A stretch of DNA of 63,981 bases, the filler included, from Lenisia limosa (lineage: Eukaryota > Protista > Breviatea), in the NCBI GenBank assembly GCA_001655205.1. It is 9 parts of 9 records of this genome, joined end to end, with 100 filler letters (N's around TTAATTAATTAA, not from the genome) between each part and the next. Parts side by side here need not be neighbours in the genome. Positions count along the whole stretch, not along the records: positions 23,862 to 50,715 come from LPNZ01005678.1; 8 more parts are not named here. One strand, given 5' to 3'. The notes under the pieces were generated by a model, which saw nothing but the letters and a program-made list of their open reading frames with translations, was not told the DNA's origin and did not search any database. Both the position numbers and the translations under genes were made by a program. Shown piece by piece: positions 1 to 63,981 of the stretch (position 1 is the stretch's first letter; each line of letters opens with the position of its first letter).

Positions 1-115
1 ATATATATATATATATAGTATCAGTTTTTATGGCTGGAAGTAATCGTGTTTCAGTACAGCTATGTCTTTATATGACATTTCTGCAATAGGCCTATTATTC
101 GTATATAATTTAAGA

Positions 116-3052
116 ATGAAGGAGATCTCCAATGATCAACCACCCAGGACAAAGGGTGGGTCTGGTTTTATGATATAAGATTTGACCTGTCTCAGCTAAC
201 CACTCAGAGGAAACGAGTTGTTTCCCTTCAATCAACTTGAGTATGAATACTGAGGCACGCAAGAATAGAAGAAGCGCTATTGCGGACTTGGCAAAGTGCC
301 CAGGGTTTGATGCCAAGGTTTGTGGTATTTGAACAGAGGAAAATACAAATCACTGTCATATTCTTCCAACATCTTTAGCAAGTTACCACTTTCTGCTTTT
401 CATTATCAAGGGTCTTAGGAAACACACTTCATGATAGACATAAGAAATCATATTTAATCGTAACCGCCATATTTTCATTTTTCATATATTGGTAAAAGGA
501 AGCATCGCTATATCTTCTTAACCCACCTGTTTCCAATGATGTTTGTCTTACCCCCCCACCCAGTATCCCTTCTCTCTGCTACCCATCCCAAAAGTCAGTT
601 TGACACCACCGTCCACGGACTTGAGCCCCGTGTTATCGCCCGAAATTGTTCCCACTTCCCCTTCAGACATCGAACTCGAGACCAGGGTGGGAGAACAACC
701 GAACTCCTTGCCTCTGAAGAAGGAAGCTGTCTCACCAGAGCCTGACGATGGGAAGGAAAAGGATTCAGTTTCGCCTGATGATTCAAAGAAGAAACGCTAC
801 AGAAAGTGGGCTGATATTTTTGTCGAAGATATGATCAAGAGAGGATACTGACGTTATATTATTATTAGAAATATAGTGTGTGACATCAATCTTTCAGAAT
901 GTGTAGATCATCTTATTTAATTTAATAAGGGTATGTATGACCTTCACTCCCATTATCAAATATGAATATATATGTCACCCAGCCCAGGAGAGAAAAGCAT
1001 CCAAATGACCGGCCATCTCCTTCAAAACGAAAGCGTACACCGTCCTATGCTGCCATCTATGAAGACCCGATTAGCGACGACCACGACGATGGTGAGGAGT
1101 ATGTCATGGAGAACGAGAACAGCAAGCGAAGTCAACGACAGATTCTTCGAATGCTGAAAGCTGACAGGTCAAAAATGGAGAGTTTGTGTGATATGAAGAA
1201 GATTGTCAGGAAGGAGAGGAAGACCCTAAAGAACCAAGCAAAGAAGCAAGAGGAGGAAGAAGAGAGAAAATTCGCAGCAGAAAAGAGAATTAGAGAGAAA
1301 GAAGAACGGCAGATGAGAGAAGTTGCCCGAAGAAAGGTGATTGAAGAAACCATCGTGGCAAGGAGGAAGTCAAAGATCCCAAGCCCTGGAAAGTCGCCTC
1401 AAAAGAGCCCTGTAAAAAGACTTGAAAAGAGTCCCGAGCAAGGTCTTGAAGAGTCTCCTGAGCAAGATCTTGAACAATCTCCGGAAAAATCCCCTGAAAA
1501 ATCGCCTGAGAAAGACAACAAGCAACAGGCACATGATGAAGCGGTTGAACCGTCCCACACTGAAGAGGCAAAAAAGAGTCCCGGCCCAAGTAGGGTCATT
1601 CCTAAAAAGACTGTCTTCGCACCAGAGGAGTCAGAAAGGACCAGGAGGAAGGAGGAGGCCCTCATGAAACGGTTGAGGTTGCAGGAGGCGAGGCAGGCGA
1701 AAAGGATGAAGGATAAGCAACTTAGGATCGCGAGGAAAATAAAAAAGGAAGAGGAGAAAAGAAAAAAGGATACTGCCGAAGAGGAAGAGAAGACAAGTGC
1801 TGAGAAGAATAAAGAGGGGAAGAAAGAAGAAGGGATGAATGAAGATAAAAAGGAAGAAAAACTGAGGAAAGAAAAGATTGAAGATAAGGAGGAAGAAGAA
1901 GATAAAAAAGAAGGAGAAATGAAAAAAGAAAAGATTGAAGATAAGGAGGAAGAAGAAGTGAAAAAGGAAGATGAAAAAGAAGAAGAGGAAAAAGAAGATG
2001 AAGAAGCTTCGAGAGAAGTAGGAGATAGAGAAAAGGAGGTGAAAGAGGAGGAGATAAAGGAGGAGGCGTATATGATTGTGAGACAAGAAGAGAAGAAAGG
2101 AGAGAGGAAGGGGGAAAAGAAAAAAAAAGAGGTGAAAAAAGACGTTAAAAAAGAAGAGGTGAAGAAAGAGGAGGCGAAGGGAAGAAGGCCGAAGAAAGAA
2201 CTGAAGAAGATAGAGCTGAAGAAAAAAGAAGAGATAATAGATGAAGATGACGATAGTACAGCGGATGACGAAGAAAATGTTGTGAGTGACCCCTCTCCAA
2301 TTGCATTTTGCACCACTGAATGCATCCCCATGAGTGGTAGGATATTACCAAGCCGTGAAGCCAAAAACAGCGACATGTTTGCGACTGGCGCAGGTGCCAG
2401 CTTTAGTCGCTCGGAGTACACCGCGATTACTCGGTCAAGTGGTGTACCTCAGGAACAAATCCAGGTGTGCTTCCTTCCTCATCCATTTATTCACATTCCC
2501 TTTATTTTTATATTTGTGTTAGTACAAATTTTTTGGAAGGAAACTATTTATTGCGAGTATTGTGGTCGAAGCACGCATGGTACACGCCTTTATCTCAAGA
2601 AACTTCATCATTTTATTGAGAATAAAGATATGCCATAGATAATATCATACTCATAATATTTCCTTTGCTTATGCTTTGGTGAATGGTTCACAAAAAAAAA
2701 ATATTTTTTTTGTTTTTACTTCCAAGGTTCTTCGCGTTATCACCCGGAAAGATCCTCGGCAGGCCCAGGGCCAAGAGGCTCGTTCATGCGTGGCCAACGC
2801 CGCCGGCGATAAGGCCAGTTTCGAGCCTGTCCTTGAGTGGACTAATCCTTTGGCTGTAGAGAGACGATCTTTGATCGATTGTACTATTCTTTTAAGGTCG
2901 GGGGTTTTGCGCTACCAAAAAAGACGGTTTTTTCTCCAAGAATCCTTAACAGCAGTTGTCAAAATATGTTCAATCATTTTCACATGACTAATTTAGTCGC
3001 TTTTTGGGTTTGGAGTTCGGCAAGAAGAAAGTGGTATGATCGTCTGAATTAA
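116..3052 (+). CDS. Hypothetical Lys/Glu-rich protein with KSP/SPEK repeats (multi-exon; 5' end uncertain)
   Basis: Large open exon ~980-2464 (KSPQKSPVK...SPEKSPEKSPEK, then long K/E tract). Phase-compatible GT-AG joins to small exons at ~116-155, ~196-317, ~564-810, ~2728-2829 and ~2897-3052 (…WVWSSARRKWYDRLN*). No family recognised. Confidence 0.6.
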
Positions 3053-3223
3053 TATTTCTCTATGATTAATAATACTACTTGATTATGATTTCCCATTTCC
3101 ACCTCAATATTATAATTAATAATGCTCAGTTTCTTCCCTAAACTTTCATCAAGACATCCGCCCCATCTTAGTCTGTCATTTCCTCATTAGAAATCCCCTC
3201 AAAGTCCTTCACAATTTGCCTCG

Positions 3224-4975
3224 ATGACTCTGGATTCAATTACTTGTTATGGTTGGCAGGGGTTGACAGATTAGCGCTCCTCTTTTTGTTTTTGAACCTT
3301 GTTGCTACTACATTGCTTTTTGATAAAAGTGCGCTCAAAGGCAAGCTCTAACCAGATAACATTATAGTTGAGGTTACGACTGTTGAAAATGGGCTCTCAA
3401 TTCGACCTATTTTCCAGCGTACTTGGTTTTATATCCCGGGAACTGCGTTCCACCTTGCCATTAACCCGCTTGAGCCTGGAGTGGTGAGGGGGGGGGGGGG
3501 NNNNNNNNNNNNNNNNNNNNNNNNNNNNNNNNNNNNNNNNNNNNNNNNNNNNNNNNNNNNNNNNNNNNNNNNNNNNNNNNNNNNATGACAGCTTCAGATG
3601 ATCGGAGTAATCCTCACCAACTGCCACGTCAACACCCTCCAAGCCCAGAATAATGAGCCGAAGTTTGGGTCTTCCATCGTGACTTCTTCGCGGCTTGAGG
3701 CCTCATTGGTTAAAAGCCTTGAATTCTTGTCCACTCGCCTCCCTTTTGGTGAGCATCTAGGCATACATTTGTTCTTGCTAATATTGTTTTTTGGTTTTTT
3801 GCTTGACAGTTTTAGAACATACATAATAATATTTGATATCTTATTAGAACGAAAAACACAAGATAAATGTCGACTTTTTGCCTGCTTGAGACTCATATAC
3901 CTCTTACCCCACAGACTCGTCAGCCTCATCCGACACCGAAACTGAGGATGACAGTGGGAGTGACATTGACGCAGTGTTCCAACCCGACCTATGTATCCCT
4001 GAGGATATTCCCTTATCTGGTTGGTGGGCTTTCGTGTTTTACTAAAGTGTAATGTCACTTCTTTCAGTTAGAAAACGATTAAACTTATTGAGGTTGGGCC
4101 TACTAGCATTCACAACCGAATATTACAATACGTTTCTTTATTCCTTCTGCTTAAGTTTCTGGACAGAGTGTAATAGAAGTGTAATTNNNNNNNNNNNNNN
4201 NNNNNNNNNNNNNNNNNNNNNNNNNNNNNNNNNNNNNNNNNNNNNNNNNNNNNNNNNNNNNNNNNNNNNNNNNNNNNNNNNNNNNNNNNNNNNNNNNNNN
4301 NNNNNNNNNNNNNNNNNNNNNNNNNNNNNNNNNNNNNNNNTGAAGAGATCCCCAGTACCCGTGGGAGGTATTTGCAATTGTGCTCCTTTCTGTTATTTTT
4401 TTTTTATAAAAAAAAACCTTTGGTAAAGTTGTGATTCCTAACATTGTTTTAGAGCCTTCAGTGATAGGAATGGGAGAGGCCAAAAGAGGCGAGATTCCTT
4501 CCGAGACCACTAAAAAGGTGAGAATACTTCAGCCAATCTTAAGATAGCCAGTTAAACTCATACTGCAGGTCACGCTATTCTGCAAGTTCACCTCCGTCAA
4601 ATCCATATGCGTGAGTTCCAGCATCCTCCCCAAGGAAGCTTTGGAGGACCCCGGATCTCCAGAGGGTCTTGTTAGCCTTTTGAAAGGTCTGTTGGACCGC
4701 CCCCCCCCCCAACTGTTATTTATGACATACACCTCATTTATCGCCGTCATACTGAGTCCAGTAGATAATTATTATAATGTAAACAAAGAGACTATAAGAA
4801 TTCCACAAGAGGTAGAATTATTATTATCACCAAACCACCAAATGACACCAATGATGATATATAATATCATACCATGTATAAAGCTCGATCGTAAACATAA
4901 TTATGCTTTCCTCTTCATTTGTCAGGTTCTACTGGCATACCTGCCAGCTTGAAGAGGTACAAATCCATTTCTTAG
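3224..4975 (+). CDS. Hypothetical protein (multi-exon, two internal N gaps)
   Basis: Phase-consistent exons MTLDSITCY|VEVTTVENGLSIRPIFQRTWFYIPGTAFHLAINPLEPGV|…MIGVILTNCHVNTLQ…RLPF|DSSASSDTETEDDSGSDID…|…VVIPNIVLEPS…|VTLFCKFTSVKSICV…|GSTGIPASLKRYKSIS*. Confidence 0.55.
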
Positions 4976-5237
4976 GTCAATGTTTATTTTTAAGTGCATT
5001 TCATTGTAAAATTAGTTGGTTTATTATTTTATTCTATTTATGTATGTTTCAATTTTTATTAAGCTTTCACTAAAACTTAAACACTCTTTCCTCTATTTAG
5101 TGATATAAGAATCCCGAAATACTGACAAAAGAGATCGCTGAGAAAACTTCCGTAATTGAAAGTGGCTGTCAATGGCACATATATTACAAGGGGGGGTGCC
5201 TTCAAGTGACAATCACCACACTACGAAGACAGAACGT

Positions 5238-5906
5238 CTACTGAGAGAACTCAGGCTTGGCCTCACCCTCGGGGAGGGGAGCAGACTTCTTCTCGGCACG
5301 ACGGTACTCGTCGGCGGGGCGGTCACCCTGAGGACGGCGAGCGGGACGACGGTTGGGGACGGGAGCGGTGCGCTCGGTCTTCATGTGAGTCATGGGAACG
5401 ACATCGGCGGGGAGGTGGAGGTACTCACGGAGGTACTCGACACCCTCGTCCTAATAAAGAGTTAGAGATCAGAAGTGTAATGCAGAAAAATAGCAAATGC
5501 CAAAAAATAAAATAAGCTTGAGGAAACGTCACCATCAGCTTACGGTGAGGAACCAGTAGTAATGGCGCCAGGCGAACTGCTCCTTGCAGTAGCCACGAGA
5601 AGTGAGAGAGGTAAGGACCTTGATGACCTGAAAATGGTAAATACCGTAGATATGAAGACATGAAAAGAATAAAAGAAGTTATCAGCACTTCTTAGAGGGT
5701 TGATACGTCATAGAATGTCCGTAGTCAATTTTATCATCATCTAACTTGAAAATGGGGAAAGCGTGTGTCTTTAAACATACCTGGAGGTTGGTCACATCAC
5801 GGATCTCGGGGTGCTTGGGGAGCTGGAAGTCCTTCTTGGCGACACATACGCCCTCCTTGAAGACGTACTTGAGGATAGTCTTCTTGTTCTGCTTGGGAAT
5901 GTGCAT
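5238..5906 (-). CDS. RPS10: 40S ribosomal protein S10 (eS10), 3 exons
   Basis: Spliced translation [42 protein letters not shown]|[28 protein letters not shown]|[19 protein letters not shown]…; canonical eS10 motifs ([24 protein letters not shown]); GT-AG introns. Confidence 0.97.
5677..5746 (-). ncRNA. Intronic box C/D snoRNA in RPS10 intron 1, predicted 18S rRNA guide
   Basis: Minus strand reads AGTTA-G-ATGATGA (box C)…AACCCTCTAAGAAGTG-CTGA (box D)-TAACT. It has a 5-bp terminal stem and is ~70 nt long. The guide is complementary to the conserved 18S segment CACUUCUUAGAGGG (recalled, not database-checked). Confidence 0.85.
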
Positions 5907-6129
5907 GATGGAAAAAGGAACCAAAATTCAAAAAAATAGAGAATAAAGCAAAATAGGTATACTCAGTTCAGTTCAATATTGTGATATTACGATATTAGGT
6001 TTTCTATTTCAATATTTATTTCCTGTTCTATAGTTCTTTTCGTCTCTGAGTTTTTTCGCAACTACGCCCCTATTATTAGTAGAGACAAATCCATTGAGCA
6101 CACTCACTTTTCCCTAACGTTCTTTTGCA

Positions 6130-8764
6130 ATGAAGCTTCTTTTCTTTCTAACAGTGCTTGCCGCGCTCTTTGCCTCAATTGTGGCAAGAAATGAACAACC
6201 TATTATCGGAATCTTCACCGAACACCTCAACTCCGATGACTTTTCTCCTTACACTGAGTATATCGCAGCCTCATAGTAAGATCACCTTATTTCTGTTTAA
6301 AAATAACATTTTCAGCGTTCGTTGGGTTGAACAAGCCGGTGGACGTGTGGTACCAATCCCGTAAGCCTTGGGTGGTGCTTTCCGTCCTTATTATTGACCT
6401 ATTGTGTTGAAATAATTTTGGTAATGAAGGCTTATACGCATGTTGTAATCTTCGGACTAAATCTCCTTCACAAGAATGTCATTTCTATTTGAGTTTTCTC
6501 CTCTCATTGGCATTGTAATTGATGATAATATTGAGAAATGTAAAGCTCCGAAAGCAGCATTTACCTTTTAGTCTCCACTCCACTGAGGAAGAGCTTGACA
6601 GATTTTTTGAGAGTGTAAACGGCCTTCTTTTCCCTGGTGGAGGAGAAGACCTCAAGTTTAACAGTACTCGCAGGTGAGTCTTGTTGCTATCCGCTCTGAT
6701 AATTGTGCATCACCTTTTGGATCTGTCATGCGTAATGATATCTCATCCTTCGACCGCCATGCCTTTGCCTCTGTCCTTCTCTCGGCTTCCCACCATTTTA
6801 AGAGAATGAAAAAGTCAAATGTTGCAGTTCTTCTATTCTTACACTCTGTTTTGAATCAACACTGTTCGGCTGGCTGATCCCTCCAGACTTCGCAATGCCT
6901 TTACTGAATCTGAGCGCTATGTCTTCCACAAGGCTATGAAGGTGGGGGGGGGGGGNNNNNNNNNNNNNNNNNNNNNNNNNNNNNNNNNNNNNNNNNNNNN
7001 NNNNNNNNNNNNNNNNNNNNNNNNNNNNNNNNNNNNNNNNNNNNNNNNNNNNNNNNNNNNTCCGGGGTTTCTACTTTGTCGGAACTGTTCCTTTCTGGGT
7101 CCGCTGAGCTTCACATTCCGAGCATTTCAAGATATGTTAATGTCCTGTTGTTATATTAAGTGCAACATTGAATTGCTTACTCTAGCATTCGTTTTGATAC
7201 TGCCCTTTTTCTAACAACTGTAATATTGACAATATGTTGATGAATCCTTTTCTTGTCTTCTCATTTTATCCCCATTGCAGATCAACGAAATGGGCACTGT
7301 TTTCCCAATCTGGGGTACCTGTCTTGGCTTTGAGTCAATGATGATGCTTGCCTCCAACGATGATAGAGTTGGGGGGGGGGGTGATTGCCTGTAACTCTCA
7401 ATGATATTCTATTTCCTTTGCTAAACTCACGTTTTAGATTCTTGATCTTTCCGGCCCCTTCAATGCGTGGAACCTTCGTTACCCTCTCCACTTCCAAGTA
7501 CGAATTACCATCAAGTGTAGTTTTTGAATTCGATCATTCCCATTTTTGCATAAATAATGATGGGAACTGGCTGGACATGACTTTCATTTTCCACTATTCT
7601 TGAGTTGGTTTCTGCTAGATATCCCCCTCACCCTTTTATCATAATATGTGATTAGACTTATGATTTTTGTTCATTGGAATTTGCTTTCAACCTTCCAGAT
7701 TGATCCCCAAATGACCAAGATGTTCTCCAATGCCTCTTCTCAAATGATTTCTGTAGGGAGGCGGGGGGGGGGGGNNNNNNNNNNNNNNNNNNNNNNNNNN
7801 NNNNNNNNNNNNNNNNNNNNNNNNNNNNNNNNNNNNNNNNNNNNNNNNNNNNNNNTGCTGCAGTTTGAACTTTTTAGTTTCAGGTGTACTAATCTACCTT
7901 CTTCCGTTTTAATGATGCAGAACCTCGAGAACAAGCGCCTTACCAGCAACTACCATCATTACGGTGTCGCACCCTCCGTGTGGAACTGTTTGCGGGTCTT
8001 GTTATTGTTCTCTACTTTTCTCTTTTTTTGTTTGTCTTCGATGTCTTTTTTTTCCCCCACCATCTTTACTNNNNNNNNNNNNNNNNNNNNNNNNNNNNNN
8101 NNNNNNNNNNNNNNNNNNNNNNCTTTTCAGGCATATTTGTTTTATTTACCCACCGTCACCATGTAGCCTATCCTGCTGCCTCCCAATGGAACGTCATTTC
8201 CACCAACAAAGACGAGGACGGCAAGGACTTCATTTCTTCTGTCGAGAGTGGGGGAGGGGGGTCAGAGTTGCATTGTTATTTTCTACTGATAGCACGTTCA
8301 ATCCACATAACTTCGATTCTTTTGGCTGCTCTCTCATAACTCCACAGACAAGCTCCATCCCTTCTTTGCCACGCAATGGCACCCCGAAAAGCCCCAGTTT
8401 GAGTTTGCGGTCCATCACGACATCATCCACACCCAGGACGCTGTCCAAGTCGGCCAGTTCCTCGCCAACCGCTTCGTCGGATACGTGGGAGGGGTGGACA
8501 CATGGTGTAATGTGGGCTCTTCTTGTTTTGTTTTTAATATGATTTGCGTATGTCTTCATTTTATGTTCTACAGGCTCGCCAAAATGACCACAAGTTCCCC
8601 TCCAAGGATATGGAAAAGGCTGCTTTAATCTACAACTTCCCCGTCTTGCCTTCAGAGGTGGGTGAGTCCTGCTCTTTGAACTTTAATTGGCTGAATCGCC
8701 ACTTTGTCACATATGCCTGATTTCCTAGGACAAGTTCGGCTTCATGGAGATTTACGTGTTCTAA
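6130..8764 (+). CDS. GGH: Gamma-glutamyl hydrolase (peptidase C26), signal peptide, ~12 exons
   Basis: MKLLFFLTVLAALFASIVARNEQPIIGIFTE…YIAASY|VRWVEQAGGRVVPIP…NGLLFPGGG…FPIWGTCLGFE (catalytic Cys)…FFATQWHPEKPQFEF (catalytic His)…MEIYVF*. Confidence 0.95.
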
Positions 8765-9188
8765 CTGTTTCTTATGTGTCTATGGTGTGGCTCTATGGTC
8801 CTTTTTCGTTCAAACAATTTAGCTTGCTTTGAATCTGCATCCATCTCCACGTGATAGTCGAATGGTGGTGATACCCTTGTTTGAGCTTATGTGGAAGACT
8901 CACAGGGGGGGGGGACCCTATAATTTACCGTTGGCAACTTGGTAACAGTCATTGGCAACGGGTGGAAGGGTGGAATTGGCAGTGAAACATGGAGGGGGGG
9001 GGGGGGNNNNNNNNNNNNNNNNNNNNNNNNNNNNNNNNNNNNNNNNNNNNNNNNNNNNNNNNNNNNNNNNNNNNNNNNNNNNNNGTTTTATCGTCATTTC
9101 TAAGACATTTATGACCTTTTCTCTGCTCTCTAACTTTGTAGTTTCGTTTATTATCATAAAATATCAGGTTAATAGCTTCTAAACGATC

Positions 9189-12962
<3,774 letters not shown>

Positions 12963-13062
12963 NNNNNNNNNNNNNNNNNNNNNNNNNNNNNNNNNNNNNN
13001 NNNNNNTTAATTAATTAANNNNNNNNNNNNNNNNNNNNNNNNNNNNNNNNNNNNNNNNNNNN
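12963..13062. other. Artificial contig linker (44N-TTAATTAATTAA-44N); identical linkers at 14326-14425, 22027-22126, 23762-23861, 50716-50815, 53866-53965, 60202-60301, 62871-62970
   Basis: Exactly 100 bp each, with an identical palindromic core giving stops in all six frames. Confidence 0.97.
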
Positions 13063-13556
13063 CAGCACCGCATCCCATCACTCCAGCTTACGGGGTAAAA
13101 TGCCGTACTACCTGATTTTACTGTACAACATATTTTTTTTACCCCCTTTGTAACTTGTAAAATATTCTTTTACTGTTCAAAACAAAACAAAACAAAAAAA
13201 CAAAGCCAACCGGATAAGGAAAGTGGTTCAGAAGAGGCGACAGAGGCTGTCGGGGACGGTGACGGTGACGGGGACGGGGNNNNNNNNNNNNNNNNNNNNN
13301 NNNNNNNNNNNNNNNNNNNNNNNNNNNNNNNNNNNNNNNNNNNNNNNNNNNNNNNNNNNNNNNNNNNNNNNNNNNNNNNNNNNNNNNNNNNNNNNNNNNN
13401 NNNNNNNNNNNNNNNNNNNNNNNNNNGGTTGTATCTGGCTCTAAGCCGTCACACCATCACGCATATACGAGATATTGGATTAGAGTATTTTATAAACTGA
13501 ATGAAAAACCCCCATGTACCACGCTAAAATTAACCCACATATAATTACCCTATCAA

Positions 13557-13625
13557 AGGCTTCACTTCGTTTGAAAAAAAAACTGAATATCGATAAATCA
13601 TCGAAAACTGTCGATATTTACCGAT
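13557..13625. mobile_element. MITE subfamily A fragment (left arm + core); similar fragments at ~14248-14293, ~57700-57775, ~58862-58908
   Basis: AGGCTTCACTTCGTTTGAAAAAAAACTGAATATCGATAAATC; 14248-14293 carries GATTTATCGAGAAATT…TTTTTCGAACCGAAGTGAAG. Confidence 0.6.
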
Positions 13626-14425
13626 CTTTCCCCCCACATTATACATATCACTCACAATTACCCCACCTGGTGCTGCTACCAGTCGCGGACGGGTTCGGAA
13701 GAGTCCCTCGGAAGTGCTGAGTTGGAGGTAGAGCCGACTCTTATGCGCTGAACGGTGAACGTTGAACTATCACTATTTATGTTGGATTTATCGAGGATTT
13801 ATTGCGGATTTCATTCGTGATTAGAGGGCTTGGAATGTGAGCTTTGCAGCAGTCTGAAAAAGACGGGAAATTCCCGATATTTAACACGAGGGTTTAACCT
13901 TGTATTACTGAAACTTGCGTCAATCAATATCACACGAGTGGATATGAATCGTGAAGATTTTACAACATAATCTCCCTCCCACCTTTCTCCAATATGAGGC
14001 TTGACTTCCACGCGTCTTCAGGCTTGAGAGGGTCCTGAAAAGTAATTAATAATAATCGGTCCTGTTGTTGGACTAGGGAAGTCATTGTCTTTGTCTTAGT
14101 GAGAGTTTGCCAGTTTCTACAACGTTCAAGATAAGATATTTAGCCTTTTCTTGAGTCAACTGTGTCAGGACTTATTGCGGTCACTGTATATAGAGTACAT
14201 ATCCTCCACGCTCCATATATATCTCTATTAACATTTCGATAGTGCGCGAGGATTTATCGAGAAATTCGGTAATTTTTCGAACCGAAGTGAAGACATAATA
14301 TATATTTGCACCCCCCCCCCCTCTTNNNNNNNNNNNNNNNNNNNNNNNNNNNNNNNNNNNNNNNNNNNNTTAATTAATTAANNNNNNNNNNNNNNNNNNN
14401 NNNNNNNNNNNNNNNNNNNNNNNNN

Positions 14426-16602
14426 AGGAAGAAACCGCACAAACAGGGGTTACAGGTGATGTGGGGAGGTTCATTGTACCTGATTGCTGACCAGGAATAA
14501 ACTGGAAGGTGTAAGTAAAAAATGTATTGCGGGTGGTAACACTGATTTAAGGTGGTGGTTCCATCGGGATTTTCGCACCTACCCGCCATTTAGTATCCCC
14601 ATGCCCACCGATTTGATCATGGACTTGGACACTTCGGATTCGTTGGCTCTTTGCTCACTGGCTGCCCGGGACTCTTCCAGCATCGGCGTGATGTGCTGCT
14701 GCGTGAACAGATTGAATCAATAAATACCGATTGCCCCTTCTTTTATCGGAATGAAATGAAGCCCCATATCGATTTCCCCATCTATTATCGAAATAAAGTG
14801 AAGCCCTATTCACTATATGATATAGGCCGAAGCGTCATCATGACTCTGAAGCATATTGGTGCTTTAATAGTCATGTGAAATGATTAAAGATTACAATAAA
14901 GATGCTGTTAGTTTTATGTTTTGAAAATATCATATCATTCCACATCAAATGTATAGTTGCTACATATTCCCTGCCATTCCAACGTGAATATACTTCTCAA
15001 GGTCTTCAAACTGGTCATAAGCTTGATGGTGGAACACTTTCAGACCAAGCTGGTTGGGGGGGGGGGGTAAGCTTGTGAATTGTAGATTGAAGAGGTATGG
15101 GTACTATTATCACATGATCAACAACATTTCATATGATATATAGCTATATGATATGTTTCATAAAAAAGATGTCCCACGTACCACACATGCCGCGAGTCTC
15201 TCAACCATATGGAAGCCATGGATGGCTGTTTTGGCATTAACGATGGTCGTAACAGCGTGCCGGGTTTCCTCACTCTCAACCCACGTTCGTCGAATCTACC
15301 AGGTCAATAGAATCGTTGTTTTGGAGGATACTATCTTTTGACCAACTAGTCAAGTAAATAAAAATATATACACGCTGTTTATAAGTTCATGATTGCACGC
15401 AATGATGTAGACACCCAGAATACCCCTGAATGTCCCCGCTAACATCGCTTTCATACTCATCCATTTTAGCTTTCTCTGTCTTAGATTTGGAGGCTGATAG
15501 ATACCGCATGATCGCAGACTGTATTAGTTAAATGATAAGAAAGGTCAACCGGAGTAAGTGGAAAATTAAGAAGTTTTTCCCTTTGAAATGCAACTCTTAT
15601 TAATCAAACAATATCAACTAAAGGTAGTCAATACTTCTACAGACCATGGTGGGCATATAACATGTATATATATTGCACTGATTTCCAACCTCATGTGAAT
15701 GTAGCGCCTTTTGGTGCAGTTTGGTTGCATCTCGCCTAGACTGAACCATCAATAACAAAAACATTAATCTTGGGCTCTTCATAAATAATAAGGTGAAGGT
15801 ACATCGTAGAGGGGTGAACTAAAACGCACCAACTTCCTTTTCGACCTCCTTCCCTTATAATAACTATCCCACCCACCGTCCGATGCTGAGTGAGATATTC
15901 TTTCAATTGTGTGATGATTGTCGTCTCAAATTGCTGGCTCTAGGGGCGATTAGAAACCATTCAAAAAAAGAAGAAACGGTATTTTTTTGGCTTTGTAATA
16001 GCCCAGGTTTGAGTAAAAATGCGGTTACATTTGGTAATATATAGTAGATATATGGATGATATAATATACTATACTCTAAGAACTTGAAGCAGTATTGAAA
16101 ACCTAGTTCACAATGTGCTTAGGTAAAGAGACACCCACCCTCCCACAAGTAGATTCTCAACTTCCGCCATTTCTTCCATTGATGCCGCATAGCGAATCAG
16201 AATATTTTCTGAGATATTTTCGGTTAATGTCAGGAGATTCAATCAAGGTTGACCTCGAAATTCGGCAATAATAATATATAATGAGCCTCACTAGCAAACT
16301 CACCAAGTTCAGCATTGCCGATTTTGGTTTGGAGGGAGGCAAGAAGGTGCATGTTCTGTGCAACAGAGGCAGCTGCGTTGGAACTGCCACTGGCATGAGT
16401 CTTCCACTGCACAAACGCATCCAGCGTTCTCATTAATCCAAATTCAAACTGATCATCAAGCTAGAAGGGTAAGAAGACGCCTTGTAACGAAAAAACAATA
16501 ACAACCAACCTTCTCTTTGATCGCTAATGCCTCGTAGAAATAAGGCGTCCCATCGTTTGGTTCAAATTCCAAGGGGTGTTGCAGTATTTCGCTCTCGATC
16601 AT
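14426..16602 (-). CDS. BAR-domain protein (ACAP/APPL/oligophrenin-like N-terminal BAR), 3' end truncated by linker
   Basis: Phase-consistent exons MIESEILQHPLEFEPNDGTPYFYEALAIKEK|LDDQFEFGLMRTLDAFVQWK…|ENILIRYAASMEEMAEVENLL…QQFETTIITQLKEYL…SAIMRYLSASK…VERLAAC|LGLKVFHHQAYDQFEDLEKY. All-helical, and the pattern resembles BAR_3-type domains. Confidence 0.65.
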
Positions 16603-16914
16603 ATTCACAGAAATGAGGTTAGTCCGTAACAACCGACATATATGACCACTGGGATTGAGTGATCCAATCGTAATCCTTTTATGTTTTTATATTTAATCAA
16701 CCAGTCAATTAGCCACTTGTGATGTTTATTTATTTTGGTGAAACAACCTTAAGTATTGCTATATTTTAAACGGGCACAAAACAGCATAACTCCCGATTTC
16801 ACTTTTCCACAAACCTTTTATGAAGCACTCTTGCCCTTTGATTTTAATTTAAGAAAATATATTAGAAATTTACACACGAAAAACTCGAGAAAGGGCGAAT
16901 CGATCGACAGAAAG

Positions 16915-19900
16915 ATGGAGGTTGACGAACCAACGCTTTCCGCAGCACCAACTGGTTGGCATTTGGGTTCACATATGTTTATATAGCAACTTCACACGGC
17001 AAAATGGCCATTACACGTTAGGCTTTATTTTTCTTCTATTTCGGCGTTTCTCTCTCCCCCTTGTCCTCCACTCCATTCTCTGCTACTGTTCTAGAATCGT
17101 CTTCTTTTATAGAACAGTATACTCATGCAGTTGGAGGGATTCTAACACTCCCACCTTGGCGACTTCGCAATGATCAGTTTAATACCCATATTACCATGCT
17201 AACCGAGCCGTTGGGGGCTGTTTCGGTGGCCTGAGGCCTGAACCTGCGTTGTTATTGATTTTGCTTTTGTTTTTTGGCTGCTCTCGTAAGGTTATAAGTG
17301 TTTTTTGTTTTTCGTAATTTTTTCCCCCTTTGAACATTCCTACCATTTCTGGCCGGTGACGTGTCAGCGGCTCCTGTTGGGGCTGGGTGGCATCTACGCG
17401 GCATCCCAGGTGTTTTTGAGCGATTTTGTTGATATTAGGAGGTGAAGTGGTGTTTGTCTCTCTCGAGGGGTGTGGGTTGAAGCAGCTCCTGTTGAAATGC
17501 CCTATATCATGGCAAGTCGTTACATTGCACTTTAACAGTTGCTGTCACCTTTTTTACAGTTCTTTTAAGTCCCTCACTAAAATGCTCTCTTGAACCCTTC
17601 AGGACTACTGTGTTGTGATGGGGTATGGACTGTGTGTTCTGCATTGGTTCCCAATAATGCCAAAAATAGAAAGAACAAAATATACTAGAACTGTTACCTG
17701 CATAAACGCAGTGTCACAGGAGCAAGTTGGATACTGTTTGTTTTCCTCTTTTTCATGTTAACTTATCCTTTTATTTTATATCGTGATATTACATATTCTA
17801 TCACTCTAGATAGCTTTTTGCCGCTCTCACTATTCAGTTTCGGCAACTGGTGCCCCTCAAGTCCCAACTAACCCCACACCATTGGCTCCCCAGGTTGGCC
17901 TGCTCTGTCGTATTGTTTGATCATTTGCTACCACTTTTTTCTGAACCAATTGTCCATAAAGACTTCGGATACTAATTTGGTTGCCCCTCGAAGCATTATT
18001 AATAGTGAAGAAGTCTTACATTGTTGTTCACGCTTCCAGTTAAACCTAAACAAGTTGTCAATGTATTTCGACCACGTGTTAATCTCACCTCTACCTCCCC
18101 CAGGTTCCAGCTCAAATTCCACAGCAACAAGCATATCAGCACTATCCTCCCGGTGCCCCCATGAACCCCCAGTATACCCCACAACACCCTACTACTCAGG
18201 TACAACAACAACACATGTTACAACAAATGCAGCAAATGCAACAGATGCAAATGACGCAACCTGCCTTTCAAGGACAAATGCCCGTGCCACAATTTGTAGG
18301 TTATCATTTCAGAAGCATGGGGATTTTGGTGATACTGATTATTGTGCCATCCTCAATCAATATCCATTGCTTTTCTGATTAAGTACATCTCAATTACCCT
18401 GGTTGTTCTCCACTTTATATTACAGTCCATGATCCCCATGCAACAAATGCAACAAATGCAGCTCCAGCAAATGCAACTCCAGAACATGGCAAACTCCCCC
18501 GCTAGACCCGTATCGCAGAATGTAGCCGGGCATGGAAACTACTAATATCCGCTATATATTATTCTTTTACCCCAGTGGCGAAAGGAGGGAGTCCAATATC
18601 TTTTTATTATTATTCCATTTCCAGGTGGCTGACGGGTCTACGAACGGCATGACTGGACTGTCCGGCCTGGGTTCGGCTCTCACGGCCGCCACCGTAGGCT
18701 GGGTTGCAATAGAGAATCTTCGTCTCTTGCATTTATTGAGGGAAGTGGAGGGCACAAATGTGATACCCCGTTCTTTTGTTATTTTGAACGTACTGTGCTG
18801 GTAATGGATAGAGCTTCGCATGCCACTATCCTCGACTTTGGTTCTAATAACTTATAACTGACCAGGTCTCACCGTCTCTCTCGCGTCCGCGTGATGAAAT
18901 TGCGCAACAAGCCACGCCACCCCAAAAGATGGCCAAGCAGGAGGAAAGCGCGGTACCCGGACCTCCCGTGGTGCCGGCCGAGGAAGAGCCAAGCGGTATG
19001 GAGTGTTCTCAAAATATGGCCGATTATAACCATCAATATGACTCCATGTTTCAATGTTATTGATGACACAGAGCCGGTGCCACGCAGACGTTCACGCAAA
19101 GACTTTGACTCGTATGAAGAGTTTCTGGCTGATGATGCAGCCTGGGGTGGGCGGGCGGCAATTGTTTGGTTCTCAGAATCAAAGTCAAGTCAGTGTATTT
19201 CTGTTCAAAATCCAATCAGTTTATATAATGACTAGATACAACCTTGTTTTATTTCTCATTCTATTGATATATTGTAATTACATGTATAATGACCCGTATT
19301 TGCGCGCACTCATTTGGCAGCCCCACGTCGGCGTTCAGCTGAAGAAAGGGCTTATGACAGAAAAGCCCGGGCCGCGAGGAGGGCCGGTGACGTGGCACCC
19401 ATGCCCACTGCCGNNNNNNNNNNNNNNNNNNNNNNNNNNNNNNNNNNNNNNNNNNNNNNNNNNNNNNNNNNNNNNNNNNNNNNNNNNNNNNNNNNNNNNN
19501 NNNNNNNNNNNNNNNNNNNNNNNNNTTCAAGCCAGAACCACGCCGTCTCACACCACAGGTTGAGTACACTGAGCTTCTGCGCAAGGCCGAGGAGGAGGCT
19601 GAGCTGAGGAGGAAAAACAAACCAGTCGCTGCCCCGAAGGTTGGGCAATTGGGGATTAAGGAGAATACTCGAACTGCTACTTGATGATAACAAAAATCTG
19701 ACTCTCCATTATTGAGCAATGTCCCCATTTTTACCCTTTCCCTAGCCCAAGAAAGAAACTCCTGATGATATGGCGCGAAATGCGCGTGGTAGCGCAAAGG
19801 AGCTTGGTCAGTCGTTTGCATGGCGTCATAGGGAAGTCTTCAGACCTTTTGTCCACCACCTGACGGACCCAAAAGTAGGTGGTGGGACTATACTATCATT

Positions 19901-21874
19901 TACAGCATATTGAGGTGAATTTGTCCCTCAGATTTGACAATGGTTACACAAACATTCACAAACTTGGTCATGATAATCAGACATCGTGTTTCTCTGTCGC
20001 CAATGTTATTTATTCGCATAGACCGGGTTGAAAACTCCGATTGCCGACGTACCCGAAGGTAATCCCGAAGAAGAAGAAGATTATGACACTATCCTCCACT
20101 CTCGCGTGCCGGAGTTCACTGAGAGTCCTGAATGGTTGGTTGGACGATACCCCACTTCATTATTTATTATTAAAAAAATGTCTGCCAGCTTTTGATCAAG
20201 TCAAAGATCGTTAATTCATGGTTATTACCAGCACTCTGACTTCTTCTTCGTCAGAAAGAGACCTGCTCTGAATTCTTATCTTCCTCCCCAGGATTACTGG
20301 AGGTGCGCTGAGAGACTACCAGCTCAAGGGTCTGACTTGGCTTGCTCGGCAACATACCTGTTCTCGTGTCGGAATTCTTGGTGGGGGGGGGGGGNNNNNN
20401 NNNNNNNNNNNNNNNNNNNNNNNNNNNNNNNNNNNNNNNNNNNNNNNNNNNNNNNNNNNNNNNNNNNNNNNNNNNNNNNNNNNNNNNNNNNNNNNNNNNC
20501 ACGAACCGAAATCTGAAACTCCAAACAAAACAAAAACAAAAAACAAGCAGTAACAAACATAAGCAACCAACGCTAAAACTAGGCGTATTGGGTGATAGTT
20601 GCTTTTAACCTCCCAGGTGACGAAATGGGTTTGGGAAAGACACTGCAGATTATCGCATTCTTAGGCTGGCTCAAGGTGGGCTGTGCAGGATACGGGTTAT
20701 TTGATAGTGTATTGGTTCAGTATCCCACTCAAATGATCGCTACTTATTTGCTTATGAATATGATAGTATTGAGACACTTAAAACCTATGACGTGTTTTGT
20801 GTTCCACTTACCCCCCCCCCCNNNNNNNNNNNNNNNNNNNNNNNNNNNNNNNNNNNNNNNNNNNNNNNNNNNNNNNNNNNNNNNNNNNNNNNNNNNNNNN
20901 NNNNNNNNNNNNNNNNNNNNNNNNNNNNNNNNNNNNNNNNNNNNGGCCGCATCTGATTGTGTGCCCCCTCTCTGTGATGTCATCGTGGATCCGGGAGATC
21001 AACCGCTGGTGCCCGGAGGTGGGGGGAACTGTTTTGATTCTTGGCTATCGCGCTTCATATTTACCCCGATGGGATGCGGTGCTGCAGAAGCGACTGACCT
21101 GGGCTTTATTTTTGTTGTTATCAACCCTCGTGTGTGGTCAGCCAATAGAGTTGATTTGGGCTTTTTTGTACATAAATTTTCCAATTTTATTTTGTTTGTT
21201 TGGAGTTTCAGATTATTCAGTTCGTGAGTAGTACCTTTACGCCAATATTCTTCATCGAAATGTCCTTCGTTTTACCCCCCCCCCCTCCGCAGTTGACAGT
21301 GATGAAGCTTCACGGACCTGAAGAGACCAGGTNNNNNNNNNNNNNNNNNNNNNNNNNNNNNNNNNNNNNNNNNNNNNNNNNNNNNNNNNNNNNNNNNNNN
21401 NNNNNNNNNNNNNNNNNNACATCAGACGCTCCAAATGCAACAGTAGGCGAACGTAGAAATAGCCATTGTCGCGTCTTGGACGATTGGGCTTGAGAGTTGG
21501 TTGTCCTTACCCTGCAGTTGTGGTCACAACCTACGACGTGTCTCGAGTTATGCATGCCGCCATCAGTACCGCAGTAGGCTGGATGTCCGAATAGTGAGAC
21601 TCATGTCTGCCTCCTTTAAATGGGCCAAACAAGGCAACCACTCCATTTCCTCCATTCCTGATTTTTTTTTCAAAACAAGAAATATGCAAATCGCGGGAAA
21701 CAAATAAATACATAGGGATGCCATAAACAAATTAAACCTCCAGCGCCCTTGGTACTACCTCATCCTTGACGAAGGACATCGTCTGAAGAACACTGCGTCC
21801 ATCCAGAGTGCCAATCTGAGACGTATCCAGCATGTCGGCTGCTTCATCTTGACGGGTACTCCCCTGCAGAACAA
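16915..21874 (+). CDS. SNF2-family chromatin-remodelling ATPase (ISWI/ALC1/Lsh-like lobe 1) with long Q/P/M-rich N-terminus; 3' part lost at linker
   Basis: GGALRDYQLKGLTWL, GILG|DEMGLGKTLQIIAFL (Walker A), GPHLIVCPLSVMSSWIREINRWCP, VVVTTYD, YLILDEGHRLKN (DExH), ILTGTPLQN. Assignment of the upstream low-complexity exons to the same gene is less certain. Confidence 0.9.
21060..21228 (+). repeat. Dispersed intronic repeat ('acceptor element'), copy in SNF2 intron
   Basis: TTACCCCGATGGGATGCGGTGCTGCAGAAGCGACTGACCTGGGCTTT…CAACCCTCGTGTG…AGCCAATAGAGTTGATTTGGGCTTTTTT…AATTTTCCAATTTTA; matches copies at 24591-24707, 51140-51345, 53535-53600, 56305-56420, 59836-60090, 13063-13100. Confidence 0.85.
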
Positions 21875-22225
21875 GTGGGCTGGCTGGTCTATGATGAGGG
21901 AATATTCAATCGTGTGTTCAAGTTTGAGCTATTTAGGAGAACTAAAGTCACCATATAATGTTTATTATATCATATGCGTCCGTTCAAAATTCCGGTTTTT
22001 TTGCCAATTCCGGTTTTTAGACAATCNNNNNNNNNNNNNNNNNNNNNNNNNNNNNNNNNNNNNNNNNNNNTTAATTAATTAANNNNNNNNNNNNNNNNNN
22101 NNNNNNNNNNNNNNNNNNNNNNNNNNACCACTCTCAGCTGCCATGTTGCCAATGCCCCTCTCCCATCTGACCATCACTGCCCTCCCACACCTACAAAATT
22201 GTCATTGTTCTCCTTACTGCACAGT

Positions 22226-22483
22226 CACCTTGGAACCTGTACTCTGCGCACGTTCCGCGAGAATATGCTGAAAATTCTTCGTGTATTTTTTTTTCAGGAT
22301 TAGCCCAACCCAGATTGGTTCTTTGTCACCTCCCAAAAGACAACCTACCTACATCTTCCCCTTGATGCATCTTCGGTAGTCGCTCAGGATGACAACTTCA
22401 CACTAAAGAAACAGAGGTTAAAGAGGCAAGTGTCTACCGCAGTGCCTACACCTCGCGACCGCGTGACCGTAACAAGGTCATGA
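22226..22483 (+). CDS. 3' exons of an unidentified gene (possibly the SNF2 C-terminus)
   Basis: Phase-compatible exons HLGTCTLRTFRENMLKILR|PNPDWFFVTSQKTTYLHLPLDASS…VTVTRS*; separated from the SNF2 exons by an artificial linker. Confidence 0.3.
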
Positions 22484-22799
22484 AGGGGATTGTTGGTTGT
22501 GATTAGGTTATTTCTTTTTGTTTGTTTCCAAGATGGAGAAAAGGGCAACTTAATGGGGGCAAATGGACATACGTTTTTTTTTTAAAAAAACCAACGTTGA
22601 CATAGAAGAAACAACAAACTAGAAGACTCAAAGAATCATCATTTTGCATGTTTGCTGGATTTGCTGTTGAATTATGTTTCCACCAATCGTAAATAAGTCA
22701 GTACAAGAGCAACACTTTGATAAACTACGACATAAATATGTGGCTACAAAATTAAATAAAGCATATTAAATGAACATTTAAAGACAATTAAACAGGTAC

Positions 22800-25700
22800 T
22801 GGAAGAATTGGGGATTCAATTGCCATACGGTTGGAAGTGAGAGTTTGCCTTGAGCAGCGGAGAAAAAAGTAATGCTGTAGGTTGCCTGTTCCTCAGTTGA
22901 TTTTGTCTTTTTTGAGACTTATCCTTCACCACACCCACAATAATTGTCCGGTTCATTCAATAATATTATTTTTTTATTGTTTTCTTCGGTTGGTTGTCTT
23001 TCTGAATTAGTATTATTTGCAATTTGGCTCACTCTATTTCATGATCAACATCTATTATAAATATCTTTGTTTTCTTCAATGGTTGACACAGTTTATAATA
23101 TGTGATCCCAAATTCATTAATATGGATAGATGTATAATGTTGTAACTTAAGTCTTCAAAAGAAAGCTCTATCAATTTCATAAAAACAAACACTATGCATA
23201 TTGAACCGATTGAATAATACAAATTCACCACTTCACCCAAATAAACACTCAACAAAAAACAGAAAGGCCAGAACTGGTTGTTAGTCAAAACTTGGGGATT
23301 AGTCGAGAGACTTTGAGAGTTTTCCCTTGGTGGTTGAGCCATTCATCAAAGCGCTATTTATTTCCTAAAAAAAAGAAAATCAAATGGATAAATGGATTTC
23401 GATTGTTTCAAAAAGGTCAGTGACCGGTGCCTGAGAAACAAACAAAAAAAAAATCAAGAAAGAAAGGAGAGAGCAAGAGATATCGTTCACGCACAACGTA
23501 TGATCGAACTTCAGCAAAACAGGAGCCGTTGGCACCTTCCAATTCCAAGTTGAATTGCAAAAATAAAAAGTGAACGCTCGCTCATCTAAAATCTATTCAA
23601 CACAACGCATATAAAAAGATTGATAATTGACAAATTGTACATTATTTTTCAATTTTATTGAAATACTACATATCATATAATATGTTACTATATGATGATA
23701 TATGATGACTTATTATACATTCATAATATACCATATGATATACTATTAATAAGGTTGTATCNNNNNNNNNNNNNNNNNNNNNNNNNNNNNNNNNNNNNNN
23801 NNNNNTTAATTAATTAANNNNNNNNNNNNNNNNNNNNNNNNNNNNNNNNNNNNNNNNNNNNGAGGGGGATGGGGTGAGAGCAGAACAATACACTATATAA
23901 AATCTCAAAGTTATAAACCAAGATCCCTCCACTGATCTAAACACCTCATCACAGGGTTTGAAAACTCAAACATTCCTACCAACACCGAGTAAGATTTGAC
24001 AATACACCAGAGTAAGATTTGACAATAGAGCCCCCAGCAGTTCACCTACTTTTTACCGCCGCCGACTCCAATGTTGATTGTGCTCCACACTTTGACGGTG
24101 CAATCGTCGCTACCTAATGGGGTTGGACAACATGACAAGGCTATCAAAGGCAAGGACAATATCGCTATTTATCGCAGATTGGTCGATGTTGAAATTAAGA
24201 CACGGACCTGAAACAAGGAAGGGCTCCTGTGGGTGGAAGGAAACACTCCTGATTTGGTCGAAGTGCGAACGTAACGTCCACCTTGGCTTCCAAAGCTTTC
24301 GCCCACTAATCTCGCTGACCTTGCTCTACAAAGTAATCATCCAGCCAAGGCAACAAGCCTACTAACCTGGCGTGAAACGGTTCCAACTTTGACACCGGCC
24401 AGTTCACCAAGATCTTCAGTGCTCTTAGGCATCAGTCAAAGTATTATGTTTTCTCGGCGCTGTTGCCTTTTCATTCCAGACTTGAAAGATTGAAGAAGGC
24501 CTACCTTATTTTCCTCGATGTTGTTCAAAGAAACAGGCTCTGCCTCAGGCGTTTTGGGAGCAGGAATCGCAGCATCCGCTTGTTCTTCCTGAGGGGGGGG
24601 GGGTAAAATTGGAAAATTTATGAAACAAAAAAAGCACAAATCAACTCTGTTGGCTGATAACACATAAGCGTTGATAACAACAAAACTAACAAAGCCGAGG
24701 CCAGTCGNNNNNNNNNNNNNNNNNAAATTGGAAGTCAGAAGGCAATATATGGAATATGGAAGGGTTTGAGACATACCATCTGAATCTGTGACATCATTTT
24801 CTTCATATCCTTCGCATTGAATGCAGCAGGGTCCTTCTTGAAGAGTCATAACACACAAAAAGTGAATTACAATGGATTAATAATCATAAAAAGAACGCCA
24901 ACCTTTTTCTTCTTCTTTTCGCGTTTCCCTCCCTTCATTTTGCCCATTTTCCCTCCCATCTTGGCCGCCATCATTGCTTCAAGCTGGCATGTAAGTCAAA
25001 AAAAAAAACTTCGCTCAGTCATATCTGGGCGATAGTATCCCTTTCTCACCTCTTCGTCAGTCATTTTCTCAATATCAACGTCTTCCTTAGCCTCTTTAGG
25101 AGCGGGTGGCGCTTTCTCTTCCATCTTCTCAACCTTAGGTTCAGGTGCTGGCCCAGGTACAGGCTCGGGCTTCGGTTCGGGTTTTTGTTTTTTCTCTACC
25201 TTCAGCTCAACAGGAGCCACGGTAATCTGTTCGGGTTGGAGGGCAACGGGTTCTAAAACGGTCATACGAAAGGTTACAACGTTATAAACTATCGTTTCAT
25301 TCAGGCTTGGCAAACCTTGTGGTGGAGGAAGGGCAGCTGGGATAACTTCAGTTTTGGCTGGCTGCTGCACAATTTCAGTAGGTGTTTTTCTTATTTGTAC
25401 CAAAAAAACTCGGACCATAAAAAGGCACATCAGTAATACAAAAACCATTGTCGAACCATGTATACCTGAACGGGGAGGGCCTGGGGGGGAGGGAGGTCGG
25501 CACTAGAGATGTGACGGGTTTTTAATATCATTTTTAAAGACTCCATTTTCTATTCTGGTATGATATTTGTGAATGGATTGAGGACTCAGTCATACCGGGG
25601 TTGTGAAAGGGCAACAACAGGGGTGAATGGGACAACCTGCGATGTTAAAGATTCAAAGTGAAGGTCAGAAAAGTCACTTCGTTCGTACCTGATCAAGGTA

Positions 25701-26328
25701 TGACTGAAGTACTGATATTGTTTTCTTTGTGCTCTCAGAATGTGCCGCTGAACCTGCGGAATAAACCTCTTAGACTGTCAAGAAAAAGGGGAAAACAAAC
25801 TTAAGCAATGGAAATTCAAGAATAGCGAATAGCGTACTTACAATCACATAAAACAAAAACTCACTTGATTCAGAAAACTCTTTTCTGGCAGTGGAGGCAT
25901 CAACACAAGAGGATTGCATTTCAACATTCTTGGATCTGGGAAGGTGAACGGGAAACAAAGGGAAGTGCAAAGATTTCAGCATGAATCTCCATATCTTACC
26001 TTTCTTGCCGAAGGGCATATTCTAGCATCCTGACACGTCGAAGAAGGTCTCTCCTCAAATTGAGATGCCCCTTTTTCTCTCCTTCAAGAGTTGTGATTCG
26101 TTTCTATAATATTTAAAAACTATTTAGAAGAATACTGGCTGTGAAACAGCTCCAAAAAGACCTTCTTACGTTAAGAAAATTTCTTTCGGCAGTCCACTGA
26201 GCCTTTTCAATCTCAAAACTTCTCATTTGCTGTCTCAAAAAGTCCAGAGCCTCAGTGATCTGGAGCGGAGGATTCCTCTCTGGAGGGACCATCTCCATCG
26301 CCTCAGGGCGGGCAGGAGCTGGAAGCAT
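22800..26328 (-). CDS. STRN: Striatin (STRIPAK / PP2A B''' scaffold): N-terminal coiled coil + WD40
   Basis: LDFLRQQMRSFEIEKAQWTAER|KRITTLEGEKKGHLNLRRDLLRRVRMLEYALRQER (striatin N-domain); WKPRWTLRSHFDQIRSVSFHPQEPFLVSG|SDDCTVKVW (first WD repeat). Exons beyond the linker (e.g. SITFFSAAQGK near 22850) are tentative. Confidence 0.92.
24591..24707 (-). repeat. 'Acceptor element' copy ending at striatin 3' splice site
   Basis: Minus strand: …CAGCCAACAGAGTTGATTTGTGCTTTTTTTG…AATTTTCCAATTTTAC(C)n TCAG|GAAGAA. Confidence 0.85.
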
Positions 26329-26658
26329 TATTCTCTAGTATGTATATACGTGCTAATTCCTTTATTCTCCAATGGATTTTCAGCAAATTTTCAGTGTTTC
26401 AAAAAAAGAAAAACTTAAATACATTACGTCAACGCCAAACTGAGTGTAAATATGGGGGTGGCTGATTCATGGGGTGTATATAGGTATGGGCCGGAAATTT
26501 AAAAAGGCACATGGATATATACACCAAGGTCAATTAGACATTATAGTGACAAAGTGGTGACAGATGATGATGTAAGATTACACGTTATTAGATATAAGAA
26601 CGAGTTTTTATTGAAAATGTTTACGAGTTCCAGAGTTGTTTGAAGATATAGTGGCATT

Positions 26659-29600
26659 ATGTGCCTAAAATGGCTCTTGTTACTTTTATGTGTCCTAGGC
26701 GTACAGGCATTACGTTCGTTTGACGGCAACTATTTTTGTAACGCTGACCACGTAGGAAAGCCTGATATCTCACAATCCCACCTCTACCCTCTATCTTCGA
26801 CTATAAGTATCGGAAACATTGTCAAATTCGGTTGGTGTTCTTTTGGCCCATATTTCATTTCTAACCTGTATTTAGAGTGGGAAGCGGTTTCCTCTGATGG
26901 AAACACTTTTATCATCACAGAAGTTGACTTTGAGGAAATAACCAGCGTCTCTATTGACAAGGTTTGCCCTCCCCCCTCCTAAATGTATCTGATCATTGAA
27001 ACCTTTTCTTCATTTTGCCTCGCTTCCTTTACTCAATTGCATTATATTACGAACAGGTGGATATTTTCCTGAAGCATAATTTGAGCAGGCTATTTTCCTG
27101 AACGCTGACCTCTCTTAGCGTTTGAATGACCTCAACCTTGCTGGCTGGCAGTTGTCTGTTTCCGGCGATGCTGAGTTTAATCTCGAAATGGCCACTGATA
27201 GGTAGCCGGGGCGATAGGGAGAAGGATGGCAATCTATCCTCGGAAATGGACTTGTTTAGTGTGATGCAAAGATTGGAGCTGAACAAGAAGACATTCATTG
27301 GCCGCCCTGCATCTGATTTCACTCTCTAGCCAAGGCAACTTCCAGGCCCAGTTTATTCCACCGTTTGCAGGGACGTTTAATGTCCAGCTGAGCAGTTATG
27401 GTAATGACTCCACCCCAATGTCCATTATCAAGGCGGATAGAGGTGGGTGCTGTTGCTGACGTTCTTCCCACTGGCAGCTTCTCTTACCCTTTAGATTCAA
27501 GCACAATGAACACTGTGTACCTCTTCTTGGTTATCATCTTGCCATCAGCGTCCATCGCGCTGCTTCTCACCATGTTCCTGACTTTAAGCCATCCCAGAAG
27601 ACCGCAGCTCTATGTGTCGGATTTCCTTTGGGTAAGCTAACACTTCAAGAATGATTTTGTTTTTATCATTTCTCATCTTGCAGGGAGCCACCATGTGTGT
27701 TGTGATGTTCACTCTTGCCTTTTCAATGTGGGTAGTGTTGATGGATACAAAAAAATGGGGCCTTTGTTGTTGCTGACGCTGTAGCCCTTCAAATGGCGTG
27801 CCTGTGGAGCATTTGAGCGCCACCTCCTGTGTTGCACGCATCATTTGGGGCGCTTTCGATTACGGCAACCTCCCAGGAGATGGTCAGTTCTTTTGCCATC
27901 ATTAACTTTCTTCAGAACTGTGTGAGGAGAGGGAATCGCACGGTCTGAGTACCATCATCCCAGCACTGGGCGTTCGCCACCCTGACAAGGCCGTTTTCTC
28001 AAGTGCCAGTCTGGGGGGGGGGGTCCTATACAATTTGCCTCTTTTCTAGGTTTGACCCTTCAGCCTCCTTGGTTCTATGCTGCTTCGCCATCCTCTTTGT
28101 GGGCTTTGTTGCCACGCTCGTGATGTCAGCCATTGTGTCGACTCGGGGGCAGGAAGCGAATGGACGAGTTGTGCGGATCAGAGGAATAGGGTGGGTTTTG
28201 CGGAGGCAGTCTTATGCTTTAGAATGATCTTAACCACGATTGTGCGGATGATCACTTTGATCCATCCCGTTGTGTCAATGTTGGCGGCTTTCTCCATTAC
28301 AATTTCGAAGGACAACCCATTCTATTTATCTCTTACTATTTACGTAAGAGGGAGATGGTTTAGTTCAAGAAGGTTTTACTAATGCGGATTCTGACGTTTT
28401 AGATTGTCTTTGGACTGGGCTTTTTGCTTTTTGCGTTTCTTCAAAGAAAGAAGTTCTCCCTAGATGATAGTGCACAGGCCCCGTGTTCTCCAGGTACCTA
28501 ATCAATAATCTGTTTTGGCAACATTTGACTCATTCCCAGTGCTGATTCGCCCTGAGAGTACCCAAGTCTCCCCTGTCATATCCCCACTTACTTCAATCCC
28601 ACCCCTCAGGTTTGCCCTTTACAGCTTTTTTTTTTCTTATACNNNNNNNNNNNNNNNNNNNNNNNNNNNNNNNNNNNNNNNNNNNNNNNNNNNNNNNNNN
28701 NNNNNNNNNNNNNNNNNNNNNNNNNNNNNNNNNNNNNNNNNNNNNNNNNNNNNNNNNNNNNNNNNNNNNNNNNNNNNNNNNNNNNNNNNNNNNNCGTTCA
28801 GTGCAAGTACAACAACAAGCCACTCTTCCATTATTGGACCAAGTTCTATCAAAATCTCAAAAGCTGTTCCAAGGTGGTGGTGGGGGGTAATTTGGTTGGT
28901 TAATAATAAAAGGCCTAGTGGCTTTGTAATCAGCTTCTCTCGGATACCATAGGACACTACTGTATTTATTCCCTATGTTTCGCTTTATCTCACTACCTAG
29001 TCGGCCAAGCAGCATAAACGGCCTGTGTTTGTGGTACCGAGCTCATGAGGGTCCGCAGCCCGCAACCACCATTTTCGTCAATCTCTTTCTTGCCAGGTGG
29101 TTTGGACTGCCTTACTGCTGTCAATTTTCCCGCGTTGGCATCTTACTGCTGTAGTATCATTGGGTTCTTGCAAACGGGTTCGACAATGTTGGTCGCCTTA
29201 TCATGCCTCCTCACAACGGTATGCCTTGGGACTCTTTTGCTCAGTTGTTTCCTGGTGACATCTTAATCACTGTTCAGAGTGCATACATGGTTCATCTACT
29301 GGTCAACTCCTCCTACGCGGCACAGTCACGTCTGTTGATCGAAATGACTGGTTGGCAAGGCTTCCATGGAGCTTTACTGTGTTTTTGTTCATTCCTTAGT
29401 TCGCGTCACCTTTTGCGTGTGCGTTACGACTGTTCTCCTTCTGTGCGACACAGACCCGACTTCCGGCACGGCTGACTGGACCGTTTTCATTACCGTCATC
29501 ATCACCTTGGCTGCCTACATAGGGTGAGTGCTTCAGCCCGACAGCTGCTCTGACATTATAGTTTGCTCTTTGCGTTCTTCCAGGCAGTGAAGCCCCATTT

Positions 29601-32600
29601 GCACAACACGCTTGCCTCTCGTCGTCTTGAGCGTGCACGCAAACAGCGCACGCGAAACCCCCACACGCTTCCTTCGGTCACCTTGGCTCCCCTTGCAGGA
29701 TGTTGGTTGTGGATAGTAACCCCTTGTGACCTCTTTTTGCGCTCGAATTCTTGTGACCCCACAGCCTCATCCCCCGGGCCTCGACGACAACTGTTGTCAA
29801 CTATGTCCTTGGTGAGCCATTTTGCTATATATGTGGTTTTTGTCTTAATACCAACGTTGCGTGTTTCACCCAACATCTGACTCCGCTCTAGGAAGCTGGC
29901 GAAGGAGCCCAGCGTCCCGATGGGGTGTCCACTCTTGATATGCCTGGGGTAAGCGCATGGCTTTTTTAATTCATGGTTGTGGCAAATATCTCATCACATA
30001 TTGCAGCCCAAGAGCAGCCCTTCATCAAGACGGTCATCTCGACAAAGCGGAAATCTCAACATTCCTGAAGCCCATTTACGCCGTGCCAAGCTGCAGGTGT
30101 GTGGCCAGTGACTCCCTTACCTTCTGTTCTTATTTTACCAATCAAGGCTTTTTCGGATGTGATTAGCAAGGTTCTTCCCGACATCTATATTTCGGGAGAA
30201 AAGGTTTGCTGAGATAACGGCTTGTATTTGTCTGTGTTATTAATTATGTTACCAACTTATTTCGTGCAGCCTACAAGCCGCATGCAGTCGCTCGACCAAC
30301 ATGGTATCAAAACTATCCTCAACTGTGCATCATCCCTATTACGGAACCACTTCCCTCTCTCCTACACCTACCACGTAAGCCCTAAGTGTTACCATTCACC
30401 ATTCACAACACAGACCCTCCATCTCCACGACACTCCTGATGACGACCTTATCGCTGTTATTCCAACTGCCATTTCCTGGATTGAAGTATGACGAGATCTA
30501 ATCCCCCCCCCCCCTTACCATGTAGTCTGCNNNNNNNNNNNNNNNNNNNNNNNNNNNNNNNNNNNNNNNNNNNNNNNNNNNNNNNNNNNNNNNNNNNNNN
30601 NNNNNNNNNNNNNNNNNNNNNNNNNNNCCATCGTTATTGCCTACGTAATCCTCACCAACAAATACGACTATGACGATGCAATGGCTCTCGTAAAAGTCGG
30701 CCTATTCAGGACTTGTTTTGGATTTCTGAAATTTACCCTGGTTTTACCTCTTTTCCTCTTGTAAATACTATCACGTATGTTATCGAGGCGAACTGTCCTC
30801 TCACGTCCTCCAGGCGGGCCGACCGATCTGCTCACCCAACCCGGGCTATGTGGCGCAGCTCATGTTATGGCGAAGATGGGCCGTGCCGTCTCCTCAAGCT
30901 CCCCCCACTCCACCCCTCAGAATATGGATCATGGTGAGCTTACCCTCCAGCAACGTTAGTGACATTACAGGCCCCACATTCCCCTCTCTCCCCGCACCAT
31001 ATTGTCGGCTTCCGCATGGACCCAGCCGTCTGCACGTGCTTGGACCCGCGACATGTGTACGTCATACAGGTCTGTGTTCCTGGGGTGCCAAACTATTCCT
31101 CATATTATGGCATGTTCACATTGCTCTTGTTCACCTTTGCAATTGTTTTAACGCGGTAGTCCCCCACAACTGTTTACGTGTGGGAAGGCAAGCTCTCAAC
31201 ACACTACCACCAAACACGCATGCCTTTCCTGGCCCGTGACACGTGGTTAGCAGCCGGCGGTACGATGAAGGAGGTCGAGCAGGCCGTCATTCCTGACTCG
31301 CACGGCTTCGACCTGACCGTTCTTCCAACCGAAGACGACATCAAGGAGTGTCTTGATAAGGCCGTTTTGACACCTGCTTTGACGTGAGGGCTTTTCTTTG
31401 TACTCTCTGGTCTTTTTTGTACCTTTTCCCTCTTGCATCATGATGGACAGCACAGTTGTTTTTTGACGTTTCATTGGGATTGGGGGGGGGGGGTAGCTTT
31501 AGTGTGGCAACTATTCTTGGTTGNNNNNNNNNNNNNNNNNNNNNNNNNNNNNNNNNNNNNNNNNNNNNNNNNNNNNNNNNNTTAATTCAAAAACAGTATT
31601 TTACTCCCCCGCCAGACACGCAGCACTTGCCGTCGGCACCGTCCGACACGACACTGAGGTGCTTATTGCCCGCGCTCAGGCTCTCAAGGTAGGCATGTTT
31701 TGGTTCCAATGAAGTGCTAACATTAAAGGGAGGCAAAAAGGCGCGAGCAGCACAACTTGAACTCGAGAAAAACGTACACTTGTCACCTTTTCTTCTTTTT
31801 CCTTTTGAATGTTGTTTCACTCTTTAGGCTGTTGCTGTTGATAACAGTGGTGTGCCAGAAAGCATCTATGGAGGTTTGGACTGGAGAATCAGGATACGAT
31901 TATTGTTTCGATGCTAATTGCCTCAGGGACACGAGAGTTTATCCCCACACCGTTTGCTGCTGGGTTGACGCTAGCTTCTTGGGTTGTCGACCGGGAGGGT
32001 GAAGTCCTCAAAACGNNNNNNNNNNNNNNNNNNNNNNNNNNNNNNNNNNNNNNNNNNNNNNNNNNNNNNNNNNNNNNNNNNNNNNNNNNNNNNNNNNNGC
32101 AATCCTCCTGTGCCTCTTTGATGTGAAGCAAAGTCCTAACCTTCATATCAGGACGGAGTGGCAAGATACTACGGATACAAAGCTACTGCAGTACATCACA
32201 AGATGCGCCCAGTTCACTGACACTTCGCAGGAGGAGCAGGTGAGTAACTTAGTGTTTTCTTCAATATGTCTTCATATTTGTCGTTTTTTAGGGAAACTTT
32301 TAGTTTTCTTCAACATGCCTTCACATTTGTCATTGTTTTGGAAAACTTATCGTTTTCTTCAACATCGCTTCACATTTTTCATTATTTAGGATGTCGTTGC
32401 GGTATCTCCAAATGAGTCTGACGTTCTTCAGCTCAAAGTAAGCCTTACCCACCCTCGCAATATTGACCCACAGTACCCTCTGCTCTTCGAGTATCCTTCG
32501 TGTGAGGCTCTTCCGCTCTTCGATTCTGATGACCTTCTACCGGACCAAACATTCATCCTGGTGACTGATGGGTTGGGGGAGTAGTTTCAAAATGGTGTGG

Positions 32601-32969
32601 TTATGGATATGATTTCTTTTGATTTGTTTTGACGGCTTCGGTCAGATACAGCTTTAGTCAATTATTATTTCACCCTCTTTTTTCTCACCTCTCAGGCCGG
32701 TGTACCATGTCTGGGTCGGGGAGGATTGGGCAGGTGATGAAATCTGGGTGGGTGGCTGGTGCAACTTGAGAGGATGATTACATCACTAACACCAATAACA
32801 TGTCCAGTCTGCGTTTGCGCCCGAGGCCGTTCTGGGCCTTTGCGAGAGCCAAGGACTGGAACCCGGCTTGGTCGAGGTCATATTCGGCTCCGAAGGTAGG
32901 TTGTTGTCTGTTCTTCCTTCTAACCTTTTAGAACCGGATTCTTTTTGGGAGTTTTTTGTTAACGGTTAA
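26659..32969 (+). CDS. Receptor-like multi-pass membrane protein fused to an MKP1-type dual-specificity phosphatase and gelsolin-like repeats
   Basis: Signal peptide MCLKWLLLLLCVLGVQA; Ig/filamin-like GNFQAQFIPPFAGTFNVQL; >=7 hydrophobic segments. Then VISKVLPDIYISG…GIKTILNCA…LHLHDTPDDDL…WIE…IVIAY…RPICSPNPGYVAQL (DSP fold), APHSPLSPHHIV…LDPRHVYVIQ…VYVWEG, FDSDDL…VWVG…GSE|EPDSFWEFFVNG*. The catalytic HCxxGxxRS is expected inside N gap 30531-30627. Confidence 0.75.
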
Positions 32970-33151
32970 TGTTCGTTTCATGTTTTTAGGGGGGGGGGGT
33001 TCTTGTATTATGTTAATCTCTGTTCGAGACAATCCGAAGAGACCAAGAGGACAACAATGGGGAAAGATGTACATGTATATTTGAATAGCAATATCAAAAA
33101 ATAAACTGCTTAAACGTTACAATTAAATGTTAAATAAGACATCAGGGAACA

Positions 33152-36100
33152 CTAAACTTTCACAGCGTTAGTGTTGCATGGTGGGCTGTCCAGGGTTGTG
33201 GCAATGCTCATTTCTGACATTCGTTGTCGTTCCTTTTCATCCCGTTCTTGGTCGCTTGCGTCCGCTAAATCATAAGCCTGAAGAAACACCTTGCTTTGCC
33301 TCTCCCACCCCTCCCCCTCTCTCACATTTGTTTTGTTCACTGGGGACTGACTAAATGGATAAGCCAAGGGGTGGTATCACTGCGTAAATGTATGAATTTC
33401 CTCGTCCCCAACCTCGTCAATCTTATCAGGATCAGTGGCTTGAGACTGTGCGTGAGTGGCGTCAATAATAAGGTCTTCCAGCGGCTGCCCATTGCCGCCG
33501 ATATCCAGATCGATAAGCGTCTTGTCGCGGTCTTCCTTCTGAGTATTACCACAGAAGATGCAAATCAGAATGCAGACAACAGCCAGGACCACAAGCCCAA
33601 TGGCAACGTAGATCATGCCATCATCGTCATCACTTGAGGAGTCGCGTTGGTCGCTTGTGACAGGGTCTGAGGATTCGATAACATTGTCCGAAGACGAAGA
33701 GCCAGTGGAACTGATAAACACGAACTGCGTGAAATGGCAAACGTCAGTAGCGACGAGGGAGTCATAGATCTCGATAATGGGTGGGGTGCATGTTTCACTC
33801 GCGTCCATCCACTGGCCGTTGAGGTGGATCATGAGCTTGGTGAAACGCGCGTCCGACCCATCCGTGATGTTAACGGAAATCTGGACAGCTCTGTCCAATT
33901 CAACTTCCTCAATGACACCAGTACCGTTTCTATATGGTGAAATGAAGAAGGACGTGTAGACTTTGGTAATGTCCGCGCTATCTGGCGGGTCTTGGTATGA
34001 CGCATGTTCCTCTGTTGCCAGGTTGAAGGCAATGTCAGATCCTGAAACAATGAGAGAAAACTAAAAAAACGCACATTTTAAATACCATATTGAATGAGAG
34101 ATTGGCTTACCAAGTGGAAGGCCTGCACCGCCGGGGACGCTGAGCAGAATATCGGGCCTAACACCGTCCGACTTGAACAAAGAGAGATCGTAAGATCCGA
34201 GAGAACTGTCAAATGGAATAATCCTCGTTTTTGTTGATACACAGTAATGAGAATAAGGCAGGAAGCCAGATGGGCACTTGTGGCATAAACGGTAATTGTC
34301 AGTTTCACAAACCAGGCAGATTTGTGAATCCAACGGGCGTGGCAAAGTCAAACACTCTAACTCAGCGATGGGCTGACAAATTGAAGGTGAGCCGCTGCAG
34401 TTGAATCCTGGTTGTATCGCACAGTTGACACAGGCTTCATGAACCCCAGCAGGATCGCAGTCTTCATTGACATCAATAACTCCATTTCCGCAAAGCTGAT
34501 AACAACTGTCTGTGCCATCCCCACAGGAAACATGGAAGACTGCTACTCTGCCACTTGCTACGGGTCGGCATGTCACGGTCTCGTCTGTTGCTTCAGTTGT
34601 GACACCGGTTTTGGACCATTGTATCCCGTTCCAAAAGAGGCAAGTCGGTTGACAAAGCGGGCAACTATGTGGCTGTTCCCTCAGCTTCCAGACTGGGAAG
34701 GACACAGAGTAGTCTGACAGTGGTTGGACCACAGACTCCGTGTTAACAATAGTAAAAGTGGCAACATGTGAAGACGCTGGGAAGGTGTCCGGCAAACCAA
34801 CTGCCACGTCATACATAAGGTCGGGTGCCAGTGTGCAACGAGCGTCGTACACTCCTGTGCTCATTGAGCCAGAAGGAACTGCAAAATCGACATCATAAAC
34901 CGACGAGCTGAAGGTCCTGGCTGAGTCAAAACGCTCAGAGTAGAGGTAAAAATTGTTGTCATTGCTGGAAAATACTTCCCCGACATATTGGAATGTCTCG
35001 GTTGTTTTATTGAAGATGGAATTGACAAACTCATGGAACTGAAGGTTGGAAGGCGAGCGTCTAGCCTGGGTGCGGGAGAGCGCAACCGCCAAAGCAGTTG
35101 ATTGCTGGAGGTTGTCAAAGAGCGAGTCACGAGAAATCGGCAAGGTAGAGGCGAACGAAGCTTCGAAGAGTTTGATAGCCTTGGTAGAAACGGCGGTGTC
35201 GAATGGACCGTTCTCCTTTATCGCAGTCAGCGTACTGAGGACAGACCCCACTTCAATGTCGTTCACGTAGTCTTCCAGTACTCTCAACATTGTGACCAGC
35301 AGGTCAGCGGAGAGTTCTCTTCTCTCAACCTTTAACTCAGTGTTTATGAGAGCTGTGATCAGTGACAGGACAGCTGTTGCCTCCTTAGTCTCCCACGCGT
35401 GCTCTTGTACGTCTGAGATAAGGTTTTGTGCTTCAGCAAGGGTGATGTTCGGGCTGGAAGCTGAGACCTTCGTTGTGGCAATTGAATACGAGAGGAAACG
35501 ATCAACAGCAAAGACACCAACAGTCTTCTGAAGGCCCGGTTCTGAGCCGTCAGCAAAATGTTAATGGTATTCAGAATGTAGGATTGAAATGATCACATTA
35601 TCAAACTATTTTCTTGTTTCGCTTTTGTTGGCCATCATAGTGTGACCGGGATAAGTCTTGACCTGTTTTATTTGGGATATCACATATCATATCAAATCGG
35701 TCGACTTTTCCCGGTCACTGTATATCATATTATATGACACTCATACCAGAGTGAAAACCTCAATAGATACTGGTAGGGTTATGAAAAGCCACACCAACCA
35801 GATGGGGAAAGGACCACATCCACGTAGTCTCTGGACGACAGCGTAGACAATATCCTTTTCGGCTCTTGAGGGCCGTTTTGCTCAAAAAACTGGTATTGAA
35901 TTGGAGCCTAACAAGTTAGTGAAAGCATCAATAAGAGTAGACAATAAATAGCACAGCACCCCCCACCGAATCAGATGTCCAGCCGTTGGCCGTGAGCCGG
36001 ATGGTTTCAGTAACGGCTGTGACGGAGTCCGCCGATACCAGCACTTGTCCGTCAGTCGGTGGCGTGCGGATTGGTACGTTAATAGATGTTGTGGATGAAC

Positions 36101-39100
36101 CGGCCTCGTCTTGTACGTAGCAAGACACTGTGACCGTCGCACCTGCAATGAAAGGTCCTTGAAGCACAAACGAAGGTGACGTAGTGTCATTAGTGTGGGC
36201 TGTCAGGTCAATAGAGTCGGTAGACCATTGGAACGAGAGGCTGGAATGGTATTCTGTTTGCACTTCAGTGAACACAATAATTGATCCACTAGGGTGGGCA
36301 CCGTAAGGCACATGGGGGGATATGAGGGTCACCGCAGGAACATAGACAGGAAGAATGGTGATTACTTGTTCAGTGCTGGATAGTGCTAGGCTTCTGGAAA
36401 GAGTCAAAGTGAACTTAATCTGACCAACAGGAAGGCTAAATGCTTCAAAAGAAAGCCGCTCAGAGGCGTTCAGCTCCAGTACGCCACCCGAACGATTCGT
36501 GCATGGCATGTTTGACAGGACACTCACACATTGCCACGTCACACTTTCCGCATCGGCAGCTTCGGCCTCGGAAGCAGATACCTCTAGGGCTGAGCTCTGG
36601 GCCACCATACGAGATGCGCCGCCGACTATTTCTGCATTTGGCGGTGTGGGTTGGCGTTCAATGTCGAATGAGAATGTTGATGCCAGGCTGGGGTTAGACT
36701 TCATAGCTACAGTAATGCTGATGGTGCAGTTGGTGTCCCATGGCATTTTGGATGCAGCTGCCACAATACGAGGTTTGTCAGTGGCCTGGCCATCAAGCAT
36801 ATTGGGGCATGATGCAGCCCATGAATATGTCACTACCCGGTCATCCCCAACCAAACACTTGGACACTGTCACAAAGGCATGGAACGTGGTGGAGCCTGAG
36901 AGGTAGCGAAGGCCACTTTGAGGTACGCTGACTGTCGGAACACTAGGTGCTTCAACAGAGAAAGTGAAGGACTGTGTGGCCGAGTGTTCAAGGTAGTTCA
37001 GGACACTGGCAACGATGGTGTACTCCTGACCGGGTTTGAGTGCAGTTTGAGGGATGGTGAGCACGTGACCCTGGATAATGGAGTTGGCCACGACGTCATC
37101 CAAAGACGACCACTTCACAACCGAATCGCGGCCGCCCAAGTTGCTTACTGCTGCAACAATACGAAGACCATCACTGCAGAAGGAAACCACCTTCGGACCC
37201 GATATTTGAATTTTGGGATATATGGGGGCACAGGGCGGCTCTATTAATACTGTTCCTGTCAGCTCATGGGCTTCCTTGCCTTCACGACAAACATGAAATG
37301 CTCCACCCTTAAAGGTGAGCGTGTTTCCGGCCAGGAAAATGGCCCAAGATGTGCAGAGAATCTCGAGTGTCGTGGAGTTGCGAACCACTACCACTGAGTT
37401 CAATCCCAGGAGTTCAGCAGAGTCAAAGTCAAATACTAACAGAACGGGTACTTTTGTATTGGGCTTATCACTCATGACTGGTTGAGAGAGCATGATAATG
37501 ATAGTTGAAGCAGAATTGATCTTTGCTCTCTCAACAAACAAATCATCCGTGTTGGCATGGCACTCCACCACAACGTCAAAAGCCACAGTCTGTGACGCTT
37601 TAACAGCTTCATCCACAATCGTAACAGAAAGGTCAGCTGACTCGGGAGGAACATTGGAGTCAATGGGCTTGACAAAGGTGTATTCAAAGAGACACATCAC
37701 ACCGGAAAGGTCAGTCTTCACGGCAAGCACCTGTCCTGAGGACTTGCCCCGGATGGTGGGGCATTTGGTGGCCGACGGCAGAGCAAAAGTTGCAGTTCTG
37801 GACTGAGCCATGACGGAGTACTCGTTTGCCGAATTGGCATCATGGATGGATAGCGACGCCAGACCAAAACCCCCGTAGCTGCTGAGGGGCAGTGTTTCGC
37901 CATTTGAGAGAACCGGCGCTACCTCCTGCGGAACGGGTCTCACAATGCCAACCGCTGTCAGCATGCTGCTTGCATCCTCCCCGACGGACACAGTGAAGGT
38001 GACATCTTCAGTTTGGCTGCTGGGGTACAACACTCGAACTCCGTAAGCAAGCCGGACAGCAATCTCGTCAAACGTGCCTTGAAAGGTAACTATATAGGCA
38101 GAAGCGATGCCAGTGAGAGCAAAGAGCCCTGAATTGCCTTTAACCTTGACAACCATGGTCTTGGTGGGACTGGCTGTAATGTTGGATAGAGTAGGGAACA
38201 CATAGCACTGATCACTTTTGGAACATTCAGTGAGACCAGGAAGAGAAATGGACACCGTCGTCATTTTAGTGCCAAAAGATCCGGTCAACACAAACAATCC
38301 TGAAGCTGGTTCCGAGTTGACCTCTTCACTAACAATTGAGTCATCATTAAGAACGCATGTTAAGCTGCCCACAGCCACATCGCCGGCGCCGACAAGGCTT
38401 GTGATGTTGGCCTGCCATTGCTTCGACGTAATCCAAGATCCAGACAGGGCAAGAGCTGTGACGCTAGGTGAGCAGGTGATACCCATTGTGTCACTTTGGC
38501 GGACAGGTTTGCTGAAAGTCACAGTGAGAGTGTCGCCTTCAGAAATGACATTGTCTTTGTTCATGGGGTCATTGGCAACAAACGAAACAATTTCCGGCGC
38601 AGTTGCAAGAGTTTGGAACGTCTTATCTACACAGTTAGAAAATATGAAAACCAATACATGCGTAATAGGCATATTTACTTTCCCACTTACTTGAAGGATT
38701 GGATTCGGCATTGTTGAAGATGGTAACAAAGCTGACAGTGTAACTATGAAGCGGAACAAGATCAAAGAACCGGAACTCCAGATCTGTGGTGAAAACCTCC
38801 TGGTAGTCGCCGCCCGATAATGACACTCTGAACGACGTCCCTCCAAAGACATGGTCCCAGGTAACCAAGGCCGAGTGTGCTGTTACCGCAACTTCAATGG
38901 AAAACACTGGGGGAGGAGGGCCGCTCATCGTGGCAAAAGAAAACTCATCGGAGGGCAAACTACAAGCCTTGGAACTGCAGTACCTGACGGTTGCCGTGTA
39001 ATCCCTGTTGTTCTCGAGGGCACTGGTGGTAATGATGGGGTTGTCAGATGTGATGTTCATGTTAACGGGAGTGAGGATGTTCACAGAGTAGTTCGCGAAT

Positions 39101-42100
39101 CCCGCCGGAATGGGAACGTCAAAGATAACGTTAACAACAGAAACACTAACGAATGGAACGGAAGGCTGAGCAAGGGGGCAACTGGGGGTTATGAAGCTAG
39201 GCGCGGAGATTCGGTCGGACTCTGCCTCGTCCTTAAGGGCCGATACCGAAATGTTGTAAAACGTGTTTGGTAGGAGAGTTAAGTCAGCAAACAGTTCTCC
39301 GATAATGATTGGGGTCTCCCAGAAGCCGTTTGCACTGATTCGAACTGCGTAGTTGTCCGTCAGAATGTCGCTACTTTTCCAGGAGACAAAGCCAACCTTG
39401 CAAGAGTACAGCACAGCAACATCTGAAGGAGCGGATGGCGCTTCTCCAAGTGTGCGGAAAAAGTTGGACGACACAGTGCTTTCTTGTTCACTGTTGAAGG
39501 ACTTGATCTCGAGAACATAATCCGTGGCCTTGGTCAGCCCCATAAACTGGTAAAACAGGACGCTTGGGGGAAGGGTCACGGTTTGCCCCCCTGGCTGAAG
39601 GGAAAGGACATGCGACACGTTTCCTGGGGTGAACCATATGACCTCAACAGATGTTGTTTGCGAAGTAGTGGCAATGTTCGTGGGGGCAGCCGGAGCCGAA
39701 CACGTCAAAACATTGGCAATGCATCCGTCAAGAGTACAGTGCTGACATTGTGGTAGGATGGAGCAAAATGCCGATACCTCCGGGCATTGAGGGAGGGTGG
39801 AAGTCACAACTGTCCAATTGGCTTGGACGCTGAGAACATGCCTCACCTTGATGGCAAACGTCTCGCCAGGGGTGAGAGCTACCATGCTGTAGCCAAATGG
39901 AAAGGACGTGGCATCTGTTAGCTGAATGCTGGTGCTGTTTGGTTGGAGCACCTCGTAAACAGCGGTGTAGTTGGTGCCCATTGATGACGAGCTCCATAAA
40001 AGGATGTAGTTTACTCCTGTTCTCATGACGGTGGCATTTGTAATGACAGGGTACGCACACATTTCCCCAAAAGTCCCATTCAGACACACACACGACGTGT
40101 TGAAGTACACCTCTCCAGGCAAGCATTTTGAGATACCAGGACACGTCAGCATCTCGCAGTTGGACATGCCCCTGCCCTCAAGAATGGTTTTGCCGCCAAA
40201 AGCCAGGGAGTCAAATGGAGCCAAAGCCACCGTGACCCAGGTGTCACCGGCAACAAGGGTAGAGTGGACGGCGGAATTGAGGGAAATGTTAGTGGGCGAC
40301 TTGAGATCGGGGATCTAGGTAAATCAATCGACTGAAGTCGCAAATATAATTGCCTATCTCTCAGCAATGACAAATTTCCAGCCTACAAAGAAAAGAGTGT
40401 CATTTGCTGATTCGTGGAGGTAATATAGGAAACCGTCAAAGGAAGAAATCTCCTAAAAGAGAATATGAAAGAATATCATTATTTACCCCTACGTTTCCTG
40501 ACTTGACAGTTACAATTGAGTTGTTCCAAATGCAAAAGTAGTCCGAAGTGGTGTTAGAAACGCATGCTATTCAATAACTTGAAGGATGGTTTCTTTAGCT
40601 TACGAGAAGTCCACGTTACGTTGGGTAGTATAATTCGACCCCCAGGGAAAGTGGCGGTTGTGTCCAAGTTGAATGTACTCTTGCCGGTTAAAAAATGATG
40701 ATGAAAACCAGAATTGAAGGGGCGCTACTTTCCCCTCCCCTACTAGGTGAGTTGGCTGCGATAAGATGTTGCTTTGGGTCAGAGAGAAGTCGTTGACATG
40801 ACTCGGAACAGAAATAATGACAGATTTCGGACTTGAGAAGTACATGGTGTTACTACCATAGTTCTGATGACCTTTCTGAAGATCACAGTTATACCCAAGG
40901 ATTCATCCTACCTCTGAACAGAAAATCATGTCAAAATGGGACACATTTTGATAAACAAAGCACAACATATCAGTGGAGTTGAATTCACATTCTGGTGATG
41001 AGTTGGTAAGGGAAATAGTATAACGCACCAAGAGGGCAGCTCAGTACATGAGTAATAATACTGTCTCCAATGGTTAAAGGTGTGTGATATTGCGCTTTCA
41101 GGAACACTCGCATTTCTGTGGCAAGTGGAATGATTCCGTCTTTGTAGGATACAGTTGCTGCATTTAGCATCTAATGACAATAAGGTCAATTCAATAGAAA
41201 AATCAGGTCACCTACAAATATATTCTGCCATTTTCCAGTATATGAAACCATAATCTCAGAGGGTTGAGTCGTAATCTAACAGTAAGAGGGATGTCGACAC
41301 GGTTGGTTTTCAAAATTAATTTAGGCAATTAATTGCAATCAACACTCAAAATAGAATTTCATATTAATAATTGCCATTACTTAGCCCTCCCACAATACTG
41401 TGATTTTTTTTTATGTACAAAACGTCAGAAGCATAGCAGATATAGGTATCAAAGGTTGACTGGAGACACTCTGAGAGTATTAGCAAGGTGACATGAGGTT
41501 ACCATTATGAAGACTGTTGGCACTGTAAACAAATTGCCTGTTCGCGAAGAAGTAGATCCCTTCTTTGTTAAGAGTACCAATTTCAAAGCTTGCAGATTCT
41601 GAAAACGTTAGCTTTCCAAGTAGAGTACAGGTAAACAGCGAAATAGTAACGGTGGTATGAAATCCTTTCAAAATGTTAGGTTCTTGCATTATGTGGTAGG
41701 TGGGTAATATGAAATGTCATACCAGTTGGGACAATTGTGACATTGCCGTTGATGTCAATTTCGAAAGCCTCATGTGTTCCATTAAACTAAACGGAATAAT
41801 TATCATCATTAACAGAAAAGGTGATTCAGAAGAAAGATTTGAAAGGTGAATTAAAAACATGGTTTGGATACCATCTCATTACAATTCTGTTTTTGAAATT
41901 ACTCTGACAAGAGAGGAAAAAAACAACAAAAAAAAAAACATGAGAAAAAAATCAACAAAAACAACACTTAACCAACCAGAAAGGTCCAATTTAAAGCTGC
42001 ATCTTCAGCAGTGATGTTCAAATAGTCCACCCGTGCCTAAGTCGTGAGCAGACAAGTTCTGTGGATCATGTTCAGAGAGCATTCCCAAAAGTAGAGAGAA

Positions 42101-42302
42101 AACTTACATTGGTTCCGTTCCTATCAATATAGGCATTATACGTTGAATTAGCAGGGTTAAAGGTCCAGCAGACTTCAGTAGGGGCAAGAGGAGGGCATCC
42201 TACAAAGTGAAACAAGAAACATTATCATAACTGCAAGATTTACTAACCTAAACATAAAGCCACTAAAATAAGCCCAAAAACTAGGGCCAAGGAGGATTGC
42301 AT
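33152..42302 (-). CDS. Giant type-I membrane protein with EGF-like, FN3, REJ (PKD1-like), GAIN/GPS-like and Cys-rich repeat domains
   Basis: Signal MQSSLALVFGLILVALCL; CVCLNGTFGEMC (EGF); FN3 repeats (APAAPTNI…YVLEIKSFN); REJ-like ALKPGQEYTIVASVLN…P..G.V.V…LTANGWTSD; CLFWNGIQWSKTG; CGNGVIDVNEDCD; CHFTQF; single TM IYVAIGLVVLAVVCILICIFC; short acidic tail. Long ORFs at 38635-40230, 35928-38852 and 34061-35290. Confidence 0.85.
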
Positions 42303-42792
42303 AGTTTTAGTGAATGGCCATAATCCTATTCCAGGCTAAACCCCTTCTTAACACGTTGACTCAACACCACCAGCCAGATTACAATAGCAGACACACAAAT
42401 GCCCAAAAAACACAAACCCCGAAAGGGTAAAGTGGTTAGAGTCCGTACCGTTGAGTCTGTAGTAATGTGTATTTTTTTTGTCCTTCATTCTCTCTCTCTG
42501 CATATTTGTTAATGTATTTGACTATTATTTCGTAAAAAAATAAAAGAATAGGCGATTAAGGGATAGTTAGCTCAATTGACACTTCGTTACCGCCTTCAAG
42601 GCATGAAAGTCCCATCCCCAGACAAGAAGTCCTCTTGGGACATTCCTGTAAGAAATATTGTTCTTTTGTTGTACATTGTTCTCTAAGCTAACTGTTTTTC
42701 CCCCTCTCCCAATTCAATACGTATTGTTTGTTTTTTTGTTTGTTTTACCATTTCACGACTCTCAGGAGAATCTTGATGCAAACCCCTCACGA

Positions 42793-45700
42793 ATGAGCTA
42801 CTATGCTACCTTGCATACTCCACAAAAGAGATCGGAACCTGAAATGCTTGGTTAGGGGGGGGGGGTAAATACATCGGATAAAGAAGATGTCACCATTCAT
42901 ATTTTCATTATTTAGCCACCCCTATTGTACCCGTGATTGAAGACCAACCCCGACCAGCGCCCCTCCCCGACCATTTGGACCTCAAATTCAACATGAATCA
43001 GTCGACTCTGAGACATATGCCGGCGGCTCATGATACCGTTGCTCATCCTTTCGCTGGCTCCTTCCTTCCCCCTAAACACAAGTTCGACCGTTCGCCCCAA
43101 AGGTCTGTGTGGTTAATAGCGCTGGTCACGGGAGTTCTCTTTTAACCCATCAGAACTGTTGAAGCTTCCTTGGCTGCCTTCAACCAGACCTCCTGCCTAC
43201 CCCCTGCTGAGGACCAGACCGAGTTTTATATCCCAGATTCTGAGGTGGGGATTGCATTAGGGTTTCTCCTTGGGGTATATAAACGCTTCTCTATGAGAAA
43301 AAGACTTGATGAACATATATATCTCTTTAAGAGTGGTTGGGAATTCTTCTTCTCACCCCCCTCCCCCAGATTTCTCGAGGAATGCACCCCCCTCCTGTCA
43401 AGTCCTACAGTTACGATGAAGTTGAGGATGAATCCGAGAACACCGATGAAGATGAGCATAGGCACTTCAAGAGGTAGGCTTCAGCACATTTGAATATCAT
43501 GTAGCGCCAGAGTAGTGGATTGTCTTGGTCTGGTATATTTGGGTTTTCCGTCGCATCGAAAAAAGAACTAATATCTTCAGACAACACACGTATACATTTG
43601 AGCCGGAAAGCCCCCAACAACCGAGGCCTTCTGTCCACTCCGACTCAGTCTTGTCAATGCGTGATGAAGGCTTCACAGCCCCCGCCACATTCCCGTTACG
43701 AACCCACGAGAGTGGACACAAGAACTGGGTCGAAAGCTGCTATATGAAGAGGTCAGAAGAGGAGCTGTTTCAGAATGTTGTACAGCAAATGGCAGCAAAG
43801 GATGTGAAGGACCATAAGCAGGCAGCACAGAGCTACGAACTCCTTTGTCACGAGCGATGCGAGGCCAATGTGAATGGGGTTGTCATTTGATTATCTTTTT
43901 TCTAAAGCGAGGTCATGGCGAAGGCAGATGAAACAGGTTCATGTTTTTAGGGTGCTCATCTCATTGAGTTGAAGAATGAAGGTGCCCCAGCTAGTCAGGT
44001 ATGGGAACCGTATTTTCTCGGAATAGGTCTAATGTATTCAGCTTTCGGCATATTCCGCAGCGACCACTCTTTTCCGCATGGAGCGTAACACATGGAAGCT
44101 CGTCAACCAGCTTTATAAGCGGGACAGAATCAGTAGGAGGGTAACAGGAGCGGATAAATATAACTACTTTGTAGACAGCAGAGCGAAGCCCTCAGGCCGT
44201 CCCGGGAGTTGTCTGCAGGAGGCTGCCCACGTCGTTAACAACGATCCGGAACTGAAAAAGGCGGCTCTTCTTGTCGAGGTTTGGCTCTGTTAACCAGCAC
44301 ATGTCACTGTTCCAGTGGCTGGAGTCCACGGCGGCGGAGTCTGTTTCCTTCTCGGGCGACGGCCACACCATGAACGCAACACGCCATGTTAGTTTAGTAC
44401 CGTGATTGACACTGTTGACATTGCAGGGTCAGAACATGGGTTCGAAGCAGGTGCCGTCTTCATTGGACCCGGACGCCGACGTGAGAGATGGTGTTCAGTG
44501 GCACGCCAACGACCAGGTTCGTGCGGAGTGTGGTGCTGGTGATATGTGGTCGGTATATTTTTGATAAATATCGTTACAGGCTTTTAAGACCCTTTGCAAG
44601 CCTTTGTTGTTATTGTTCTGACCTATTGTACACCATGCATCTGATGGTTTTTGTGCACTCACTGCCCTTTTCATCCTCTTCAGGAAAGCGAAATGCGGTT
44701 CCTTGAAGCGCTGTGGACACTAATTCGCGCTGGTGAGACTGGGCGGCTTTGTCCATCAGTAGCTTTTGTGCAGGCTACTTGAATATTGCTGATTGTTGAT
44801 GTGACATTCGTTTTCTCCCACTCCTTTGCACACTTCTTTTCAAATAACTCCCTCCTTTAACGTGAAAGGCCGAATTAAAGAAGCCGCTAAACATGCCATC
44901 CGTGTGGGTCAGCCGTGGAGAGCAGCAAGCATTGAGGGCGGAACCCTTCACCACCACTCCAATATTTATGGTTGGCTGAAACTTTATTGTACTGTCGGTA
45001 CCATTTTGTTTACACCACTAGGGGAAGCGGATTTGGAGAGTGATGTTGCCGGCAACCCTCGCCATGACCTCTGGGTCTCTACTTGCAGGTCGTTAGCTGA
45101 CTCGGAGGAACTTCCCAAGTTGGAAAGAGCCATTTACGCTGCCTTGTCCGGATACGCCAAACCGGTGGGATGATAGGTTCAGTCGCAATGTCATTGGGTC
45201 CATTGCTGAAGGGTGGATGTCTAACGTGTTTCTTCAGGCTCTTGACGTTTGTAAATCTTGGACCGATCAACTTTGGGTACTTCTTCGTGCACACTACCAG
45301 CAACGGTTGTCTGAGGTTGTGCGTGAAGCCACGTCATCATCCCATGCGACTCAGATTGGAACTGCCCCTACTTCCGAGGATATTCTTGAAGGTGTTGTTC
45401 GAGACCCTCTCCTCTCCATTGAAGATTGCCTCAACTTTTTGGCCGAGTCTGGATCTGAAGCTGTCAAAGCCCAGGTTTGAGGGGAGGAGTCTTCAACTAC
45501 AGAATATGACAAATTTCTGACTTCTTTCAGAGTTTGAGCGTGTTCCCTCAGCTGCAGTCGGCCCTCATGAAGGGTGACATCGGGACGGCAGTGTGCGTTC
45601 TTGCGGCTTGGGCCAGGCCAAAAGGCTCGGATGGCCTTTCAATGTGCCCCTCTCAGGTTTGAGATGGTGCTAATCCTGCACACGTCCCTTGTTATCACTC

Positions 45701-47149
45701 TCAGCTTAAAAAATGACCTTTTAGTGTCTTCGTTTTGCGACTCATCTCATTATGTTCCTCAGAGAATCTGGTAGAGGGAGGGATGTCAAATGATGTTCAA
45801 TTTATGAGATCTCTTGATCGCCTGTTACACTCCTCCCCCCCCCCACAGGAGAGGATATCGATAAATTAGCGATGGAGTCCCTGAGTAAGCAACAACCCCA
45901 TAGCAGTGTTGTTGAGGCCTTGACCAGATTGGAGCTATTACCCTCGGATGTCGTCATCACAAGCTATATTTCGGTATGAATCAGATGAGATATAATCGGA
46001 ACTTACCACGATTGTTTTTAGCAAACTCACGCCACAGCACCTTTTGGCATGGTCGAAGTTCAACCTTGTGCCGTGCTATATCTCGGAAGTTTCTGTTGAC
46101 CTTCAACCCTCCACCATCAACCAGCTCTTCAAATCCCTTGTGTCCGAGCCAAATGAGGTGGGTTTTGATCGTCCTTGTCCGCTTATTCCGAAGGTTGTGG
46201 AACAGGTTCGGTACCTTCTGGTTCTCGAAGGTCTTCATTTACCGGAAGAAAACGAAGAAAACATCCATGAGAGCCAGTTCACTCTCGATAATACTAACGG
46301 TAGGCATCCAAGATATCTTTCCTCGTACCTTCCCCCGCAGAATCAACTAGAATAGCCTTTGTTTTGTTTTTCAACAGTCTTTTTTTGCATCCATACACTA
46401 CCCACTTCACTTGCCCCCTTCCCCCAGCAACATCAGCGATTGAAGAGTACCAAAAACACCACTCAACAAAGCCGGCAACGTCACATCCGCTTTATGAGGA
46501 ATGGCACCACCGCAGCATACAACTGGCAACGGTTGCCGAGGAGGTGAGTCATGCGGCGACTTTTGCCCACTTGTTCAATTGAGTTTTGTGTGTTGTCGCC
46601 TCTTTTTCGATGAAATGGTTTTGTTTCCAGACTTTGCATTTTATAGCACAGCACTGTCTGAAGGTGCTTCGAACCGGCAGCATCAGGAACCATGTTTTGG
46701 ATGTGAGTGGAGGTGACCAACTTACTATGCTGTTCTCCGATTGTTTTACGATATTAGACGTCAGCTCAAGCAGAGGATCGCTTCGAATATCTACGTTCAG
46801 AATCTCTGCCGAGACATGTATGTTGGGTTTTTAGACAATTGTTAAGCTGCCACCCACTGACACACTAGGCATTCAGTTTGATTGACATGCTAATCTCCGT
46901 CGGCCGTCCGGATAGGGCATTTGCTGTCGTCAATATCATTTCCGACCCCTTCTATGCTGTCTATGAGGTAAGCTGCATTCTTTGCATAAGGACCAAGGAA
47001 AACGTCAGTCATCCCCCGACATATTGTTTCTTTGACCCATATCACAGACAATGAGCCCTCGCGACTTCACTGCAATTCTCGGCCTTCTGAGAAAAGCTTC
47101 GATTGACTGTATGGCGAGTGGAAAGGACTGTTTCGGATTCCCAATGTAG
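42793..47149 (+). CDS. NUP107: Nuclear pore complex protein Nup107/Nup84
   Basis: ERNTWKLVNQLY, QWLE, SLDPDA, LWTLIRAG, GQPWRAASIEGG, ERAIYAALSG, CKSWTDQLWVLLRA: ordered motifs typical of the Nup84/Nup107 family; ends …GFPM*. Confidence 0.85.
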
Positions 47150-47242
47150 TGCTGTTGTGACGCGTTGTTCCCAACATAATACCCAACTTGACTACCCCAA
47201 ACATGCATTCTAGAACTATTCTATCCACAGAAAAATACCAAA

Positions 47243-49582
47243 CTATTCCATATTTAACATGGGGTTTTCCAACTCCACAGGTTCCAGTTCTTGAATATCC
47301 ACAAGTTCCTGAGATGTTAATATGAAAAAGAAGAAGACAGATCTTCTTACGTCATGGGCTTTGATGAGCGCACGCGCCACAGTCTGCGCGCGACTCACTG
47401 TCATTTGTTCGTTGATGCCATTGACAAGCTCATCACAATCTGAGTGGGTTACACCAAGAATAATTTACAAAGGCAAAAGTGAAGGTTTGGTTTGAACCCA
47501 AGGGAATGCCACCAGTACCCACAAGTGTCATGGGAGGGAGCCTCATGAATGACGGCCATAATCAAGTTGACAGTACTCCAGGTCAGCTCCAGGGGTGGCG
47601 GTGGTGACGTGGAGCTCAGGTATGGCAAGAGGGTGAGAAGACCATCAACACATTCGGAGAGGTACAGACCCTTCTGTATGATTGCAGGCCAAATGAGTTT
47701 TTCGATTCCCGAAAGGAAAAGATGGATACTTGTCGCACAGTGCCCTCCTAGACAATGTTGATCTTTAACAAGCATATGAAGAAATCTCAAAATAGTTTTT
47801 TTTTATTTGACGATAGAGAAAACTGATCAAACTTACCGTCATTGAAAGCACCAATAAACTCAGGAATCAACTGGGCGATGTCTCTGAGCAGATTGTCGTC
47901 CACCGCATTGAAAACTCGATGGTCCCCGACAATTGTTCCAAACGAACCTAAGCAGTTAACAGATTGGCCATGATACTGTTGCATAAGCTCAAAAGCGATG
48001 TTCAGCATTTAAAATTAGGAGAAAAAGAGTGGGCTTTAGCCAGTTACTTATGATATTAAATACATAGAAATGAGAAATAAAAAATAAGGTTGCATCTGGT
48101 CGAAGCCGTCCACACCACCACGATATAATATGATTATGATAATCATATGGGAATAAATGATGGGATAGTACAATATACCATTTGCAAAATATAATACTTA
48201 CCCAAAATAAAGGTATGAAGACTTTTCAGCTCTTTTATGTCAATCGAAGGCATCTGAAATGATAAGTTATGAGGAGCAGGGGTGCCAACCGAGAGGATGT
48301 CAACAAAGCAACGGAACACTTCGATAACGTGTTGAGGAGTTGTCTGTGTGTCACGTTCTGTTTAATCATAAATGAGCTTAATTACAGCGAGTCACATTGA
48401 AACCTCCCTCACCACATCCAGGCCACTGGAACACAATCCCAGAGAGGGCGGCAATAGAAGCAAACGCAGAGAGCCACATTTCGGATGCAATGCAGTTCAT
48501 GGTAGTACTGGCAATGTTGCGTGAAATAATTGATAACTGTGCACCAAAGTGGGGACCTAAGCAAGTCAGAAAGAGGTTGGTTTATTAATATTATTGATCT
48601 GTTCAACTTGGAGAGTAAGCAAGCTCACTTGAGGGGTCCAGACGGAAGACCAGGAGTTTAATGATCAGAATGCCAATGGCTCTGGATTGTGAACAAGAAA
48701 AATACACGAGAGCCAAGCGAGAAGTACTCACCTTTCTGTATCTGATGGATCGCTGAGATATGGTCTCATAAGATTGATGGCGCTTTCAACAGCCTCCAAG
48801 GACAGGCCTGGTTTGTTAACAGGAAGTGGAAATAAACAACGAGCAGTAGCCAACATTCGAAGTTACTAGGGAGGGCAACGGCTGCGATCCACATCACATG
48901 CTCCAGATATGAGATTCCTTCCGGGGGAGTGGCATTACTCGCAACTAAATGAACATAAGGAAAGAGACCTGAAACTTGCAAACAAACAGATGCATTAGGA
49001 GAAAGGTAAAAAAGGTGATGGTGCTATTAAGCAAATAATGGTAATGATTAGGTTTTATAATATTTTACAATAATTGAATTAATCCATAATATAGTATGAT
49101 GTACGTTGTCGAAAGCAGCACAAAGTTGCAAGGCAAATAACAGTAGAAGCAGCATGATAGTCTATGTACCTTCGGGTAAAAATACACGCCGATTCCATTC
49201 AACTTATTTCAGCAACGCAATATTATGATTTTAAAGAAGTTTTTACCCCCCCCCCCCAANNNNNNNNNNNNNNNNNNNNNNNNNNNNNNNNNNNNNNNNN
49301 NNNNNNNNNNNNNNNNNNNNNNNNCCTCACGGATCTCCTCAAGTTGGGCTGTAACATTAAGAAAGGCACACAAGGGCCAATACTTTTTATATTTAACGTT
49401 AAATATAATTCGCATATTGCAAATATGGCGGTTGAAGATTGTGAGATGAATGTGACAGCAGACGCCCAAAGAAGCCGCAAACGCATGTGAACGTTTCTTT
49501 TCCTAATGGAACAAATGGGCAGAACCTGCCTACCATGATACTCTTCAGGAACATCAAGGTCCTGAATATCAAGAAACGTCAT
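47243..49582 (-). CDS. Hypothetical alpha-solenoid (HEAT/ARM-like) protein; 5' end uncertain (may extend to ~50600)
   Basis: Phase-compatible helical exons e.g. LSLEAVESAINLMRPYLSDP, VIEVFRCFVDILSVG, LNIAFELMQQYHGQSVNCLGSFGTIV…, DELVNGINEQMTVSRAQTVARALIKAHD|ELVDIQELEPVELENPMLNME*. Confidence 0.5.
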
Positions 49583-50839
49583 ATTCCAAAAAAAGTTTTT
49601 CTAAACTGAAATAATAGATCGTTGGGCAAAGAATGTTCAGGTGACTATCACAAATACAACAACGGCAACCACTCCTGGCCCTGTTTTAAGTATGAAACGC
49701 AACTAACTCTTTAAATAGCCAAGGAATAGGTTTAGATTAAAGGTTGGAAGGTTTGTGCACCAACAAGTATTAAGGGCTGGATGGAGTATTTTAAAATATT
49801 CTAGCGAATTTACTGGAATTTTCATCTCTTTTCAGGTTTGGAACGGCCGGAAAAAGTCTTTTATTGAAAACTGTTGCCATTGGGACTGTCATGGTATCAA
49901 GTTCATAACAGGAAAGTGAATTGAATTGCCTCTTTCTGGGTATTGAAGGCTGTGGTGGAGCTTAGCTCTCTTGATAGCCAGTTTTTGTTCACTTGTTCCT
50001 TCTGAGTGTTCACAAAAATGGGGATAGTACCGAAGTATCCACGTGAACTCGGCACTCCCGATGAGTTGACGCCTCTCTCCAAGTTCAGATTGGTAAACAG
50101 GAGATTTTGAAGCAGAGCCGTTAAAGATTCCTATTCTTCCACCTCTTACACTCTAGTTATGTGCAACATTCTCTTATCTTGGTGTACAGTTCGGATGTGG
50201 GTTCCGGGAAGATTTTGGTCCACAATATATATTATGAATATTTGGTGTCATTCTTTTAACACTTTAGGGGGCCTGCGTATTTTGTTCACAACCCCGATTT
50301 TCTCTTCCTTGGGGGTTCCATCTCTTTGGCTCTCTGTTGTGGTTTGTGGGGATGGCATTGAATTGTTTTTTGACGATGATTGGCAGGCATTTCTCATATC
50401 TTAGTGGGCAGTGGGTCCTATTGTTGGATTCCTCGTTATGCCTCTCGCGGGAACCTTCTCTGACAAGTGAGGATTTAATCTCATGCTTCTTATCCCGTAG
50501 TTTGACGAGCTCATGGGGAAGAAGGCGTCCTGTTATTCTTTTTGGTTCTCTCACTATTAGTGGGCTGGGGAGAGTCAAAAGGCTTCATGGTCACGCTTGT
50601 TCCTTATTTTGCTTTATTGGTTACGCTGGGATAACAGAGGATTGTAAAATCGACTTGCTTGGTTTAAAAGATCCTCAAAAATGATATGAATTAACATTAT
50701 ATGATAAATACTGTANNNNNNNNNNNNNNNNNNNNNNNNNNNNNNNNNNNNNNNNNNNNTTAATTAATTAANNNNNNNNNNNNNNNNNNNNNNNNNNNNN
50801 NNNNNNNNNNNNNNNAGATATTCTCTCCTCTCACCTCCC

Positions 50840-53800
50840 AGCTCCCTCCTCGCGCATTCGGAGCTTCCGCCGCGCCTCGTGGACGCCCTCCCCTCAAACA
50901 TCCGGGTGTCCCTTGCCCTTGTTCATCGCACGTCAGGAACCCCCCTTGTGGCTTGGTCCGGCTTCATCGCCTCTAATGCTCCCGAGAGTGGTTAGAGGGC
51001 TTCTCTTGTGCATTGGATGGAGCTAATTGTTATTGTGGTTTCAAGCTTATCAAAAGAAGAAATTGTGTTGCATTATATTCAATTCATCTATCAATAATAT
51101 CCACTTTAATATGATATTATGATATTATGATATGTATCACCCCCAACCCTGTATGCTGGAGTGATGGGATGTGGTGCTACAGAAGCGACTAACCTGGGCT
51201 TTGTTTGGAGTGATGGGATGCGGTGCTGCAGAAGCTACTGGCCTGGGCTTTTTTTCTTTTTTTTTTTGTTACCAACCCTCGTGTGTTATCAGCCAACAGA
51301 GTTGATTTTGGGCTATTTTCCCCCCAAAAATTTCCAATTTTACACCCAACAAACTCCTGACCTCTGCAGCAGGCAGTCGGCGATCGAGTGTGAGTAGTCC
51401 GCCGGTACCGTTACCGCCTAGTCCACGAACTGTCAACTTAAGAACTAGTGATATTGGTGGGTTATGTGAAGACATTGGTTGACTATGTGGTGATATTGGT
51501 TGGGTATGTACCGACATTGGTGAGTTATGTGTAGGGCTTACCTACGGTCCCAAAAAAGACTGAATTTCTCGCTATATCCTCAATAAATATCGAAATTTGG
51601 CCGGTTTTTCGGACCGCAGGGAAAAACTAGTTATGTGGTAATTATGATGGTGGTGGGAGGGGTACTTGTCTTCTACAACATTCTCTGTATCAACTGCAAA
51701 ATTAGCTCCATCATGCACATCTCCATATGATGTATGCTGGGGAGGCACGCAGAAATTGTGTGCACTGAGTTAAGGCAAATGATTGGGTGAATTAAAATAT
51801 CTGTTATAAGCGTTATGATGTGGACGGCTTTGGCCAGATAACCTCATCTCTATAAATTACGAAATTACCAACGTTCGCAGGTCTGGGCGCCTTAGCCGCC
51901 GGCGAGAGTGTCCGGAACTCCCTGCAATGCAATACCCCGTCCTGGGCTTGGAATGTTGATAGTGAGCCTCCACTGAAAAGGACCAATTCAAGGAGTTCAA
52001 ACTCCCGCTCGGTCTCACCGCAGCCTCAGGTTCGAGAGGTATTGTTTTTGTTGGGAGTGTAATACATAATTCACAGCGATAATCCCTAATTCAATAATGT
52101 AACTCCTCTTCACAATTCAATTCCTTCCTTCACAATCACTTACCTCTTCAGTCCCCCAGCTTGCCCGTGCCTTCGCCCCTTGTCAACAGTGTTTCCCTCC
52201 CGGATGCGAGCGAAGCTATCGAAACTGAGGTATTCTTCGTCCTAACTCCATCCTTGTCTTTGCACTTTTTCTCTCCTGTCACCCCCTTTCGCTTTCCTTT
52301 TTCATCCTAATACCCTTTTTGTTTCTCTTCCTTGACTCTTGATTTTTTCTCCTCAGGTTAAAAGCCAGCTGAGCTGATGCCTTTTTTTTTTTATGCGTTT
52401 TTTAATATCGTGGAAAATATTTATTTGACTTTGTACAATTCATTTCAAAATTATTTAAATGATCAAGTTAGGGCCATTTCAGATTCTCATCACCCCGCAG
52501 ACAGCCGCACCCCCCATGATTGTGCCGGTTATATCCGTGCGATTACGTCAGCGATCCGGCCTACTTGGTGACCAGCAGGTGAGCACCGGTCTCAGCCCGG
52601 CGCCGTACCTGTCAAAACTAGGTGAGGCACACATACTACTTGATGATATAACACATGCATATTACATAATATGTATGGATATACATGTATATTACATATG
52701 ATATAATATATCATATGATATATAGGGCTTCACTTCGGTTCGAAAAATACCGGTAAAATATCGATAAATTTCGAGGATTTATCGAGAAATTTAGTCTTTT
52801 TTCGAACTGAAGTGAAGCCCTCATGATGCATGTTAGTATATTAACAACGGATACCTGGGGTACCTGTCAAAATTAGATGAAATATTTGCCCATGAGTCTC
52901 ATTCAGCAGTGGAGGTCTTGAAGACTTTTTCCAGTGCTTCTGCTCTTGCCGACATTTACGACCCACTTCCCAAGCCAGTTTGGGGGTGTTTTCGCTTGGA
53001 AATTCGCAAGCGTGTTTAAACAGCAGCTTTTTTTTTTTGATTCAATTCTTTTTAAAGAGCAAGGTTTAAATTTTAACTATTCAAAAGAGCAACTAATTGC
53101 AGCACTTCTGTCATATTCTGTCTAATTTGTACGACGGCTACATATATGTATATTAACATCAACAGGTGTGCTTCCCCCTTGCCCACGCTGCCACCGCGTC
53201 CCTCCTCTCACCCCCCGCCACCGTCACCCCTGTCAACCCCTTGTCTTCTGTGGGTATTTGCTTTGGTTGCCATTTGACATTTTACTCTCCTGTGATGGGT
53301 CTTGCTTGACAAGGGCTTCACTTCGGTTCAAAATAAGTCTGAATTTCTCGGTAAATCTTCGATAAATATCGAACTTTATCAGTCTTTTTCGAACTGAAGT
53401 GAAGCCCTAGTCAAGACTTTCCTTGGGGAAACCATACAGCAAATCAGTCAAAGCTTAAGGTATATATCCAGGAGAGAGGAGTGCACTGAGGTCTGAGGTT
53501 CAAGACATATTACATACCCCCATTATTATGTTGGGTGTTCCGTGTTAAGCCAACAGAGTTGATTTTGGGCTTTATTTTCTCCATTTTTACCCCCACGACA
53601 GGAAGAAGAAATTGACATTTCCTCTTCTGATCCCCACACCCCGCAATTTGGCGTTATCCCTCCCACACCGCCCACGGCTCGCCCCGGGCATAAGGCTAAG
53701 GTATGAGAGAGAGGGAGAGGGAGGGAAGGGGAGTGAAATGGTACAAAATATCTTACTGCAGGCGAGGAGGATATTGCTTGTTCCAATATGAGTCTTATCC
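50840..53800 (+). CDS. Partial hypothetical Ser/Pro-rich protein (both ends missing)
   Basis: Small exons bounded by AG/GT: SLLAHSELPPRLVDALPSNIRVSLALVHRTSG…, GSRRSSVSSPPVPLPPSPR…, PSLPVPSPLVNSVSLPD…, EEEIDISSSDPHTPQFGVIPPTPPT…. Confidence 0.45.
51140..51345 (+). repeat. 'Acceptor element' copy with internal tandem duplication of its 5' part
   Basis: GGAGTGATGGGATG(T/C)GGTGCT…CCTGGGCTTT occurs twice, followed by CCAACAGAGTTGATTTTGGGC…TTTCCAATTTTACACCC ~20 nt before the acceptor. Confidence 0.85.
51533..51628. mobile_element. MITE-like element, subfamily B
   Basis: AGGGCTTACCTACGGTCCCAAAAAAGACTG…GGTTTTTCGGACCGCAGGGA. Confidence 0.7.
52724..52821. mobile_element. MITE-like element, subfamily A (98 bp)
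   Basis: Terminal inverted repeats AGGGCTTCACTTCGGTTCGAAAAA / TTTTTCGAACTGAAGTGAAGCCCT; non-coding AT-rich core (AAATATCGATAAAT…GATTTATCGAGAAAT); intronic. Confidence 0.8.
53312..53408. mobile_element. MITE-like element, subfamily A (97 bp)
   Basis: Same TIRs as 52724-52821, with the core in the opposite orientation. Confidence 0.8.
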
Positions 53801-54492
53801 GTGTACGATACTACTTATCTAAATATATCATATATAATGAGATCTTTTTTTACATGTACTATATCNNNNNNNNNNNNNNNNNNNNNNNNNNNNNNNNNNN
53901 NNNNNNNNNTTAATTAATTAANNNNNNNNNNNNNNNNNNNNNNNNNNNNNNNNNNNNNNNNNNNNAATATTGACGACAAAATATACAAAATAGGTAAAAA
54001 CAGTTGAGTCATTTCCAAAAAAAAATAAAACCCAGAATAAATGATCCCAAATAACATATAATAAGCTCAAATTCCAATATAATATGGAAACAACCCAGAC
54101 AAAATTATCCCGAGAGCGATTTTCATACACACCCCGCCTACCTCGAGATAATGACGATTTCGGTGAAATTCACGCACAACTCGGTGAAATTATTCACGAT
54201 GATTAGTAAAAGTCTGTCGTCAGTTCTCGTCACAAATTTACTTACAAATCAAATAAAATGCAGGAAAATCCATAAAATTGTTGTGGCTATCAGACTGTAT
54301 ACTTTTTATCAAGGGGTAAAATATCACTTTTCTATCAAAAAATTGTCGCTGTTCAAAAAAAAAAAAATCGGGCTTATAAAGGGGAAAAAAATCAATTCAC
54401 GGATTTTTTGAAAAATTGCAAAAATGATTTTTGAGCAGTTCTGAACACTTTTCATTTTTTTGAAAAAATATCACATTTCCAAAAAATATCAC

Positions 54493-57400
54493 ATTTCTGG
54501 ACTCTACAGATATATGAATATGTATGTATGATGGTCGGAATTATGCCTGGAGTGGCCACAGTAGTCCGCGGTGTATTACTTGAGTACTATATCTGGACTC
54601 CCTTCCCACCGAAGGGGAGACTCATGACAGCCATATACCCACTTTGGTAAACTCAGTGCCGCGATTTCGTGATGTGAAGCTCTCCTCTTCAGCAATCCAA
54701 ACCTGGGGGGGGGGGGGGNNNNNNNNNNNNNNNNNNNNNNNNNNNNNNNNNNNNNNNNNNNNNNNNNNNNNNNNNNNNNNNNNNNNNNNNNNNNNNNNNN
54801 NNNNNNNNNNNNNNNNNNNNNNNNNNNNNNNNNNNNNNNNNNNNNNNNATAAGGTAAGTATTTTGCGCCAAATCAACCAGGCCCAACTTTGTACTTGGAA
54901 TAATAATCACTCCAAAATCAAAAGAAAAAAGACTACAGTGTTGCTAACTTTTGATTCTCCAAAATCCGTAAGAACAACCGAAATCATGGGGTTGGTGGGA
55001 TCCTAGAACGATCAGTGAGAATGCAGCACTTTGACCATAATACAGCTCATTATAAGATTTCCGAAAAGAAGTTCAAGCCGAAAAAGAACGATAGTATATT
55101 GAATACCAATACAAAATTCTTGTGAAGCACTGAGTAGCGTCCAATAAATATTTGAGGAAATACATTCACAAAATTGAAAATTCAAGTGTCAATGTCTCAT
55201 TTCAAATTTTGCAATTAAATTACTTGCACGAACCTGTGGGGTCATGAGGTCGGCCTTCGAAGCGTTGCCCATGGGCTCTAACAGGAAATTATCACACTAA
55301 ACAGTCAGATTTCAGATACGAAATGCTTGTCTAAACATAAAAAAAACTTCACATAAAAACACCGACCTTCATGCCCCCCTCTCACCTTCAAGTCATAGTG
55401 GTTGACACGGTGCTCCACCAGAAACATTGAGGCATCCAACACCCGCGAAAACATCTCAAGGAAGAGGGCAATGCGATATGGGTCTAAACTATAAGCCACA
55501 GAAACACCTAACAATTCCACAATTGTCTCATTATTCCCTGTTACCTACCCAACTGTTTTATAAGTGCCTCTTTTCCTGTTACCTACCTAGGTTCATAGGA
55601 CCGAAGTTCTCACGCCAAGACCTAATTGGCGATAAAACAAATACCGGGGTAAAAACAGCAGAATAAATGGGTGAATAGCATGAGTTATTGCTTTTGAATT
55701 ATGACTATGGTATCCCCCCTCAGTGTGAGCTTTCAAAAAAATGTTTCGGTGTTATTCATCTAATATCGATATACTACATAAATGATCCCGATAAATTGAA
55801 ACAATGGTGACAAGAGCGGGTGCCTTGATCCCAAACACACAACCCACAATATTGAAACATGGGCAAATAGCTTGTTTTGCACCCACCTTAGACTAGTTGG
55901 ATAGAGCTTCATAACCAGCCAGTAGTGGTCGGTGCCCACACCGTAGTCATACAGCCCAGCTATTCGTCGATCGTGTCGATGTCGATCCATGATTAACGCC
56001 TGTGAAGAGGTGAAATCGAGTGCGAAGTCCTTGAGGTCAGCATTAGTAAGCAAAAGTTATCTGAAAGTAACGCTGATTTAGGCCTGATAAGGTTGTTTAA
56101 CTTGCTTGTTGTGCATGTTAAAAAGAATATAAGACAAGCGCATAAAAGCTTCTATCACGTTCAATACAGCCCCAATACTTCCGAGAATAGATCGTGCAGG
56201 ACTGAGCGGTCAGCAGGGCGCTGCGGTACTGGCAGAAGCTTAATAGCTACCTGGGGGGNNNNNNNNNNNNNNNNNNNNNNNNNNNNNNNNNNNNNNNNNN
56301 NNNATAATATTATTAAAAAACAAGCAAAAAAAAAAAACTCAAAATCAACTCTGTTGGCTGACAACACACGAGGGTTGGAAACAACAACACAAACAAAGCT
56401 CGCTTCTGCAGCACCTGAGAGTTAGGATGAGCTTAATGGCCCAATCGGGGTAAGACAGTGCTAGTGTGAAGAGGAAGCTTGTTGAAGTTGTATCAATTAG
56501 AGAAGAGCACCCCCCCCCCACATCCATATCATGAGCCCCAATGTATCCGGTTTGTGCCTGTTGTATGTTGCCAATTTGCAGTGTGGGTGAACTGAAGGGC
56601 AGTTGAGGGGCTATTCGCATTTGAGCCTTGTAAACCTGGAGAAGGGAGTAAAAAGTATGAAACAAAAACTCTGTCATTGAAACGAATGATGATTGAAAAC
56701 AACAAACCCTGTAGTCGCTTTCAAAATGGAAAACTGATAGGAGAAAAATAAATAATAATCTAGAACTGAATTGGGGGAGGGGTCCATCCACTACTTGATT
56801 TAATCTGCATATGAATAATAAAACCTGGGGCATACAGTTCCGTAAGCGCCATTGGCGATCGTGACCAAGTTGGTGTACATGGCGGGTTGGAAGAGACTGA
56901 GAAGTAATAACTGAATTGAATCCCCCAGGGTGCAAGTTTTATATATCATATACATTAAAGTTCAATACTATCACGTAAGCAACATGGTTTTAACTCAAAC
57001 GAAAGAAACCATAATTGTTCCCATGCCCCCCCTCCCCACCGTACGGTCAACAATCTGACCAAGCGACCCATAGCCGAGCCCCCATTGAGACAGGCAGACG
57101 TCACAATGCCTGTGGCGAGCTGATTGAGGGGATGGTTCAGGTGCGAATGCAGCGCAAAGAGGACGTTGGGTTCTCTCTTCAGATGCGGAAACTGCCATTG
57201 GTCAATAAATACTCAATATCATAGTATCTCGCTATTTTATGACTACTACTCAAGCTACTTTCTTTGTACTGACACATACAAGCTTTCAAGCCGATAGAGC
57301 CCAATTCTTTCACTTTGCATAACTAGAAAAACAGAAGAGAAGTGGGAGTTCCTTATCACGTATTCATAATCAAATGCTGATTTCGCACAAACCTGTGATG

Positions 57401-59833
57401 CATAACGCGGGTCCAGACTTGAGGTTCGCGTCATGAGGAGCGCCAAAATCAGACGGAGAACAAGGACCTGGGGGTGTGAGATTAAGGTGTACAACCTTAT
57501 TCTTATTTCTCATTGCTACATATTTGGGAGGGGAGTGTGACATAAACAAATATTCTGGTAAGCATACCCCGCCCACTTGGATACTGATATTCTGGTAGAG
57601 CAGTTTTCTTGATCGCTCCGCTTCGAACCAGATCTGTTCTTCTTCGTGAGTCATTTCACCGTGTGTCTCCTCGTTCCTAAGTGGTCGGTTATCATGAGTA
57701 CCAAAAAAAGACTGAATTTCTAGATAAAACCCCTAAATATCGATATTTTGACAATCTTTTTCGGAGGGAGGCCCGTCATAAGTTTCAAGGCAGGGTGAAT
57801 AATCAGTATCCATGCAGAGTGGTCTTAATATAACCATTATGAAGTACTTCAAATGACGTCATGGGAGATGCGATAGTGCAGCACGTGATGGATTATATTA
57901 TATATGAACTACGAGATGGATAAGTATTTGGCATCATATGAACAAGAGATGGATAAGTAATGGGCATCATATGCAATAAACCACTATCAAGAAATACCCG
58001 CGTTATGTTACAAAAAGGAGATTCATTTGCCCCCCCCCCCCCCCNNNNNNNNNNNNNNNNNNNNNNNNNNNNNNNNNNNNNNNNNNNNNNNNNNNNNNNN
58101 NNNNNNNNNNNNNNNNNNNNNNNNNNNNNNNNNNNNNNNNNNNNNNNNNNNNNNNNNNNNNTCCATGGAGCCATAAAGCTGAGAAAGGGCGCCGCCGGCA
58201 TCTTGAGGCTGCGGGGAGTTGGTGAGGTTATTTAAAGGCAAAGAGGGAACGCGGGATTAAAGCGGAAATTGTAAAAAGACGAGATCGTAAAACCATCCAT
58301 CCAGCTCACAAATAAGCTGGTAGCCGAGCATTGGGCCTGAGCTTCAACTTCGGAGAGAAGTGGCCGTTGTTGGCTTGCTGAATATGGCCGCCTGAACATA
58401 AATAAATACATGGGGGTACATACGTCATCAAGCGAACTAGTACAACTCCTGCATCACTTCAAAAAAATGTGCGGTTGTCAAAAGCAATGAAAGAAAGTGA
58501 ATTTGTTACTGGTCCAAAAAAAAAGACAGGTAAAATATCGGTAGTATTAAAATATATTTCTGGAAGCAGCAAAAGTCATATTAATACATATCATATTAAT
58601 AAAAATACTAATATCATATTAAATACATATCATATTAATAAAGAAACTGTAGAAACAGAAAAAACAGAAAACGGAAGAACAAAAATCAAAGGAATGAAAC
58701 ACATTTTTTAAAAAATTGTTCTTACACAATCAACAAAAACAAATATTGTTAAAATTATATTACAGATTTTTTTTCAGAAAATATTAATACTTACGATGAA
58801 CAAAAATAATACTTATCATATTAATTAATATTAATACTAATATTAATTGCCTGGAGCTCTAATAAATACCGATATTTTACCGGGCATTTTGGAACCGAAG
58901 TGAACCCCTAAGCATTACCCCCCCCCCCACCTGGTTGGCGATTCATTGACACTGCCAAGAACTGGCCTTGATTTCTAAACGCAGTCAGTACCTCACTAGG
59001 CTTAATCAAATACATGGTCATCAAGAATTCCCCCGTACGGTATTGGCAGTTCGCGGTCTGAATGTAAGAGAATCGTCAGGCACAGCACTCCACTCCTCAT
59101 TTACACCCACCAGTGCTGACAGCGGCGGCAAAATCACAGCGCTGGAGGTTAACAAAAAGGATTCCTATCGCACATTAGTGTTCGGGGGGTACAAATTTTG
59201 AATAATTATTACTAACGACACAGACTAAATCCCAAAAAAGAACATTTTTCAATAATTCAGCCAAAAACACGCAATAGTCAAAGCATACCTTGCTGTACTC
59301 ATGGCAGTATCGGGCCTTGTCAACATATCGCCAGAGTCTATTATATGGTCAATGGAAGATAAACAGTTTATTCTAAAGGCTTGTGGCAAGATCAAAAAGA
59401 ACAACAGACACCCAATCATGTGACTTATAACTTAGAATATCATATGATATGTTTTCCCCCCACCTCAAGAGGGCAATAATATCACAGCCACCACCCCACC
59501 TTGTCGAGAGTACTCCTGTCTGTCTGCAGGATGTGAGCTTTCACCGAGAGCGGGTACGAATGCAGGCTTAACCTGAGGAGTCACGAAGGGCAAAGAGTAA
59601 TGACATGCAGGGTTGGCCATGGGAATAGCTAGCGAATCTATGTTGCCTCTGTTTATCACAACTTGTAGAATAATAAGATTCTAAAACAGAGACCAAACAT
59701 GAAATGATGCTAAAACAGGAACTTAACATGCAATGCTGCAAACCTTGTCTTTGAGAAACTCATTTTCGGAGTCGTTATCCATTTCATCGTCATCCCAAAA
59801 GTCGCTGTCATCACTGTCGTAAATGTCGGAGCC
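54493..59833 (-). CDS. Ser/Thr protein kinase with HYDLKCDN catalytic loop and long non-catalytic N-terminus (partial at both ends)
   Basis: TIANGAYGT|VYK, VAIK, LYDYG…YWLVMK, HYDLK|CDNFLL, VVLTDFGESK|VWIAEEESFTSRNRGTEFTK|SPE. Upstream exons at 57030-59833 are assigned tentatively. Confidence 0.85.
56305..56420 (-). repeat. 'Acceptor element' copy in kinase intron
   Basis: Minus strand GGTGCTGCAGAAGCGAG…CCAACCCTCGTGTGTTGTCAGCCAACAGAGTTGATTTTGAG, then N gap and CCCCCCAG acceptor at 56251-56252. Confidence 0.8.
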
Positions 59834-59835
59834 CT

Positions 59836-60090
59836 GGGGGGGGGGGTATAATTGGAAAATTAATGAAACAAAAAGCCCCCAAATCAACTCTGTTGGCTAT
59901 CAACACAGAGGGTTGATAACAACANNNNNNNNNNNNNNNNNNNNNNNNNNNNNNNNNNNNNNNNNNNNNNNNNNNNNNNNNNNNNNNNNNNNNNNNNNNN
60001 NNNNNNNNNNNNNNNNNNNNNNNNNNNNNNNNNNNNNNNNNNNNNNNNNNNNNNNNNNNNNNNTCATCCCATCACTCCAGCGGGGGGGTG
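59836..60090 (-). repeat. 'Acceptor element' copy (both ends visible around an N gap) ending at a kinase-gene acceptor
   Basis: 5' part CACCCCCCCGCTGGAGTGATGGGATGA; 3' part AGCCAACAGAGTTGATTTGGGG…TTTTCCAATTATAC(C)nAG|GGCTCC. Confidence 0.8.
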
Positions 60091-60312
60091 GGTGAAGAAA
60101 TTGTGGGAGTAGGGTTAGGCAAGGAAGGGTGTTAATTGTGGATGGGTGATTTCGGTAGGGGTAAAAGGGTGCGAAAGGTGACGGTTTTAAACACAAACGT
60201 ANNNNNNNNNNNNNNNNNNNNNNNNNNNNNNNNNNNNNNNNNNNNTTAATTAATTAANNNNNNNNNNNNNNNNNNNNNNNNNNNNNNNNNNNNNNNNNNN
60301 NGGGGTATAGGT

Positions 60313-60410
60313 AGGGCTCCCTACGGACCGAAAAAGACTGTCAAAATATCGATATTTAGCGAGAATTTATCGATATTTTGCCAGTCCTTTTGGGACCGTA
60401 GGGAAGCCCT
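60313..60410. mobile_element. MITE-like element, subfamily B (98 bp)
   Basis: TIRs AGGGCTCCCTACGGACCGAAAAAGACTG / CAGTCCTTTTGGGACCGTAGGGAAGCCCT; core related to subfamily A. Confidence 0.8.
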
Positions 60411-60519
60411 TGGTATCAGAATAGAAATTGCCATTTTGCTCTTAGAAATTAAATGAAGAGCTGCGCTAGTTTCACAAAGAGCACTTTTCATACCCTTCAG
60501 AAGAACTGTCATCTAAAAC

Positions 60520-62693
60520 CTCTGAAGCGCTCTCACTACAATCACAATGCGGAGACCTGCAGAAAATCAACGTAGAGGTATGCTCAACAAGTCATGATTA
60601 AGTCCCCCTCCCCCCACCTTGATTTTGTTCATGTGTGTTTCGTAAATAATTTAACGGCTTAATTAGGTGAACCAAAAAGCGACTTCCTTGCAAGAAGAAG
60701 TATCAAAACTGGAAAGAAGCGTCAAAGACTTAACAAGGTATCAAACAGTTAATTGAAATTCGAATGAAAACTTCGGATGAATTTCTATGTTGTAATATGT
60801 AATAGTATATAAGAGTATGGCCATTAAAGGGCTTCAAACTCAATGTAATATAGCTGCATCAAAGGCACATATTTGATCCAGCTACCTCAGCTCATATTCT
60901 TTGTAGCGAGCTTGAAGTGGTACGAAGACTCGGAAATCGACAAGAAGAAGAGCTAAGAGGTAAGGATTGTGTATTTTCTGGGGGTTGGAGACATTTTTAA
61001 ATTGTACCAAAGTGAGCTATTCTGAATAGGATAAAGGTTGCCTACTGAAGCCATCATTTTTTAGTTGCTTCTGGGTATTTAGCTTCCCGGCACGATATCA
61101 CACTTTTTTTTTGAGGGGGGGGGGGGCACGCAGAAAGATGTGTACACAGNNNNNNNNNNNNNNNNNNNNNNNNNNNNNNNNNNNNNNNNNNNNNNNNNNN
61201 NNNNNNNNNNNNNATTAATATTATACTATAATCCAATAATCCAATATCTCTGATAAGTGTGATGATATGGGCGGCCTCGGATACAACCTTATTTTTTATT
61301 TCTCTTTCTATATATAAGTTTGATGATGTGGACGGCCTAGGTGTATAAGTATATAAGAGTAGATGGTGTGGACGGCCAGGATACAACCTTTTTTTGTATT
61401 CTCCATTGCTGTATATATAAGTGTGATGGTGTGGACGGCTTCCACCAGAAACAACCTGATTTTGTATTTTCGTTGCTGTATNNNNNNNNNNNNNNNNNNN
61501 NNNNNNNNNNNNNNNNNNNNNNNNNNNNNNNNNNNNNNNNNNNNNNNNNNNNNNNNNNNNNNNNNNNNNNNNNNNNNNNNNNNNNNNNNNNNNNNNNNNN
61601 NNNNNNNNNNNNNNNNNNNNNNNNNNNNNNNNNNNNNNNNNNNNNNNNNNTTCTCGATAAATATAGATAGTTTACAGGTGGTGCCGAAAGTGAATTTCTG
61701 TAGTGGAGCCAAGGTATTGATACCCGTTCTTCTTTTTATTTCTTATTTTGTCTTGATTGGGAACTAATGATATAGCTTTTGGCCATGTCAGAGTCCCTAG
61801 AAACTTCCTCATCGTTAACTGTACGCAAGGAATGCAAACGGGTTTCAAACTCTTACTCTGTGTTGAACTCATAATTCTGTGGAGTCATGTCAAGGCTGCA
61901 TGAATGAATTAGTGTACAAAAACAACCTTTGATCATTCAATCTTGACCATTAAAACTTACCAACCAAGGACAATTTGACAAAAGAAGAGCATGAAAGCCG
62001 ACTCAAGGCTATTAACTTGAAACTGAGTCTTGCCGAAGGGCGAAATGAGGACCTTGAAGCGGAAGTGGGAAGAAAGGAGGTGATAAGTAGAGCTTCCCTA
62101 CGTTCCAAAAAAGAATGAATTTCTCGATAAATCCTCGATAAATAACGATAAGACAAAGGAATAGCCTGGGGGTGGGGATACAAGTGTAGCTTTTCACCAT
62201 CATCATTTCAGTTGACACTTTTTTACTCTGAAGTGTGTGATTTTACGGTTTTAACTGAAATGATGAGTGTAAAAAAGTGTCAACTAAAATGATGATGGCT
62301 TCCAGTAAACATAGATATACAACTGAAATGATGATGGTGAAAATCTACACTTTTCCCACGATTTCCATCGCATTTCAGTTTAATATCTATGGTTTTTTTT
62401 TTTGAAATCGTAATCACACAGCTCACAACCTTAACTTTCCAGTTGGCCACCCTCCGTAAGAAGTACAAGACCCTACTGGAAGCCTCCGAAGCCTCTCCTG
62501 GTGCTAGCAATAGAAGGTTTGAAAAAGGTTTTGGAAAAAGAGCGTACGTACCAGAGTTTTAGTTAATTGTCCTCCAGCCCACCTTCTGCCTTTCACTCAT
62601 GAAGCAATGACTCTCTAGAAACGCTGACCTTGAGACTGAGATTGAAGAAGTTAGAAACAGCCTGCTTCTTGCAAAGAAGGAAAACTCAAGATG
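60520..62693 (+). CDS. Partial coiled-coil protein
   Basis: Exons VNQKATSLQEEVSKLERSVKDLTR, ELEVVRRLGNRQEEELR, DNLTKEEHESRLKAINLKLSLAEGRNEDLEAE, LATLRKKYKTLLE, NADLETEIEEVRNSLLLAKKENSR; heptad-like pattern. Confidence 0.55.
61256..61481 (+). repeat. Tandem array (~4 units, ~60 bp) of a GATGGTGTGGACGGC…ACAACCTT repeat; monomers at ~48050-48130 (-), ~13427-13470 (-), ~51812-51850 (+)
   Basis: Unit GTGATGGTGTGGACGGC-n-AGATACAACCTT-ATTTTTTATTTCT…TATATA recognisable at four loci. Confidence 0.75.
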
Positions 62694-62719
62694 TGGGCGA
62701 TATTGGGGTTGTCTTGATT

Positions 62720-62812
62720 AGGGCTTCACTTTGGTTCGAAATAATCGGGAAATATCGATAGTTTTTGAGGATTTATCGAGATATTCAATCTTTTTTCGAA
62801 CCGAAGTGAAGC
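62720..62812. mobile_element. MITE-like element, subfamily A (right end slightly eroded)
   Basis: AGGGCTTCACTTTGGTTCGAAATAA…GATTTATCGAGAT…TTTTTCGAACCGAAGTGAAGC. Confidence 0.75.
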
Positions 62813-63981
62813 AATCCTTTCCAGTTATCGAATTTCCGGCTTGTTTCCTCATTTTCTCAAAACCCATTCTNNNNNNNNNNNNNNNNNNNNNNNNNNNNNN
62901 NNNNNNNNNNNNNNTTAATTAATTAANNNNNNNNNNNNNNNNNNNNNNNNNNNNNNNNNNNNNNNNNNNNTATCATGAACGTCATTTTTTATTTTCTTCG
63001 TGTTCCAATGAGTCTTTTTCATCTTGTCTTTTCCCAACGTAATTTTATGAACGGCTCGTCATCGTACCCTTTAATTAATATCATATAGCTATTATATAGT
63101 ATATCAAAAAAGTATTAGAGAAGCCCTTAACATGACCCTCACAAGCATACTGCAGTTATGCCAAACTGGAACTTTGAAGGCTCCAAAAGAGTCAAGTCGC
63201 TGTTGAGCAAAAGAATATCAACAGTTGGACATGGTTCACGCTGATGGTTTGTTCCTTTGTATGACGTGAGCACTACACTCGTTGTTGTAGCGGGGGACCT
63301 CTGCCAGAGCTAAAGTACAATGAAGATCAATCATGTGGATGAAAGATGTGCATATTGATTGGAGAGAGATCAGACAAGTATTAAAGAAGACTACAAGCAA
63401 TTCATAATAACAAATACATAAATACCGCTGGAATTGATAGAAAGTACAATATAGCATAGCAATTGAAATAGGCAGTGTTTATTCCCACATGGGTCACGAC
63501 ATTCTGCGGTTCAACACAAGTGGCATAGAGGAAGGGGGTAGCGGTACACTCCTGGCGTTAAGTAAGAGTGAGGGTATCCGAAGTGTGAATTCACCAAACT
63601 TACATAAGGAAATGTCACAGTTGTTTCATAAGTGGCCCCAGAATATTGGAAAACCTGAAGAATGGATGAAAAAAAAAACATTATTGATATAATTGACATG
63701 AATGTTCAATAATTGAACTCATTTCAGCTACTGTCTTAATAACCAAATTTGTTACGCTAACATACCTGATAGGCTTTGTTGGTTTGTGTATTAGGGACAT
63801 CAAGAGCTACTACCGCGACTAGACTAGTAGTGTACTCTCCCTAAAAGCTAATACTCTGAGGAATAATATAATATGTAGCTTTCGAGACCAAGTCAGTCAT
63901 ACACGAAAAGATATATAATACAAATATTCTACCCGATTTTGATAAGGAAGAAACATGATTCACAATTGGGGAACTTGGAGT

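Follow-up and report, generated by a model that had tools for sequence, protein, structure and literature searches.

In plants, MAP-kinase signalling is kept in check by MKP1, a well-studied negative regulator that is described as soluble. In the voltage-sensing phosphatases (Ci-VSP, TPTE/TPIP), a four-transmembrane (4-TM) domain is fused to a Cys-based phosphatase, while the receptor-type protein tyrosine phosphatases (PTPs) of animals cross the membrane once and carry classical PTP domains. Plant MKP1 combines a dual-specificity phosphatase (DSP) domain with a gelsolin repeat and is nuclear or cytosolic (PMC11182583). The GPCR-bigrams of oomycetes and other protists couple a seven-transmembrane (7TM) module to a PIPK, INPP, AC, PDE or TKL domain, and a DSP-type protein phosphatase is not among the accessory domains described for them (PMC6033456).

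This article describes a locus of Lenisia limosa, lying in a window of 63,981 nucleotides that represents the whole stretch of DNA analysed, whose C-terminal coding part is, as judged from its sequence, a plant-MKP1-type dual-specificity phosphatase with an intact active-site loop. The phosphatase is probably membrane-anchored, unlike known MKP1 proteins. The best explanation, favoured here with modest confidence, is that the locus holds two tandem genes on the + strand, of which gene B encodes an MKP1-family phosphatase with a 4-TM N-terminus and gene A is separate (Table 1).

The predicted layout of gene B is common to the voltage-sensing phosphatases, running from an N-terminus in the cytosol through four TM segments and a linker to a CX5R phosphatase that is also cytosolic, but the catalytic domain is of the DSPc/MKP1 type rather than PTEN-like and a C2 domain is absent. 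The periodic arginines of an S4-type segment (RxxR) are also absent from the TM segments of the anchor, with one Arg in the third and none in the fourth. Like the GPCR-bigrams, the protein would be a protist multi-pass module carrying a cytosolic signalling enzyme at its C-terminus (PMC6033456); however, no 7TM/GPCR family was detected in the exon-level search, and there are four segments (nine if the locus is one gene) rather than seven. A Cys-based phosphatase and a probable membrane tether are shared with the animal receptor-type PTPs, from which the locus differs by its predicted multi-pass anchor and DSPc domain, and only the one-gene model, the less likely one, has an ectodomain. A natural membrane-tethered MKP1, if true, would indicate that this family is deployable at a membrane, would help to locate where MKP1-type enzymes encounter their kinases, and would bring a protein phosphatase into the small set of protist enzymes that are joined to multi-pass modules in the membrane.

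Table 1. Features of the locus, in window positions
Feature	Position	Strand	Exons	Content
Gene A (probably separate)	26659..28502	+	Exons 1-5: 26659-26961, 27119-27201, 27330-27442, 27495-27631, 27684-27727; exons 6-10: 27785-27882, 27916-28008, 28064-28190, 28223-28343, 28403-28502	~405 aa; signal peptide, ~150-aa ectodomain, 5 hydrophobic segments, short basic tail
Gene A stop	28500-28502	+		TAA
Region between gene A and the next TM exons	28503..28974	.		~470 window bases, true length 507 nt; contains gap 28643-28794
Gene B (favoured model)	~28975 or 29045 to 32969	+	at least 25	~750 aa
Gene B, candidate first coding exon	28975..29050	+	28975-29050	ATG 28975; own coding signal absent
Membrane anchor (predicted)	29097..29523	+	29097-29218, 29278-29350, 29400-29523	Four hydrophobic segments; from splice sites and frames
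Junction intron (predicted)	29524..29561	+		38 nt, phase 2; joins membrane anchor to phosphatase part; RNA cover absent
Linker	29562..30096	+	29562-29701, 29765-29811, 29892-29948, 30007-30096
DSP domain	30147..30933	+	30147-30203, 30270-30374, 30414-30485, 30526-30695, 30814-30933
Linker motif APHSP..HIV and putative first gelsolin-like repeat	30971..32239	+	30971-31069, 31160-31383, 31616-31688, 31729-31773, 31828-31873, 31927-32015 (+4 nt in gap), 67-nt exon in gap 32016-32098, 32152-32239	Long insertion in the repeat; RNA joints
C-terminal MPK1_gelsolin_C-like repeat	32390..32969	+	32390-32437, 32474-32571, 32696-32747, 32808-32895, 32932-32969	Introns RNA-confirmed

The phosphatase part and its relatives

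A transcribed and spliced gene on the + strand is evident from 13 GT..AG joints between 28343 and 32930 in polyA-RNA contigs (run X2). Gene models were derived by chaining splice sites, under the constraint of these joints, on L001, a public contig without gaps that shows 100% identity to the window and fills all four of its assembly gaps. The splice matrices were trained on ~20 introns from the same gene whose sites they score; Pfam and PDB were searched exon by exon, and exons were joined by script for the frame and hydropathy checks. The gap at 28643-28794 (true length 187 nt) is AT-rich and devoid of coding signal, that at 31524-31581 (18 nt) falls within an intron confirmed by RNA, and that at 30531-30627 (59 nt) is in frame and codes for the catalytic loop. 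The last, at 32016-32098 (151 nt), supplies the remaining 4 nt of exon 31927-32015, then a 68-nt intron marked by a long run of T, the whole of a 67-nt exon and some of the intron after it, and the model on L001 across it gives exactly the 71 letters of the RNA contig, in frame. The resulting open frame of 626 codons extends from 29562 to a TAA at 32967-32969 through 22 exons, all with GT-AG introns.

With the gap closed, the HCxxGxxRS motif whose state the original prediction had left to be read proves to be intact (VHCSQGVSRS), and the presence of the catalytic Cys means that the protein is not a pseudophosphatase. The catalytic exon, which spans that gap (L001:9345-9476, containing ILVHCSQGVSRSCAIVIAY), matches Pfam DSPc with E 1.3e-12 and 48.1 bits (cut-off 33.5), against 26 bits for Y_phosphatase, and matches DUSP structures in PDB at E 1e-6. 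In the general-acid Asp loop, LHLHDTPDDDL aligns to LWLQDTPDEDI of the family; MKP1-like ORFs matched the locus in tblastn at E 1e-15, and the five DSP exons match positions 144-286 of the family HMM collinearly (E 0.08 to 1e-15).

Placement within the MKP1 family, as first proposed for the C-terminal part, is borne out, 11 exons matching a plant and green-algal MKP1 profile collinearly from position 144 to 646. The database relatives bear the name MKP1 in plants and green algae, and those from metagenomes carry DSPc, Gelsolin/DUF7904 and PF25466 (MPK1_gelsolin_C). The order of domains (PF00782, a putative PF00626/DUF7904, PF25466) and the motifs are the same here as in the plant and green-algal proteins: towards the N-terminus RR.K..F before the DSP domain, the DTPDED acid loop, VHCSQGVSRS and RP..(N/S)PN.G(F/Y), and towards the C-terminus RxxxxAPHS..P.H.V, LD.R..(F/V), VW.G and EP..FWE.F. 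Differences from the relatives are the long insertion in the putative first gelsolin repeat, the four TM segments that probably precede the phosphatase, and a gene structure broken by introns of 32-192 nt where the metagenomic relatives are intron-less ORFs; identity to the relatives is ~45-58% even in the catalytic exon. Membrane or hydrophobic segments at the N-terminus are absent from all ~75 MKP1 relatives retrieved, and none of these relatives has the same TM and phosphatase architecture.

The gelsolin-region motifs on which the earlier assignment had drawn (APHSP...LDPRHVYVIQ...VYVWEG) were located at 30971-31069 and from 31160. Exon 30971-31069 matches the family HMM at positions 305-339 (E 4e-4), followed by weak collinear matches at 344-361 and 384-399 (E 0.3 and 1.1). 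Single exons of the first repeat were negative against Pfam Gelsolin and PDB, and the Atlas look-alikes of exon 31160-31381 were Gelsolin clusters at 0.84, a weak likeness under the counting level. In the C-terminal repeat, exon 32474-32571 matches HMM positions 551-580 (E 3.6e-6), the point at which PF25466 begins in the relative P0009, and the exons that follow match in collinear order; relatives matched this repeat in tblastn at E 9e-5 to 4e-4, with no significant Pfam match to its exons taken singly. Sequence searches of PDB with exons other than the catalytic one gave nothing or chance matches.

An exhaustive search of representative proteins with exon 31160-31381 returned an unspliced ORF of the same locus (P0001) and repeat-protein noise, with no homologues; the match to P0001 was the route to the gap-free contig. 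In the collections searched, P0001 was the only entry for the locus and no spliced protein model was present, so that the gene as modelled appears to be unannotated.

Predicted membrane segments and junction intron, and the linker

The four membrane segments at 29097-29523 are likely part of the phosphatase gene. Their exons and the start codon are placed by ORF, splice-signal and codon-usage arguments only: the acceptor at 29096, before the first membrane exon, is strong (score 5.6), and the modelled frame is the best by codon score in all three anchor exons, though only just so in the first and second. Hydropathy gives four segments, two of them moderate (1.56 and 1.68), to be read with caution because the T-rich sense strand favours hydrophobic codons; no Pfam family was matched by the TM exons at exon level. 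Translation could begin at ATG 28975 or at ATG 29045, which reads directly into the frame of exon 29097-29218, the frame to the stop being 757 or 749 codons, respectively. Exon 28975-29050 is a candidate, lacking a coding signal of its own.

The membrane-to-cytoplasm splice of the original prediction (AAYIG to LLFAFF) was recovered in frame, with a donor at 29524, an acceptor at 29561 and strong signals at both. We infer this junction, as 28483-29652 is without RNA contigs (run X2) and transcripts thus show neither gene boundary. With a score of 5.3 the donor, GTGAGT, ranks in the top 2.8% among all GT, and the acceptor, at 6.0, in the top 1.9% among all AG; a CTGAC branch motif stands at -9 of the acceptor, a feature of 10 of the 22 known introns but of 16% of AG taken at random. 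A rival acceptor at 29584 was dropped, since it scores -4.2 and leads to an immediate stop. Across the junction runs a single hydrophobic helix, VFITVIITLAAYIG continued by LLFAFFQAV, the last helix being completed by nine codons at the start of the following exon, and a basic cluster, RRLERARKQRTR, follows directly. Over the long cytosolic stretch after the anchor there are 23 Lys/Arg against 14 Asp/Glu.

The linker exons encode the end of the last TM helix and then a basic, Ser/Pro-rich stretch of ~105 aa that is probably disordered. Their joints are seen in RNA (29701 to 29765, 29811 to 29892 and 29948 to 30007) and their frame is set by continuity with the DSP exons, codon scores not singling out the modelled frame. 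The linker motif RRAKLQAF resembles RREKFAHF of the family in a visual comparison with the consensus, and the tblastn alignments start just past it.

In the favoured two-gene reading, the junction intron would splice the last membrane exon in frame onto the linker, and the phosphatase would lie on the cytosolic face of a membrane, tethered by a 4-TM anchor whose N- and C-terminal ends are both inside, an orientation deduced from the even number of segments and the basic residues after the last helix. From that position it is predicted to act locally, removing phosphate from pThr/pTyr of MAP kinases. Regulation would be the likely role of the Ser/Pro-rich linker, and actin or Ca2+ may be contacted through the gelsolin-like repeats.

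One gene or two

The original prediction had a single continuous frame leading from a signal peptide to the phosphatase. That continuity holds from 29562 to the stop, whereas the link from 26659-28502 to 29097 is weak, and the signal peptide, the ectodomain and the first five TM segments, on which a surface-receptor reading was based, most likely belong to a separate upstream gene. Gene A is probably a protein separate from the phosphatase gene because the donor at its end is weak and followed by a stop, 28503-28974 shows no coding signal and has a second half like intergenic DNA in composition, and all 30 other introns are 32-192 nt in length. The donor after 28493 scores 1.3, below every known donor (2.2-7.6), with TAA six bases on. 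No coding signal in 28503-28974 rose above shuffles, 36 of 60 of which matched or beat its best exon path, and the candidate small exons there were dropped as scoring at shuffle level. Its first ~200 nt are T-rich, while the next ~300 nt, with an AT skew of ~0 and a pyrimidine fraction of ~0.5, resemble flanking intergenic DNA and are unlike the long introns. This region is most likely the 3'UTR of gene A together with an intergenic or promoter stretch, the alternative being a very long intron.

That alternative would make 26659-32969 one gene of ~1150-1200 aa, in which a signal peptide and a beta-rich ectodomain would be followed by nine TM segments and, in the cytosol, the MKP1-like phosphatase; it is considered unlikely. 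It is consistent with a single intron (28494-29096, true length 638 nt) that would be in phase with the strong acceptor already described, with a topology in which nine TM segments after a signal peptide also place the phosphatase in the cytosol and loop charges agree, with the similar depths of RNA contigs in the two parts (2.0-3.6 versus 3.5-3.6), and with a T-over-A strand bias that persists throughout 26.8-32.9 kb. Against these stand the poor donor and adjacent stop, an intron more than three times the longest of the 30 others, the lack of credible small exons, ~300 nt of intergenic-like composition and the absence of an RNA bridge across the intervening region. If the one-gene reading were nevertheless true, a surface or endomembrane receptor-like protein with an active MKP1-type tail would be a direct receptor-to-MAPK-off switch and a new class beside GPCR-bigrams and receptor PTPs. 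The locus also exemplifies how assembly gaps, here hiding the catalytic loop and an exon, and tandem genes can inflate an apparent fusion.

An improbable reading of the other kind has a soluble MKP1-like gene starting at ATG 29803 behind a spliced 5'UTR, the membrane exons ending at TGA 29525-29527 and belonging to another gene, either as a short protein with four TM segments or as the 3' part of gene A. All ~75 MKP1 relatives retrieved are soluble, RNA cover starts only at ~29653, and the linker exons are not marked as coding in the fused frame by codon scores. ATG 29803 has an A at -3, and the 178 spliced bases before it are without ATG, but this lack is not significant (P 0.20). The stop, moreover, would fall within a consensus donor that is matched, 38 nt downstream and in frame, by a top-2% acceptor with its branch motif, the chance of such signals being <1e-3 by a rough estimate from site frequencies, and it would cut a hydrophobic helix that the next exon completes. 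Left unspliced, the junction leaves at most 126 nt from this stop to where RNA cover starts, and a 3'UTR, a promoter and the beginning of a 5'UTR would have to fit there; other intergenic spacers here measure 330-500 nt.

With respect to the content of gene A, its exons and open stretches had no Pfam match to Ig, filamin, TRP/FLC or GPCR families. The Ig/filamin-like segment first proposed finds no Pfam support at exon level, and an Ig-like Kre9 look-alike of exon 1 in the Atlas stands at 0.77, under the counting level. The suggested likeness of the membrane block to FLC/TRP proteins (PF06011), in which the membrane domain goes with an ML-like N-terminal domain, was likewise without a match at E up to 1 in any exon or open stretch, in a search whose sensitivity is low because the exons are of 14-101 aa. 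For exons 27684-27727, 27785-27882 and 27916-28008 the model is the sole source, the further basis for gene A being splice scan, frames and hydropathy. Its RNA cover includes spliced joints in 27404-27442/27495-27631 and 28172-28190/28223-28343/28403-28482, and the modelled frame has the top codon score in all six exons tested of the ten.

Gene structure, transcripts and closure of the assembly gaps

The phosphatase gene lies in a eukaryotic part of the window (23862-50715) with numerous short GT..AG introns, and is a real, expressed member of the MKP1 family with an intact active site. Long ORFs are absent from the ORF listing at 26.8-32.9 kb, where the coding sequence consists of short open stretches over all three + frames; T exceeds A on the + strand across the same interval, which fits a transcribed sense strand. 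The stretch is present in one DNA run (X1), and parts of it in X2, a run of polyA RNA from that study. When the contigs of both runs were compared with the window over 27000-32990, the RNA contigs showed 13 + strand joints with GT..AG ends, and further introns were resolved from loose contig ends or implied by RNA depth bins (see table). Both gene boundaries are unseen in RNA because no X2 contig covers 28483-29652. From 29562 to a TAA at 32967-32969, 22 exons, all GT-AG, form a single open frame of 626 codons. Several of the very short introns (32-40 nt: 28191-28222, 32438-32473, 32896-32931 and 29524-29561) are RNA-proven, and a YTRAY motif often stands about 9 nt upstream of the AG.

An exhaustive protein search with exon 31160-31381 matched P0001 alone, an unspliced ORF of the same locus, whose look-up led to L001, a 20.6-kb stretch without N from an ENA contig of 256 kb. 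In every block L001 and the window are 100% identical, and the X1 contigs accord with L001 at their loose ends. All four gap lengths estimated in the window were wrong. Filled from L001, gap 32016-32098 yields precisely the RNA contig's 71 letters, in frame, and its 68-nt intron contains a long T run. Homopolymer runs adjoin at least two gaps, 30531-30627 and 32016-32098, namely C12 upstream of the catalytic exon (L001:9320-9331) and about 33 consecutive T in the intron (L001:10790-10822), and are probably the reason that the original assembly broke there. Public gene calls on L001, including P0001 (L001:10001-10585), translate TGA as Trp and continue across introns, P0001 having W at the window's TGA; rather than proteins, they are artefacts of gene calling in prokaryote style. 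The same protein search, which spanned 1.84 billion representatives, yielded no spliced model of the locus.

Features of the phosphatase locus and its surroundings (window positions)
Feature	Position	Strand	Remark
Short ORF	26113-26328	-	
Block one	26659-28502	+	signal peptide, ~150 aa ectodomain, five hydrophobic segments
Block two	29097-29523	+	three exons, four hydrophobic segments
Spliced joint	28343>28403	+	X2 RNA contig
Spliced joint	29701>29765	+	X2 RNA contig
Spliced joint	29811>29892	+	X2 RNA contig
Spliced joint	31069>31160	+	X2 RNA contig
Spliced joint	31383>31616	+	X2 RNA contig
Spliced joint	31773>31828	+	X2 RNA contig
Spliced joint	31873>31927	+	X2 RNA contig
Spliced joint	32015>32152	+	X2 RNA contig; 71 other letters between
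Spliced joint	32239>32390	+	X2 RNA contig
Spliced joint	32437>32474	+	X2 RNA contig
Spliced joint	32571>32696	+	X2 RNA contig
Spliced joint	32747>32808	+	X2 RNA contig
Spliced joint	32895>32932	+	X2 RNA contig
Intron	29949-30006	+	resolved loose end of X2 RNA contig
Intron	31689-31728	+	resolved loose end of X2 RNA contig
Intron	27443-27494	+	implied by RNA depth bins
Intron	28191-28222	+	implied by RNA depth bins
Gap	28643-28794		152 N, real 187 nt; AT-rich, without coding signal
Gap	30531-30627		97 N, real 59 nt; in frame, catalytic loop
Gap	31524-31581		58 N, real 18 nt; inside RNA-confirmed intron
Gap	32016-32098		83 N, real 151 nt; 4 nt exon, 68-nt intron, 67-nt exon, next intron's start
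Receptor-like gene	33377-40230	-	
ORF	33377-33898	-	one hydrophobic segment, acidic tail
Cys-rich ORF	34061-35290	-	
REJ domain ORF	35928-38849	-	E 1.5e-13
fn3 ORF	38635-40227	-	E 2e-12

The phosphatase and its MKP1 family

With its flanks, the closed gap 30531-30627 gives exon L001:9345-9476, reading ...NEPILVHCSQGVSRSCAIVIAYVIL..., which by itself matches Pfam DSPc (E 1.3e-12, 48 bits, cut-off 33.5) and solved DUSPs (E 1e-6). The original prediction had allowed for a pseudophosphatase should the catalytic Cys be missing; Cys and Arg are both present, and the protein is therefore not one.

Since the remaining exons are individually too short for Pfam or PDB searches, relatives were fetched. 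A contig scan whose query was the stop-free sequence surrounding the catalytic exon matched 64 metagenome loci. In several of these, local tblastn with the exon peptides gave a further match, to the C-terminal exon 32474-32571, some 1 kb downstream. Intron-less ORFs at these loci (550-710 aa) carry DSPc, Gelsolin/DUF7904 and PF25466 'MPK1 gelsolin domain C-terminal', and their database relatives are named protein-tyrosine-phosphatase MKP1, from grasses and green algae. Against a family profile built on 37 such MKP1-like proteins and run one exon at a time, 11 exons match in strictly collinear order (profile positions 144 to 646): the DSP exons at E 1e-15 to 0.08, the APHSP...LDPRHVYVIQ exon at 4e-4, and exon 32474-32571 at 3.6e-6, right at the start of PF25466. 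The match is weakest over the first gelsolin repeat, which contains a long insertion. From the relatives and these collinear matches, the plant-MKP1 resemblance originally proposed is therefore real homology. The EukProt proteins P0075 and P0078 are also members, and the family probably extends beyond plants and green algae. Some metagenomic loci look split (L021, L022, L026, L044/L045), the ORF ending directly after the APHS motif or GC being 0.49 rather than 0.65; eukaryotes that carry introns or lie outside the green lineage may be their source.

Probable membrane anchor and upstream extent of the gene

The final hydrophobic exon has its 3' end at 29523 (phase 2), within ...ATAGG/GTGAGT, and without splicing its frame hits TGA at 29525-29527. 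By matrices derived from this gene's other introns, the donor scores 5.3 (top 2.8% among 1234 GT sites) and the acceptor at 29561 scores 6.0 (top 1.9% among AG sites); CTGAC stands 9 nt upstream of this AG, such a motif occurring in 10 of 22 known introns vs 16% of all AG sites. At this locus, RNA evidence proves introns of 36-40 nt. An alternative acceptor at 29584 was rejected (score -4.2, stop encountered). The peptide reads ...WTVFITVIITLAAYIG before the joint and LLFAFFQAVKPHLH...RRLERARKQRTR after it, the next exon finishing a helix of normal length that is followed by a basic cluster. If the junction were left unspliced, at most 126 nt would lie between the stop and RNA-covered exon sequence, other spacers here being 330-500 nt. 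Weighing against a fusion with the phosphatase are the absence of RNA across the junction, codon scores that fail to single out a frame in the low-complexity linker, and an ATG at 29803 in good context with no other ATG within the preceding 178 spliced bases, although an ATG-free run of this length is not significant (P 0.20). The membrane exons are likely fused to the phosphatase through the predicted in-frame splice at 29524-29561.

How far this gene reaches upstream depends on block one, in which four introns are RNA-supported and the modelled frame ranks first by codon score in all six tested exons (of ten). Block one ends ...QRKKFSLDDSAQAPCSPG at a GTACCT donor scoring 1.3 (known donors 2.2-7.6), with a TAA six bases past it. 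The spacer between the two blocks has 507 real bases, in which no convincing exon path was found (best score -3.6, equalled or bettered by 36 of 60 shuffles). One intron, 28494-29096, would bridge the blocks in frame, yet it measures 638 nt, the 30 others being 32-192 nt. The spacer's first ~200 nt are T-rich, as in a 3'UTR or in introns; the ~300 nt after them, with AT skew near 0 and ~50% pyrimidines, resemble flanking intergenic DNA, and six of seven long introns measured have a skew of -0.27 to -0.39. Candidate starts at 28975 and 29045 open frames of 757 and 749 codons through to the stop. Because of the weak donor with its TAA, the shuffle-like spacer, the overlong intron, the intergenic-like composition and these downstream starts, two genes are favoured, and given the fusion block one is likely to be separate from the phosphatase gene. 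Five TM segments, the signal peptide and the presumed Ig/filamin segment would then be parts of a neighbouring protein. A single receptor-type gene joining signal peptide, ectodomain and phosphatase, as first envisaged, is the less likely reading; a four-segment anchor probably holds the phosphatase at a membrane. Searched singly, no exon or open stretch of either membrane block matched a Pfam family, and the FLC/TRP and filamin resemblances proposed at first are putative; joined exons served for frame and hydropathy checks. An Atlas look-alike for exon 1 is a weak Ig-like lead.

Known systems and neighbouring genes

The closest layout is that of voltage-sensing phosphatases, which combine four TM segments with a CX5R enzyme; unlike these, the probable anchor here lacks an Arg-periodic helix and the enzyme is a DSPc. 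An N-terminal hydrophobic segment occurs in 0 of about 75 retrieved relatives, a mostly green-lineage, non-exhaustive sample. Plant MKP1 has been described as a DSP with a gelsolin repeat, nuclear or cytosolic (PMC11182583), in contrast to the probable four-segment membrane anchor of the MKP1-type phosphatase at this locus. The enzyme domains of GPCR-bigrams are PIPK, INPP, AC, PDE or TKL, with DSP not among them (PMC6033456), and a trypanosomatid review describes receptor-type PTPs as lacking in unicellular organisms (PMC2994645).

Tail to tail with the phosphatase gene lies a big receptor-like gene that, in contrast to it, has few introns. A short ORF stands head to head with block one, 330 nt apart; it had no Pfam match and, by its appearance, may be the N-terminal part of a striatin-type or coiled-coil protein.
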